A stretch of DNA of 63,542 nt, counting the filler, from Pseudobdellovibrionaceae bacterium (lineage in GTDB: Bacteria; Bdellovibrionota; Bdellovibrionia; Bdellovibrionales; UBA1609), in assembly GCA_030591685.1 (NCBI GenBank). It is 9 parts of 9 records of this genome, joined end to end, with 100 filler letters (N's around TTAATTAATTAA, not from the genome) between each part and the next. Parts side by side here need not be neighbours in the genome. Positions count along the whole stretch, not along the records: positions 62,034 to 63,542 come from JAUVAX010000098.1; 8 more parts are not named here. One strand, written 5' to 3'. Of the stretch, positions 1 to 63,542 are shown piece by piece; the stretch's first letter is position 1, and every line of letters starts with the position of its first letter. The notes under the pieces are model-generated. The model did not search any database. It saw only the letters and a program-made list of their open reading frames with translations, and was not told the DNA's origin. The translations under genes were made by a program, and so were the position numbers.

Positions 1-684
1 AATGTAGCTAACCGAAACAATAAATCAGCCACATTTATGCCAAAGCCCCTCTACGGTGATAACGGTTCTGGTATGCATGTACACATGTCTTTATGGAAAG
101 ACGGAGAGCCTCTTTTTGCCGGCGACAACTATGCCGGACTTAGCGAAACTGCACTCTTTTTTATTGGTGGCATTTTAAAACACGCCCCCAGCCTTTGTGC
201 TTTTACTAACCCTTCAACTAACTCGTACAAAAGACTTGTGCCAGGGTTTGAAGCCCCTATTAAGCTAGCTTATTCTTATAAAAACCGCTCGGCGGCCATA
301 AGAATACCTAACTCAGGGCCCAACCCCAAAGCCAAAAGAATTGAGTTTAGAACTCCCGACCCGAGCGCCAATATGTACCTAGCATTTTCGGCTCTTTTAA
401 TGGCCGGTATTGATGGGGTTCAAAATAAAATTCACCCCGGCGACCCCCTAGAGAAAGACATTTACGGGCTCTCCCCTGAAGAAGCGGCTCAAGTCCCCTC
501 TATACCGAGTACTTTAAACGAAACCCTTATAAATCTAGCTCGCAGCAATGAGTACTTAAGAAAGGGAGACGTCTTTAGTAAAGACCTTATCGATACTTGG
601 ATTGATTGGAAGATGAACAACGAAATCCTGCCCCTTCAGCAACACCCAACGCCTTATGAGTTTTATCTCTACTACGACCTTTAA
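1..684 (+). CDS. glnA: Glutamine synthetase type I, 3' part (5' end outside window)
   Basis: [47 protein letters not shown] motifs; adenylylation loop EKDIYGL; frame open from base 1. Confidence 0.97.
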
Positions 685-687
685 ATG

Positions 688-754
688 ATTAAATGGGCCC
701 AATGACCCATTTAATTTTCACAGGGCGCCCCTGAGGGATGCCCTGTGAAAAAAA
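688..754 (+). terminator. Two hairpins after glnA (probable terminator/processing structure)
   Basis: ATTAAATGGG..CCCATTTAAT (688-715) and TTTTCACAGGGC..GCCCTGTGAAAA (715-751). Confidence 0.55.
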
Positions 755-888
755 TAAGCCCACAAAAGAAGGTCTTTAGATAGCGTAGCGTTAAACTACC
801 CCTTATTTAAAAGATCCGCTTGATCTGAGCTGAAATATTTTAAATCATACATAATAAAACTAGCCATTAAAACTTGAGGGCAAAAAAA

Positions 889-1245
889 ATGATTAAATAC
901 TTAAACTACCAGTGGGTTGAAACGGACGAAGACTCCGACGCCTTAACCATAGGCTTAACCGAAGATGGCATTGATCAAATCGAAGACATTAAACAGGTCT
1001 TAATGCCTGAGCTAGAAGAGATCGTATCGGCCAACTCTATATGTATGGAGATTCGCACAAGCACTGAGTCCTTTAACATATACTCACCTGTGGATGGGCA
1101 AATCTCTGAAGTAAACGTGGCCGTGTCTGAGGAACCAAACCTCATCCAACAAGATAACTACGGCGATGGCTGGCTCATCAAAATCGAACCTGACGAGCCC
1201 GTTGATACCGAAGAACTTGAAAGCATCAGCCAAGAAGAGCTTTAA
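889..1245 (+). CDS. Glycine cleavage H-protein-like protein lacking the canonical lipoyl-Lys
   Basis: YQWV, TIGLT, IYSPVDGQISEVN, PNLIQQDNYGDGWLIKI match GcvH; ESVKA is replaced by RTSTE. Confidence 0.8.
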   Translation: MIKYLNYQWVETDEDSDALTIGLTEDGIDQIEDIKQVLMPELEEIVSANSICMEIRTSTESFNIYSPVDGQISEVNVAVSEEPNLIQQDNYGDGWLIKIEPDEPVDTEELESISQEEL

Positions 1246-1253
1246 AAAAACTC

Positions 1254-2342
1254 TTACTGACAGCTTGCCCACTGGTTTAACAAGGGCTGTATAGATTCAA
1301 CAATCTTATACCCCTCAGGGTCGCCCCCCATACCAGCTTTAATAGATAAAATCCCGTAAAGACCCTTTGGGTAATCGATAAAGGGGTAGGCTCCGTACGC
1401 CCCAGGGCTTGAAATCCTAGTGACTCCAGCGCAATTATATTCTAAAGGCACCTCAACATTACACTCTAACCAAAACCCATACCCATAACGCCAATCCTGT
1501 CCTATTATTTTTTTAATTGGAGACACTCCAATGCCTTTTGTTATTTTCACTAACTCACTCTCTGCTGATAAAAGGTGCGATGAAGAAAACAGTTTGCCTT
1601 CGTAGTATTTTTTTAAAAAATCAAAGTAGTCATTGCCTGTCCAAACCATACCACCTGCGAGCAAAGGACTTTCTATAGAGGGTATACTGTATACTGAATT
1701 ATTAAACGTACCTGTTTCGGCTTTAAAGCGATTAAATACATCTGCCCAGCGGCTCTCACCAAGAGCGTTCATTGCCATTAAACCCGCTACCTGCTGACTT
1801 GTGTTTGAATAACTTTGATAGGTCCCCGCCACTACGCCTGTAAATTTGTTCCAGTTATATATTTTCTTTACACAATCCTTAAAGCTTACGCTTTTATTGT
1901 AGATACATAAATTTTCTGCATTTAAACCGGCTGTAAAGTTTAATATGTGTCTCAGCTCTACATCATCTAATTTACTTCTTCGATATCTATATCTGTGCCA
2001 AAAGCTAATAGAGTCTATAGGTTTATCACTTAAAGAGAGATGCCCCTGATCAATAAGCCTAAGTATTACCGCCCCTGTTACCATTTTAGCTGTAGATGCC
2101 GACTCATAGGCCGTATCAGCCGTAGAATCACCAACACTCACAACTAATTTACTGCCGTGAGTATTACCCACAAGTAACGTAAAAGGATGCCATGTACTGA
2201 TATCATACCATTTTCGGTAATCATTTAAAGCCTCTATTATATTGCTCTCAATGGCTAATTTTTCATTAGCGTCACATGTGCCCTCTGAATATCCACTTAG
2301 TGGCAAAAGTCCTGTCATTAATAATAGAAGTAGCCATTTCAT
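1254..2342 (-). CDS. Secreted serine hydrolase, beta-lactamase/AmpC-like family
   Basis: Signal peptide; SxxK (ASTAK), HILNFTAG (LLTHTSG-like), YSN, YGYGFW, SSPGAYG. Confidence 0.85.
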   Translation of the reverse strand: MKWLLLLLMTGLLPLSGYSEGTCDANEKLAIESNIIEALNDYRKWYDISTWHPFTLLVGNTHGSKLVVSVGDSTADTAYESASTAKMVTGAVILRLIDQGHLSLSDKPIDSISFWHRYRYRRSKLDDVELRHILNFTAGLNAENLCIYNKSVSFKDCVKKIYNWNKFTGVVAGTYQSYSNTSQQVAGLMAMNALGESRWADVFNRFKAETGTFNNSVYSIPSIESPLLAGGMVWTGNDYFDFLKKYYEGKLFSSSHLLSAESELVKITKGIGVSPIKKIIGQDWRYGYGFWLECNVEVPLEYNCAGVTRISSPGAYGAYPFIDYPKGLYGILSIKAGMGGDPEGYKIVESIQPLLNQWASCQ

Positions 2343-2612
2343 ACGTTCCCCCTGATTTTTAATTAATACAAACTAATCCTCACTCTCAATAACAGCATAG
2401 CATGCACCTATGGGACTCGTTTAAAAAATGGACCTGATTGATACACCTTAACCAGAACTTAAATTCAACTGACAATAAGATATACAGTTGAAAAAATAGT
2501 TTTGTTTACTTCTCTTTAGATTTCTTATGGGGGCCTGTAAGCTCACCTTTTAGAGGTGTTGTTATGAAGATATGAATTTAAAGAACTTGAAAGCCACTTT
2601 TAGATTAACATT

Positions 2613-2649
2613 AAAAAAAGGGCCCGCGTGTTTTAACACGCGGGCCCTT
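2613..2649 (-). terminator. Rho-independent terminator
   Basis: AAGGGCCCGCGTGTT-TT-AACACGCGGGCCCTT perfect stem with A7 on plus strand (U tract on minus), downstream of the 2677 gene. Confidence 0.85.
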
Positions 2650-2676
2650 AGTTTAAATATTACTTTAAATAACTTA

Positions 2677-3009
2677 TTACTTCATTAGGTACTTAACTGT
2701 TCCAGAAGCTTTTTTGTCATTAGTATCTGGGTCTTCAGAAAACTCTAAGCCAAACTGCAACCTTTTATGCTGCTTTGGTCGAAGTGTGAAATAAACCGTA
2801 TTTTGCTTTTGGTCATCACTCATTCCGCGGATAGACTTTTCTTCTCTCTCAAAGCCAACTGTCATGCTGTGGCCTGATTTTGAACTCCAAGACTTGCTTA
2901 CACCCATCTGAGTAATCTCTTCATCATTAGTCGTTGAAAGGTCTAACTCTTCATAAGAGTAGTTTAACTTCATACCGTCAACAAGGCTCTTAGCTTTAGA
3001 GTTTTGAAG
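2677..3009 (-). CDS. Hypothetical protein, C-terminal fragment (possible beta-barrel outer-membrane protein)
   Basis: ORF truncated at contig end; alternating beta-strand pattern; followed by a terminator. Confidence 0.5.
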   Translation of the reverse strand, partial: LQNSKAKSLVDGMKLNYSYEELDLSTTNDEEITQMGVSKSWSSKSGHSMTVGFEREEKSIRGMSDDQKQNTVYFTLRPKQHKRLQFGLEFSEDPDTNDKKASGTVKYLMK

Positions 3010-3109
3010 NNNNNNNNNNNNNNNNNNNNNNNNNNNNNNNNNNNNNNNNNNNNTTAATTAATTAANNNNNNNNNNNNNNNNNNNNNNNNNNNNNNNNNNN
3101 NNNNNNNNN
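3010..3109. other. Artificial contig linker N44-TTAATTAATTAA-N44 (also 5471-5570, 13002-13101, 22402-22501, 29862-29961, 50590-50689, 59893-59992, 61934-62033)
   Basis: Identical 100-nt spacer with stops in all six frames, eight copies. Confidence 0.99.
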
Positions 3110-3231
3110 CTGGGGAAATTGCACATTCATCAATTAAAAATAAGTACATCAATAAATCAGTTCGGTTTCTATTTCCTAGAGGCGCAGCAAATCCCGTTAA
3201 GTATGTAAATTGCTAGTGATGGGCCATATAC

Positions 3232-3312
3232 AGCTAACAAAAACATCAAGTCGTTCGCTGCCGCTCACTGGGACGCGCAAAAAGCGGCGCGCCCCTTATG
3301 TAAGCGTTATAT
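3232..3312 (+). mobile_element. attC: Integron attC recombination site 1
   Basis: R'' ..CTAAC, L'' ACAT(C)AAG pairs with L' CTTATGT leaving one extra-helical base, GC-rich internal stem, R' GTTATAT. Confidence 0.9.
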
Positions 3313-3398
3313 TTTTTCAACTGTAAATTAGGTAGTAGGTTCAGGCCCAACCCTAAATAAACCAGATTTAATCAATCGTAATTTAAAAGTGAGTTTTT

Positions 3399-4436
3399 AT
3401 GAGGTTTTTAGTCGTTATATTGCTGGTATTTGTTTCAATGAATACATTAGCTGAATCATGGGAGCTTTGGGTATCTCAAGACAAGTCCAAAGGCTTAATA
3501 TTTCTAAGTGGTGGTGGTTTCACTGTTAACGTTGTTAGTAAGGAGGTGACAATAACAAACCCCTTCCATAACTCTAAAAAGTGTGACTCATCTCATGTCA
3601 AAGACTATGGGGTAGCTAGTTTTAATGGCACTGATATCAAGCTGGGTTTTACGTGCAATAAGTATAACTGGCTTTCACACCACATAGAGACAGAGAAAGG
3701 GATGGCCTTTGTTTATGACCTTCTGTTAAATAACAATTCATTTAAATTTAAATTCTCATCGCCAACTAGAAGTTATGCTGAAAAGACATTTACTTTCCCC
3801 CTGTCGGGTGCGGAATTAATCAAGTCCCCATTTAAGCCAAAAAATATCACTCAGAATACAGCGGGTGCCTGGTATGGTATTAAAGAGAAATTAGGGACTC
3901 TCGTATTGGTCGAAGAAGTTAAAAGGGGCTCTCGTGGCTTATTGAAAATGTCATTTAATGAGATGGATAGTGAGTTTACTGTAGAGGCCGATTTATCAAC
4001 GGTTGATTGGACGGCCGATTCTGGTTATCAGGCAAGTTACCAACGATGTGATTACCTTGGTTTTTCTTCAACTGAAGGGATTGTTAGCATTAACGGGCGT
4101 GCCGTGAAAATTCCCTTAGAATGTAAATATGTCAGTCATCAAACCAGTTTTACTGGAAGTGATGGAGAGGATGTTTATGCGGTTCCGGCGATTGGCTATC
4201 TCAAGTCCCAAGAAGTGAAGATACCTCTCTCTTTAGCAGCGGATCTTTTTACTGCAAAAACATTTAAGTTGTCTCTGAATATTGAAGGGGTTCCCGTGGG
4301 TGAAGTTAAAACGATTACTCTAAAAAGATCGGCGGAAGAGACGCTATTAGCGATAGCTAAAAAGGCTGAGAGCAAAAAAAATAATAAAAACAAAACGATG
4401 AGTGATATAAAAAATAAGGCAGGCAAGGCGCTCTGA
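3399..4436 (+). CDS. Secreted hypothetical protein in integron cassette
   Basis: 345-aa ORF with signal peptide, lying between attC1 and attC2. Confidence 0.8.
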   Translation: MRFLVVILLVFVSMNTLAESWELWVSQDKSKGLIFLSGGGFTVNVVSKEVTITNPFHNSKKCDSSHVKDYGVASFNGTDIKLGFTCNKYNWLSHHIETEKGMAFVYDLLLNNNSFKFKFSSPTRSYAEKTFTFPLSGAELIKSPFKPKNITQNTAGAWYGIKEKLGTLVLVEEVKRGSRGLLKMSFNEMDSEFTVEADLSTVDWTADSGYQASYQRCDYLGFSSTEGIVSINGRAVKIPLECKYVSHQTSFTGSDGEDVYAVPAIGYLKSQEVKIPLSLAADLFTAKTFKLSLNIEGVPVGEVKTITLKRSAEETLLAIAKKAESKKNNKNKTMSDIKNKAGKAL

Positions 4437-4468
4437 TTAAGGCTACTAGCGAAGGAGGGGCGGGGCTT

Positions 4469-5065
4469 GTGAAAGAATATACTATTCGGCTTGAATCTAG
4501 AACTGCACGGGACTGCTTTAAAATTGCGGTATTTAGTCTAGAGCTAGCGGAGCGTACATCAGACTCATGGGAAATAGATCATCACGTTGCCACTGGAATA
4601 ACTTTTACAGCGTTTTCAATTGAGGCAATGCTGAATCATTTTGGCGGTATATATTACGAAGATTGGAATGATATTAAAGGCGGGCGTAAAGATACACATA
4701 AAAAATTATTTAAAGCTGTAAATCTTCCTAGTTATATGGGTTGTTCTACTTATCAAATAGCCACTTCTTGTTTTGTTATGCGAGATAATTTGGCTCATGG
4801 TAAGACCATTCAAGAAACCATATCACTCGAACTTCCAAGTAAAATTAGCTTCGATAATGCAGCCACTGAAATTATTGCAATTAAATCAGCCTCTTTTAGA
4901 GAGCTAAATATTGATATCTTAAAAAAGTTTATTGACGCAGCAAAAAATATAGAAAGAGATATTGAAGAGAATGGTTTTTATCCCCAACCAGAAGGAACCC
5001 CAGAGAACAAAAAATCTAAACTACAGGAATGCCCTCTAAGTACTTCTGGTGTCAGAGTGTGGTAA
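4469..5065 (+). CDS. HEPN-like domain protein in integron cassette
   Basis: AFSIEAMLNH helix and RxxxxH motif RDNLAH; stop codon abuts R'' of attC2. Confidence 0.7.
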   Translation: MKEYTIRLESRTARDCFKIAVFSLELAERTSDSWEIDHHVATGITFTAFSIEAMLNHFGGIYYEDWNDIKGGRKDTHKKLFKAVNLPSYMGCSTYQIATSCFVMRDNLAHGKTIQETISLELPSKISFDNAATEIIAIKSASFRELNIDILKKFIDAAKNIERDIEENGFYPQPEGTPENKKSKLQECPLSTSGVRVW

Positions 5066-5168
5066 ATATAACAAGTCAAAGCACTCGGATTTGGTAAAGC
5101 CGTCGATTTTTTGAAAAAACACTCAAAAAAACGCCAACTTCACCAAACCGGTGTTTGAGGCGTTATAT
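5066..5168 (+). mobile_element. attC: Integron attC recombination site 2
   Basis: R'' ATATAAC and R' GTTATAT complementary; L'' TCAAA(G)CAC vs L' GTGTTTGA with an extra-helical base; CGGATTTGGTAAAG/CTTCACCAAACCG stem. Confidence 0.92.
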
Positions 5169-5468
5169 TTTTTTAGTGAGTGCGGATATAAGCCCGAGAT
5201 GATCGACAAATGGAATGAAATCTTTATCAGAAAATAATAGGGGTAGTTCATGTTCAATGCAAAATGTCGCTATTATGACGTCGGTAGTTTTACGAATAGT
5301 TAAGCCTTTCTTTCGAAGTTCTCTGTAATTTTCTACTGCTTTTAATGCTTGTGTATGGCCAAGCATTTCATATTGCTCAAGTGTGCTCAAAGTGGACTTT
5401 GCTACGTTATAGTCCTTGTCATTCTTAAAGCCTTGTAATATTTCAAGGAATATTAGGTCGCCAATTGC
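5163..5468 (-). CDS. vapC: VapC-type PIN-domain toxin, 5'-truncated, inverted in cassette
   Basis: Frame extends to contig end: AIGDLIFLEILQGFK...YRELRKKGLTIRKTTDVIIATFCIEHELPLLFSDKDF, a typical PIN VapC C-terminal half. Confidence 0.9.
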   Translation of the reverse strand, partial: AIGDLIFLEILQGFKNDKDYNVAKSTLSTLEQYEMLGHTQALKAVENYRELRKKGLTIRKTTDVIIATFCIEHELPLLFSDKDFIPFVDHLGLISALTKKI

Positions 5469-5570
5469 AANNNNNNNNNNNNNNNNNNNNNNNNNNNNNN
5501 NNNNNNNNNNNNNNTTAATTAATTAANNNNNNNNNNNNNNNNNNNNNNNNNNNNNNNNNNNNNNNNNNNN

Positions 5571-5615
5571 AACATCAACATCAACATCAACATCAACATC
5601 AACATCAACATCAAC
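5571..5615. repeat. (AACATC)n hexamer tandem repeat, 7.5 visible copies, at contig edge
   Basis: Direct reading. Confidence 0.95.
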
Positions 5616-5620
5616 AAACC

Positions 5621-7126
5621 TTAATCCGTAGTCTCTACCCCGTAAACCCTTACGTAATATGAAATCCCCACCTGAGACCGGGAAATAGACTTAATAATAT
5701 TGCCCCCCAAAAAGAGCTGCTCTAGTCGTGTAAACTTTAAAAATGAGTGATCCTCAATAGCATGTATTTGGTTATTACCTAGGTAAAGCCTCTCTACAGA
5801 GAGGAGACCATAAAGCATAAATGGGGTGATGGTATTTAGTTTGTTACCCGTAAGGTCCAACCACTTAAGCGCGCGAAGGGCCTCAAAACTTTTGTCTTCA
5901 ATGAATGAAATACTATTGTCATCTAGGCTGAGTTCTTTTAAAGAACTTAAATCAGAAAATGTATGTTTTTGTATAAAATTAATTTTATTTTTATATAAAA
6001 ATAAACCCTCTAAAGAGCCCAAACCCTCAAAGCTTTCATAGTGTAACGAGCGTATTAAATTATCGCCTAAGCCCAATGTTTTAAGCCTCCCCAATTGGCT
6101 AAACAAAGACCCTGAAATAAACCGAATTTGGTTACGACCCAAGAAAAGCCTCTCAAGAAGACTTAAACCTTCAAAAGTTTCATCTAAAACTAAATGAATT
6201 TTATTTCCGTTAAGGTTGAGAGTTTTTAACGAGCCTAAACCATAAAAAGCATTTTTATCAACGGAGTTTATGGAGTTCTCTTTAAGACTCAAAGAGTGAA
6301 GCTCTGTAAGGTTTTGAAAACAGCGATATTCAAGAGAACTTATTTTGTTACTTTTTAAATCCAAGACTTCAAGTCCATCGAGCCCATTAAATGTTTTTGT
6401 AGAAAGGCTCGAAATTAGATTTTTAAAAATATAAAGCCTTTTAAGAGAATGAAGACCCCCAAAAGCATGTTCATTTATTGTGTCAATTTTGTTATTAGAC
6501 ACATAAAGTGTCTCTAGCGACGCGAGCCCCTCAAAAAGACCCCTGCTGAGAGAAGATATTAGGTTTTTATTAAGATAAAGACGCTTTACGCCCAAGAGGT
6601 TTAGAAATGAGTCATCTTCAATGAGGCTGATTTTATTTTTACTTAAATTAAGTTCTCTAAGAGAGGTTAAACCTTCAAAACTATTAATTTTAATTTTTTT
6701 AATACTATTTTTTTTAAGATCAAGAATTTCTAATGATCTCAAGGGCCTGAATATATTGACAGAGAGGGCTTCAATTTGATTGTTTCTTAAACTTAAAACT
6801 ATTAACGACGAGAGCCCCTGAAAACTACCCGGGCGTATACTTACTAATTGATTATTACTCAGGTTAAGCGTCTGGAGTGAATCTAAGCCCTTAAATATAC
6901 CACTGGGCAGTGAGGCCAGCCCCAAGCCCCTTAAATCTAGACTTTGAAGTAACCCCATTTTTTCGGCCGAAACCCTTGAGCAGCTTTTAGCCAAAGTCAG
7001 CGCTGCTATTTTTTTACCTATAGCGCCTCTGTCACATATATTAATAGCGCTCTCTGCTTTTAAAGAGCTTGAACTTAAAAGCACTAAAATTAAACTTATA
7101 AAATGAAGGCGACGGTGTTTGCGCAA
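5621..7126 (-). CDS. Secreted leucine-rich repeat protein (~17-18 x 24-aa typical-class LRRs)
   Basis: Signal peptide, Cys N-cap (ICDRG..SCSRV), LxxLxLxxNxIxxIxxxxFxGL repeats. Confidence 0.93.
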   Translation of the reverse strand: MRKHRRLHFISLILVLLSSSSLKAESAINICDRGAIGKKIAALTLAKSCSRVSAEKMGLLQSLDLRGLGLASLPSGIFKGLDSLQTLNLSNNQLVSIRPGSFQGLSSLIVLSLRNNQIEALSVNIFRPLRSLEILDLKKNSIKKIKINSFEGLTSLRELNLSKNKISLIEDDSFLNLLGVKRLYLNKNLISSLSRGLFEGLASLETLYVSNNKIDTINEHAFGGLHSLKRLYIFKNLISSLSTKTFNGLDGLEVLDLKSNKISSLEYRCFQNLTELHSLSLKENSINSVDKNAFYGLGSLKTLNLNGNKIHLVLDETFEGLSLLERLFLGRNQIRFISGSLFSQLGRLKTLGLGDNLIRSLHYESFEGLGSLEGLFLYKNKINFIQKHTFSDLSSLKELSLDDNSISFIEDKSFEALRALKWLDLTGNKLNTITPFMLYGLLSVERLYLGNNQIHAIEDHSFLKFTRLEQLFLGGNIIKSISRSQVGISYYVRVYGVETTD

Positions 7127-7233
7127 AGGCTACAGCTCCTTTTTATACAAAATATAAAAAAAACCTATTAGCCGTCAATAGCCATGGAGCCCATTTAGTT
7201 AGTTTTTGTCGATTGAAAAGAGAGGACAGCTAA

Positions 7234-7749
7234 TTAAGCAGAAGCCTTTAGGCCCGACCGATTAACTTGTTTGAGCCAGGATTTTTCGTCCGAGAGATCA
7301 AAACCAATGCTCTCACCACCATCTAAAACAGAATGAAATAGTTTTTTTAGAACTTCTATATCCTCTGGGGGGGCCTGGCTAGTCAATGAGTCCTCAAGGG
7401 CCTCAATCACGCCTAATAGATCAGGAGTGGTAACGACTGTCGGCAACTTATCCATATCGAGCCCATCTAAAATTGCGGGCCGAAAGCCCACTAAAGACTC
7501 TGTTAATAATAGTTTATAACCCGTATTGAGGTTGATTTGAACAAATGACTTTCCGTCAGAGTCTTCTCTTGTCAAAACTCCGTCGATTTCATTGACCTTT
7601 AAATTTAATGTTTTTGAATCTACTAATTGACACAGCTTCAAATGCTCGTCAAACCGCTCTACCTTTAACCCTCGAATGCTCTCAACATAGGAAACTATTG
7701 TTTCTACACTTAGTTCGGATGGATCTTGCTTTTGACTGTCGGCTTCCAT
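7234..7749 (-). CDS. Hypothetical protein
   Basis: ORF with GGGAG RBS before ATG 7749. Confidence 0.7.
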   Translation of the reverse strand: MEADSQKQDPSELSVETIVSYVESIRGLKVERFDEHLKLCQLVDSKTLNLKVNEIDGVLTREDSDGKSFVQINLNTGYKLLLTESLVGFRPAILDGLDMDKLPTVVTTPDLLGVIEALEDSLTSQAPPEDIEVLKKLFHSVLDGGESIGFDLSDEKSWLKQVNRSGLKASA

Positions 7750-8006
7750 TTTAAAAAACACTCCCTTAACTAATGACTTGTGTTTACATACTAGGTATCG
7801 CAAAAATCAAAGGGGAACTTTAATTTTCTCAATGATTTTAGATAATTGTCTTGCTCTATTTTGAGTCAAATGGTGATTTTGAATAAAACTTGTTCGCTTT
7901 TACTAAAATTTTGACTTATAACAATACAAAATTAGGAAATATAAAAAAACCTGACAGACACCTAAAATCCGAATATGGTAAGGCCCCACATACTAAGAGG
8001 TTTATA

Positions 8007-8312
8007 ATGATAATTACAAGATGGCAGGCCCCATTAATACCTGACAAAGAGCAAATTAAAAACCTCTTTAGCGCCGAAGGGCTTGAGCCCTTCGAGGAGC
8101 TCACCTTATCTGAGGCCGAGATCCCAGAGCACAGACACCCCTTTGATGAGGTTCGTATGGTGGCCTCAGGGGAGTTGTTACTTAATATCTCCGGCAACCA
8201 ATTACTACTTAGGTCGGGGGACCGAATTATAATACCAGCAAACACGAAGCACTCTCATAAATCTATGGCCAATGCAGAGTGCCTGTGTATTTGCGCAAAT
8301 AAAATAAAATAA
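8007..8312 (+). CDS. Cupin domain protein
   Basis: HRHPFDE...GDRIIIPANTKHS cupin motifs; RBS AAGAGG before ATG 8007. Confidence 0.88.
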   Translation: MIITRWQAPLIPDKEQIKNLFSAEGLEPFEELTLSEAEIPEHRHPFDEVRMVASGELLLNISGNQLLLRSGDRIIIPANTKHSHKSMANAECLCICANKIK

Positions 8313-8460
8313 GCCCTTCTCGGCACCTGCTTTTAGCTTAAATATTAACCATATTAACCTTTACTAAAGCCCTATTTTTATTCAATATAATAAAGCTGGG
8401 ACTAGCCAAATTAAAAACCTATTGATAGTATTAACAATACAATAACAACTGAGGGGCTAT

Positions 8461-8880
8461 ATGTTTCCACCAGAAACAAAAGTACTAATTGTAGATGATT
8501 TAAAAACGATTAGAAACATATTATCTGACATTCTAAAAAAAGCAGGCCTCACTATTATTGATCAATGTGGAGACGGCAAAGAAGCCCTTAAAATGCTTGA
8601 AAGCGCTGTTGCTGATGATGACCCCTATGGCCTCATCGTCTGCGATTGGAACATGCCAGAGCTTACAGGAATTGAACTTTTAACAAAAAAAAATGACAGT
8701 CCTCACCTTAAAGACATCCCCTTTTTAATGGTCACCATCGAAAGCGAACGTGAATACGTACTTAAAGCCATTGCCATGGGTGTTGATGATTTTGTCGTTA
8801 AGCCGTTTAATGAGCAAACTGTTATCAAAAAGCTCACTAATGTTTGGAACCGAGTTCAGGCCGCCAATAACAACTCCTAG
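8461..8880 (+). CDS. CheY-like single-domain response regulator
   Basis: LIVDD, DWNMP, MVT, FVVKPF. Confidence 0.92.
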   Translation: MFPPETKVLIVDDLKTIRNILSDILKKAGLTIIDQCGDGKEALKMLESAVADDDPYGLIVCDWNMPELTGIELLTKKNDSPHLKDIPFLMVTIESEREYVLKAIAMGVDDFVVKPFNEQTVIKKLTNVWNRVQAANNNS

Positions 8881-9209
8881 TTGATCGCCCTAAAACCCTA
8901 TTTAAATACGAACTTGAGTACAACGTTAAGTCCCTCGGGTCCACGAGGTTCAATCTCGACCGCTCTTTTCTATGAAGCCTTTGCAAGAACGCTTTTGCAG
9001 GGCCATTAAGTTTGGTGTCTTAACTATTGATTCAGTTCTTGAAAAAGACTGACAAAGCCTAAAATTAACCCTAAAAAACAACTCATTTTTATTATATCAA
9101 GCCAAGCATTGATGAGCTTTTATGCTAAGCCTCGATGGCCATCATTAAAGCTATATAAAACAATCACTATGGTTTGCGATTTTTTAAAACTGGGTCGAAT
9201 TAAGCATTG

Positions 9210-9737
9210 TTAATCAACGGTAAAAAATAATGACTTTTTAAACTTTTCTGATGGGATTGGCACTCCGCCAACGCCGTCAACAAGAGAGAAGAACCCCTTC
9301 ATCTCAACTTCAACAGAGTAGGTCGGGCCCACCGCAGACGTATTAATCCCACTGATTGTTATTTGAGACATTGGCACAGGAGCCCCCCCTGCGGCTATAA
9401 TGGCCGGATAAGGATTTATAAGGGTTGCGAAGTGCTCATAGGGTATCTCATCTATTTTTCGACTTCCAGATTCTGTAAAATAAGTTAATATAAAATTAAT
9501 ACTCGCTATCACAACCTTGTCTGGCGCATTGTTCGTGAATCTAAAAGTAACATCAAACATGTTTGGTTCAATTTTTACAAGGAGCCCGTTGGCATCAGGA
9601 ACAAACTTAGGCGTCTCAAGAACAAGTGTCGGTATGGATTCAATGTCTACAAGCCCAGACTTGCCCTGGTCCCCAGAGCAGCTCATAAATAAAGGAGCTA
9701 TCAAAATTAATGCTAATGTTCTTATAAAAATTATCAT
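9210..9737 (-). CDS. Hypothetical lipoprotein
   Basis: Lipobox-like LFMSC after a hydrophobic leader. Confidence 0.7.
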   Translation of the reverse strand: MIIFIRTLALILIAPLFMSCSGDQGKSGLVDIESIPTLVLETPKFVPDANGLLVKIEPNMFDVTFRFTNNAPDKVVIASINFILTYFTESGSRKIDEIPYEHFATLINPYPAIIAAGGAPVPMSQITISGINTSAVGPTYSVEVEMKGFFSLVDGVGGVPIPSEKFKKSLFFTVD

Positions 9738-10296
9738 TTTAATGTCCCCGTATCGTGACTTAAATTATACCTAAAACCCCAGCATTTGTGAAAGTTTAAT
9801 TCTCAATTCAGCCTCGGGGCACATGATTATACAAATAACACCTTAAAGTCAGTCCTCCGGCCACAATATAAATCAAGCGCCACATAAATCAGCCTAAACT
9901 TACTATAAGCCGCCTAACTCTTAAAATAGCACATGTCACATGAACGAGCCCCCTCCACTCGACTATAAGCACAGGGGATGCCCCTTCGCGGCCCCTTTTA
10001 ACCATTTAATTTTATTAAAGATTTAGCCTCTCCCGCGCCGTTTGAGCGACAGGGGCCTAAGTGGCTTTTAATTAGGCCCCCCTCGATCCGACAAGCACCC
10101 CTTAACGGCTCATAGCAAAAGCCTGTATTATAAAGTACTTTTATAAAAACCACCCCTATCCACACAAAATAAGACCCGCAAGGTTATGAGGCGCAGAGTC
10201 AAATCTATGCCTTAAGACCTAACAAAAAAAGCTCATAAGCCCGCCGCATTTCATTAGGAGATTGAACTTTTCTGAAATTATTTATATCAAGCTTAT

Positions 10297-11616
10297 ATGG
10301 ACTTATTTGAACACTCACAAACTGGCTATACCCCCTTGGCTGAAAAACTCAGGCCTAAGGAGATCCATGAGTTACTTTTACCTCATGGTCAAAGGTCAAA
10401 AATCAACTCCTACATACGTAATGCTAAGGCCTCTAACTACTTGCCAAATTTAATTCTATGGGGGCCGCCGGGCACAGGTAAAACCTCACTCGCTCTATTA
10501 TTAGCCCAATTGATTAAGGGTGAGTTTATTAACATTAATGCCGTTGATACAGGAGCTAAAAAACTAAAAGAAATCGGAGAAACCGCAAAAAGAAACAAGA
10601 CAGAATTAAACATAGTTACCGTTGTGTTCATAGATGAAATCCACCGCCTCAACAAAGCTCAACAGGATGTCTTGCTCCCCTTTACAGAAAAATCTAATTT
10701 TATTTTAATTGGCGCAACAACCGAAAACCCCAGCTATGAACTGAACTCAGCCCTTATTAGCCGAAGCCAGGTTTTAATTTTCGAACCCCTGTCTCAACAA
10801 AATTTAACTCAAATTTTAAAAAATGGACTTTCTAATGACCGCTTTAAACCTGTAGATATTCTCACCCCCGAGGCCCTTGACCTACTTGTTAACATATCTT
10901 CAGGGGACGCCAGACAGGCCTTAAACCTTGCCGAGCAAGTTCTAAATTATTTCGATGATAAAAATGCTCAACAACCTGACCAGCCCCTAAAAGCTCTGAG
11001 TGTTGATGACCTTAGTGTTTTATTAAATCGACCCGTTGTTAAATATGATAAGTCTGCTGACGAACACTATAACTGCATTTCTGCTTTTATTAAATCCATA
11101 CGCGGCAGCGATCCAGACGCAGGCCTTTACTATTTAGCTCGTATGATCGAGGGGGGCGAAGACCTTAAATTCATAGCTAGAAGGCTCATTATACTCGCCT
11201 CAGAGGACATCGGAAACGCAGACCCAAGAGCACTAACCCTTGCCACCTCAGGGATGGATGCCGCTGAAAAGGTCGGCCTCCCTGAAGCCGGAATTATATT
11301 AGCTCAAGTCGTGACCTACCTAGCCTCAGCACCAAAATCTAACAGCTCTTACCTGGGGTACAAAAAAGCCTTGAATATAGTTCGGCAAACAGGGGCCCTT
11401 TTAGTCCCTATGTCTTTAAAGTCAGCTCAAACTCAGTTTAATAAAAACCTAGGACATGGTGCCGATTACAAATACACACACAACAGCCCTACCGGATGGA
11501 TTGAGCAAAGCTATTTGCCAAACAAAATTAAAGATGAAGTATTCTATGAGCCCTCAAACAGGGCCTTTGAAAAAAACATCACTGAATATTTAAAGTGGGT
11601 AAAGCAAAAAGGTTAA
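10297..11616 (+). CDS. rarA: Replication-associated recombination protein A (MgsA/RarA AAA+ ATPase)
   Basis: PLAEKLRP, GPPGTGKT, FIDEIHR, GATTENP, SAFIKSIRGSDPD, SEDIGNADP. Confidence 0.96.
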   Translation: MDLFEHSQTGYTPLAEKLRPKEIHELLLPHGQRSKINSYIRNAKASNYLPNLILWGPPGTGKTSLALLLAQLIKGEFININAVDTGAKKLKEIGETAKRNKTELNIVTVVFIDEIHRLNKAQQDVLLPFTEKSNFILIGATTENPSYELNSALISRSQVLIFEPLSQQNLTQILKNGLSNDRFKPVDILTPEALDLLVNISSGDARQALNLAEQVLNYFDDKNAQQPDQPLKALSVDDLSVLLNRPVVKYDKSADEHYNCISAFIKSIRGSDPDAGLYYLARMIEGGEDLKFIARRLIILASEDIGNADPRALTLATSGMDAAEKVGLPEAGIILAQVVTYLASAPKSNSSYLGYKKALNIVRQTGALLVPMSLKSAQTQFNKNLGHGADYKYTHNSPTGWIEQSYLPNKIKDEVFYEPSNRAFEKNITEYLKWVKQKG

Positions 11617-13001
11617 TTCTGCATGATCTCAGGTTCATTAATTACTCTAGGAGTTAGGAATATTAAAAGTTCTGTTTTAATATTTGTCTCAACCTTTGAT
11701 TTAAACATCCATCCAAAAAGAGGAATGTCCTTTAAAACGGGCACCCCTCCCTCATTTTTTGTAATATCATTTTGAAAGATCCCACCAATCACACCTGTTT
11801 GTCCATTATTGACTAAGATTTTAGTTTTCACACTACGAGTGTTTATCGGAGCTTCACCTGAAACAATATCTGGGGCCCCTGGGAATTCACGTTGCATTTC
11901 TACCTCCATAATAACGGACCCTTTGCTTGTTACCTGTGGCGTAACATCTAACTTGAGCTCAAAGGGAAGTCTTTTTATGGTCTCAATGACTTCATTAGTT
12001 GTCTGAGAGGTTGTTTTTACAGAAGTAAAGATTTCACCCTTTTGACTAATAGAGGCCTTCTCTTTATTTATAGTCATAATTCGTGGAGATGAGATTATTT
12101 TTACATTATTTTTTGACTCCTCTAATGCCAACTGCAAATCAAGGTTACCTAAAACAGGCAGAGTGCCCATGTTAAATTTAAACAGCCCCGCACCTGTTGA
12201 AGTACTCAACGGGCTAATACTTGCCTGCATACGCGAAGTCACATTACCGCTGGGCCCGGTTAAACCACCTACATCTACAGCGGCTCCAGAAAAACCCCAA
12301 TTAACACCAAATGTTTCTGTAAATTGCTCCGTGGCCTCTACTATCTTTCCCTCAATCATGACTTGAGGGGGCGGCACATCTAACTCTTTAATTAGTTTTG
12401 CAATTTTTATTAAAACATCCGTAACGTCTTTTACGATAATTGAGCTGGTTCGTTTATCCGAAGTTACTGAACCCCTTTTTTTTGATAAAAAGGGTTTTAT
12501 TTGTTTTTCTAAATCCTCTACCTTTGCATAACTGACGGGGATCACACTGACCTTTACGGCCTCTAATGTTCGACTGGCATCAATGATTTTCTTAGTGGCC
12601 TCTGTTTCCGCCTCCAGCTCTTTTATTGTAGAAACTCGCAAAACACTTCCGTGCCGAATATAGCCAAAGCCCTTAGTTTTTAACACAATTAGGAATGCCT
12701 GATCCCAAGGCACGTCTTTAAGTTTTAATTGTATTTCACCTTTCACCTGCGCTGAAATGACCATGTTAACGCCACTTTCTTCAGAAATAAAACTCAATAC
12801 ATCTCGAACGTCAGCATCTTTAAGTGTCTCTATTGAGATTTTTCGCCCATAAAATTTAGGGGTACTTGTCATAAATTCAGCCAGTGATGTGGCCCGCAAC
12901 ATTTCTCTATCTTTATTGGCGGCACCTGTGTCATAGGACCATTCTTCGGCAGGCCCTGGTGGCGGAGTATCATGAGAGTCATCTCTCATCTTTCGCCCCC
13001 C
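11613..13001 (-). CDS. pilQ: Type IV pilus secretin, 5'-truncated
   Basis: FYGRKISI, LKDVPWDQAF, QVMIEGKIVEA, GVPVLKDIPLFGWMFK, ELLIFLTPRV. Confidence 0.93.
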   Translation of the reverse strand, partial: GGRKMRDDSHDTPPPGPAEEWSYDTGAANKDREMLRATSLAEFMTSTPKFYGRKISIETLKDADVRDVLSFISEESGVNMVISAQVKGEIQLKLKDVPWDQAFLIVLKTKGFGYIRHGSVLRVSTIKELEAETEATKKIIDASRTLEAVKVSVIPVSYAKVEDLEKQIKPFLSKKRGSVTSDKRTSSIIVKDVTDVLIKIAKLIKELDVPPPQVMIEGKIVEATEQFTETFGVNWGFSGAAVDVGGLTGPSGNVTSRMQASISPLSTSTGAGLFKFNMGTLPVLGNLDLQLALEESKNNVKIISSPRIMTINKEKASISQKGEIFTSVKTTSQTTNEVIETIKRLPFELKLDVTPQVTSKGSVIMEVEMQREFPGAPDIVSGEAPINTRSVKTKILVNNGQTGVIGGIFQNDITKNEGGVPVLKDIPLFGWMFKSKVETNIKTELLIFLTPRVINEPEIMQN

Positions 13002-13108
13002 NNNNNNNNNNNNNNNNNNNNNNNNNNNNNNNNNNNNNNNNNNNNTTAATTAATTAANNNNNNNNNNNNNNNNNNNNNNNNNNNNNNNNNNNNNNNNNNN
13101 NCACAAAG

Positions 13109-13120
13109 AGGGACGGAGCC
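13109..13120 (+). repeat. REP-like element AGGGACGGAGCC upstream of Y1 transposase
   Basis: Exact inverted copy GGCTCCGTCCCT at 14250-14261; variant at 14133-14149. Confidence 0.7.
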
Positions 13121-13278
13121 ACCCCAAGCCTTTGCGCCCAAGTTGCCGACATGAACTGAAGAACTTCAGTGTAAGCCCGGCGTTCGCACACCCATCCGGA
13201 ATACGAATAACCTCACATCCATTTGCCGCATAACCCGCTATCGCCGGTGTGCTATTCTTTGCATATTAATATCTTAAT

Positions 13279-13998
13279 ATGCGTATATCACGATCTACAC
13301 AGCTCCCATTTGAAAGCGGCCTAGTGCACAAATACTGGCGGTGCCATAACCGTGAATACCTACTCAAGTCTCACGAAATCAAGGACTTGTACTTGAATAG
13401 CACTGAATATGCACTGACTCATAAGAGCGTTAATTCAAATGTAAAACTTTATTCTTACTGCTTAATGGACAACCATACTCATATGCAAATGAGCTATAGT
13501 AATAACTCGTCATATATATCCAATTTCATGCGTATATCACATGCGCGGTTTGGAGCGGCTGCTAATAAAATATTTAGGCGAACAGGTAAGGTTGCAAATG
13601 AACGGCCTAAAACGCCATTAATTGAAAATGAGGAGCACAGCATGAGGGTTCATTTCTATATTGAGGCCAATCCCGTTCGAGCTCAAATGGTAAAAGCTGA
13701 GAATTTAAGATTTTATAAGTATTCAAGCTATAAATTTTATGCACACGGTATAAGGGATGGATGGTCAAAGCTATTAACTATTCCTGATTGGTATATTAAG
13801 CTCGGTAAAACTAGGCGAGAACGTCAGTCAAAGTATAGAAGGCTTTTTTTAGAGTATTTAGAAAATGAATTATTTGGATTTAAATGGATATTTGAAAAGT
13901 ATATAGGTCGCCCATCATGGAAGCTAAAAATGGCAGTGTTATCTAAAGAAATCGCTGAGAGCCCAGTTGTTGGCACCATTTCATCAAACTCGAGTTAA
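13279..13998 (+). mobile_element. IS200-family / REP-associated tyrosine (Y1 HUH) transposase
   Basis: HKYWRCHNRE, YCLMDNHTH (HUH), YIEANPVRA (catalytic Tyr), YKYSSY. Confidence 0.88.
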
Positions 13999-14248
13999 TG
14001 ATTTTCATCAATATTAATTTTTGCTAATGACAGTACTTTTTTGTGGAAAAGTTAAGGGATAAGTGTGTCCAATTTAGGGCGAATATCGAGGACTTAGTTA
14101 AAAATTTATTAAAAACAGATGACATTGGGGTTGGAGGAGCCCTCTTTGTTGCTTTAGCTGTGGTTTTTTGGGAAGGGGGTAATGTGTTGGGCCATTGGGT
14201 TAAGGGGAGGGGTGTGAGTTAGGGTAAGGGGTTGGAATGAGGGGGGAA

Positions 14249-14261
14249 GGGCTCCGTCCCT
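14249..14261 (-). repeat. REP-like element GGGCTCCGTCCCT downstream of Y1 transposase
   Basis: Reverse complement of 13109-13120. Confidence 0.7.
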
Positions 14262-14357
14262 GTTGGGGGGCGTAATATTTACTAAGGGTCATCGTGAAGT
14301 ATTAAGTTGTCGTTAAACAAACCCCCAGCTGAAGGAGTGGGGTTGTAGGATCCTGAT

Positions 14358-16230
14358 TTGAGCAATATATTCCATAAAACAGATGCCCCTACTAGGACTG
14401 GAGAGCTTAAGTTGAGTGATTTAAATAAAATCGAGAACAAAAAATCACCAGAAATGGTTTATACCACAGACGGTAAAGGTGTAATTACCTACGCCAGCGC
14501 TCAATTTTTACATTCGATGGATTATGAAAAGCATGAAATGGTGGGTAAACCGTATACCAACTTCATACAGACTCAACTAAAAACATTAAAGCCAGAAACT
14601 CACCTAAAATCAAATGAGATGAGCTTTATAAAAAAAGATGGATCCTATTTAAATGTAATTCAATTTATAGTTGCTGAAAAAGAGAGCTCAAGCAGTGGTG
14701 CTTATTTTTCAGCCTACTTACATAACTTAAATAACTACACTAAAAAGATTAAAAGTCAGAGTGCTCTTATAGATAAATTTCACCTGTCATTTAAAAACTC
14801 CCGAGTCGCCATGTGGGATTACGATATAAAATCAGGACGAATTTATTGGCAAATGCAAAATTTTAATTTTTATGAGACCGCGGGGTTTAGAAAATTCCTT
14901 TCAATTGAAGAAATCATGAATATGATACACCCAGAAGATGCCCCTAATGTGATGAGCTCACTGCAAGAAGCCATTAGCTCAGGGAAGAGCTCCCTAAGTG
15001 TTGAGTTCAGGGTGCCCCTGAAATCAGGAAAGTTAAAGTACATTTCTACATACTGTAACATTGAGAGAAATAGCAAAGGTGAGATTACAAGCATCGTAGG
15101 TATTGATATTGATGTGACCTCATTAAAGAGAACAGAGGAGCAGTTAGCACTTCTAAATTATAGATTTAAAATGGCTATAGAGTCGTCAAAAATGGGAGTA
15201 TGGGATTGGGATATTGAATCGGATAAGAGCTATTGGTGTGAGAGAATGTATAAAATGTATGGCGCCACTAGTGAGGATAAACAATTTGATGCAAATCGTT
15301 GGTGTGATCGATTACACCCTGACGATAAAGAAGAGGGTATGCGTACACAAAAAGAAAGCTTGCGCACGGGGAAAGATTACGTTTCTGAGTTTCGAATTAT
15401 TTATAAAAATAATGAAATCAGACATATTAAAGCTTTTGGTTGTGTACTTAAAAATAGAGAGGGGAAGGCTATTAGAATGATCGGAGTTAATATTGATGTT
15501 ACAGCAGAAAAACAAACACAGAGCGCTCTGATTCATGCCCAAAAATTTTCAGCTCTAGGGGAAATGACGGGAGAGGTTGCACACGAAATTAACAACCCAC
15601 TCTCGATTATAGACGGATATGTGGATAGACTTTTAAGGAATTTCGAAAAAAACGAAATTTTAATAGATCCGACTTTAAATGATCTAAGGAAAATAAAAAG
15701 GACGGTTGCAAGAATAGCAAATATTGTTAAAGGAATGAGACGCTATACGCTATACGCGAGACGCAACTCATGATGAGTTAAAACTATCGCATATTGATGA
15801 GATCGTTGCCGATGCCGAAGCCTTTTCTGCCGAGAAATTTAAATACTCAGGGGTAGTTATTACTACTGATGTAGAGAAAGACTGTTATGTAAAATGTCGA
15901 CCGACAGAACTCTCACAAGCCCTTTTAAATTTAATTAATAACGCTTATGATGCCATTAAGGATGACGAGAATAAGTGGATTAAGATTAGAGCCTACACCC
16001 TAAGATCCCATGTGATTTTAGAAGTGACTGACTCCGGAAGGGGAATACCCGTGAGCCTACGGTCGAATATCTTTTCCAGGTTTTATACAACTAAATCTAT
16101 GGGCGAAGGGACGGGGATGGGGCTTTCAATAACTAAGGGGATAGTAGAGGCTCATGGTGGCCATATTCAGTTGGATGAAATATCTCAGAATACTAAATTT
16201 GTAATATCAATCCCACAGGCGAGCGCATAA
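14358..16230 (+). pseudogene. PAS/PAC sensor histidine kinase, frameshifted by a 7-bp duplication
   Basis: PAS repeats and H-box VAHEINNPL; ACGCTAT duplicated at 15740-15753; removing one copy joins the frame to QALLNLINNAYDA...DSGRGIP...FYTTK..GEGTGMGLSI. Confidence 0.85.
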
Positions 16231-16246
16231 ATAGGTATTTTTAAAT

Positions 16247-17296
16247 CTATTTGGGTTTTATAAAGTCCCTCAAAGACTTTTCGGGGTCATCATCTTTAGC
16301 TAAACGTTTACAGAAAGACATGAACTCTTTGAAATTACCATTAAACTTCATAAAGGCCGTTTCAAAATCAGATTGATCGTAAACATAGGTTTTGTAAGCA
16401 AGTATTTGAGCATTATTTAGTGGCTTACTCGTAAAGGAATGATAGCTGTAAATATTTAATTTTGGTTTTACATTAGAAATAAAATTATTTTGTATTTCTA
16501 ATAGGCGTTCTGATTTTATTTCATGAGTCATGTTGATACTGTTTTTTTTGTACCAAGAGCCTAGGCTTTTTATTTCGTGACTTATAAATTTTGAAAAAAT
16601 ATTTTTATCCTTAGATTCTTTTTTTATTTTTATTAAAGTAGAGGAGGCCTCTCCTTCAAGTTGTTTATAGAAGGCCTCGGTCCCCTTGTTTGCAAAAAAT
16701 GTAGCTAAACGTTCATTAAAGTTTGCATTTGATTTTATATATAAAGTGACATGCACCGTTTCGTGAATGATAAGGTTCACCAACCTATGATCTGAATAAT
16801 TCAAATGTGATGAAAAAAGAGGGTCATCAAACCACCCCAGTGTGCTGTAAGCACTAACCCCTCGGATGTACGTGTCATACAGTTCTTCAGAGAAGCTTCG
16901 AGACTCCTCAATAGCTTCATCTTTAGTCGTAAAGCCTTTATATGGGAGTTGACCAACGATGGGAAACCACCATTTGTGGCTTTTAAGCTCAAAAGCCGGC
17001 GCGACAGTAAGGAGATGAGTTACATAGGGTCCATTTAATTTTACAAAGGAAGTGTAGTTGTTTGATTTTTCTAACCCCAGAGTTGTCTCCGCAAACTGAC
17101 GAGCACTCTCAGCAAGTTTAAGTTTTTTAATATGCCGCTTTGATAGATTTTGGGTTTGAATAGCCTCTTCAATGGGTACTCGTTTGTTCATGAGTGATAA
17201 ATGATTATAGGCTGATTTGACAAGGTAAGGGATCTGACAGCCAGAAATTAATAAACTGGCACAAAGAACCCAAACGTACTTGTTTAAAACAACCAT
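16247..17296 (-). CDS. Putative zinc aminopeptidase lipoprotein
   Basis: Lipobox ISGC; WWFPIVG, AYSTLGWFDDP, HETVH, FNERLA. Confidence 0.9.
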   Translation of the reverse strand: MVVLNKYVWVLCASLLISGCQIPYLVKSAYNHLSLMNKRVPIEEAIQTQNLSKRHIKKLKLAESARQFAETTLGLEKSNNYTSFVKLNGPYVTHLLTVAPAFELKSHKWWFPIVGQLPYKGFTTKDEAIEESRSFSEELYDTYIRGVSAYSTLGWFDDPLFSSHLNYSDHRLVNLIIHETVHVTLYIKSNANFNERLATFFANKGTEAFYKQLEGEASSTLIKIKKESKDKNIFSKFISHEIKSLGSWYKKNSINMTHEIKSERLLEIQNNFISNVKPKLNIYSYHSFTSKPLNNAQILAYKTYVYDQSDFETAFMKFNGNFKEFMSFCKRLAKDDDPEKSLRDFIKPK

Positions 17297-17844
17297 GAAA
17301 TCCCGGCTCGAGCAGCGTAATCGTAGTTCGTCGGGTGCCTGTCGTCGCCAATAGGGGTAGACCAGGTATCAACAGAGAATTTAACACTGAAGGCTTGAGT
17401 CATGCGTATGCGAAACCCTAAGCCAGCACTCGGTGCTACACCTATTTGATAGTCGATTCTTTGTTTAATGTTATCGTCAGGATCTAAGAAATACTCTTTG
17501 TCCATATATATGGCGCCGATCTTGACAAAAGGTTGAAAGGAATCCTTTCGCCCCGCAAAGCTGATAACAAAATCCATACCGACAAACTCGCTCGTCCCAA
17601 GTATTACAACAGCACTACTGGCATCAATACCTGTTGAGCTTTCATAGTGGCCAGATGTGTAGCTGATCTCTAGAGCAGACATCTCCCAAAAATAATAGGC
17701 AAGAGAGGCGGTTACTGACTGCCTCACTGAAAAATTATTGTCATCAATTTTAGAGTTATGATAGCTCGTGCTTAGGCCAAGCTCAGCAACACCCGCCTGT
17801 AAGGAAACACTCCAAAAAATGAATAATAAGACTATAGACTTCAT
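17284..17844 (-). CDS. Outer-membrane beta-barrel protein
   Basis: Signal peptide, amphipathic strands, C-terminal GISWLF. Confidence 0.8.
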   Translation of the reverse strand: MKSIVLLFIFWSVSLQAGVAELGLSTSYHNSKIDDNNFSVRQSVTASLAYYFWEMSALEISYTSGHYESSTGIDASSAVVILGTSEFVGMDFVISFAGRKDSFQPFVKIGAIYMDKEYFLDPDDNIKQRIDYQIGVAPSAGLGFRIRMTQAFSVKFSVDTWSTPIGDDRHPTNYDYAARAGISWLF

Positions 17845-17883
17845 AATCTTTATTTTACTACGTAAGGTTAAATATGAGTAAAA

Positions 17884-18723
17884 CTAAAGGCTTTTTCTAA
17901 CATAATGTCGAGGTCTAAAATCGATATTAAAGCCATAGTGTATGTGAATTAGTCCATCGTCCTGCACCAACCCCTTCGGAGGGTTCAGTATAGGCGAGCT
18001 AGCCTTAAAGGCCTCAATTGCTACTTGATCCAAATTCTTCAGACCAGAGCTCTTAGTTAGGATGATCTTTTTTACATAACCCTCTTTTGAAAGCAGGACC
18101 TCTATACCTGTGTAGCGGGTTTTCTGTCGAGCAGCACTAACATCCCTTAGTGAACGTCTTGAAATCCAGCTTCGGACCCTTTGAATCCACCGAGGCTTTA
18201 GTTTTCTCCCAAGGCGTTCATAGTAGGTGTAGTAGACAAATTGGTCAGTATTAAGGGCTGTTGCTGCTGCCAGCTTAACGTGTGGGATATAATCAGCGCT
18301 GGTTGAAAACCCAGTAAAACTTCGGCCCATGAGTAGAGATTTTGAAGCCGCCTGAGTGCCATATTTACTGATTTTTGAGGTTTGTACTTTTTTTGAGAGT
18401 TTTCGGGATTTGTTTCTTGTTCTTGAGCCTGTACGACGAGCGGTCGTTTGCACTTTGACTCGCTGATTATTTTTAGATAAAAATTGAACCTTTTTTTTAG
18501 CATTTTTAATGTGACGTTTAATTTTTTCAAGGTCACTTTGATCTACGATTTGATGCTTTTTTCGCTGGATTTCTGTCCGAGGTGTAAAATCAACCTCTAT
18601 AATTTCTGTTCTTTTTTGTGAAAAGTCAGAAGAGGGCAGCCAATCTAACCCTAAAACAAAACAAAGGTGGAGCAACAAACTGACAACAATAGTAAGTACC
18701 TGTAATTGCTTACTTCTATCCAT
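17884..18723 (-). CDS. TonB-family energy transducer (TonB C-terminal domain)
   Basis: SxxxH in the TM helix (SLLLH); SSGLKNLDQVAIEAF..PILNPP. Confidence 0.85.
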   Translation of the reverse strand: MDRSKQLQVLTIVVSLLLHLCFVLGLDWLPSSDFSQKRTEIIEVDFTPRTEIQRKKHQIVDQSDLEKIKRHIKNAKKKVQFLSKNNQRVKVQTTARRTGSRTRNKSRKLSKKVQTSKISKYGTQAASKSLLMGRSFTGFSTSADYIPHVKLAAATALNTDQFVYYTYYERLGRKLKPRWIQRVRSWISRRSLRDVSAARQKTRYTGIEVLLSKEGYVKKIILTKSSGLKNLDQVAIEAFKASSPILNPPKGLVQDDGLIHIHYGFNIDFRPRHYVRKSL

Positions 18724-18815
18724 ATCTAAGCCTCTCTTGGGGCCACTGTAGCAAAGAAAGTGGCTAAAGTTGAGACAAATAATGCCGATAAGCCTTATAT
18801 ATGAGGGGGACTTAT

Positions 18816-19355
18816 ATGTCGCAAGATAATATTATAGACTTCAAAAAGCACCTAGAGGCAAAATCGTCTAAAAGTACAAAGACGGTCAAAAGGCCAAGGG
18901 CGCAAGCGCCAGATCCGGCATTGGTTTTAGATATGACCGCCCGCCGCAGCGAGATGCTTTTAAGTGAGCGACGTGAGGTGCGAAGAACAATTTTAACTGA
19001 ATTTGTTGGTGCCTTTGTTATTCTCCCTAATTTGGGTCTTAAAAAAGTGGCTCTATATGATATCTCTGAAAATGGAGTAGCATTCGATCTTAATGAAAAC
19101 GAAGGCCGCTTTAAAAAAGGCGAAGAGGTAGCTATGCGTGTATATTTAAACCACAAAACCTACTTTTCATTTTTAGTAACGATGAAGAACGCCCAGTATA
19201 TTGAAGACGAGTGCATTAGCCGTCATGGTGGTGAGTTTGTAAAAGGCTCTGTTAACGATGAGGCACTTTATCATTTTATTAAATTTATAGAAACTGTATC
19301 GGCAAGCTTAGAAACAGATACAGGGGATGTGATGGTTTCTAATTTAAATGATTAG
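18816..19355 (+). CDS. PilZ domain protein
   Basis: RxxxR (ERREVRR) and DISENG (D/NxSxxG). Confidence 0.85.
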   Translation: MSQDNIIDFKKHLEAKSSKSTKTVKRPRAQAPDPALVLDMTARRSEMLLSERREVRRTILTEFVGAFVILPNLGLKKVALYDISENGVAFDLNENEGRFKKGEEVAMRVYLNHKTYFSFLVTMKNAQYIEDECISRHGGEFVKGSVNDEALYHFIKFIETVSASLETDTGDVMVSNLND

Positions 19356-19635
19356 TCCCCTTGACGTAATTTAAATTAAAAAACATAAATGATGGTCTAT
19401 GATTTTTGACACTTCAGGTGCAAAAGTAAGCAATATGATATTTATAATAGGACTGTAGTTAGCGGCCATAAAGCGTTAACGGCCCCTCAGGCCTTACTGG
19501 CGAGGGTTAAATGCAAATTTTCAAACAAAATTTTGCTTTGCATTAGTGTATTTATGTTTTTATATACATCCCCTAGGTAAAAAGTGACAATAAACATAAG
19601 GTACGCTGTGCCTACAATGCTCATGCGGAGGTGCA

Positions 19636-20952
19636 ATGTCCTTTCCTAGTAAATTAGACACTAAAATTGTTGTCGATACTAACGTTATACTTTTTGATGC
19701 CATGGCTTTAAAAAAGTTTCCAGCAGCAGATATACATATACCCTTTGCCGTGATCGAAGAAATTGACCGATTTAAACGCGACATGGGTGAAAACGGCAGA
19801 AATGCTCGGCATTTTAGCCGTTTCATAGATGTATTAAGGTCTAAAGGCACGCTTTCACAAGGGGTTAAGTTAGACTCAGGGTCTTACATATATATAACCA
19901 TAGATTTTAAGTCAGAGGCTGTAGCTAACGGCATGAGGGACAACAATGATAATCGTATTTTGGGGACGGCTTTAGCGCTGCAAAAAGAATTCCCTGACTC
20001 GGATGTCTCGCTAGTTTCAAAAGATATTAACTTGCGTATTAAGGCCGATGTATTTGGTTTAAAGGCTAAAGACTATGAGCCCGTATCAGACACATATGAG
20101 GACACCTACTTAGGGGTTAAAGAGTTAGAAGTATCAAGTGCTGACATTGATCAGTTTTATAATAAAAAATCAATCGAACTTGAGGATAAATTGTACGCCA
20201 ATCAGTACATAATAATGCGTGACCAAGCTAACCGCAATCATAGCGCTATTGGTAGGTACTCTGACAAAGACAAGTGTGTTGTGCCATTAATTACCCCGGC
20301 GGATAGTGTGTGGGGTATTCACCCCAGAAATATGGAGCAAAGCTTTGCTCTAGACTGCCTCTTAAATGATGATATTAAATTTGTTTCTTTAGTCGGTAAA
20401 GCGGGGACGGGTAAAACTTTAATGGCCATTGCCGCAGGTCTATCAAAAACTCTAGATGAGGGCATATTTCAAAAACTACTAGTCAGTCGACCTATATTTC
20501 CAATGGGTAGAGATATTGGTTTTTTACCTGGAGATATTGGTGAAAAACTGAACCCTTGGATGCAGCCTATTTTTGATAACGTTGAATTCTTAATGGGCGA
20601 GGGTAAAAAAGCCGCCGGTCGGGCTCAAGAGTTGATTAACCAAGGCATGTTAAACATAGAGCCGCTAACTTATATTCGCGGCCGTAGCATACCAAATCAG
20701 TATTTGATTGTCGATGAGGCTCAAAATCTTTCGCCTCATGAAATCAAAACGATAGTTACAAGAGCCGGAAGTGGCACCAAGGTTATCTTAACAGGGGACC
20801 CTTACCAAATAGACAACCCCTACGTAGATGCTGCTAACTCAGGGCTTATGTATGCCGTTGAACGCTTTAAGGGTGAGAATATAGCAGCGCACATTACTCT
20901 CGTAAAAGGTGAACGCTCAGAACTGGCTGAACTCGCAGCTAATATACTCTAG
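19636..20952 (+). CDS. PIN-PhoH fusion protein (PhoH2 type)
   Basis: VVDTNV PIN domain; GKAGTGKT, GFLPG, YIRGRS, DEAQN, GDPYQID. Confidence 0.95.
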   Translation: MSFPSKLDTKIVVDTNVILFDAMALKKFPAADIHIPFAVIEEIDRFKRDMGENGRNARHFSRFIDVLRSKGTLSQGVKLDSGSYIYITIDFKSEAVANGMRDNNDNRILGTALALQKEFPDSDVSLVSKDINLRIKADVFGLKAKDYEPVSDTYEDTYLGVKELEVSSADIDQFYNKKSIELEDKLYANQYIIMRDQANRNHSAIGRYSDKDKCVVPLITPADSVWGIHPRNMEQSFALDCLLNDDIKFVSLVGKAGTGKTLMAIAAGLSKTLDEGIFQKLLVSRPIFPMGRDIGFLPGDIGEKLNPWMQPIFDNVEFLMGEGKKAAGRAQELINQGMLNIEPLTYIRGRSIPNQYLIVDEAQNLSPHEIKTIVTRAGSGTKVILTGDPYQIDNPYVDAANSGLMYAVERFKGENIAAHITLVKGERSELAELAANIL

Positions 20953-21117
20953 ATCATTAAGGGCTCCCTTTAAGCGGGGGCCTCTAAGGTGACAATACGT
21001 GTCTCTTTTGGGCTGTAAAAGTGTAAAATATTCATCAGTAAATTCAAATACTTATGTGTTTTTGCTTTGAATTCTTGGCGCGCATCTTGCCTCTGTATAG
21101 AGGTAAGGAGCCGAACT

Positions 21118-21930
21118 ATGAACTATAAAACATGCCCACAGTGTAAGAAGCTAATAAACTCTGATCGCAGCTTTGGGGGTGTTTCTATCTGCCAGGCCTG
21201 TGGCTGGACACAGTCAAGCAGAGAAAAAGGCGTAAAATCACTAGCGCTAATAAGTTATGCCCTAAAGGGATTAGTTATCGGGTCGGTATTTTTACTTTCC
21301 TTGTCTTATATTAAATATTGGGACACGTATGCCCTTGAAGCCCTGCCCCTTCAGGTTAAAAAAATCACAGGGATTGCAACGTCGGACGAGCTATTTACCC
21401 TTGTAGAGCTATGTGAGAAAAGAAAAAACCTTCGGTGTGCAATTAACTACTCTGAGGACTTAATTAAACGAAATCAAGGCAGTTTAAGGGCCCTCGAGAA
21501 GCGTTCACATAATCTATACCTTCATAATGAAAGTGAGTTGGCCATGACCTCCTATGAGGCCTATTTTAAGTATGGTGGCAAGGCCGTTCAGGCACTTTAC
21601 GAGTACGCTCGATTGTTGAAAAAAAATGGACATCTTAAAAGCTCTATTGTTCAGTTTGAAAAAGTAATAAAAGCTAAACCAGATATGTTACAAATTACTA
21701 TCCTAGAGCATTATATAAAAGCCCTTATTGAGGACAAGCAATTTGTAAAAGCTAAAAAGACAATAGAGTATGTACAAAAAAATGCATCAAAAACGTTTAA
21801 TTTTATGGAGACCGATTTAAACAAGTTAATCGTTCAGTTAAACCCAAAAGAAACGTCGTTAAAAAAACCAAACTCTCACTTAAAAAGAAGCAAGAGAGCC
21901 TATGTTTTGCCTGAAAAAAGGACCAGCTGA
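21118..21930 (+). CDS. Zinc-ribbon / TM / TPR-like protein
   Basis: CPQC..CQAC, one TM helix, TPR-like helices. Confidence 0.75.
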   Translation: MNYKTCPQCKKLINSDRSFGGVSICQACGWTQSSREKGVKSLALISYALKGLVIGSVFLLSLSYIKYWDTYALEALPLQVKKITGIATSDELFTLVELCEKRKNLRCAINYSEDLIKRNQGSLRALEKRSHNLYLHNESELAMTSYEAYFKYGGKAVQALYEYARLLKKNGHLKSSIVQFEKVIKAKPDMLQITILEHYIKALIEDKQFVKAKKTIEYVQKNASKTFNFMETDLNKLIVQLNPKETSLKKPNSHLKRSKRAYVLPEKRTS

Positions 21931-22185
21931 CTTTAAAAGAAAACATGACAGCGTTGTAATGTTAAGTCTTCGTTAAAGGCATCTGTTTTAAACTATATTT
22001 TCAACAAAAAATTCACTTAAAATATTAAGTTTATGTGTAATCACTAGCTGTGGAGTTAATGTTTCGCTAAGGTTATTGTGCCTGAGGGTTTCGCCAGGCA
22101 TAGGTAGAGGACTAAGAGATATAACTTAATATAAGCCAAAGTTAAAATTCAATTATATTGAGCAATTATATGAGGCTAAAGTGGT

Positions 22186-22401
22186 ATGAGTACTTATAGA
22201 CATAATATAATTATAATTTTAATGTCGTCCTTAGTGTTTACGAGCTCTCAGAGTCTCTTCGCAGACATGTGTAGTGGAGTTTTTAATACAAAAAACCCCT
22301 CGTCTATGCAGGTAAAATTTGTAAAGTTCCCAGAATTAGGCTTATATGTTCAACAGATACTACAGGACCCATTTTCAGCGGTTAAAACTAAAAAATTAGT
22401 G
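22186..22401 (+). CDS. Secreted hypothetical protein, 3'-truncated
   Basis: Signal peptide; runs into linker. Confidence 0.5.
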
Positions 22402-22642
22402 NNNNNNNNNNNNNNNNNNNNNNNNNNNNNNNNNNNNNNNNNNNNTTAATTAATTAANNNNNNNNNNNNNNNNNNNNNNNNNNNNNNNNNNNNNNNNNNN
22501 NCGACCAATTTCACTACAAAATTTTTTATGTAGGTATTTGATATTACTCGTTCCTTCTGTTTCCATGGCGTCTGTTAGAATAAATCTTGTAGAATTGTAG
22601 ATGCACCACTTTAAATCCTTTATATACTGAAGGCCTACTAAA

Positions 22643-23629
22643 TTGATTTTGCAACTTAAAGACATAGAATCAGCACTACATAGAATAAAGCCTTTTATTA
22701 ATAAAACCCCTGTATGTTCACCTTCAATACTCAATGATTACCTCGGTCATAATATTTACTTTAAAGCTGAGTGATTTCAAAAAACTGGGGCCTTTAAAGC
22801 TAGAGGAGCCTTAAATACACTCTTATGGCTAGATGAGCACAATGAACTTCCTAAAAAAGTTGTCGCCTATAGTTCTGGTAATCATGCTCAAGCTGTTGCA
22901 TGGGCTACACAAAAACTAAAATGCCATGCAAAAATCTTTATGCCTTCCAATGTATCCTCAATAAAACTGCAGGCAACAAAGGCTTATGGTGCGGAAGTTG
23001 TATTATGCAAAAGCCGACAAGAAGCTGAAGATAGAGCTGAAAATGAAGTTTCTAATGGAGCATTCTTGCTACCACCATTTGATCATGATCAAGTTATTTG
23101 TGGGCAAGGAACGGCCTGCCTAGAGGCTCTAAAGCAAATTGAAGCACCAATTGATGCCGTATTTGCCCCCTGTGGCGGCGGAGGCCTTCTTTCTGGAACA
23201 TGGATTGCCGCAAAGGGCTTCAACAAAAGTATAGAGGTTCATGGTGCCGAACCAATTCAAGCAAATGACGTTGCAAGGTCATTAAAAAGCGGAGGCCTTT
23301 TTCGGTGGACAGACTCTCCTAATACTTTAGCTGATGGAGCTAAAACATTGAGTGCTACTCCAAGAACATTGGAATACCTAAAAAAGTTGGATGAACTATG
23401 TGAAGTCTCTGAATCTGACATTGTGTTTTGGACACAGTGGTTAACACACCTTCTGAAATTGCATTGTGAACCAACCTCTGCCTTAGGTATGGTTGCTGCG
23501 TACAAATGGATAGAGAAGCAAACTCATAAAAAAAATATTCTCATTATTTTATCAGGAGGAAACATAGATCAAAAAACTTCTGCTAAAATATGGGAAGAGG
23601 ATTTTTTAAATAATTTTCAACCCAATTAA
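22643..23629 (+). pseudogene. PLP-dependent serine/threonine dehydratase with in-frame TGA at 22772-22774
   Basis: KTPV...YFKAE*FQKTGAFKARGA...SSGNHAQA in frame with the 22940 ORF (PFDH, GQGT, GGGGL, EPTSA, LSGGN). Confidence 0.88.
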
Positions 23630-23835
23630 ATCAACTCAATTCAGGTGCCAGGCATATTTTTGTCTAGTAACAACTCAAGAGTTTTTTGAACGAAGAGCAA
23701 ATTCATCATATTTTTGAAAAAAAATGCCCCGAGTTAGTTAAGTATAAAGTTTCAAACTTATCCCCCCTACAGAGGAGCTAAATAAAGATACTCGTTAACA
23801 CTTTAGCTTTAAAATATTTAGCTTATGCTGTTTTT

Positions 23836-24141
23836 TTAATTGCACGTCGCTCTGCGCGGGTCTGATGAAGCAGCGTTATATTTGTAATAAAATGTTTGCT
23901 CGTTCGTTAGCCATAAACCTGTTGACCAACGACCGTTATCTCGTAGAAAAAATGAACTGTGTGATTCGTAGTCCCCTTTCTTTCTGTAACAAATTGAAAC
24001 CTCTAGATCCTGGCCACAGTTATTCTCTAAAACAATCGTTGGGCTGTTAGACCTCGAATTTTCAATGTAGTCATTAATACAATCCGCGTTTACGGCCTGT
24101 GATAAGCTAAAAGTCATGACAAGTAGTATTGCTTTTAACAT
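23836..24141 (-). CDS. Small secreted Cys-containing hypothetical protein
   Basis: AAGGAG RBS, signal peptide, four Cys. Confidence 0.7.
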   Translation of the reverse strand: MLKAILLVMTFSLSQAVNADCINDYIENSRSNSPTIVLENNCGQDLEVSICYRKKGDYESHSSFFLRDNGRWSTGLWLTNEQTFYYKYNAASSDPRRATCN

Positions 24142-24315
24142 TTTTTATCTCCTTTAAATTTATAGTTAAAAGATATGTACCTTACGTTAAAATCAAGTCA
24201 AAGATCGCTTTTGCTCTTATAAAGATTTTCATAAATTATAAAATTTATACAGCTGTTAGCTCTTCAGGTATAGGGGTAAATGGGCCTCTCTCCCAACAAA
24301 AAAACACTGTTATCT

Positions 24316-25902
24316 TTAATTTAGCTGATGTTTTCGGTAATCATCTATGCCCACAAAATAGTCTGGATCTTCAAGGACATTTACATCACAAATTTTCTCT
24401 GCCTTTTTAATCAGACTTACACAGTCCTTGCTTAAATGTCTGATGTGAATGTTTTTACCCATTTTAGTATAGGATTCAGCAATTTTATTTATGGCCTCAA
24501 TGGCAGAGAGATCCATAATTCTTGATTCTTTAAAATCAATGATTACCTCTAAAGGGTCCTCTTCTGGCTCAAACTTATTTAAAAAAAGTGATGTTGATGC
24601 AAAAAATAATGGTCCATAAACCTCATAATGAGGGATTCCATGCTCATCGACAGATTTTCTAACTCGAATACGCAGAGCATTCTCCCATGAAAAAATTAAT
24701 GCAGATATTACCACTCCAGAAATTACAGCTACGGCTAAATCAAAAACAACGGTTAATAAAGTTACAATTATAATTACGGCAATATCCCACTTGGGCGCTT
24801 TGTTAATAATATTAAATGTGTTCCAAGCAAAAGTTTTAAGAACAACAAAAAACATCACCCCAACTAATGCTGAAATAGGTACGGCTTCAATATACATGGA
24901 GCCAAATAGAATAAAGAATAAAAGTGTAATAGAGGCAACAATACCCGAAAGCCTACCACGACCTCCGGAGGTGATATTAATAATACTCTGGCCGATCATT
25001 GCACAGCCCCCCATACCTCCAAATATACCATTAATAAAATTTGCGGCTCCCTGGGCTACACACTCACGGTTTCCGTGACCACGTGTTTTTGTAAGTTCAT
25101 CAATTAAGTTTAAAGTCATAAGGGACTCAATTAAGCCAATCGCCGCTAAAATTAGAGCATAAGGCATGACAAACGTTAAGGTAGCAACAGTAAATGGCAC
25201 CTGAGGAAAGGCAAACGAAGGGAGAGTCCCCTTTATCCCATCACCACCATTTTGTTGAATAAAAGAAAGAACTGTCTCTGTATTTAGACCTGTAAAGTAC
25301 ACTAAAACGCTAACTACTATTATTGCTATAAGAGCCCCAGGAGCTTTTTTATGAATTTTTGGAATTGTAAACATTAAAATTAAAGTTACCCCCACCAAAC
25401 TAAGCATTAACCACAGGTCATAACCTTTTATCCAGACTCCACCCGCTTTAAACATGTTTAGTTGTGATAAAAAAATAATTATTGCTAATCCATTTACAAA
25501 GCCCATCATAACTGGCCTTGGTACTAATCGAATAAATTTACCTAGTTTAAAAGCACCGGCTAAAATTTGTAAAAGGCCCACTAAAAGAAGGGTGAAAAAT
25601 AAATACTGCAGGCCCATATAGGCCCCGTCAGCCCCTAAAGCATTACCCTCACTGACCAAGCTGACCATAACTACCGCCATCGCGCCAGTTGCACCAGAAA
25701 TCATACCCGGGCGGCCACCAAAAATAGAGGTAATAAGGCTCATTATAAAAGCACCATATAGCCCCACTAGTGGAGACACCCCTGCTACAAAAGCAAAAGC
25801 TACAGCCTCTGGAACAAGCGCCAAGGCTACTGTTATGCCAGAGAAAATATCATTTTGAACACTCGGTTTTGCCGAGGCAATTAGTGTTGGGTTTGATTTC
25901 AT
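24316..25902 (-). CDS. SulP-family inorganic anion transporter with STAS domain
   Basis: ALVPEAVAFA, GGRPGMISGATGA, GGCAMIGQS, GPLFFAS. Confidence 0.95.
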   Translation of the reverse strand: MKSNPTLIASAKPSVQNDIFSGITVALALVPEAVAFAFVAGVSPLVGLYGAFIMSLITSIFGGRPGMISGATGAMAVVMVSLVSEGNALGADGAYMGLQYLFFTLLLVGLLQILAGAFKLGKFIRLVPRPVMMGFVNGLAIIIFLSQLNMFKAGGVWIKGYDLWLMLSLVGVTLILMFTIPKIHKKAPGALIAIIVVSVLVYFTGLNTETVLSFIQQNGGDGIKGTLPSFAFPQVPFTVATLTFVMPYALILAAIGLIESLMTLNLIDELTKTRGHGNRECVAQGAANFINGIFGGMGGCAMIGQSIINITSGGRGRLSGIVASITLLFFILFGSMYIEAVPISALVGVMFFVVLKTFAWNTFNIINKAPKWDIAVIIIVTLLTVVFDLAVAVISGVVISALIFSWENALRIRVRKSVDEHGIPHYEVYGPLFFASTSLFLNKFEPEEDPLEVIIDFKESRIMDLSAIEAINKIAESYTKMGKNIHIRHLSKDCVSLIKKAEKICDVNVLEDPDYFVGIDDYRKHQLN

Positions 25903-26132
25903 TTAAAGTCCTAATTACTTGTAAGTGACAAATGGATAATAATAAATCCGATGTTAATTTCTATAATGAATAAATAAATGTGCAACTTATAAAGTCACTT
26001 GCGAAATTAAAACAATTTTTGGTCCCACTATGAACCCCTCATTTTTTATGTTGATTGACCTGTAATCTAACCAAAATAAATATTAAGGGGCTTAAAGCTT
26101 ACTCCAGCGCATATAGCGACGTACTGCTAACC

Positions 26133-27047
26133 TTAAAGCTCCAGATCCATAGATTTAAGCATTTCAGACATATTTGCTAGATTACCGGATAAAATCACAC
26201 GATTACCTTCTTTTAACTTTCCCAGCGACCTTATGTACTTTTGACCCAGCTCTAACTTCATAGCGCTATGGCCGCCTTTACCAACAAGCGCTTGCCCCAC
26301 TTTAGTGATTGACTCGGCAGTGGCTTCGCCTAGAGCAAAAATCTCTTGGGCCTTGCCCTGAGCCTCATTAATGCGTTTTTGCATTTCGCCCTCAGATTTA
26401 TTGATCATCTCAGTCATTAGCCCCTCAGAGGTATTAATCAATGATTGTTTCTCTCCTACACTTTGCTCTAAAATGGCGCGACGGTTTCGCTCAGCTGTTA
26501 CCTGCTTTTCCATGGATTGGCGTACAGACTCGGGAGGGATAAGGTTTTTGATCTCAAAACGTAAAATTTTAACACCCCACTTTTCAGCAGCGTGATCTAG
26601 TACGTTTACAACTTTTGCACTTATGGCCTCTCGCTCTTCAAAGGTGCGGTCGAGGTCGAGAGTTCCGATTATGGCTCGAGTTGTTGTCTGCGCCAACTGC
26701 ACAGCAGCAAAGCGAAAGTTAGTTATACCGTAACTGGCCTTTGTTGAATCAAAGACCTGCATGTAGATAACGCCGTCTACCTCTACCTGGATTTCATCTT
26801 TAGTAAAGCAACTTTGAGGAGGCACCTCCATGGTGTGCTCTTTAAGGTCCTGAGTATAAGCAACCTTATCCACAAATGGAATCATCACATGAAAACCAGC
26901 TCTGAGAGTTAAATGGTATTTGCCAAAACGCTCTACAATAAATTCAGTTTGCGCCGGCACAAGGCGAATAGAGCGAAAAAGAGAGGAGAGTACAAAAAGA
27001 AATAAGCCCCCTAATACAACAGTAAAAAACATAAGATCTAAAGACAT
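26133..27047 (-). CDS. SPFH/stomatin-like (QmcA/paraslipin) protein
   Basis: VERFGKY, LAQTT.R, WGVKILRFEIK. Confidence 0.92.
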   Translation of the reverse strand: MSLDLMFFTVVLGGLFLFVLSSLFRSIRLVPAQTEFIVERFGKYHLTLRAGFHVMIPFVDKVAYTQDLKEHTMEVPPQSCFTKDEIQVEVDGVIYMQVFDSTKASYGITNFRFAAVQLAQTTTRAIIGTLDLDRTFEEREAISAKVVNVLDHAAEKWGVKILRFEIKNLIPPESVRQSMEKQVTAERNRRAILEQSVGEKQSLINTSEGLMTEMINKSEGEMQKRINEAQGKAQEIFALGEATAESITKVGQALVGKGGHSAMKLELGQKYIRSLGKLKEGNRVILSGNLANMSEMLKSMDLEL

Positions 27048-27062
27048 TTTTTTATTCTCCTA

Positions 27063-27974
27063 TTAATTAACTAATGAGCCTGTTTGGGTTTTGAGTTCTT
27101 CAACAATACCTTTGAAAGTGGCTATCTCCGCTGGGAAAACAGATACATTGCCGCCACGAATAACCTGACTAAGTTCGTCAATGTATTGGTCCACCATTTT
27201 CATTTTTAAGGCCTCTTTGCCCCCGGGTTGCTCGATAGCGTTACCAACCATATTTAAACTCTTTGCAGTGGCATCAGCTATAAGTTTAATGGATTCGGCG
27301 CGGCCGGTAGCCTCATTAATTTGTTTTTGTTTAGAGCCCTGTGAAAGGTTCACTGCCATTTGCCTTTGCCCCTCTGAAACATTAATTAATTTTTCTTTTT
27401 CAGCCGTAGCGCGAGTAATTTCAGCGCGCTTTTCACGCTCGGCCTCCATTTGCTTTTCGAGGGTTTCAACCACATTCCGGGTTGGCGAAATATCTTTAAC
27501 TTCGTAGCGTAAAACTTTAACACCCCAAGGGTCTGAGGCTTTGTCGATTTCAGATATAATCTTAGAATTGACCTCTTCGCGTTCAGAAAATATTTTACCA
27601 AGAGTAATTTTACCCACTTCGGAGCGCATTGTTGTTTGAGCTAAGTTTATACTAGCCGCCAAGTAATTGCCAATACCGTAGCTGGCCCTTTTAGCATCCA
27701 TCACTTGAAGGTATAATAAGCCGTCCACTTCGACTTGGATATTATCGCTAGTGATGACACTTTGTGAGGGGATGTCGATAACTTGCTCACGAACTTCTTG
27801 CTTGTAGGCCGCTTTATCAAAAAACGGGATCAAAAAAAAGATCCCAGGCTTTAAACACCGTTGAAATTTACCCAGACGCTCTACGATAACGTTTTCGCGC
27901 TCGGGTACAATTATAATGGTGTTGTAAAGTATTAGACCTATGACGATAACAATAATTGATGCCGTAGTCAGCAT
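27063..27974 (-). CDS. SPFH/stomatin-like (QmcA/paraslipin) protein
   Basis: VERLGKF, LAQTTMRSEVG, WGVKVLRYEVKDI, QMEAEREKRA. Confidence 0.92.
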   Translation of the reverse strand: MLTTASIIVIVIGLILYNTIIIVPERENVIVERLGKFQRCLKPGIFFLIPFFDKAAYKQEVREQVIDIPSQSVITSDNIQVEVDGLLYLQVMDAKRASYGIGNYLAASINLAQTTMRSEVGKITLGKIFSEREEVNSKIISEIDKASDPWGVKVLRYEVKDISPTRNVVETLEKQMEAEREKRAEITRATAEKEKLINVSEGQRQMAVNLSQGSKQKQINEATGRAESIKLIADATAKSLNMVGNAIEQPGGKEALKMKMVDQYIDELSQVIRGGNVSVFPAEIATFKGIVEELKTQTGSLVN

Positions 27975-27977
27975 AGC

Positions 27978-28454
27978 TTAACTCTCCTCTTTTGTTTTTT
28001 CTTTTATTAATTCTCTTTCGACAATCCACGAAATATTTTTACGGCCCTTAATTTGGACCTGTTCACCTTTTTTAATATCATCTTCACTGTTTGATCGAGC
28101 TGGCCAAGCAGACCCACCATGACGAATACGACCACTTTTGCCCTTTGGTATGGTCTCAACAACCTCGACCACTTGGCCGATCATGGCTTCGTCCTCATTA
28201 ATGTTGAGTTTTTCTTTGTCACTAGGGTAGTAGCGCACGACCACTAGGCGCAGAGAAAATATATAAACTGTTGAACTGATAAACCAAGTGATTAATTGGT
28301 GAGCAAGGTTGTCGATATGGCCAAAATGCATCATAGCCGCCACCGTCAGCGCTCCAAGCCCCAAAAACACTGAAACCAAGCCCGGTAAAACCATTTCACC
28401 AATGATTAATACAGCGCCAAAGCCAAGCCAAAAATAAAGCATCGTTTCAAACAT
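27978..28454 (-). CDS. NfeD/YbbJ-family membrane protein
   Basis: Three TM helices then OB-fold GRIRHGGSAWPARS; upstream of SPFH genes. Confidence 0.88.
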   Translation of the reverse strand: MFETMLYFWLGFGAVLIIGEMVLPGLVSVFLGLGALTVAAMMHFGHIDNLAHQLITWFISSTVYIFSLRLVVVRYYPSDKEKLNINEDEAMIGQVVEVVETIPKGKSGRIRHGGSAWPARSNSEDDIKKGEQVQIKGRKNISWIVERELIKEKTKEES

Positions 28455-28749
28455 TTTAAGATGGTAACGAGTTAAGGGACAAAACCCAAACTATATATAC
28501 TTAGTAACGCTTGGGTCTATACCCTCTGAATTGAACCTTTATATAAGGGCTATCGATCATGTACTCATGATCTCTGCCTAATTATAGTTCAAAACAGAAA
28601 GTGAAATGCTATATTTTTAAAACTACTTTAACTAAAGACCCTTTTAAAAAATACCTGATTAAATTTTAAATTAGGTGGTGCTGTTACGGGTAGTTTAAAG
28701 TTATTAAACGACAGTCCTGGGCTTTAACTAGGCCCGTTTACCCCTGCTG

Positions 28750-29247
28750 CTATTTATGAGTTGGTGTTATATTAACTTTTTCGTAGAAAACTTCGCGACC
28801 TTCATATCGAATGACCAACTCTCCCTGAACTGTACTCCCGCTATTTAATTGAATACCTGCTGGGTAAATTAACCAAACTGTAATCCACTTATATTTGCTA
28901 TTAACTAATTTGCTACAGTGTATCCCGTTAATAGAGCCTATAACATTAGCATTAAAACTAAATGTCTCGTCATCAAAAGATAAATTATAGCTACCCTTAC
29001 ATATGCCAAATTCTTTAGAGGTAAATTCAAGCTCTCCCATTTGACCAGCTACTTCATTAGGTCCATTGCTTCGCGCGATTCTATTGGCGATAGCTGTTAG
29101 GGTGAATTCTTTTATTGAATACCCAAAAAAGTTACCCTTGCTAGTAATGGTATAGGTACCTGCTGAGTTAGTATTTAAATCATCCCATGTGTCTGCAAAA
29201 GTGGTTAATGAGGTGATCGTCAATAGAATACTTATTAGTAGCTTCAC
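28750..29247 (-). CDS. Secreted hypothetical protein
   Basis: Signal peptide ending TFA-D; GTG start. Confidence 0.7.
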   Translation of the reverse strand: MKLLISILLTITSLTTFADTWDDLNTNSAGTYTITSKGNFFGYSIKEFTLTAIANRIARSNGPNEVAGQMGELEFTSKEFGICKGSYNLSFDDETFSFNANVIGSINGIHCSKLVNSKYKWITVWLIYPAGIQLNSGSTVQGELVIRYEGREVFYEKVNITPTHK

Positions 29248-29513
29248 GGTTTTCCCTTGTTTTAAAAATAGGTACCGTCACAAGGTCTTAGGATTCGCAG
29301 TTGTCCCTTAGCCGGCTACACTGTTTAATAATGTTGCAATAATAGCATGAAAACTCAAAACCCAGAGAAAACTGCTATGATTTAAGTGAGTTGTGAAAAG
29401 AAGTAAAAAGCCTCCAAATAGCTTGGTGTCGGAGCAAAACTCCTCTCATTATGATGTTAACTTTACCTCCAGTAAGAGGCTGGAATCACACTGAAATAAC
29501 CATTTCAACACTG

Positions 29514-29626
29514 CGTAGAGAAATTATGATTTAGCGTCTCCGTCCCTCTTTTTTCTCGTAGAGAAATTATGATTTAGCGTCTCCGTCCCTCTTTTTCGTC
29601 CCTCTTTTTCCTCTTTTTCTCTTTTT
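29514..29626. repeat. 43-bp tandem duplication containing CTCCGTCCCT, followed by progressively shorter copies
   Basis: CGTAGAGAAATTATGATTTAGCGTCTCCGTCCCTCTTTTT at 29514 and 29557, then CGTCCCTCTTTTT, CCTCTTTTT, CTCTTTTT. Confidence 0.9.
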
Positions 29627-29646
29627 GGTTAGATATATGTACAATC

Positions 29647-29861
29647 TAGACCCCTATATACTCCGGACAAATTAAGTGGCAAAATGGTCTAGGAGGTCCA
29701 GGTGGCAAATAAACAGTATACAGATGAGTTTAAGGCTCAAATTCTTAAAGAAGTTAAGCAAATCCATAATGTTAGCTTTGTAGCTCGCAAGCATAATATC
29801 TGCAGCAAAAACATTTATAATTGGGTAAAGGCGGAAGGCTCTAAAAGTAGAAATTCACACC
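29647..29861 (+). mobile_element. IS3-family element, left end and orfA start (CDS from 29702, truncated)
   Basis: KQYTDEFKAQILKE..VARKHNICSKNIYNWVK HTH; IRL-like ..GACCCCTATATACTCCGGACA; exact left boundary uncertain. Confidence 0.8.
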
Positions 29862-29961
29862 NNNNNNNNNNNNNNNNNNNNNNNNNNNNNNNNNNNNNNN
29901 NNNNNTTAATTAATTAANNNNNNNNNNNNNNNNNNNNNNNNNNNNNNNNNNNNNNNNNNNN

Positions 29962-30369
29962 AGAAGGCTCTGGGCCAAAATCTTGAGCACTGACGTTAGT
30001 GTCATTTGTAGATTGGGTGTTTTCATTAGAGGCATTTGTTCCGCCTAGAAATTGCACTGTGTTGGCGACGATTTCTGTGGTGTAGCGTTTTTGGCCCTGT
30101 TTATCTTCCCAAGAGCGTGTTTGTAAACGGCCCTCTAAATAGACCTGACGACCTTTACTTAAATAGCGTCCACAAAGTTCAGCTTGCTTGCCCCACACAA
30201 CAACTCTGTGCCATTCAGTGCGCTCTTGCTTTTGCCCTGTGTTTTTGTCATTCCAAGATTCACTCGTGGCAACACTGAGGGTGGCTACATTGCTCCCTGA
30301 TGAAATTTGTCGAACCTCTGGGTCTGATCCAAGGCGACCGATGATCATTACTTTATTAACTCCTGCCAT
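29962..30369 (-). CDS. ssb: Single-stranded DNA-binding protein, 3'-truncated
   Basis: [42 protein letters not shown]. Confidence 0.97.
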
Positions 30370-30539
30370 AATTTAACTCCTCTTTAGGTTTGTATTTTAT
30401 GTAATAGTTCTAAGGCTAATGCAAACGCTTATGCCATGCTAAATGTAAATTAGGCATAAATGAGAAGTTTTAAAGTCCGAATTTCGGAGATTATAGGGGA
30501 ACGTCGAATGATGCGGTGCAATGGAGCCATGGGGAGTGT

Positions 30540-31520
30540 CTAGTAAGTTGTTGGGCTCATTTTAGGGGTAACTCTAAAAGAACGTGCCACAAGTTTAATT
30601 TGATAAACCGAATAGCCCTTTTTAACATTTGAATTGGACTTATATTTATTTAAAAACTGCAGAAAAAAGAGCTCCTTAACGTTTGAGTCTTTAATTACAA
30701 TTTTTGTTTTTAAATTATACCTTGAAAACAATGGTACTATTTTTTGGGATATTTTTGAAAACTTTAAATTTATATCGCCCTTAATCTGAACTTGTAGGTC
30801 ATCTTTTTGAGAGCCAAGAGTAACGTTATTTAAAGAAAGTACGCCATCAACAAGGTGTCCATTGAGTTTAAGTTTTGTAAAAACTAAACCAGGAAGCTTT
30901 ACAGGGCCAAGCCCTGGGGCATTAATAGTTCCTTCAGGAAGTCGAATGTTATCAGAAGAGACACTAAACTCAGCATCAGGCTGCTCCTTAAACTGGAGTT
31001 CTAGCGTTCCACTGGCGTTGGCCTCTAGGTCGCCACTTATATTTATGGGCAAGGCGATAGTTTTACTGAGCTCTTTTAATGATAGATCCTCAACGTCAAG
31101 ACTCATATTGCTGAAAATAAGATTTTCTTTGTCGGGACTTTCTTGAGCATAAGTTAAGCTGAGATTTCCTCCAAATAAATTTTCTATAAAAACACTGAGC
31201 CCCAAATTAAATTTTAAAAGCTCTAACAAAGAAGGGGACAGGCTTAAACTAGAAGCTTTCAACAAAGGTAGGCTTGGGGTGAGAAGCTCTATGTCATTCA
31301 ATTTTAAATGAGGGGTTGGGAGTATGTTTAAACTTAATTTATTAAATTGTAAATAAACTTGATTATTTGTGGCTCTAGTAATTTTAGAGGTTACAAATTC
31401 TGACAAGTCATCATAGGGGAATGTTGTGATAATAAAAGCCAGGGTGAGCACAAAAAACACAACTATTTTTATTTTATGAAATTTTAATGGTGAAAGTAGT
31501 AACTGAATTATTGATCCCAT
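30540..31520 (-). CDS. gspN: Type II secretion protein GspN
   Basis: N-terminal TM then TFPYDDL; last gene of the gsp cluster. Confidence 0.8.
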   Translation of the reverse strand: MGSIIQLLLSPLKFHKIKIVVFFVLTLAFIITTFPYDDLSEFVTSKITRATNNQVYLQFNKLSLNILPTPHLKLNDIELLTPSLPLLKASSLSLSPSLLELLKFNLGLSVFIENLFGGNLSLTYAQESPDKENLIFSNMSLDVEDLSLKELSKTIALPINISGDLEANASGTLELQFKEQPDAEFSVSSDNIRLPEGTINAPGLGPVKLPGLVFTKLKLNGHLVDGVLSLNNVTLGSQKDDLQVQIKGDINLKFSKISQKIVPLFSRYNLKTKIVIKDSNVKELFFLQFLNKYKSNSNVKKGYSVYQIKLVARSFRVTPKMSPTTY

Positions 31521-31544
31521 GCTCTGTGTCCGCCCAATACCTTT

Positions 31545-32210
31545 TTAACGTTTCTTTCTTCGAGATTTCTTTTTTTTACTTTTCTTCAGCTCTTCAATTT
31601 TAGGTGCATTAAAAATAACAAGAACATATTTTGCATTGTAGTAGTGGGGGTCTTTTTTATCTGAAAAAATATCAACATCTATCAGCCGTGCCGTCGAGTG
31701 AAGGGATTCCATTTTTTGACCCACATCCATGACTTGCTCTAAATTGAGCTTTGAGAGCGTGATTTCAACAGCGTCTGTAATTATTTTTTTAGGTACATAA
31801 CGAGGTGATTTGTAGTTATCTAAGACCTGTACGTCTTTTATTTGCTCAGAGGTTAAATTCAGTGACTCTAGCTCACGAGTCACTGAGCTCTTTGCAAAAG
31901 CAATAGGAAAGGGCTTTGGCAGTAATGCACTAGAAGCCGCGGTTGAAGATTTAAGTAATCGACGAATTAAAGTTCTATTGTCTTCAAACTCTGTAATGTA
32001 CTCTGAGGATGTTTGAATGTAGCTATAGGGGACAAGGAATAATAAAAAAATAAATAAAAATCCAGAGGCAGAAACTATAAGCTTTTGTTGCTTTGTGGGT
32101 AAAACTTCAAAGCCTTCTTTAATGCGGATAAAAAGAGGGTTTTCTTTAAGGTGTTCATAGGCCTTGATGAAGGCATCTTTAACTTGCTCTTTTATATCTC
32201 GGATGGCCAT
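31545..32210 (-). CDS. gspM: Type II secretion protein GspM-like
   Basis: Single TM; position between gspL and gspN. Confidence 0.65.
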   Translation of the reverse strand: MAIRDIKEQVKDAFIKAYEHLKENPLFIRIKEGFEVLPTKQQKLIVSASGFLFIFLLFLVPYSYIQTSSEYITEFEDNRTLIRRLLKSSTAASSALLPKPFPIAFAKSSVTRELESLNLTSEQIKDVQVLDNYKSPRYVPKKIITDAVEITLSKLNLEQVMDVGQKMESLHSTARLIDVDIFSDKKDPHYYNAKYVLVIFNAPKIEELKKSKKKKSRRKKR

Positions 32211-32211
32211 A

Positions 32212-33849
32212 TTATAGGTGCCCCTTTTTTCTTGAAACAGAGAACTTATATGAAAAAGATTTTTTACCAGAAGGAGCTAAAAGTCGAGAATTCAATGAGG
32301 TGATTTTATTTTTTAAAGCATATTGTTTTAAAACATCTTTAAGGATTTTCAAACTATCTGTTCGATTGACTAAGCCAGAAATAGTAACCTGAGTATTTTT
32401 TATATTAAGCCTTCTCACATCAAGGGTGAGTTGTTTTTTTGAGGGTAGCTTGCTAGAGAGATCTTTAATGATGTCCAGGGCAGAGGTGACTTGCGACAGT
32501 TGTTCAAACTCTTTTATGTTTTTAGCTCTAAGCTCTTGATTATGAATATATTTTTTTGTTTGTTTTACGGCTCTTCGGCCCGAAATTCCAGCGACTGACT
32601 TGGCTTGGTCTTTGAGCACAAGCTCAGACTCTTCAGAAATAGTGAGGGCCATTTGCTCACGTAAAAAACCAAAAACCACAAGTAAAGCAAAACAAGCGGT
32701 TGCCACCTTTAGGGAAAAGTTCCATTTTTGCCAAAAAAGTTCAAAAGACTCATTTTTTTTAGCAAACTCACCTTTTAAAAAATTAATGGCTGGGTTGCGT
32801 GGTTTTTTTAAGCCCTCAATGGCCAGGCCAAGAGCCACACTTCCAGTCACACTCGAGTAGGTCGCCGCTTTATTTGCAACTTGGTTTAAGGAAGTTTTTA
32901 TAGAATTTGATGTGACCTCTAATTTTTGAGTAAAATAAGGCCCAATGTTTTTAATGTATGCGGCCCCGCCAGCTAACGAACACTTCTCAATGTCTAAGTT
33001 AAACTTACTTTTAAGCTCTAAAAAAGTAAGAGTTAGGTCATGCGCAAATTTATCTATGGACTTTTGTAAGGTTTCTGAAAATACAATTTGATCTGAGGTG
33101 GCGTCATCCTTGTTAACTAAAATATACCCTTGAGCTTTAAGCTCCTTGAGGGATTCAGATAAAGGGATTTGATACTTGATAGCTAAATCCTCAGCAATAT
33201 ATCGAACCCCCCAGCTAAAGCTTCGAATACAAGTGAGGTCATCATCAACATACATAAGAAGCATTGTATCTTCGTAACCAATATTTAAAATTATATGGGC
33301 CTGGGAGTTACGGTTCTCAACATCAGATGTGCTTTTTTCTATTGGGGGGTCAACCCAGTTTTCAAAAATATTAGAAAAAGCAAGAGCTCGGGTACTGATT
33401 ATATAAGGGTCAAACCCAGCGTCTTTACAGAGCTCTAGGGTTTGTATTACATGCTCTTTTGATGTTGCTGATGCCAGAACATTTGTTTGCTCAGGTTCAT
33501 AGGATGTGATTTTAGCCTCAAACACCCCATTATCAAGAGATAGGGGGATGCTGTCCTCAAGTTCAAAGGCTAAGCTTTTTTGAATATTATAACGCTCTTT
33601 AAAGGGAAAGGTTAAGTGTCTATGGGTTACATAGGACTGATCAATACCTACAATGAAATGAGTTTCCCCGGGGTTAAATTTTGAAGTGAAGTTTCTTAGT
33701 ATATCAATAACTTCTAGGCGGTTGTTGGCATTGGGGTCTTGAGAGATCTTAAACTCTGTGTATTTAGTCAGCTCGCCAGAGGTAGAATTGGGGCTGACCT
33801 CTGCAATTTTAACACTGTAGGAATCAATATCAATACCAATATATTTCAC
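32212..33849 (-). CDS. gspL: Type II secretion protein GspL (PilM/actin-like plus periplasmic domain)
   Basis: IGIDIDSYSVK, FELEDSIP, LAGGAA, AINFLKGEF, TM helix. Confidence 0.8.
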   Translation of the reverse strand: MKYIGIDIDSYSVKIAEVSPNSTSGELTKYTEFKISQDPNANNRLEVIDILRNFTSKFNPGETHFIVGIDQSYVTHRHLTFPFKERYNIQKSLAFELEDSIPLSLDNGVFEAKITSYEPEQTNVLASATSKEHVIQTLELCKDAGFDPYIISTRALAFSNIFENWVDPPIEKSTSDVENRNSQAHIILNIGYEDTMLLMYVDDDLTCIRSFSWGVRYIAEDLAIKYQIPLSESLKELKAQGYILVNKDDATSDQIVFSETLQKSIDKFAHDLTLTFLELKSKFNLDIEKCSLAGGAAYIKNIGPYFTQKLEVTSNSIKTSLNQVANKAATYSSVTGSVALGLAIEGLKKPRNPAINFLKGEFAKKNESFELFWQKWNFSLKVATACFALLVVFGFLREQMALTISEESELVLKDQAKSVAGISGRRAVKQTKKYIHNQELRAKNIKEFEQLSQVTSALDIIKDLSSKLPSKKQLTLDVRRLNIKNTQVTISGLVNRTDSLKILKDVLKQYALKNKITSLNSRLLAPSGKKSFSYKFSVSRKKGHL

Positions 33850-33996
33850 GACTAAATCCCAAGAGCTAAGAGTAATAATTTAATTACCTAATGAAGACTC
33901 TAGCATGTATGCTTTAGGCGAGCATGTGATTTTTTAATCAAATTATGGGTTTAGATCAAAAAGCTAGACTTTTGTGCCAGTGGTTTAAGGATATAA

Positions 33997-34518
33997 ATGA
34001 CAGTTAAAAAAGTAAAATTAATAGAACACCTCTCGATCTCACCCTATACGGTCACAGCTTGTTATAGGCGCCAAGGCGAGTGTTTAGAGTTGTCGTTTAA
34101 TATTGAAGGGGACATGAGTAGTATAGTGTTTCCGGAATTAAAAAATCGTCCTATTAGGCAGCACAATTTATGGCAGCACACCTGTTTTGAAGTGTTCTTA
34201 CAATCCCCGATGAGCAAAAATTACCTTGAACTTAATTTATCACCTCATGGCCCTTGGCAGTGCTATGAGTTTAGCTCTTATAGAAAAAACAGGGCTGAGA
34301 GTTTAAAGGTCATAAGTGTTAGGTCTCAAAACTTCCAGGGTAAAAATTCATATAGATGCTCTTTTGCTCTCAATTTTTTTGAAGAGGGGATTTTGCTTTA
34401 TACGCAGATAAAGCCTGCTTGTGTTTTAAAATCAAAACAACAACTCACCTATTGGTCGACAGAACACTCATCGACAAAGCCAGATTTTCATGCCCCTTGT
34501 GGGTATCAGGCTCTTTAG
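33997..34518 (+). CDS. DOMON-like domain protein
   Basis: LWQHTCFEVF, YLELNLSPHGPW, YWS..H...KPDFH. Confidence 0.8.
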   Translation: MTVKKVKLIEHLSISPYTVTACYRRQGECLELSFNIEGDMSSIVFPELKNRPIRQHNLWQHTCFEVFLQSPMSKNYLELNLSPHGPWQCYEFSSYRKNRAESLKVISVRSQNFQGKNSYRCSFALNFFEEGILLYTQIKPACVLKSKQQLTYWSTEHSSTKPDFHAPCGYQAL

Positions 34519-34766
34519 GGGGCTTGTGCATTCAAGAAAAGGCTCAGTATAGAACGCTAATAAGTGCCGTTTGTACATTTTTTTAATCCTATGCATTGAT
34601 TTATTTAAGGCCAAACTCTGTTTAACCAAAAGAATACATCTTTATAAAAAATAGAACTGAGTTTAAAATGAATTTTTTATCTATAAAAAGGCCAGAGTTA
34701 AATAAATAGTCTTATTATTAGTCTTTGTATTTTGAAATAAAAATTAATTATGGTAGTCATTTCAAC

Positions 34767-35504
34767 ATGAAACTAGCTAATTTAGACGGGAAACCCGAAA
34801 TATTTTTAAGCTACCAAGGCGAGGGCGCAACAATGGGGACTCCTTGTATATTTGTGAGGTTAAGTCAGTGCAATCTACACTGCATTTGGTGTGATACAGA
34901 CTACACCTGGAACTGGGAGGGGAGTTCATTTTTGACTCTGACCGGTGAGAAGTTTAAAAAATCGAATTTCATTTTAGATATATCAATAGATGAAGTCTGT
35001 AATCAGGTACTAAAGTTTAACTGTAAGCATATAGTCATCACCGGAGGAGAGCCGCTTTTACAGCAAAAAGAGCTCATAGGGTTAATAAGAAAGATTAAAC
35101 AAACTCTCCCTGGTGTTTTTATTGAGCTTGAAACAAATGGGACCCTTGTGCCCTTAGACGAGTTAGATATTAACGTGGATCAGTATAACGTATCTTTAAA
35201 GCTTAAAAGCTCAAACGTTAAAGAGTCACTGAGGTTGCGTCCGAGGAGTATTGATTTTTTTAAAGCCTCTAAAAAAAGTTTTTTTAAATTTGTGCTCTCG
35301 ACTCCTGAAGACAGGGGTGAGCTTTTAGAAGTGGTTACAAAGTATGAGATACCAAGTTTAAAAGTTTTTCTCATGCCAGAGGGCACAAGTTGTGAAGCTT
35401 TAGATAGTAAAAGTGGTTTTATAAAAAACATTTGCTCTGAGTTAGGGTTTCGCTTTACAGACCGAAAGCACGTGCGTGAATTTGGATCTAGGCGGGGTGT
35501 TTAA
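34767..35504 (+). CDS. queE: 7-carboxy-7-deazaguanine synthase (radical SAM)
   Basis: EIFLSYQGEG, CNLHCIWCDTDYTW, VITGGEPLLQ, IELETNGT, LMPEG. Confidence 0.9.
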   Translation: MKLANLDGKPEIFLSYQGEGATMGTPCIFVRLSQCNLHCIWCDTDYTWNWEGSSFLTLTGEKFKKSNFILDISIDEVCNQVLKFNCKHIVITGGEPLLQQKELIGLIRKIKQTLPGVFIELETNGTLVPLDELDINVDQYNVSLKLKSSNVKESLRLRPRSIDFFKASKKSFFKFVLSTPEDRGELLEVVTKYEIPSLKVFLMPEGTSCEALDSKSGFIKNICSELGFRFTDRKHVREFGSRRGV

Positions 35505-36763
35505 GTTTCTTCCCAATAAACAATATGTGGCCGGCCTGTTGGAGCGGGGCTTGTTTTTTCGTCCTTTTGAGGGGCTTTAGGTTTAGTGGTAGCGTTTGAG
35601 CCAGTGGTCGTCGGTGTTGGTTTGGGTCCTGAGCCAGCGGGCTTAGAACTAGCATCTTGTTTTTTAAAAGCCTCTGCTAGATGACCTTTTAAATTTTCAA
35701 AATCAAAGGTTACAACCTCAATTTCTCTTGAGACATTCGAATACATCCCGTAACTTTTAATTCTAAAGTTGAACTCGGTTTCAAAAAATAACGGTATTTT
35801 TTGTGTGTTAAAAGTACTCTCTTCGGTGTTGATACTGAACTCAGTAGATAAATAGTCTAAAAAATCCTTTTCGTCTTTAAAGGGACCTTGCTCTGGAGTC
35901 TCTGAGCCATTTCGGTACTCTATGATACTTTTGGAGATCTCGTCAGTGATTTGTGGGTCTATGGATTTTAAAATATCAGCTTGTGCATGATTAATATTAA
36001 TTCCGCTCACCCCATAGACGGTGATTTTTTGCTTGAGTAAAGTATAGAGCTCTTCATTCATACCCTCTACAAGTCTTAACTCTTCTATGGTTTTAAAGGG
36101 CTCGTTAGGGGGGATGAAGTCACTGTCATAGTTGCTATAGTAGGAGCTTTCGTCCCCTCCGTTTAAACTGTCTCTATCCTCATCGACCCAATCGACTAAA
36201 TGAAATACGAGTTCTTCAAAGTTAGTGTTTCTATACTTTTCTCCAAAAGCCTCATCGCCCTCTACTTTGTTATTAAAAATCGATAATATTTGTTCTCGAG
36301 TGGCTTTTGCAATAGATTCAATGGGATGGTTAATTGAGTTAAGGTCTATTTTTGACCCTTCAGTATCAATGGTGACAACATATTGCCCTTGCATAAAGGA
36401 CTCTTTATTAATTTTATTAATTTCGCCCTTTGTAACAGCTGACAGGTCTGTTGGAATATCCGGGGGCCATGAAAAGGGCATTTGCCAGATGAGGTCTAAG
36501 TATTGCTTGTTTGCTTTTAATTGCTCCTTATCAATGTTCGCTAAAGAGTGAAGGGCCTGTTTATATAAAAGAACCCTTAAGAGTCCAATTTTTAACCCGG
36601 CCTTGGAGGCATAATAGGCTCGCAGCCGATTGATCGACTGGGAGCTCACGGCGTACTCAACAATATTCATCCTCTGGGTCTCGATGGCCAGAAACATCAT
36701 CACCATTACTGAAAAAGTGACAACCAAAATGGCAACTCCATTGCTATTACAGTGTGGCTTCAG
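35501..36763 (-). CDS. gspK: Type II secretion minor pseudopilin GspK (probable CTG start at 36763)
   Basis: NGVAILVV N-terminus, KIDLN, DWVDED, ELRLVEG, ININHA. Confidence 0.88.
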   Translation of the reverse strand: MKPHCNSNGVAILVVTFSVMVMMFLAIETQRMNIVEYAVSSQSINRLRAYYASKAGLKIGLLRVLLYKQALHSLANIDKEQLKANKQYLDLIWQMPFSWPPDIPTDLSAVTKGEINKINKESFMQGQYVVTIDTEGSKIDLNSINHPIESIAKATREQILSIFNNKVEGDEAFGEKYRNTNFEELVFHLVDWVDEDRDSLNGGDESSYYSNYDSDFIPPNEPFKTIEELRLVEGMNEELYTLLKQKITVYGVSGININHAQADILKSIDPQITDEISKSIIEYRNGSETPEQGPFKDEKDFLDYLSTEFSINTEESTFNTQKIPLFFETEFNFRIKSYGMYSNVSREIEVVTFDFENLKGHLAEAFKKQDASSKPAGSGPKPTPTTTGSNATTKPKAPQKDEKTSPAPTGRPHIVYWEET

Positions 36764-37595
36764 TTGAGATCTCCTTTTTTTCAGGGGGATTATTAGGAAA
36801 TCTAATTTTAGCCATCATAGTCATGGAGTAGAGTTTATCACCACTCCCTTTAGGTAATTTGATACTTAAGGTTATTTTAACAGCGCTGGGGAAGTGGGCC
36901 TTGATGGTGGGATCTAAGCTTTCTTTGCTGTCCCAAGAGTTCACCCATTCTTCGGTGGATAACTTATAATATGAAATCTCAAAGTGATCTACATTTTCAA
37001 CCAACACCGAAGAGCGCCCCCCCTCTTCGGGCCGGTCGTCAATAATGGATGAAATGCGCCTCCATAAACACGGGCTTGATTTTGATTTATTAAATACAGA
37101 CTTGCAGGGTTTAAGCTCGTATCCAATTTCGGCTTGGTTGCTAGTTTTAATAAGTAAATTTGTTTGAACGTTACTTAAAGAGGCAAAGTTTATTTTTTGT
37201 TTATCTCCAATAAAATGTGTGAGTACTGTATAGGTTTTGGGTTCAAAGGCTGGCTTTGTTGGCGGTGCACTGGGGTTTGTCGGCGGCAGTGGATTCGTTT
37301 TTTTTGGATTTACAGGTGCAGTGGTTGATTTTGCAGGTTCTAAGGAGGCGGCTTTAGCCTCGTTGTAAAGCTCTACTTGTATGTTTCGATAGTGAAAAGC
37401 CCTGTTAACATCTCTTTGAATTATATTAAGAGCATCACGAACGAGCGAAACCCCCTCTACCGCAAGGGTGTGTCGTTTTTTTGATCTTATGGCGTTGCTG
37501 ATAGATTCAGCTGTGAATGAAGATATAAAAGCCAATATAGACACCGAGATTAAGATTTCAATTAAGGTAAGGCCCTTTTCATTTTGAATTCTCAT
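36747..37595 (-). CDS. gspJ: Type II secretion pseudopilin GspJ
   Basis: Prepilin motif GLTLIE; WDS and PSAVKI C-terminal motif. Confidence 0.85.
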   Translation of the reverse strand: MRIQNEKGLTLIEILISVSILAFISSFTAESISNAIRSKKRHTLAVEGVSLVRDALNIIQRDVNRAFHYRNIQVELYNEAKAASLEPAKSTTAPVNPKKTNPLPPTNPSAPPTKPAFEPKTYTVLTHFIGDKQKINFASLSNVQTNLLIKTSNQAEIGYELKPCKSVFNKSKSSPCLWRRISSIIDDRPEEGGRSSVLVENVDHFEISYYKLSTEEWVNSWDSKESLDPTIKAHFPSAVKITLSIKLPKGSGDKLYSMTMMAKIRFPNNPPEKKEISTEATL

Positions 37596-38119
37596 GGAGA
37601 ACCTCCAGACCCAGAAGCAGGGCTAGCGCCGCCGAGTGTGAATGCCTGGGTGTAGTCTACAAAATAAGTGCTGACGCTAAATTTTACAGGCTTTTTTCTC
37701 ACCGTTGTTTTTACCGTAATCGTCGCCTCTTTAACGGTGTTAGATAAATACTCTTTCATTTGGTTAAGCACCATCACTAAGGTTTCGTTCATAAAGCTTT
37801 CTTCGCTACCGGCAGAGTAAAGCTCTTTAATATCAGGCATTTCAAACTCTTGAGTTTTAAACTCCCAAGAGTAATCAGGGTGATCTGAACCAAAATCACC
37901 AGAGAGTTCTTCGGGTATTTCGCCAAAAGGGGCATTTTCGTATTTAAGCTCCAGTTCGATAGTTTTTTGCTCAAGTAATGTGGTGATGTTGTTGTAGAGT
38001 TTTATTTTTTGTATTCGGGTCGCGTTTCCACTCCAAATCAATGAAACGGTAATAGTGGCACCGAGTAAAATGCCTATAGATATAATCACCTCAATGAGGG
38101 TAAATCCTTTTTGTTTCAT
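37592..38119 (-). CDS. gspI: Type II secretion pseudopilin GspI
   Basis: GFTLIEV; gene order. Confidence 0.8.
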   Translation of the reverse strand: MKQKGFTLIEVIISIGILLGATITVSLIWSGNATRIQKIKLYNNITTLLEQKTIELELKYENAPFGEIPEELSGDFGSDHPDYSWEFKTQEFEMPDIKELYSAGSEESFMNETLVMVLNQMKEYLSNTVKEATITVKTTVRKKPVKFSVSTYFVDYTQAFTLGGASPASGSGGSP

Positions 38120-38742
38120 TGGCTGTAAATGTCCTTTAAGGCTATATACTTTGGTAAAGTATTGGCCTTTCCGGTTAAGGGGTGAAAAGCGATGGTCCAG
38201 TGCTTTTGAACCTCAAGCTGTGTTGATTTAAAGTGTATAGCAGACTCATCAACAAGGCCTTGTGGTAAAAAATAAATATAAGCATACCCTTCAGTGATCT
38301 CAGCTTTTGCCGTGGCCATCTCCACACTGGAAATGCGTAAACCCTTAGGTATAATTTGCGGCTCTTTAAAAACCTTTTTAGCGAGGGAAAAGTCAGAAGG
38401 AGGTGAGTCCTCATTGTCCTCTTTAGCCTCCAGGATGTCCTTAATGGGACTTTCGCCCTCTAAGAGAACCCCGGCAACACGTGAACGCTCGACCCAAAAG
38501 GACTGCTCCTCGTCGCTATCCTCTGCCCCAAGGCGAATAACAATACGAAAGGTAGCGTTGTAGAGTTTAGCTTTAGATTGAATCTCTTTAGACACCAGGG
38601 CGAACTGATGTAGAAACTTTTTTTGACTTCTGTTTGAGCTCACAAGGTAGTTCACAGATAAAGACATGATCCCAGCCATAATAGCTAAAACAATCATAAT
38701 TTCTATGAGAGTAAAACCTTTGTTGTGATTCAACGGGGTCAT
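38116..38742 (-). CDS. gspH: Type II secretion pseudopilin GspH
   Basis: GFTLIEIMIV; YFLPQG; gene order. Confidence 0.8.
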   Translation of the reverse strand: MTPLNHNKGFTLIEIMIVLAIMAGIMSLSVNYLVSSNRSQKKFLHQFALVSKEIQSKAKLYNATFRIVIRLGAEDSDEEQSFWVERSRVAGVLLEGESPIKDILEAKEDNEDSPPSDFSLAKKVFKEPQIIPKGLRISSVEMATAKAEITEGYAYIYFLPQGLVDESAIHFKSTQLEVQKHWTIAFHPLTGKANTLPKYIALKDIYSQ

Positions 38743-38852
38743 ACAAATATTAAACCCCAGTTCTGGGTAAATGAGAAGGCTAAGTGAGAATTTTTATAAG
38801 TTTAACTCTCACTTAAAAAATGAAACTAAAGACGTGATTGTTAGGTTTAGAG

Positions 38853-39290
38853 CTATTTATCTGACGTGGACTCTTTATTTGAGATATCTTTGGCATATCC
38901 ACTCCCGCCTTCTCGCTTATCGCCTCCAAGAGATCCGACAAAGTATCCATCATCTTCGAGCTCATAAATAAGAGGTTTACCCCAGGGGTCTTTAGGAATT
39001 TTTTTTATGTACGCATCGGGGCCCCAGTCATCACAGCCCTCAGGTGGTGCTTCTATAAGAGCCTCTAACCCCTGATCAGTAGAGGGGTAGGTGCTGCAGG
39101 ACATATAGTACTCATCAAGGGCCTTTCCGACTTCAGAGATAAGGATTTTAGCCTCTCTCATTTCGGCTCTTCTCATACTGTTCATGACGTTGTTAATTAA
39201 AAACCCACTGAGGCCAGCAATAATCACTAAAACAATCATTATTTCTATTAATGTCATGCCTTTTTCGTTTTTGAGGTGTTTAGGGGTCAT
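38853..39290 (-). CDS. gspG: Type II secretion major pseudopilin GspG
   Basis: GMTLIEIMIV, YPSTDQGLEAL, PKDPWG, SLGGDKREGG. Confidence 0.95.
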   Translation of the reverse strand: MTPKHLKNEKGMTLIEIMIVLVIIAGLSGFLINNVMNSMRRAEMREAKILISEVGKALDEYYMSCSTYPSTDQGLEALIEAPPEGCDDWGPDAYIKKIPKDPWGKPLIYELEDDGYFVGSLGGDKREGGSGYAKDISNKESTSDK

Positions 39291-39344
39291 AATTAAAATC
39301 TCCAGTTGTATTTTAAGTTATTTATTTAGATTTGAGTTGTTATT

Positions 39345-40571
39345 CTAACCGCCAATGCTTGAAAGTTCAAATATTGGTATCATAATAGCGAAAACTATAG
39401 TCCCAATAACAAGCCCCATAATTATTAACATCACAGGCTCGAGTAGGGAGGTCAGGCCATCAACACTACTTTTTACTTGGTAATCATAAGCATCGCTGAC
39501 CTGCGTCAGCATATTTTCTAAGTCTCCTGTTTTTTCACCAATATTAATCATATGCAAAACGAGCGGGGGGAACTGACCGGATTGCTTTAGGGGCCCAGCA
39601 ATGGACTCCCCTTCGTTTATATTGTCTCGGGCTTGGTCGATGGCCGCCCCAATGGTCTCATTGTTAACAACGTTTCTAACAATATTCATGGCGGAGATCA
39701 TTGGGACCCCTCCCACAAGTAGCGTGGCTAAAGTTTTAGCAAATCGTGAGACCGCAATAAGGCGCACCATGGGGCCAATGATGGGGAGTTTTAATATTAA
39801 GTGATCGTATTGCTTTTGGCCAGTGGTTGAGTTTTTCCAGCTTAAGAACATAAAAAATACTGCCACTACAGCCACCGTCATCACATGCCAGTAGTTGACT
39901 AAAGTATCGCTGAGGTCAATGACCACCTTAGAGTACCAGGGGAGAACAAGCTCCGGGAAAGAGTCAAAAATATCTGTAATTTTAGGTATGACGTAGACAA
40001 ATAAAACGGCCAACATAATAGTGATAAATATAAGCATTAAAACAGGGTAAATCATTGCGGATTTAATTTTAGAATTCAATTGATGTTGGCCCTCGGTGAA
40101 TTCAGCGAGTCGTAATAAAATAACATCTAGGGTTCCGGACATTTCACCGGCTTCACACATGGAAACATAGACTTTATTAAAAACCCTAGGGTGCTTTTGC
40201 AGAGCTTTATTAAAAGACCCCCCTTCGTTAACAAAGTTACGGGATTCATTAATAATGTCTGAGAGTTTAGGGTTTTCAATTTGTTCACCGACGGCCCCAA
40301 GGCTATCAACAAGAGGTATATTGGCCTTTAAAAGAGTGGCCAACTGGCGAGTCATCATAGCTAAGTCTTCGACGCCTATGCCTGTTGTGATAGAACTAGA
40401 TTTACTGCCCTTGCCTCGTGCTGCTCTGATTTTGGCGCGGTCTGATATTTCAACAATATAGATATTATCTTTTTTTAACTTTAATTTTGCCGAGCGGACA
40501 TTGTCGGCATCAACGGTGCCGCGAACATTTTTACCACTTTTGTTTAATCCACGATACTCAAATAACGGCAT
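39345..40571 (-). CDS. gspF: Type II secretion inner-membrane protein GspF
   Basis: TRQLATLL, AGEMSGTL, SAMIYP, GEKTGDL, LLEP. Confidence 0.95.
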   Translation of the reverse strand: MPLFEYRGLNKSGKNVRGTVDADNVRSAKLKLKKDNIYIVEISDRAKIRAARGKGSKSSSITTGIGVEDLAMMTRQLATLLKANIPLVDSLGAVGEQIENPKLSDIINESRNFVNEGGSFNKALQKHPRVFNKVYVSMCEAGEMSGTLDVILLRLAEFTEGQHQLNSKIKSAMIYPVLMLIFITIMLAVLFVYVIPKITDIFDSFPELVLPWYSKVVIDLSDTLVNYWHVMTVAVVAVFFMFLSWKNSTTGQKQYDHLILKLPIIGPMVRLIAVSRFAKTLATLLVGGVPMISAMNIVRNVVNNETIGAAIDQARDNINEGESIAGPLKQSGQFPPLVLHMINIGEKTGDLENMLTQVSDAYDYQVKSSVDGLTSLLEPVMLIIMGLVIGTIVFAIMIPIFELSSIGG

Positions 40572-40582
40572 GTTTTTTAACC

Positions 40583-42274
40583 TTAATCGACTTGAGTGTT
40601 TGCAAGTACTTCTTCGATGCTTGAGATCCCATTATTTATTTTTTCAATGCCGTGCTCGCGCACTGTGACCATGCCATCTTTAATAGCTAATCGTTTGATT
40701 TGTCCGCTGTCTTTACGTTGCATGATAAGGCTTCGGATCTCATCAGTGACATGTAACATCTCCTGTATGGCCGTTCGACCAATATAACCTTTTTGGTTGC
40801 ACTCGTTGCACCCAACAGGTTTGTAGACCTGGCCTGGCATTTGCTCTCTTGTTATTTCAAGGCTTGAAAGTTCTGCATCTGAGGGGGTATAGGCCTCTTT
40901 GCAGTGAGGGCATAATACCCGCACAAGCCTTTGAGCCACAACGCCTAACAGTGAGGTGGCAATTAAAAAAGGCTCACAGCCAAGGTCAATCAATCTTGGG
41001 AAGGCCCCCGCAGAGTCATTGGTGTGAATTGTTGAAAGCACTAAATGGCCCGTCATAGAGGCGTTAATAGAAATTTCAGCCGTTTCAAGGTCACGAATTT
41101 CACCCACCATAATAACATTAGGATCTTGACGTAAGATTTCCCTTAAAGCGGCCCCAAAGGTAAGACCAATTTTATGATTCACTTGGATTTGGCCGATACC
41201 ATGAATGCGTTGTTCAATAGGGTTTTCAACGGTGAGGATATTTTTATCAATAGTGTTGATTTTATTAATGCAAGCGTAAAGAGTTGCAGACTTACCGCTA
41301 CCAGTAGGGCCTGTTACTAGCATAATTCCATAAGGCTTAGAAATAAGTTTATTGATACCCTTTAAACTACTTTCTGAAAACCCTAGTTGATTTAAGTCTA
41401 TGACTACGTTTGAACGATCTTGTAAACGCATAACAATGCGCTCGCCAAAAGCTGTGGCTATGGAGCTCACCCGTACGTCTATATCTTTACCGGCTAACTT
41501 TAGGGGGATTTGCCCGCCTTGAGGGAGCCGCTTTTCGGCAATGTTTAAGTTGGCCATAACTTTAATTCTAGAGGTGATAGCGTTTTGAAGTTTTTTGGGG
41601 GGCTTGAATATATCAAACAAGATCCCATCAATTCTGAAACGGACGACCATGTCTTTTTCGTAGGGTTCAATATGAATATCTGAAGCCTTATCTTTTACAG
41701 CTCTAAAGAGTAGAGTATTTACAAGTTTTATAACTGGAGCGTCATCTTCGCCCGTATCGAGTAGGTCTATAACCGGGTCGTCAAGGTCGTACTCTTCTTC
41801 TTCGATATCATCAAGACCCTCAAGGGCTGAGGTGCTTTTTTCATAAACTCTATTAATGGCATCGTGAAGTCTATGACTCGTGGTCACTAGAGGGATAATG
41901 TTTTTATCAAATAAAACCTTTAAGTCGTTAATAGCAGAAAAGTTTAAGGGGTTTGTCGTGAGTATGGTGAGCGTTTGCCCCTCTTCTTTAAAGGGAAGCA
42001 CTTCGTGGGTTTTAGCATAGTTAAGGGGTATGTCTTTAATTAAATTTAAAGAGATATCTCCAGAGGGGATATCCTTAATAAAATTAACGCCCAAGTTTCT
42101 ACAAATTTCACCCAAAGCCTCTTCGGAATTTTGAAAGGTGCGCCCTCCCATAACATCCTGAATGAGGCGACCATCAGTTCTGGTGGGCATTTTTAGAATT
42201 AAATCTAACTGGGGCTCAGTGATGCTTGTCCCTTTTAAAATTAGCTTTTCAAATCCATGTGTAGTCGTAGGCAT
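40583..42274 (-). CDS. gspE: Type II secretion ATPase GspE
   Basis: ASDIHIEP, GPTGSGKS, LRQDPNVIMVGEIRD, TGHLVLSTIHTN, CPHC..CNEC. Confidence 0.95.
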   Translation of the reverse strand: MPTTTHGFEKLILKGTSITEPQLDLILKMPTRTDGRLIQDVMGGRTFQNSEEALGEICRNLGVNFIKDIPSGDISLNLIKDIPLNYAKTHEVLPFKEEGQTLTILTTNPLNFSAINDLKVLFDKNIIPLVTTSHRLHDAINRVYEKSTSALEGLDDIEEEEYDLDDPVIDLLDTGEDDAPVIKLVNTLLFRAVKDKASDIHIEPYEKDMVVRFRIDGILFDIFKPPKKLQNAITSRIKVMANLNIAEKRLPQGGQIPLKLAGKDIDVRVSSIATAFGERIVMRLQDRSNVVIDLNQLGFSESSLKGINKLISKPYGIMLVTGPTGSGKSATLYACINKINTIDKNILTVENPIEQRIHGIGQIQVNHKIGLTFGAALREILRQDPNVIMVGEIRDLETAEISINASMTGHLVLSTIHTNDSAGAFPRLIDLGCEPFLIATSLLGVVAQRLVRVLCPHCKEAYTPSDAELSSLEITREQMPGQVYKPVGCNECNQKGYIGRTAIQEMLHVTDEIRSLIMQRKDSGQIKRLAIKDGMVTVREHGIEKINNGISSIEEVLANTQVD

Positions 42275-42557
42275 ATTCGTATCATACCTGTATTTAATCC
42301 TAGTGGTAAAGAAATAACATTTAGTAAGGGTGTGTTTTTTTATTAATTAATTCAGGGTATGTTATAGAATGAATTAATAAAATTAGTCGTTGTACTAAAA
42401 AGAGCATTTAAAGCCCTTAACGGGTCGATTGAGCCTCAGGGATGACCCTCTATATGTTAAATAGAGTCATAAAAAGCAAAAGTTCTTTTAAAAAGGGCTT
42501 TCAACTTAAATAAAAGAGAGTTTACGTTGTAAGTCTTAATTAAAATTAGAGGCCCTC

Positions 42558-44738
42558 TTAGAAGCTCTCAGTGGCTGGAGACTCTTTTTCCTCTAAATCA
42601 TCTTCAGTTGCCCTTAATGAGATTGTGTCAATAGTGCTCCCATAAGGGTCACGACCTCTCATCCATTTTTGTACGAAATCAATTCGTTCATTAATTTTAT
42701 TTGTCAGAACATCACTATTATCCTCATTGGAGCGGATAATTTTAGGTGTGATAAAGACCATTAAATTTCTTTTCACTTTTTTTATCGATTTAGACTTAAA
42801 TAACCAGCCTAAAACGGGGATGTCACCAAGGACAGGGATTTTATAGATGCTTTCTTCTTCAGATTCGTTGAGTAAGCCCCCTAAAACTACAGTTTCACCG
42901 TCATCAACAGTGATGACGGTTTTAATAGTATTCTCTTTAACGGCAAGAGCCTTGTTTCCTGTGCCGAGAGTAATTGCTGCTCCTGGCTTTTTTACTTGTT
43001 GAGTTATTTTCATACGGACAGTGTCAGAGTCGGGGCTTATAAAGGGTGTGATTTCTAATTTAATAGTGGCCTTAACTCTTTGCACTCCGGCATTAGTTAC
43101 TCCATTAGCCCCAGTACTGCTGGATAAACTCACCGGTGTATCCTCACCCACCTCAATAACTGACTCTTCATTATTAAGAGCCATAATTTGAGGGGTAGAT
43201 AAAACGTTACCACCAAGATTTGTTTTTAAAAAATTAACCATCCCTGCAACACTACTCACTGTTTGCCCCGCCAAATTACCGGCAGCGGCTGAAAAGGTGA
43301 TTTGCTCACCCATCCCAAAGCCAAAAATTAACCCTTCTGTATCGGCAGAAGGATCTAGGAGGGATTGTAAACTACTACTTGAGCGAAAACCCACTCGGCC
43401 AATCCCACCAGAGTCCTTATCAAACTTGTAGTAATCGATCCCGTAGTTTGAAGAGTCTTGAGCGCTCATTTCCATAATAATAGCTTTAACAAAAACTTGA
43501 TCTCTGGGGATATCAATTTTTGCCAGTAAGTTTTTAACCACTGTGTAGTCTTGTTTTTGTGCTGTAATTATAAGTGAGTTGGTGTGTTTCTCTGAGGTGA
43601 TCTGTACATCCCCTCCAAAAACCGGTTTGACTCTTGTTGGAGGGGCCGTCTGAGACCCTTTAGAAGAGGTAGACCGGGATGATTTTTTTGTTGAAGACTC
43701 TTTAGCTATTCCATTAAGAGCTTTGGCAATGTTTTCGGCCTCACCGTGTTTAACATAATAGACGTAAACGCCTCCGGACTCGTCGTCGTGAAGCTTATAG
43801 TCGAGTTGATGAACAAGTTTTTTTATTTTTTTAATACCCTCTTCGTTTCCGACAACAATAATAGCATTAGTTCTTTCGTCAGGGAGAACAAGAGAAAAGC
43901 TCTCAGACCCCCCTTTACTACCGGTATTCTTTGAGTTTCTGTTAAATCGAGTACTTGAAAATCGACTTCCGGATTTTTTAGGAGCCCCTTTGTTTATAAT
44001 TTGTGAAATAAGGTCTGAAATATCTTTTGCCTTTGCATTTTTAATGGATATAACAGCAAGTCTCTCTTCAAAACCAGGGACATCAAGCTCATTAATAATC
44101 TTCATTAAGCGTACAATGTTAGAGCCATAGTCAGTCACTATAAGCGAGTTTGTTGGGTCGTAGGCGTACATTTCGCCATCTTTAGTGGGGATGTTTCGTA
44201 AGTCCTTTTGCACTTGAGCGGCGTTAATGTATTTTAATTTGATGATTCGTGTAATCATCTGGTCTGAGTCAGGGAAGTAGCTGCCTGAATAAGTCTCAAT
44301 ACTATCAGTTTTAGCACTTCTTGATTGTTTGATTTTCCAAAATTTACCTGAAGGAACGACTGTATAATTTAAAGTCGCTAGTGAAGATAAAAAAGCTTTG
44401 TAGGCCTCGGCCACAGTTATTTCAGTGGGGGCAAGGATGGTGACCTTTCCTTTAACAGCAGGGTCGACAATAAAATTAAGTCCTGTTAGTTCACTGATGG
44501 CTTTAATGACGTCAGTGATGTCGGCATTAGGAAAATCAAAACTAGAGATTTTATCAGGAAAATTTTCGTTAGTGATGTCTTCAGGCTGAGCTGCTGCGAA
44601 TTGCTTTTTTTTCTCAGCACTAAGGCCAGCTCTTTCACTATCCGCTGACTGCGCCCATGTGAATGAGCCGAATAGAAGCACAGTTGTTGTGATTATTATT
44701 ACTCGAAACATCATGTTGCCCTTCGTTGGTGGTGACAT
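42558..44738 (-). CDS. gspD: Type II secretion secretin GspD
   Basis: FDFPNADITDVI, N-domains, KIPVLGDIPVLGWLFK, NLMVFITPKII. Confidence 0.95.
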   Translation of the reverse strand: MSPPTKGNMMFRVIIITTTVLLFGSFTWAQSADSERAGLSAEKKKQFAAAQPEDITNENFPDKISSFDFPNADITDVIKAISELTGLNFIVDPAVKGKVTILAPTEITVAEAYKAFLSSLATLNYTVVPSGKFWKIKQSRSAKTDSIETYSGSYFPDSDQMITRIIKLKYINAAQVQKDLRNIPTKDGEMYAYDPTNSLIVTDYGSNIVRLMKIINELDVPGFEERLAVISIKNAKAKDISDLISQIINKGAPKKSGSRFSSTRFNRNSKNTGSKGGSESFSLVLPDERTNAIIVVGNEEGIKKIKKLVHQLDYKLHDDESGGVYVYYVKHGEAENIAKALNGIAKESSTKKSSRSTSSKGSQTAPPTRVKPVFGGDVQITSEKHTNSLIITAQKQDYTVVKNLLAKIDIPRDQVFVKAIIMEMSAQDSSNYGIDYYKFDKDSGGIGRVGFRSSSSLQSLLDPSADTEGLIFGFGMGEQITFSAAAGNLAGQTVSSVAGMVNFLKTNLGGNVLSTPQIMALNNEESVIEVGEDTPVSLSSSTGANGVTNAGVQRVKATIKLEITPFISPDSDTVRMKITQQVKKPGAAITLGTGNKALAVKENTIKTVITVDDGETVVLGGLLNESEEESIYKIPVLGDIPVLGWLFKSKSIKKVKRNLMVFITPKIIRSNEDNSDVLTNKINERIDFVQKWMRGRDPYGSTIDTISLRATEDDLEEKESPATESF

Positions 44739-44747
44739 TTATTTTTA

Positions 44748-45683
44748 TTACTCAACTTTGTAGTTAAACTCTTCTTCTTTGCCGGCTCTGATCATATTTA
44801 AAATTACATCAGAAGAGTTTTTAAAAGCACCTAAAGCTTCCATTGCTTTTTGAGGGCTATTAATATCTTCACGGTTTGCGCCTTTAATAATATCCCCAAC
44901 CTTAAACCCCAGTTTATCAAAAATGCCGGAGGGTTTGATCCATGTGAATTTATACCCCTCGACCTGGCCGCCCTGAGCAAAGTTAGGTACGACTCGGGCC
45001 TCTTTAAGAAGGCTTGGTAGGTCATCGAGCATATTTTCAACATCTCTGCGCTGGACTGTATATTCAAAGCGCCCTGTTTTTTGCACAAGTTCATTGCCTG
45101 ATGGTGTCGTCGGGGCATTGAGCCCTAAATTAAGCACTAAATCTTTAGGGATCTCAATGTACTCAAGGCGATTATTGTTTAAGTTTCTAAAAATAACTTT
45201 TCGTCGCACGATTTGAGTGATTTGCGCTAAAGACGCTATTTTATCGCCCACCATATAGGGGCTCACTTTACCCCCTGACTGATAGTGGATCGTCGCTATA
45301 GATCTTTCAGGGTTAAAGTGCACAATCGTACCCAGTAGCTTAATAGGTAGTTTTGATGGCGCTGCTGGTGAGCCCGTAGGTAAAGACTCATCTTTTTTAT
45401 TAGAAAGAGCCTCTGCAATGACCCCATCAGAGTTAAAAATATTTCTCTTGGTAATAATTGAATATTGCGCGTAGTTAGAAGTGGAGTCTTTAAAGGTTCT
45501 TGCTTTTTTAGGAGGGGCCTCTGTCGGGAGCATCTGTGGTCGGTAGTTTATAATCGCTAAATCCGCAGTTGTGTATGAAAGCAGGGCTACAAAAAAATAA
45601 ATGTAAAAAGACTCAAAGGGGGGTTTAAGACCCTGGTCCCCAGCTTGTGATAATATTTTAGAACGAATATTTTTAAGTGCCAT
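44748..45683 (-). CDS. gspC: Type II secretion protein GspC with PDZ domain
   Basis: TM, RNIFN, LLGTIV HR domain, PDZ (LGFKVGDII). Confidence 0.88.
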   Translation of the reverse strand: MALKNIRSKILSQAGDQGLKPPFESFYIYFFVALLSYTTADLAIINYRPQMLPTEAPPKKARTFKDSTSNYAQYSIITKRNIFNSDGVIAEALSNKKDESLPTGSPAAPSKLPIKLLGTIVHFNPERSIATIHYQSGGKVSPYMVGDKIASLAQITQIVRRKVIFRNLNNNRLEYIEIPKDLVLNLGLNAPTTPSGNELVQKTGRFEYTVQRRDVENMLDDLPSLLKEARVVPNFAQGGQVEGYKFTWIKPSGIFDKLGFKVGDIIKGANREDINSPQKAMEALGAFKNSSDVILNMIRAGKEEEFNYKVE

Positions 45684-46028
45684 AGCGAGATTCTAGCAAA
45701 ACAGTGAGCAAGAATTGAGAAAAATTTAATTATTATCGTTATTTACCTCTCGAACTGGCCTTTTGGTAAGTATGCAGTGCATCTAATTAGAGAGATTAGA
45801 GAGATGGACACTTTTTAGTACGCAAAGTGCTCTTAAATTCAGCTTTAAAGGTAGCCCTCTTTGGCCCCGGTGTCTTAGGTTTAGACACTTGCTCATTAAA
45901 AAGGGGACAAAAAATGCGCTTTTAGTGACTTTGTCTTAAAATGAGACCTCAGATTCAATACAAGCCGTGTAGAGGGTTGGCATATGGCACATTCATTGCC
46001 TTAAGGTATGGTAACGGGAGATAAAGTA

Positions 46029-46718
46029 ATGAAGACAAAAATTTTAACCCTTATATTATGTTCAAGTTTATTTTTAATAGGCTGTTCTAAAAAAGACTCT
46101 GGCGGCGGATTTAGTGGCCCAAGAGATCGGTACAGAGATCAACAGACCAATGTAAATGATCCTATATTTGGATCGGATGGATTAGGGTTTCAAGCCTGTT
46201 CAGGGTCTGGATCTTGGAGCGGAACTATTTTTGCCCCCAGTTTTCAAAATGAATTTCAGTCTACAGTAGAAGCCTTTGCTACGGCGATGGGTGACCCCTC
46301 AACATTTTTAGGATCTGTTGACGGAAGATGCGGGTCTGAAACAGGAATGGCCTTTCACGGAACTATAGAAACTCAACAAGGGTTTGATAGAAACGGTAAT
46401 AACAGTGCTGACATCACTCAAAGTTCAAGAATATCTTTAGCCATTATAGACTCTGTTGCCGCTCAAGGCGATGACCTACCTATAAGTATTGATGCTTTTG
46501 ATGGAGCCTTTGGGTATGTGGACGGGAACTATGCCGTTATAGAAGTAGAGTGGGAGCGCGGTCGAATAATTTTTGACGGTAATATCGACTACAATAGCCA
46601 ACTCTTTATCGGTCAAGCGAGCTTTGAAAACTACCATCACTTTGCTGACGAAGACCCATATAGTGGTACTTTTGGAGATTTTGAAGTCCCATTATGTAGC
46701 TTCTTTAAGTGTAGGTAA
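46029..46718 (+). CDS. Hypothetical lipoprotein
   Basis: Lipobox LIGC; RBS GGGAG. Confidence 0.75.
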   Translation: MKTKILTLILCSSLFLIGCSKKDSGGGFSGPRDRYRDQQTNVNDPIFGSDGLGFQACSGSGSWSGTIFAPSFQNEFQSTVEAFATAMGDPSTFLGSVDGRCGSETGMAFHGTIETQQGFDRNGNNSADITQSSRISLAIIDSVAAQGDDLPISIDAFDGAFGYVDGNYAVIEVEWERGRIIFDGNIDYNSQLFIGQASFENYHHFADEDPYSGTFGDFEVPLCSFFKCR

Positions 46719-47088
46719 TGAATCAATTTTAAATGAATTAGTTTTTAACAAACCCCTTTAAGGAGAGAGCACTCCCCCCCCCTAGTCGCTTTCATCTTTA
46801 AAGGGGTTTGATTTTTTTGAGCAAAGCTATAGTACAAACTAAAAAATCCATAATAATACTTTTTGACCTCACTTAAACCCTTAAAACTCATTTAACTCGC
46901 CACCTAATGCTTAAGGAATACGCAAGCAGGTTAAGGGTATGCCTCAGTGAGGGCCTTAAGAGCTTAGGCTAATAGCATGAAATCATAAGTGTTTTTAAGT
47001 TAAGCTTAGTCTTTTACTTTGCCCCTTTTAGGTGTATAACGCAGGGGTTTGAGAGCTTAGGTGTAAGGTATTTAACAAAGGGGTTTTA

Positions 47089-47946
47089 ATGTCTTTTGAA
47101 AATATAGGTATTATTGGCGCAGGGCAAATGGGCAATGGCATTGCACAAGTGATTGCGGGTCACCATATTAAAGTTGTTATGGTGGACGTTAATGAAGCCG
47201 CTTTAGAGCGTGGCATGCAGACCATCACAAAGTCGTGCGATCGATTTATTAAAAAAGAAAAGATGACAGAAGAGGGTAAAAAAAAGGTATTGAGTTTTAT
47301 CTCTACGTCGACCCAAATGCAGGCCATTAAAGATTGTGACCTTGTTATTGAGGCGGCCACAGAAAATATAGATTTAAAGTTAAAAATTTTTAAGCAACTA
47401 GATGAAGTGTGCAGTAAATCAGCTGTTCTTTGTACCAACACATCTTCTATTTCGATCACTAAAATTGCATCCGTCACTCAAAGGCCTGAGAGTGTAGCGG
47501 GGATGCATTTTATGAACCCCGTACCGTTGATGAAACTAGTGGAGGGCATTCGGGGCTTACAAACCTCAGATGAAACCTTTAAACGAGTGAAGCAATTTTC
47601 TGAAAGTTTAGGTAAAACTTTTGTTGAGTCGGTTAAAGACATGCCCGGCTTTGTAGTGAACCGCATACTTATGCCCATGATTAATGAGGCTGTATATACG
47701 TTGCATGAGGGTATAGCTAGCGTTGAGGATATTGATGCTGCTATGAAGCTCGGTACTAACCAACCCATGGGCCCATTAACCTTGGCTGATTTTATTGGCT
47801 TAGACACCTGCTTGTCGATTATGAATGTGCTTTTTGAAGGGCTAGGCGACAGCAAATACCGGCCTTGCCCCCTATTAGTAAAGTATGTTGAGGCGGGTTG
47901 GTACGGTCGTAAATCAGGCCAGGGTTTTTACAATTACGAAAAATAA
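47089..47946 (+). CDS. hbd: 3-hydroxybutyryl-CoA dehydrogenase
   Basis: [39 protein letters not shown]. Confidence 0.95.
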
Positions 47947-47961
47947 GAGGGAGTTTAAAAA

Positions 47962-48744
47962 ATGCCTTATGAAACTATAGAGTATAATTTAGATGGATTT
48001 ATTGGGGTACTCAAAATCAATCGCCCCAAAGCTTACAATGCTTTAAACGCCCAAGTTATTGCAGAGCTGGGTGAGGCGATATCAGAAATTGATAAAGACC
48101 CACAAATTAGATGTTTGATTATTACAGGGGCCTGTGAAAAGTCTTTTGTGGCAGGGGCTGATATAAAAGAACTCGCCCCTTTGAGTGAAGAAGACTCTTT
48201 AGAACTCTCTAAAAAAGGTCAGCGTGTATTTACTCAAATTGAGGATTTAAATATCCCAGTGATTGCTGCTGTTAACGGCTTTGCATTGGGTGGGGGTTTT
48301 GAGTTGGCACTCAGTTGTGATTTTATTATAGCCAGTAAAAAAGCAAAATTTGGTTTGCCTGAAGTGAATTTAGGTCTTCTGCCTGGGTATGGAGGCACTC
48401 AAAGATTAAAGCGATTAGTTGGCCTTAATAATGCCCGTTACATAACATTTACGGCGGATATGTTTTCAGCAAAAAAAATGAAAAAAATGGGAGCTGTAAC
48501 TTTAACTGAAGAGCCCGAAGAGTTGATGAGTAAATGCTTAGAGGTGGCGCAAATGATCGCCTCAAGGGGCCCTAAGGCTGTAGGCTATGCAAAGAGAGCA
48601 ATACTTGGTACTGAGTGCGAGACTATGAGCGGTGGCCTTTTATTAGAGGCTGAGTTATTCTCTAAAACCTTTACCACCGAAGATAAAACAGAGGGTATAA
48701 AAGCTTTTTTAGAAAAAAGAACCCCTGAGTTTAAAGGAAACTAA
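47962..48744 (+). CDS. crt: Enoyl-CoA hydratase (crotonase)
   Basis: FVAGADI, AVNGFALGGGFELA, PEVNLGLLPGYGGTQRL. Confidence 0.92.
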   Translation: MPYETIEYNLDGFIGVLKINRPKAYNALNAQVIAELGEAISEIDKDPQIRCLIITGACEKSFVAGADIKELAPLSEEDSLELSKKGQRVFTQIEDLNIPVIAAVNGFALGGGFELALSCDFIIASKKAKFGLPEVNLGLLPGYGGTQRLKRLVGLNNARYITFTADMFSAKKMKKMGAVTLTEEPEELMSKCLEVAQMIASRGPKAVGYAKRAILGTECETMSGGLLLEAELFSKTFTTEDKTEGIKAFLEKRTPEFKGN

Positions 48745-48750
48745 TTTACT

Positions 48751-50589
48751 ATGAGTCGTTATGCTCCTAAAAATCCTATTCGTATTGTAACAGCGGCCTC
48801 ACTTTTTGACGGCCACGATGCGAGTATTAATATTATGAGGCGAATACTTCAAGACTTTGGGGCCGAGGTGATCCATTTAGGTCACAATCGCTCTGTTAAA
48901 GAAGTCGTCACGGCCGCCTTGCAAGAAGGGGCGCAGTCTATTTGCATGAGCTCTTATCAGGGCGGGCATATGGAGTACTTTAAGTACATGCGTGACTTGT
49001 TGAATGAGGCGGGCGCTAGTGAGGTCAAAATTTGGGCCGGCGGTGGCGGAGTTATTATCCATGAAGAAAAGAGAGAACTTGAGGCCTACGGGATTTCACA
49101 AGTCTTTCACCCTGATGATGGTAGAAAACTGGGCTTAGAAGGGATGATTGAACTCATTATTAAGGGCTCGGACTTTAAATTATTAGACCATTCAAAAAAT
49201 AAATCTAAAAGTATTGACCCTGTAGACTCTATACCTAGCCGGGATTTAGGGCTTCTCGTATCGGCCCTTGAAGAGGGCGAAAATTACTCAAGCCCGCTGT
49301 TAGAAAAATTTAAAACTCAGGGGCTTGAAGCGGCGAGCAGCGGTTCGCAGGCAAAAAAAGGCCCTTTAATTTTAGGAGTCACAGGGACTGGCGGGGCCGG
49401 AAAGTCCTCTTTAGTTGATGAGCTGTTACAGCGATTTTTAAATTTTTACCCTGATAAAACAGTCGGAGTTATTTGTGTGGACCCGACGAAAACAAAAACA
49501 GGAGGGGCTTTATTAGGCGATCGCATCAGGATGAACTCATTGTCGCGCCCAAATGTTTATATGCGCTCTTTAGCATCGAGGGGCTCAGGGAGTGAAATCT
49601 CTGAAAGCTTACCAAGAGTACTTGAAGAGTTTAAAAAATATGATTTTGATTTACTCATTGCAGAGTCTTCGGGGATTGGCCAAGGGTCTATGGCCATTAC
49701 AGAGGTTTCAGATTTTAGTTTATACGTAATGACAGCAGAGTTTGGAGCCCCCTCTCAATTAGAAAAAATAGAGATGATTGATTTTGCCGACTTTATCTCG
49801 ATTAACAAAGCGGACCGTCGAGGGGCGCTAGATGCCTTTAGAGATGTCAAAAAACAGTACAAGAGGTCTCGCAAATTATTTGAGGCACAAGATAGTGATT
49901 TGCCCGTATTTTTAACCCAAGCCTCAAATTTTAATGACAATGGGGTGAATGAGTTATTTTATGCCCTGGGTGACCATCTTGAATCCCTTATGGGGCCTGG
50001 CTGGAAAATCACTGAAGCTAAAAAAAATGAAGTCGGCGGTTCAGAAAAGCAAACCATAGTACCAGCTGAAAGACAGAGCTATTTAGCCGAAATAGTTACA
50101 ACCGTAAGTGATTATAAATCTCAAACACAAGAGCTTTCAAAAAAGGCCTCTTTGTATGGAGCTTTAAAAAAAGCAGGACCTTTTTTAAAAAAGAACGTTG
50201 AGGCAGAAGAAAAGTTAAAAGAATTAAAACATGAGTTTAGCGAGTCAGACTGGGAGAGCCTTGAGGGCTATGATCACTTAGTCAGCTCGTACCAAGGTGA
50301 AGAGTTCACCTATCAGGTCAGAGGGAGAGAGATCAAACAACCCCTCGCCCATGAAAGCCTCTCTGGTATTAAAATACCACGAGTGGTGATGCCTTTAAAT
50401 TTAACGGACTTAGGTGATCGCTTTAAGTTTTTAAGGCTTGAAAATGCTCCGGGGAGGTTTCCGTACACGGCGGGAGTATTTCCTTTAAAGCGTTTAGGGG
50501 AGTTACCTGGGCGACAGTTTGCCGGTGAAGGTAGCCCTGAAAAAACAAACCTACGGTTTCATTATTTAAGTAAAGACGAAAAGGCAAAA
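48751..50589 (+). CDS. icmF: Fused isobutyryl-CoA mutase / MeaB GTPase (IcmF), 3'-truncated
   Basis: FDGHDASIN B12-binding, GTGGAGKSS, GALLGDRIRMN, PGRFPYTAGVFP, QFAGEG. Confidence 0.93.
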
Positions 50590-50689
50590 NNNNNNNNNNN
50601 NNNNNNNNNNNNNNNNNNNNNNNNNNNNNNNNNTTAATTAATTAANNNNNNNNNNNNNNNNNNNNNNNNNNNNNNNNNNNNNNNNNNNN

Positions 50690-50816
50690 ACAACGAATAT
50701 AGGCCCCATAGGTCTTTAAATATGAAAACACCAAATGAGTTTGCAAAACAGTATAAGGAGATGTTAATTAACTAAAAACCGAAATATCGACACCTGCAGT
50801 CAATGGGGTACGGTCA
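50690..50816 (+). mobile_element. IS3-family element, right end (OrfB C-terminus to 50775 plus IRR)
   Basis: (Y)NEYRPHRSLNMKTPNEFA integrase-core tail, then ..GCAGTCAATGGGGTACGGTCA. Confidence 0.85.
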
Positions 50817-50854
50817 CAATGGAATATGGAATTCAGCTAAGTACCATTTCTATA

Positions 50855-51463
50855 TCAAGCCCAAAGATCAACGTTGGGATTTTTAAAAATGCTATTTAAT
50901 AAATCAGAGGAGGTGACCATGCCAACGAGGCGCATCTCATCATCTAAAATCGGAATTGAATTAAATTTGTTTTCAACCAATGCTTTTGCAATTTCTTGAA
51001 TGTGAGTATTTGCTTTGGCGGCAAGGATTCGAGTGCTCATGATTTCAGATACAGTCGCGTTTTGATCACTAAGCATGAGATTTCGGTCAGAAATTATGCC
51101 AATAATCTTTTTATCTGAATCTACAATGGGCAAATGCCTTATCTGATGTTCTTTGAGGAGCTTTTTAGCTTCGCTGACATTTGCGTCCTTGATCAAAGTA
51201 ATCACCGGAGAAGTCATCAATTCAGAAGCATGAACAATCTTTCTCGAGACTTTGGGCGGGCTAACCTGGGCGCTTTCATAAGCTTTGTACTTATTGGAAG
51301 GTGCAGCAGTTAAAACGTCCTTAAAGTTTTCGGGGTGGTCTGTGTCTCGTTGTATGGGCTGAACTCTTTGAGTGGCTTTAGTTTTTTGAACCAAAGGAAC
51401 GGCAGCCTGAACAGACCTGTAAGGTTCAAAATCCACTCCATTAATCGAAATAATTAATCCCAC
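50855..51463 (-). CDS. CBS-domain pair protein
   Basis: ELMTSPVI, IRHLPIVD, GIISDRN, GMVTSSDL. Confidence 0.9.
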   Translation of the reverse strand: MGLIISINGVDFEPYRSVQAAVPLVQKTKATQRVQPIQRDTDHPENFKDVLTAAPSNKYKAYESAQVSPPKVSRKIVHASELMTSPVITLIKDANVSEAKKLLKEHQIRHLPIVDSDKKIIGIISDRNLMLSDQNATVSEIMSTRILAAKANTHIQEIAKALVENKFNSIPILDDEMRLVGMVTSSDLLNSIFKNPNVDLWA

Positions 51464-51651
51464 GTTCGCTCCACCTTTTTCTACGCAACCCTATTTTTCG
51501 GCTATTTCGTTCAGTGCCTTTTAAGTTGTTTGAATATTTAAATCGTAAAGTAAAGCGGTGAGGCGGTCACTCATTATCTTATATGCAAAGTTTTGGTCGA
51601 ATTTGTTTTTTATAGACTTAATTCACTAAGGCGGAGCCCTGTGTGTTGATT

Positions 51652-51860
51652 AGGTAGTTACGGACAAAATTTTGGAGCCTGATGCGTAAAAACTTGGCCC
51701 ACACTTTGCTGTTATGATGTGAATGCCACGTAAAAAAACTCATATATACCCACCTACCATGCGAGGTCCACTCGATCAGGCTTGAGAAATACAGTGTTTA
51801 AACCTGTTACTAGGCGCAGATATTGATATCATGAGTCCTAACAGTGTGTCCGTACTTTTA
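51652..51860 (+). mobile_element. ~205-bp non-autonomous mini-element, copy A
   Basis: TIR TACGGACA..TGTCCGTA; colinear with 52472-52688; contains ATG-CCA-CGT-AAA-AAA at 51723. Confidence 0.75.
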
Positions 51861-51946
51861 TTGTGGTAACTTGCGTGTTGGGTGTTAAGGAATGACAAGT
51901 AGTTGTGGAGCCTTCAGCGTCTGCACCAATTTATGAGTACGGCGGT

Positions 51947-52471
51947 ATGGGAGTGAAATTGGATATTGAATTAAGAGAAGAAGAGCCTCAAGACATAGAT
52001 GCAATTTTTGAAATAAATAAAATGGCATTTGATTCAGGTGCTGAGGCCAGTTTAGTCAATAATTTGAGGGGCTCAAAGTCTTTGTTTTTGTCGCTGGTGG
52101 CAATTGTAGATGGGCAAGTTGTGGGGCATATAGCTTTCAGTCCAATGAAAATTAGTGGATTTGAACAACTAAATTTAATAGGGCTTGCTCCAATGGCAGT
52201 TCATGCGAATTTACAAAAGCAAGGGGTTGGTTCAAAACTTATAAGAGAGAGCTTAAGTAGATTGAAGGATTTAAGTATAGATGCGGTTTTTTTGCTAGGT
52301 CACAAAGAGTATTACCCTAAGTTTGGTTTTGTTCCTTCGGTTTCAAATTTTGGGATCAGGTCGAAGTATGAGGTTCCGGATGATGCCTTTATGGCGATAG
52401 AGTTAAAACCATCTGTGCTGAAAAATGTTGAGGGGCTTATTGAATACTCAAAAGAATTTGATGAGTTATGA
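51947..52471 (+). CDS. GNAT N-acetyltransferase (YhbS-like)
   Basis: SLVA..GQVVGHIAFSP, LAPMAV, QKQGVGSKL, LGHKEYYPKFGF. Confidence 0.9.
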   Translation: MGVKLDIELREEEPQDIDAIFEINKMAFDSGAEASLVNNLRGSKSLFLSLVAIVDGQVVGHIAFSPMKISGFEQLNLIGLAPMAVHANLQKQGVGSKLIRESLSRLKDLSIDAVFLLGHKEYYPKFGFVPSVSNFGIRSKYEVPDDAFMAIELKPSVLKNVEGLIEYSKEFDEL

Positions 52472-52688
52472 AGGTAGGTACGGACACATTTTTGGGACTT
52501 GATGCATAAAATCTTTGCCTACTCTTAGGCTGTTCTGGTGTGAATACCACGTAAAAAGCTCATATATACTTATGAGCCCCCCTACCATGTGAGGCACGCT
52601 CGGTCGGGTTTGAGAAAGACAGAGTTAAACCTGTTTTCTGGGCGGAGATATTGAGGTCATGAGCCCCAAAAGTGTGTCCGTACTTTTC
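52472..52688 (+). mobile_element. ~205-bp non-autonomous mini-element, copy B
   Basis: TIR GTACGGACACATTTTTGGGA / CCCCAAAAGTGTGTCCGTAC (18/20); relic reading frame IPRKKLIYTYEPPYHV. Confidence 0.78.
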
Positions 52689-52722
52689 TAGCCCCGCAGC
52701 CGTCACCAATAGTCGCCATACA

Positions 52723-52787
52723 AACCCCTTTTAGGGGTCATATAACCCCTAAAAGGGGTTGATTTGTTATTCAAGGTACTCTATAAT
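52723..52787 (+). promoter_or_regulatory. 16-bp perfect inverted repeat (operator) overlapping a sigma70-like promoter
   Basis: AACCCCTTTTAGGGGT-6nt-ACCCCTAAAAGGGGTT; TTGATT(52759)-17nt-TATAAT(52782). Confidence 0.65.
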
Positions 52788-52793
52788 CAGTTT

Positions 52794-53141
52794 ATGTTAG
52801 ATAAAATATTAGGCTCTAAAACGGCTCAAAAAATATTTCTACACTTGTACCATTACGGGGAGACCTATCCTTCGGGTGTAGCGAGAGATTTTGGTATATC
52901 TTTGGGCCAAGTCCAGAGGCAGTTTGATCGCTTTGAAGAGGCGGGGGTATTGGTATCACGGCTTTCTGGTAAAACTAGGATATATATTTTTAATAAAAAA
53001 CAAGGGGCTGTGGTTAAGCCGTTTATAGAGTTGATCAGGGTATATTATGATTCAATTCCGTTGAAGGAGAAAGAAGAAATTTTCTCTACTCGAAGAAGAC
53101 CCAGAAGAAGGGGTAAGCCAGTTATTAGGAAAAAAGTATGA
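52794..53141 (+). CDS. Winged helix-turn-helix protein (putative antitoxin/regulator)
   Basis: ILGSKTAQKIFL..YPSGVARDF..VQRQFDRFEEAGVLVS..GKTRIY. Confidence 0.8.
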   Translation: MLDKILGSKTAQKIFLHLYHYGETYPSGVARDFGISLGQVQRQFDRFEEAGVLVSRLSGKTRIYIFNKKQGAVVKPFIELIRVYYDSIPLKEKEEIFSTRRRPRRRGKPVIRKKV

Positions 53142-53674
53142 CCATAGATTTAAAAAAAGCAACAGAAACAGAGCTTTGGAAGTATGTTGGTAAGCATTTG
53201 GGAGACAATGGTTTTGATGCCGTTTTAGTGGGAGGAGCCGTTGTGTCTATATACACAGAGGGCGCTTATAGATCGGGTGATTTAGATTTTATTATTCAAA
53301 ACCTAGTAAGTGATGCGCTACCTGCTGTGATGGAAGAGATTGGTTTTATTAAAAAAGGTAAAGAGTATGTAAACCCGAACTGCGAACATTTGTTTGTTGA
53401 GTTCCCGGCGGGACCATTAGGTATTGGTGAGGATTATAATATTAAACCAAGAGAAGAAGATGTGCAGGGAACAAAAATTAAGATTTTATCTGCAACAGAT
53501 TGTATAAAAGATAGGTTAGCAAGTTATATACATTGGAGTGCTAAAGACTGCTTTGACCAGGCGATACTAGTGGCAAAAGCACATAAGTATAATAGATCTA
53601 AAGTTAAAAAATGGTGTGAAGTTGAAAACAGATCGGATGTGTTTACGGAATTTGTTAAAAAATTGAAAAGATAA
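53138..53674 (+). CDS. Putative nucleotidyltransferase (polymerase-beta superfamily)
   Basis: VLVGGAVVSIY...YRSGDLDF (GG..DxD); ATGA overlap with the wHTH gene. Confidence 0.7.
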   Translation: MTIDLKKATETELWKYVGKHLGDNGFDAVLVGGAVVSIYTEGAYRSGDLDFIIQNLVSDALPAVMEEIGFIKKGKEYVNPNCEHLFVEFPAGPLGIGEDYNIKPREEDVQGTKIKILSATDCIKDRLASYIHWSAKDCFDQAILVAKAHKYNRSKVKKWCEVENRSDVFTEFVKKLKR

Positions 53675-53676
53675 AG

Positions 53677-54108
53677 ATGGTAAGGAAGGACATTGTGTCA
53701 GAAATTCAGTATACAACAGATGCAAATATTTTAGAAAAACTATCAGTTGGTGGCTTTTTTGTTGGTTGGCCTAACCCTCCAAGTAATAAAACTTTTCTTA
53801 AAATATTGAAACAAAGCTACAAAGTAGTTTTAGCTCATAATGATGAAGAGCTTATTGGTTTTGTTAATGCTGTATCTGACGGTGTTTTAAGTGCATATAT
53901 CCCTCTGCTAGAAGTGCTCCCCTCTTTTCAAGGGAAAGGGGTCGGTAAGGAGCTTATTAGTATTGTGAAAGGAGAGTTAGACGGCCTTTATATGATTGAT
54001 GTTTTATGTGACTCTGAACTTATCCCATACTATGAAAAGGTTGGTTTTTCTAAAGCGCAAGGAGTGTTAATTCGTAATTATGACAATCAATCAGGAGCCA
54101 AAAATTGA
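53677..54108 (+). CDS. GNAT N-acetyltransferase
   Basis: LEVLPSFQGKGVGKEL, YYEKVGF. Confidence 0.9.
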   Translation: MVRKDIVSEIQYTTDANILEKLSVGGFFVGWPNPPSNKTFLKILKQSYKVVLAHNDEELIGFVNAVSDGVLSAYIPLLEVLPSFQGKGVGKELISIVKGELDGLYMIDVLCDSELIPYYEKVGFSKAQGVLIRNYDNQSGAKN

Positions 54109-54563
54109 ATATTTCGATTTTCACTGAAAATAAAAGTAAAGTTTGCTTAGAGGTTTTAACCAAGCTTCCTGAATGGTTTACCCTTCCTGAGGCAATACAA
54201 GATTACTCAAATGGCGTTAAAGACTCTACAATGTTTATTGCCCGTGAAAACGATACAATGATCGGCTTTATATCTCTTAAACAACATTTTTCAACATCTT
54301 ATGAAGTTTACGTGATGGGGGTTTTAAGCAAATATCATCACAAAGGAATAGGCACAGAGTTACTAACACATGCTGAAAAATATCTAAAAAGCAATGGCGC
54401 TAAATATCTTACAGTGAAAACACTTTCAGAATCAAGAACAGATAAATATTATGATTTAACGAGATCATTTTATTATAAAAATAATTTTATCCCTATTGAA
54501 GAATTCAAAGAACTTTGGGATAAGGATAATCCATGCCTTTTTATGGTTAAAAATTTGAATTAA
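54105..54563 (+). CDS. GNAT N-acetyltransferase
   Basis: LPEWF, MGVLSKYHHKGIG, LTVKTL, TRSFY, WDKDNPCL. Confidence 0.9.
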   Translation: MNISIFTENKSKVCLEVLTKLPEWFTLPEAIQDYSNGVKDSTMFIARENDTMIGFISLKQHFSTSYEVYVMGVLSKYHHKGIGTELLTHAEKYLKSNGAKYLTVKTLSESRTDKYYDLTRSFYYKNNFIPIEEFKELWDKDNPCLFMVKNLN

Positions 54564-54614
54564 ATTTTCTTTAGCGGGGTGACGATCACCCAACTAAACT
54601 ATAAGGAGTAGAAT

Positions 54615-55220
54615 TTGTCACATTTTAACGAAACTGCTAATGAATGGGATACGCCAGATAAAATTGAATCTTCAAAGTTATTTGCTCGTAAAATTAAAGA
54701 GCATATAAAAACATTTGATAAGCCAGTGGATATACTTGATTTTGGCTGTGGCACAGGGTTAATTGCATATGAGTTTATTGATCAAGCTAAAAAATTGGTA
54801 GGTATTGATACCTCAGAGGGGATGTTAGAAGTTTTTAAACAAAAAGGCGAGGGGCTTGGCAAGGTAGAGACTCATTTAATTAATTTAGAAGAGTCTGACC
54901 TGGAGGATCAAAAATTTGATTTGATAGTAACTTCTACGGCCTTTCATCACCTTGATGATCCCCAAAAGATGGTTCACAAACTTTATGGCATGCTTAACGA
55001 TGGAGGCCAGTTGGCTGTTGTTGATTTAGATAAAGAAGATGGCAGCTTTCACCCTGATAACAAGCGCATGGGAGTGAAGCATTTTGGTTTTAGCGAAGAA
55101 GAGGTTATGGCCTGGGGAGAAAAGGGCGGGTTTTCTAGCACCAAAAGGTATTTAATTCACAGCTTTGAGAAGAATGAGAGGGAGTACCCTTTGTTTTTGG
55201 CAGTTTTTGAAAAACATTAG
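54615..55220 (+). CDS. Class I SAM-dependent methyltransferase
   Basis: LDFGCGTG, DTSEGML, FDLIV, FHHL, DLDKEDGSFH. Confidence 0.92.
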   Translation: MSHFNETANEWDTPDKIESSKLFARKIKEHIKTFDKPVDILDFGCGTGLIAYEFIDQAKKLVGIDTSEGMLEVFKQKGEGLGKVETHLINLEESDLEDQKFDLIVTSTAFHHLDDPQKMVHKLYGMLNDGGQLAVVDLDKEDGSFHPDNKRMGVKHFGFSEEEVMAWGEKGGFSSTKRYLIHSFEKNEREYPLFLAVFEKH

Positions 55221-55376
55221 TAGTTGGGTGACGGTCACCAAAAGTGTGCCCGTGCTTTTTTTTAAAGGGAGGGGTTAAGCGATAGCTTGCCTCCAAAAAA
55301 TATACTTGGCGTCTGATTTATAAAAAGAATTAGTTCTAAGATTGAAGTAATGCAAAAAATAACTAATCGAGATCAT

Positions 55377-55892
55377 ATGAGCTTAAAACTAAGAGAACTT
55401 AGTTTAAAAGATGAGCAGGCTTTTATGAACGGCCTTAAAGACTGGGAGGGGGAAAGCCTTTCTTGGTATACATTTGACTGGAAGCCAGGGGTTTTATTTT
55501 CTGAGCATCTAGATCGACTTAAGAAAAATAAAAGGGGAGTTGAGACACCAAAGGCCCATGTCCCCTCAACAATGCTCTATGGATTTGTAGTGGGTGAAAT
55601 AGTTGGAAGAGTAAATGTTCGACATGTATTGAATGAGGAGCTAAATAAAAGAGGGGGGCACATTGGATATGCCGTCTCTCAAAAGCACCGAAAAAAGGGC
55701 TACGCTTTGGAAATGGTGAAGCAATCGTTATCGATTTGTAAAACGTTAGGTATTGAAAGGCTTTTAGTTACTTGTGCACGAGCCAATATCCCGTCATGGA
55801 AAATCATCGAATCTATTGGTGGAGAATTAGAGGCTGAAGTTTATGATGATATAGGTAAGGAGATAATTCGGAAGTACTGGGTCGGGCTGTGA
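55377..55892 (+). CDS. GNAT N-acetyltransferase
   Basis: GRVNVRHVLNEEL..GGHIGYAV, RKKGYA, LVTC..NIPS.KIIE. Confidence 0.9.
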   Translation: MSLKLRELSLKDEQAFMNGLKDWEGESLSWYTFDWKPGVLFSEHLDRLKKNKRGVETPKAHVPSTMLYGFVVGEIVGRVNVRHVLNEELNKRGGHIGYAVSQKHRKKGYALEMVKQSLSICKTLGIERLLVTCARANIPSWKIIESIGGELEAEVYDDIGKEIIRKYWVGL

Positions 55893-56229
55893 GTAGTTTT
55901 GTTTTTTAATTCAGGTGCCAGTGTAGAGGCAAGATTTGATTGCAATAGCTCCTCCATGGCTTTTTGAAGTGCTTTTTCAAACTCTATTTAACGTACAACT
56001 CAATCCCCGGCATTCGATACCCGGACAAACCTTTAGCCTCCCGCACAACTAAAAGGGTGTGATGGTAGGGAGTCAATGGGAAATGCAGGGAGGGTCTTTA
56101 TATCGGGTCCCGCCAGTCCAATACTTCACAAGAACGAATGTTTATTTGTCCATTGACAAAAACATGCGGAATTTTTCCCCAGGCCGCTTTGGTCAACAAT
56201 GAATTTAGGCGACAGGTATCGTTCAACTT

Positions 56230-57045
56230 CTATGGAATACCAACAATGGCTTTAGCGACGGACTGCATGTAAGCACCGTTGCTTTGAGAAATGTTTGCTG
56301 GAACATCCAGCCCCACAGGCGTTTCATTAAAAATCGTTGCATAAAAAACGTTAGCGGTGAGGTAAGTTCCAAAAACATCTGGGTGACTTCCGTCTCCAGA
56401 CCACAAATCTCCCGAGTTAAACGGTGCCCCGCCGTCGTCGACAATGGCCTCCCAGGCGGCACCAACATTTGCTAGTTCTCCTCCTGTCGAAGCTTTATAT
56501 TGAGTGTAGCCAGCAAGTAGGGCTTGGGTGTGTCCAGTAAAAGTGCAAACCAGTGGATAGTAACCGCAGTTTCCAGCATCACCATTCTCTCTTCCCCAGG
56601 TGACATAATATACTATTTGAGTAGCGGCATTGTTGGTTAATATTGCATTGGCAAGAGTTACAGCATTTGGCAGGCTGCCGGAGGTCACATCGGCAGGCTT
56701 AAATCCTGGGCGTTGACTTTGGTTTTGTAAGATCACAAAGTCCCATTGCCTTGAGTTGATTGCATCGGTGGTTGCTGAATTACCGGTATGAGTGGCGAAG
56801 CTTGCTCCACCCGGGGCCACAGATACCACAGACACATTATGCCCTCCTGAGCAAGATAGTGTTTTAAATGTCGTAGGAAGGTCATTAACATAAGTGTAGC
56901 TATTGCCAATAAACAAAATATCAACCACAGAATTATCTGCGCAGCTGGTTTGAGAGGGGCTTCCCGGAGAAACATCACTCTTTTCGCAAGAAATTACGAC
57001 TAAGGCAAAGAGAGCCAGCAAGAATGTATTCACTAATTTAAACAT
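56230..57045 (-). CDS. SGNH/GDSL-like hydrolase lipoprotein
   Basis: Lipobox VISC; ILFIGNSYT, WDFVILQ, DGSHP. Confidence 0.85.
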   Translation of the reverse strand: MFKLVNTFLLALFALVVISCEKSDVSPGSPSQTSCADNSVVDILFIGNSYTYVNDLPTTFKTLSCSGGHNVSVVSVAPGGASFATHTGNSATTDAINSRQWDFVILQNQSQRPGFKPADVTSGSLPNAVTLANAILTNNAATQIVYYVTWGRENGDAGNCGYYPLVCTFTGHTQALLAGYTQYKASTGGELANVGAAWEAIVDDGGAPFNSGDLWSGDGSHPDVFGTYLTANVFYATIFNETPVGLDVPANISQSNGAYMQSVAKAIVGIP

Positions 57046-57335
57046 AAAGCTCCCTGTTAAATCCATCGGATCTTTAGGTGAGAACCTGTACTCACAATCT
57101 CTCCACACATTTCAAGAAGTCTCAGCTTGAGAAAATTATAGTCGGGTGACCGTCACCTTTTAGTGTCCCATCCGGTCACTAAGCCACGCGTTTAAGCCTA
57201 CTTGTTTTCTTGCCAGCAGTGAAGGTTTCGCCTTAAATATAGTCTTCTCATGGCTTTTTGAAGTGTATTTTAGCAAGAAAGTTGCACTGGTAATGTAAAT
57301 CTGGACTGACACCTGAATTAGGCGGAGCACATGTC

Positions 57336-57367
57336 GACGCGGGCTCGACTCCCGCCGCCTCCGCCCA
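57336..57367 (+). other. Degenerate tmRNA/tRNA-like 3'-end fragment (possible att-site scar)
   Basis: GAC-GCGGG-CTCGACT-CCCGC-CGCCTCC-GCCCA resembles ssrA 3' ends (GACGCGGGTTCGACTCCCGCCGCCTCCACCA); no 5' half seen. Confidence 0.6.
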
Positions 57368-57434
57368 AATTAATGAAATTACAAAGGTTTTCAATGATTT
57401 GGGTGGGGGGGCAAAGGCTAAGCGTATTTTTAAT

Positions 57435-58334
57435 CTAAATCATATTCCAAAATGTATCTAAGACTTTTTGAACCCTAAAAGTTACCTTTTGGTCCTTTAG
57501 CTTTACGATGTAAATTGAATTTTTATTGCTTTTTGATTTGTATTTTATGAGTTTATTTTTATCCAATAAATTCTGAACACAGTGGCTCGGAAACAAGCCC
57601 AGGCCTAGGCCATGGTTTACCATGGTAATGGCTCCATTTAGATCGTTTATCTCACCAGTAATTTTTAAGGAACTAATTTTTAAGTTTTTACTTCGGGGAA
57701 AGTGAATACTTTGCCACTTTTCAAAAAGCACATCCATTCCAGGGTAATAGACAAAATTCTGATCTTGCAGTTCAATTAAGGATTTGAAATTTAGAGCTGT
57801 TTTTTTTGAAGACACTAAAACATATTCTTCTTGAGCAAACGCTGAGAACTCCACGTCGTTGTGGTTGATCTTGTCAGTAACAAAACCAAAATCAATTTCT
57901 CCAGAGAGTAGTAACTCTACGACTTGCGGGGAGTGACAAATTGTAAGTTTCAAGTCAACTCCAGGAAAGTGTTTACGCTTTTCTAGCAGTATAGGAAAGT
58001 GAGGCGTCAACAGACAGGAGCTTGGCATTGCATACCTAACCTGGCCCTTAACTTCTTTAGTTTCTTTTCTAACGTCCTCTAGTAGGGCGTCAACTTGATC
58101 TAAATAATTCTCTACGAACTGCTTTAGCTTTATACCAGATTTTGTTAGTTGTACCCTTCTCCCGGCTCTTAAAAACAGGCTCACATCTAATTCTTCCTCT
58201 AGTCGGGCGACATGTTGGCTAATACCAGACTGGGTGAGGGCTGCCGCTTGGGCTGCTTTTGTGAAGCTCAGGGTTTCAGCGGCAAAATAAAAGGCCCTTA
58301 GGGAGGTTTCGTCTAATTTTTCAAAGTTTCTCAT
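57435..58334 (-). CDS. LysR-family transcriptional regulator
   Basis: SFTKAA..LTQSGISQHVARLEEEL..LFLR..LTKSG; GEIDFG. Confidence 0.95.
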   Translation of the reverse strand: MRNFEKLDETSLRAFYFAAETLSFTKAAQAAALTQSGISQHVARLEEELDVSLFLRAGRRVQLTKSGIKLKQFVENYLDQVDALLEDVRKETKEVKGQVRYAMPSSCLLTPHFPILLEKRKHFPGVDLKLTICHSPQVVELLLSGEIDFGFVTDKINHNDVEFSAFAQEEYVLVSSKKTALNFKSLIELQDQNFVYYPGMDVLFEKWQSIHFPRSKNLKISSLKITGEINDLNGAITMVNHGLGLGLFPSHCVQNLLDKNKLIKYKSKSNKNSIYIVKLKDQKVTFRVQKVLDTFWNMI

Positions 58335-58451
58335 AGGTTACATTCATTACCAAGAATGATTGGTATATTCAAATCAATTAATTTTTATTATCTATCAATT
58401 TGGATTAAGTTGCATTTGATGAAACAAACTAATAGAAACAAGGAGGTGATA

Positions 58452-59892
58452 ATGAAAGCAATAACAATAGCCCTAATAATGGCTCTAATCACAATAGGTT
58501 CTGTCACTTTCTTTGGCTTAAACTCTCAGGCTAACGAGGCTCAATATTTTCGAGTATGGCAGGGCTTTAAGAAGTCGAATCTTTCTAGTGATCAGTTCTT
58601 GAAGGAGCTCCCTTCTTTTATGAAAGACACCGTAGAGCTTTACGACGGCCGTGGCCTTAATAACTATATGGTTGTTATACCCCCTTCTGATAAGCCAAGC
58701 TTTATTCCTGATGAGTTAGCGTTGGTTGCTTTAGGGTCTGAAAAGACTTACAGAGACATTCGTGCCACCGAAGAAGGCAAAAACTATGGTGCTCGCCACT
58801 GGGATGTCTTTAATAAAGAAAACTCTGCCAGCAGCAAGCATTTTATTAATTACCAAGTAGAGCAGCCGAGTAAACTTAATAACAATTGGACCTACGATAT
58901 GATTGGTAAGCCCATCGATTGGTCTAAGGGTTATTCAGTAGTCTATATTGGCACTCGCCAAAAACATCTATCAAGGGATAGATTTTTAGATCGTTTAAAA
59001 AATCATATTGTACTAGCAAAGAATACTTTAAACCCTTTAGGAATGAATGCTTATATCGTTTTGGCAAATGAAAACTACGAGGTTGCATATATAAACTGGG
59101 ACTCAAAAGAAGCCCATGATGCAGCTTTTGAAAAAGAAAAGTCTAAGCAAGTTTTTGAAGATGCTCAGACTATGTTGGATCCTCTTATGTATCAGCAGTT
59201 AAGCCCATTTGTCGCAGAAAGCGGCGTTACGGCAAACGCTTCATATTCTACGGTATTCAACGGAAGGCCTGTAGAGAAAAAAACATTGATAGTAGTTACC
59301 AGTCATGAAGAATTAGGGGATACCGACAGAAAAACCGGTTATTATTTATCAGAAGTGACTCACCCCTTTTACGCTCTTCAAGATTCAGGAGTCCACGTTG
59401 ATATTGCAAGCATTAGTGGTGGGAAGGCCCCCATGGATGAGTCCAGTCGAGAGCTTTCAGATTCAACGAACAAGCGGTTCTTAGACGAAAAGGGTGCTCT
59501 TTTGGAGGACACACTCAAATTAGCAAGATTAGAACCTAAAGACTACGAGGCTGTTATCTTTGCTGGCGGGCACGGTACCATGTGGGACTTTCCTCGCAAT
59601 AAAGTTGTAAATACGTTCTCTCGTAATATTTATGAAAGTGGTGGGATTGTATCAGCCATTTGCCATGGGCCCGCCGCTTTGTTGGGAATAAAGCTCTCAA
59701 GCGGAAAGCTTTTAATAAAAGGCAAAAAGCTAACAGGCTTTACAAATAAAGAAGAAGTTGCTGTGAAGCTAGAAAAAGTAATGCCCTTCGCCTTAGAAAC
59801 TGAACTAATTAAATCTGGGGCTAAATTCGTTGGTAAAGATAACTGGGAAAGTAATGTAGTAATAGATGGAAACCTCATAACGGGGCAAAACC
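58452..59892 (+). CDS. Exported fusion: N-terminal dimeric alpha-beta-barrel (EthD-like) region plus DJ-1/PfpI (Hsp31-like) domain, 3'-truncated
   Basis: AGGAGG RBS, signal peptide; TGYYLSEVTHP, GGHGTMWDF, SAICHGP, LITGQN; divergent from LysR. Confidence 0.82.
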
Positions 59893-59992
59893 NNNNNNNN
59901 NNNNNNNNNNNNNNNNNNNNNNNNNNNNNNNNNNNNTTAATTAATTAANNNNNNNNNNNNNNNNNNNNNNNNNNNNNNNNNNNNNNNNNNNN

Positions 59993-60966
59993 GATTTATA
60001 GATGGTGGGACAATAGGGATAGCTCCTAATATATCCATCATGCCCATCCGATTCTTAGGTGCAGATGGGAGCGGGGATTTAGCCGGTGGTATTAAGTCTA
60101 TTGATTATGCCATTGAGAAGGGTGTGGATGTTATTTCTGCCAGCTGGGGAGCCTCTGTTCCTAAGGCTCAAGCCAAGCCCCTTATAGAGGCCGTTCAAAG
60201 AGCCAGTGATGCTGGAGTTATTTTTGTAGCTGCTGCAGCTAACGATGGTAAAAATAATGATAAAACAGACGTGTTCCCTGCCAATGCTGAGTTTGAGAAT
60301 ACAATTTCTGTTGCCGCCAGCGGCCCACAAGATGAAAAGCCCAATTGGTCTAATTACGGGCGTATGACTGTTCATTTAGCGGCACCGGGTTTAAATATCA
60401 TGAGTACGTTGCCTAAAAATAAATATTCAAACCTTTCTGGGACAAGCATGGCCACTCCTCTTGTTTCGGGGCTTGTAGCGTTACTAAAATCACAAGACCC
60501 AAACTTAACAGGTAAACAAATCAGAGCCCTTTTGCAGTCCACAGGGGCTCAGGTTAAAATTGAAACCGCATGCAACTGCCGAGTAGATGCAGGGCGAGCC
60601 ATGGAGTCACTTTTAAATAAAGACCTCATTATTGCCCCAGCCGCCTTTACAGCAAAAGTAAATGACACAAAGTCTTTTGAAGTCGTAAATGCTTCAGGGA
60701 CTGTAACTTATGAGTCCGAGAACCCAAGTGTAGGCAGCATTGATGCTCAAGGAGGCTTTAAAGCCCTTTCTGTGGGTGAAACCCGAATCCATGCTACTGA
60801 TGCCACTGGAAGAAAAGTAAGCTCCCTTAACCTGACGGTGGCAAATGCACCGTCAGATGGCGGCGGCGGCGGTGGTGGAGGAGGCGATGGCAGCTGTCCT
60901 CTCGATCCGGCTCTTTGCGATATAGCCTGTGGTATTTCTCCAGATCTCCCATGGTGCTCTAAATAA
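59993..60966 (+). CDS. S8 subtilisin-like serine protease, 5'-truncated, with Ig-like domain and Cys-rich tail
   Basis: AAAAND, SNYG, LAAPG, SGTSMATP; Gly linker then CPLDPALCDIACGISPDLPWC. Confidence 0.93.
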
Positions 60967-60988
60967 GACATTTGCTTTTTTAGACTTT

Positions 60989-61024
60989 AATAAAAAAAGC
61001 CCTCTTTAGAGGGCTTTTTTTATT
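60989..61024. terminator. Bidirectional rho-independent terminator
   Basis: AATAAAAAAAGCCCTCT-TT-AGAGGGCTTTTTTTATT between convergent genes. Confidence 0.9.
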
Positions 61025-61115
61025 CTACAAACCTTTTATTCTGTTTAAATGTACTCAAAAAAATAGTTCAATTCTCTTAACGCCTGCTAAAAAAATAACT
61101 CTCAACCTTTTATTA

Positions 61116-61933
61116 TTAAAGGGTATAGATATAAATATTTCCGTATTCTGTCTTTAAAGGTATATACACAGCCTTTCGATCTATAAATCCTTTGATTAAA
61201 ATCGACCCGGGCTCAATGAAAGCCTTTGATTTTAATTTTATTTCGCCATGGGCAAATATTTTACTAGCTCTTCTATGTATCATGCCCAGCAAGGCTCGCG
61301 CTAAAGCTTTAGGAGTAAACAGACTGGACTCATCACCTAAAGCTTTATACAGGTACGTCAACACTGAGGGCTCAAAACTCATTACAAACTCAGATCTATA
61401 GTCGAGAGCTTCCACTTCGAAAAGCAAATTAAAAGTTCCAATAAAAGGAGTTTTCATCGATTTAAGCTCTGGCTCACACACATTTACAGAGGAGTGAGAG
61501 AGTTTTTTGTAAACATCCCTTGTCGTACTAATGAACTGATCAAAACAAGTGGCTGATAAATATTGTTGGTTTCTATTTAAGTTTAACTTAGCGCCAATAA
61601 GCTTCATCAGTTTTGAATAATCAATAGGATGGTGAGTGAAACTTATATTACTTTTCACGCTGGCGAGAGCGTCATCACCTTTTTGTTGCAAAAACATCAC
61701 TTGAGTTTTGTTATTGCTATTTGTATGGTTTATACTTGTTAAAAAATTTAACAGGCCTCTTTTTGTCAAGCATTTTTGTTCAACAACAATAAAATCAAAT
61801 TTTTGATTATTCATTTTTTGAACTGTATCTTTTTGAGAATATGAGTCCACTATACTTACACTAGTAGAAAAATAATTCTGCGCATAGTGAGAAAAAATCC
61901 CCCCGACACTCTTATCATCTGATAAAAATAAGA
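61116..61933 (-). CDS. Hypothetical protein (degenerate receiver-like plus CheX-like domains), probably 5'-truncated
   Basis: FDFIVVE/HHPID receiver-like region; C-terminal VYIPLKTEYGNIYI resembles CheX ends. Confidence 0.5.
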
Positions 61934-62033
61934 NNNNNNNNNNNNNNNNNNNNNNNNNNNNNNNNNNNNNNNNNNNNTTAATTAATTAANNNNNNNNNNN
62001 NNNNNNNNNNNNNNNNNNNNNNNNNNNNNNNNN

Positions 62034-62303
62034 GAATCTGATTTAAAATTAAAAATCCCAATTAATAAACGAGTTCCTTTGGGTAGCGATCCTGTGCCCT
62101 TTTTGGGCTATGTGTTGGATAATCAGGGCTACAGGGTGTTAACACGAAATCAGAGAAGATATAAAAAGAAGGTAAAAAGGCTAACGCATAAAAAAATAAG
62201 AGCTAGTTATTTAGCCCAAGTGAAAACCTCTTTTGAGGCTTGGGGGAAATTGAATTTAGAAGAATTAAATAAAATCAAAAACAAGGTGGGGTTCCCAATA
62301 TAG
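62034..62303 (+). CDS. Reverse transcriptase C-terminus (DGR-type), 5'-truncated
   Basis: Open from contig edge: ESDLKLKIPINKRVPLGSDPVPFLGYVL...RVLTRNQRRYKKKVKRL...SFEAW (RT motif 6-7 FLGY plus basic thumb); directly followed by a TR. Confidence 0.8.
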   Translation, partial: ESDLKLKIPINKRVPLGSDPVPFLGYVLDNQGYRVLTRNQRRYKKKVKRLTHKKIRASYLAQVKTSFEAWGKLNLEELNKIKNKVGFPI

Positions 62304-62317
62304 TATAGAGGAGTTTT

Positions 62318-62445
62318 GGCTCCGCGGGCGGGGTTCTCCGTGGGGGGAACTGGAACAATGGAACGAATTCGGGCGTGTTCAACTCGAACTTGAACAATGC
62401 TCCATCGAACGCGAACACGAACATTGGCTTTCGCTGCGCGTTTGT
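62318..62445 (+). repeat. DGR template repeat (TR)
   Basis: Non-coding, GC-richer segment translating as GSAGGVLRGGNWNNGTNSGVFNSNLNNAPSNANTNIGFRCA; 11 AAC/AAT codons between RGG and GFRC; boundaries approximate. Confidence 0.88.
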
Positions 62446-62618
62446 CCTCGGCTTTGACAGACTTGGGGGTATTAAAGTGTGAGGGAAGTCGTAATTGCTT
62501 TTAAAAGCTTACGGCCACACTACAGAAGATGAGTCCTACGGACTGACTTTGCCCCAAGGCACTTCGGAGCCTTCACCTGGGCTAACCTGGGGGCATTTGC
62601 CCTTAAGGGGTCCGAATT

Positions 62619-62921
62619 TTAAGAAACTTTAAGCTTAGTATTTGGCTTTAATTTCTGTAAGTAGCTAATTAGTCGATCTGTAGAGAACTCATTAATACGA
62701 TGTCTTAGTATTTTGCTGACTTTGCCTTTATCTACTTCCATGATCTCACCCATTTGCTCGTGGGTAAGTTTATTTTTATATTTAAACTTTATAAACTTTT
62801 GGCAGATATCCCATCTAAATTGCTCTAGGGCAGTGGGGTTTTCAGGTAACATTAAGGTCCCTTGAGTTTTTTCAAGTTTTTTTAATACGGATTCAATTTC
62901 TTTTTTATTTGGAAAAGCCAT
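62619..62921 (-). CDS. XRE-family HTH protein (HigA-like antitoxin/regulator)
   Basis: LTHEQMGEIMEVDKGKVSKILR..INEFSTDRLISYL. Confidence 0.85.
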   Translation of the reverse strand: MAFPNKKEIESVLKKLEKTQGTLMLPENPTALEQFRWDICQKFIKFKYKNKLTHEQMGEIMEVDKGKVSKILRHRINEFSTDRLISYLQKLKPNTKLKVS

Positions 62922-62925
62922 TTTA

Positions 62926-63216
62926 TTACCTCCTGTAGGCGTTAATTACGCCAATATACATTTTATCTTTTTCTAAAACCCAAATTAGTTTATAAAACTT
63001 CCCTTGAAGCTCTAATTTATCAACCTCAAAGTAAGTATAGCCTCCTTTTATTATTTGAAAGTCAAAAACCTTGCCATCAAACTGCTTTACAAGCTCTAGG
63101 ATGATCTCGTCGGTTATTGTACTAGCATGTTTTTCCTCATAATGGGGGTCAATAATAACTTGGGAGATCTTAATCTCATTAACTACAATATTAACCATAT
63201 ACTCTCGACGACTCAT
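62926..63216 (-). CDS. Small hypothetical protein, candidate toxin upstream of XRE gene
   Basis: 96 aa, ends YKLIW..YIGVINAYRR; AGGAGG inside its 3' end serves the XRE gene. Confidence 0.65.
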   Translation of the reverse strand: MSRREYMVNIVVNEIKISQVIIDPHYEEKHASTITDEIILELVKQFDGKVFDFQIIKGGYTYFEVDKLELQGKFYKLIWVLEKDKMYIGVINAYRR

Positions 63217-63259
63217 CTTTTGCATCCTAACACGGGTTGCTAAATATAGCAACTTTTTC

Positions 63260-63511
63260 TCAGTCTAAGCCTCTAAACTCTATTTTTGAGGCTTTATTTA
63301 TAGTTTCAAAGCTTTTAGGGGTTAAATTTAACGTTTTAAGCCCTCCTTCTTTTAACTCAGTTAAGCGCGTACTTATGGTGTTGGGCTTTCTTTCAAAGTG
63401 ATTTGAAAGTCTTTTTACCGACCATTTTTCAATCCAACGTAAGTTTGCCAGCTCCATTAGGTTGATTTCAGGTTTTCTCCATTGTATAAAGTGTTCTTTA
63501 TGCACTACCAA
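63260..63511 (-). CDS. Small HTH-like hypothetical protein
   Basis: LRWIEKWSVKRLSNHFERKPNTISTRL helix-turn-helix pattern. Confidence 0.5.
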   Translation of the reverse strand: MVVHKEHFIQWRKPEINLMELANLRWIEKWSVKRLSNHFERKPNTISTRLTELKEGGLKTLNLTPKSFETINKASKIEFRGLD

Positions 63512-63542
63512 ATGTTCGGTTAGTGTAGGGTGGTGGCTACCA

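Follow-up and report, generated by a model that had tools for sequence, protein, structure and literature searches.

Some diversity-generating retroelements (DGRs) are cellular and act on lipoproteins, as Legionella LdtA and Treponema TvpA illustrate. In the Bordetella BPP-1 element, the ribonucleoprotein (RNP) contains an RNA whose elements, including an Avd-binding stem-loop, follow a defined order (Handa et al., bioRxiv 2023.10.23.563531); homing of the DGR cDNA to the VR is called poorly understood in the available part of the same preprint. A hairpin 3' of the VR is required in BPP-1 (PMC3240598, part of the text). Accessory genes have been divided into the classes Avd, HRDC, MSL, CH1 and, tentatively, PAG1-4 (Wu et al., PMC5758913, in the portion available), and a helix-turn-helix (HTH) gene with another role lies near the targets of clade 5A (Dore et al., excerpted). 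How Bdellovibrionota recognise their prey has been accounted for only in part, and among the MAT prey-binding fibres of Bdellovibrio there is one whose tip is an Mtd-like C-type lectin (Caulton et al., PMC10769870, available sections).

The window analysed here is a stretch of 63,542 nucleotides from a Pseudobdellovibrionaceae bacterium, in which nine contigs are joined with N44-TTAATTAATTAA-N44 linkers; genes on either side of a linker are not true neighbours. Positions 62034-63542 are one whole contig (G000:C70, JAUVAX010000098.1) of 1,509 bp, which begins inside a reverse transcriptase (RT). The source genome assembly, G000, comprises 2.66 Mb in 98 contigs and is 100% complete by markers. 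It is almost certain that this contig carries a genuine DGR template repeat (TR), its spacer RNA and the end of its RT gene, laid out as follows.

62034..62303, + strand: 3' end of the DGR reverse transcriptase gene, last 89 codons, with the YxDD core beyond the contig edge
62283..62296, + strand: predicted 5' strand of the (reverse-transcription) stop duplex, inside the last RT codons, pairing with 62565-62579
62319..62460, + strand: template repeat, with probable edges drawn from TR/VR identity in relatives
62339-62434, + strand: TR core RGG...GFR, with 27 adenines at 62348-62423
62459..62468, + strand: conserved AGACTTGG box, predicted template strand of the template:primer duplex, IMH*-like
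62476..62521, + strand: covarying stem-loop with an internal loop, positional equivalent of the BPP-1 Avd-binding stem-loop and putatively in the same role
62552..62561, + strand: conserved CCAAGGCA segment, predicted primer strand
62565..62579, + strand: predicted 3' strand of the stop duplex, with cognate pairing across loci
62579..62616, + strand: terminal covarying stem-loop, then an invariant AA, 3' end of the conserved spacer-like RNA

The RT frame is open from 62034 over 89 codons to a stop at 62301-62303, the same frame that a first-pass annotation of this DNA had read as an RT C-terminus. The fragment has zero RT family matches in Pfam and NCBIfam, and is called an RT because it is 45-67% identical to the C-termini of RVT_1 proteins from relatives. 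Matches occur in 4 of 60 relatives, among them the RT of G026 (65% identity over 74 amino acids). The orthologues, 310-370 amino acids long, with C-termini 55-67% identical to the fragment where the core was examined, match RVT_1 and have a GNLTSQ-type (SQ) motif and YMDD.

By homology with G025, the 5' edge of the TR lies at ~62319, 15 nt past the RT stop, and RGG begins at 62339, 35 nt past it; both distances agree with the earlier description of a start-less segment ~15-35 nt after the stop. The TR frame translates as VLRGGNWNN...IGFRCA. A recount between 62339 and 62440 returns the 27 adenines originally reported, 22 of them in 11 AAC/AAT codons, and places the remaining five in GGA, ACG (twice), CCA and ATT. 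Under a looser criterion applied genome-wide as a chance test (34-codon windows with at least 9 AAY codons and at least 70% of adenines in AAY), 23 of 5,301,208 windows pass, forming three clusters, and the printed windows of the other two clusters have no RGG-W-GFRC reading. Substitution at any A-bearing TR codon never yields a stop; random substitution at the TR adenines is computed to give ~5.5e14 proteins with zero stops. The TR is 76-82% identical to the TRs of four relatives.

The TR translates like the ends of CLec proteins, as would the 3' end of an ordinary gene of FGE-sulfatase fold, but a stop lies in its frame 11 codons further up, with zero in-frame starts between that stop and RGG. 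Similarly, an RT of the group II intron or retron kind might be suspected from the best NCBIfam match of a full orthologue, a group II RT model far below cut-off; the orthologous RTs, however, have the SQ motif, an Avd neighbour and A-specific VRs. Both of these origins are extremely improbable. Against group II intron and retron models the G026 orthologue scores 91 vs 300 bits (group II) and 40 vs 235 bits, and group II intron or retron identity was rejected on such scores, which are below cut-off, together with 0 Rfam matches at E<=1 in five loci.

Complete cassettes are found in relatives of the source organism. G026, G025 (a closed genome) and G009 belong to the same family and G047 to the same order, and all four have the arrangement target(VR) - HTH gene - avd - RT - TR, with a bAvd match over cut-off in G026. 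Mismatches between TR and VR lie at TR adenines in 19 of 19 cases in G047, 18 of 18 in the G026 core and 16 of 20 in G025; G009 has 17 A-mismatches and matches at 89/89 non-A positions. Over 20 distinct pairs (25 rows minus 3 duplicates and 2 that align poorly), 277 of 322 mismatches fall at TR adenines, window edges included. In a quick RT tree, in which the window fragment fills 24% of the columns, the fragment groups with same-family RTs (support 91), which argues against misbinning, and these RTs are nested in a clade of 53 rows (support 100) that excludes 19 further RTs from the phylum. The first-pass assignment to a DGR is thus borne out both by complete orthologous cassettes, in which TR and VR differ specifically at adenines, and by the RT tree, the check by RT phylogeny that it proposed having placed the fragment among DGR-cassette RTs of the same family. 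Its Bdellovibrionota host also stands, a same-family genome being one of the Pseudobdellovibrionaceae, order Bdellovibrionales.

Locus scans recovered 34 metagenome, 3 viral and 23 genome loci, the last comprising, by name, 16 Bdellovibrionota, 6 'proteobacterium' and 1 weak match in Paceibacterota. Among 401 genomes sampled evenly across the phylum, an RT of this clade (E<1e-80) occurs in 12 and the accessory in 13, three being query sources. Contig C70 is probably the 3' third of a chromosomal DGR whose lineage is centred on Bdellovibrionota and whose parts run target(VR) - HTH/Avd-like accessory - avd - RT - TR - spacer RNA.

Individual loci depart from this arrangement in several ways. Between the G025 TR (L008 7321-7454) and VR (10011-10144) there are four clustered non-adenine differences, at which the window TR shares the same GGA codon and G026 and G009 have AAC; the G025 TR looks as if it had changed after the last homing, to judge from these codons. 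In G009 C27 (L018 1-932, - strand) the N-half of the accessory is fused in frame to the RT and avd is missing; despite this fusion, the C27 target matches the C128 TR at 89/89 non-A positions. Two to five or more diverged TR-like copies lie downstream of the RT in L020 (2800-8120), L025 (6334-7018), L057 and L108, which are possible multi-template cassettes, and L048 (2253-3358) has the rearranged order target - TR - accessory - avd - RT. A second, distant DGR-like RT lineage (L016; L114-L131), mostly with avd, is present in many Bdellovibrionota genomes, and G026 carries a second avd-RT-TR locus of this distant lineage.

Judged by conservation and covariation, the element reaches beyond its first-pass limits, to ~62616, as structured RNA. 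About 170 nt 3' of the TR are conserved across 23 aligned loci, chosen from 34 distinct sequences, and correspond to none of the Rfam families. A five-helix model, with four helices taken from RNAalifold on the same alignment as was counted and the long-range one from reading the alignment, has 94% of 710 cells paired and two-sided change at 22 of 31 pairs; 0 of 500 shuffles came as high, and slid controls gave 35-53%. Two-sided change is seen at 4 of the 8 pairs of the template:primer duplex. For the 17 nt that follow the CCAAGGCACT motif, the RT end of the same locus is the best pairing partner in 15 of 23 loci, and this cognate stop-duplex pairing is best or second in 20 of 23 (mean -20.5 kcal/mol for the own locus vs -12.5). 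The single-sequence fold of the window itself recovers the model helices, the stop duplex in part (z -2.3).

The roles of the duplexes and stem-loops are assigned by analogy, from the matching order of the BPP-1 RNA. In support of these assignments, TR/VR identity stops at the AG of the AGACTTGG box in 11 of 20 pairs, 4 of them contiguously and the other 7 through an 8-12-nt block set apart, 35-52 nt downstream (shuffle p<=0.01); 9 of the 20 pairs have no box-end identity block. The priming nucleotide is probably the A at 62561. The TR is thereby flanked by the structured RNA expected of a DGR, with a primer duplex, a stop duplex and stem-loops, whose functions are likewise read from BPP-1.

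The first ~3.5 kb of the cassette is absent from the G000 assembly. BLASTN with word size 7, the search for VR copies proposed in the first-pass annotation, returned the TR itself and zero VRs in the 98 contigs, C70 ending inside the RT; an adenine-wildcard scan (at least 55% non-A match) and a search for VR or target by tblastn and clade HMMs again gave the TR alone. Across G000, PF00078 and PF03781 had 0 matches each, homologues of the relatives' CLec domain, accessory, avd and RT core were not found, ORFs running off contig ends had zero match to the relatives' targets, and no flank repeat arrays, a marker of the missing part, were seen. One public run (X1) contains the stretch, and X2 and X3 hold next to nothing of it. 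The X1 contigs cross the TR at a depth of 3-4 with zero variant letters, leave the first ~98 nt of C70 uncovered and provide zero upstream extension. The exact TR-scaffold pattern had 0 matches in the metagenome collection.

This lack of an upstream cassette, in an assembly complete by markers, would also be expected if the copy had the same ancestry but were a dead remnant, its upstream part deleted or interrupted. Decayed kin copies exist (the G009 C27 accessory-RT fusion lacking avd; split accessory ORFs in G025, G009 C114 and L068), and TA-like genes and transposases flank cassettes. However, the RT frame stays open to the contig edge, all 11 AAY codons are kept and the RNA helices are intact; a repeat-rich flank and a variable VR would, moreover, be expected to break a low-depth assembly of 98 contigs. 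A dead remnant is unlikely, and from the sequence the cassette in the source organism is, with good probability, intact and active.

Downstream of the RNA, 62619-63252 (- strand) holds a TA-like gene pair, an HTH_37 protein and an uncharacterised 108-aa ORF, on which PADLOC gave 0 matches. Close homologues of the pair flank the DGR in G026 (L007 8653-9249) and G025 (L008 3581-4183), and run X1 contains a variant copy with 15 differences. A 5'-open HTH-like ORF at 63260-63541 (- strand) resembles, by eye, L007 7994-8302 beside the same gene pair; together with the TA-like pair it suggests a shared island context. Elsewhere in the window, a long ORF at 58356-59892 (+ strand) running off contig C7 presumably encodes, by eye, a secreted domain and a DJ-1/PfpI-like domain.

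The targets in relatives end in a CLec/FGE-like domain, with Pfam FGE-sulfatase matches from weak to over cut-off, placed behind Fn3, Ig-like or fibre stalks; the G025 target matches Mtd (E 0.009). A lipobox pattern is present in 16 of 21 full-length target rows, two of them doubtful by eye and two duplicates, and the rows lacking it have secretion signals by eye. On the whole the targets are lipoproteins or long secreted fibres that end in a CLec domain, and they are not evidently of prophage origin. The cassette of closed G025 has dnaX/recR-like housekeeping genes and TA-like modules as neighbours, and no phage genes were seen within 20 kb (annotation by eye). In an indirect test of kinship with the MAT prey-binding fibres, whose conserved N-terminal domain is multi-copy in Bdellovibrio, a 4-row profile of the N-domain of the fibre targets matched 1 of 81 genomes, weakly; such kinship, like a role in prey recognition, is hypothetical.

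A DGR of a prophage or mobile element, diversifying a phage receptor-binding protein as the first-pass annotation had allowed, could account for three loci, close relatives of each other, that come from IMG/VR contigs. Near one of them is an ORF that, by its motif, is putatively lysozyme-like. Among the long targets, one is similar to a cyanophage fibre shaft (E 6.7e-8), and the accessory HTH is excisionase-like. Set against these are the lipoprotein or secretion signals at the start of same-family targets, the chromosomal surroundings in G025, and the 3 viral loci to 34 metagenome and 23 genome loci; a phage origin is disfavoured and most improbable. Stand-alone CLec paralogues also occur in G025 (4), G047, G079 and G407, where ~40-65% of non-A positions match the resident TR (the G075 and G114 TRs being left out of the comparison). 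They were rejected as current targets for their poor non-A match and their lack of flank arrays; L172, L175, L178, L179, L173, L155 and L154 are such paralogues, fixed or orphaned former targets.

The accessory and the flank arrays are seen in relatives only, where an accessory ORF immediately precedes avd in 39 of 39 distinct loci long enough to judge (64 loci examined, 3 too short). Its N-part is an HTH_17/excisionase domain in 26 of 26, its middle a disordered, low-complexity linker and its C-part a four-helix bundle. The best structural match of the C-domain is Xcc0516 (2gsc; Z 14.1, rmsd 1.9 over 100), and Avd reaches Z 11.9/11.8 (4dwl: Z 11.9, rmsd 2.0 over 94). A Z of 12-14 falls in the range that unrelated helical bundles attain, pectin methylesterase inhibitor reaching Z 12.1. 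By features the C-domain is nearest to bAvd clusters (0.87-0.88); by sequence profile the probability of an Avd match is 1.7%, with zero Avd matches in Pfam/NCBIfam. A predicted complex of four Avd and the accessory C-domain scored 0.00, in a run made without folded controls, and was given no weight either way. The family comprises 92 clusters (50% identity) at E<=1e-30, and relatives of the accessory also stand before RTs of the other clade. The accessory of closed G025 breaks into two frames where its linker contains a perfect 8-nt tandem repeat (L008 8178-8309), which could be a slippage (phase-variation) switch or decay, to judge from the repeat; split accessory ORFs are also seen in L011 and L068.

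In the 350 nt after target stops, CGGAAA/TTTCCG-type hexamers number 9.0 per locus vs 0.38 elsewhere, with at least four in 22 of 28 loci, and most VRs are followed by tandem nTTGG units. An upstream duplicate target in L021, still diversified, lacks the CGGAAA array and keeps the nTTGG units, which favours the former as an operator and the latter as a target element. In L065, L047 and L059 the CGGAAA array stays by the target though other sequence intervenes before the accessory, which speaks against a plain promoter role. BldC-type HTHs polymerise head-to-tail on AT-rich direct repeats (PMC5859096, part of the article).

A working mechanism can be outlined, the first two steps drawn from sequence features and the last three from BPP-1. 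The TR encodes the CLec binding face, its adenines placed in AAY codons that allow ~5.5e14 stop-free variants. The RNA from the last RT codons to ~62616 is predicted to fold into the stop duplex, the template:primer duplex and two stem-loops. The RT and an Avd pentamer may bind this RNA and cis-prime cDNA near 62458-62461, with adenines miscopied and synthesis halting before the stop duplex. The cDNA would replace the VR at the 3' end of the exported, probably lipoprotein, CLec gene just upstream. The Xis/BldC-like accessory would bind the CGGAAA/TTTCCG array before the accessory-avd-RT-TR genes, its simplest role being that of a regulator. The expected outcome is a population with varied surface ligand-binding tips.

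A bolder and rather doubtful proposal is that the accessory HTH coats the arrays 3' of the VR and its Avd-like bundle holds the RT-Avd RNP, that the cDNA-attached primer strand swaps onto the TR-identical block and nTTGG units, and that the diversified proteins are prey-binding adhesins. If protein-guided homing and the prey-adhesin reading were both true, predators would gain a mutation-driven change of prey range.

In the literature searched, with subscription papers outside its scope, Bdellovibrionota-hosted DGRs were not found, nor were descriptions of an Xis-like HTH plus Avd-fold accessory or of target-flank repeat arrays. The available portions of PMC8934634, PMC10907252 and bioRxiv 2024.11.15.621889 contain neither this accessory nor Bdellovibrionota DGRs. 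In PMC5758913, as far as available, the main text has no HTH and the supplement searched no Bdellovibrionota names, the PAG1-4 sequences lying outside the comparison. Of six metagenome members tested, two already appear as DGRs in the supplements of Roux et al. (PMC8144416, in part), where entries seen are given as 'Bacteria' or NA, with neither host phylum nor accessory genes; absence there is weak, the supplements being partial and the taxonomy liable to hide Bdellovibrionota under broader names. The window itself contains a partial copy of an element whose kind is known. Dozens of natural variants exist in the lineage, which combines a covariation-mapped RNA with a defined 3' junction, distinctive flank repeats and a DNA-binding third partner, and through them questions of homing and prey recognition become testable.

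The accessory resembles Xis/BldC-type HTH_17 proteins (Pukovnik Xis 4j2n, BldC 6ama) in its HTH domain and S23/IVP four-helix bundles (Xcc0516, 2gsc) in its C-domain; unlike either, it fuses both domains by a low-complexity linker and is tied to avd-RT. With the BPP-1 DGR (mtd-avd-TR-Sp-brt; PDB 4dwl, 8ub7, 1yu1) the element has in common A-to-N change between TR and VR on a C-terminal CLec domain, and Avd. The RNA follows the same order as in the BPP-1 RNP: stem-loop, primer strand, 2 nt, stop-duplex strand and a stem-loop with adenines. In contrast with BPP-1, the TR comes after the RT, and one strand of the stop duplex comes from the RT 3' end or the bases that directly follow, where BPP-1 draws on avd codons; the spacer sequence is unrelated, an extra HTH/Avd-like gene is present and the targets are cellular exported proteins. 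The VR flank also differs: it has nTTGG units in tandem and, frequently, a second block, identical to the TR, that lies 35-52 nt downstream, and flanks in relatives also have GC hairpins (by eye). The RT-TR order, which the first-pass annotation had set apart from BPP-1, does differ from it but is not novel, since avd-RT-TR is architecture B2 (Wu et al. 2018, PMC5758913, in the part available), with the same core and an upstream target; unlike architecture B as defined in that part, cassettes of the relatives carry a further accessory gene. Also close in kind are LdtA, TvpA and cluster Cell_TM PC_00001 (Roux et al. 2021, as partly available), which likewise join a chromosomal DGR to a surface lipoprotein of CLec/FGE fold.
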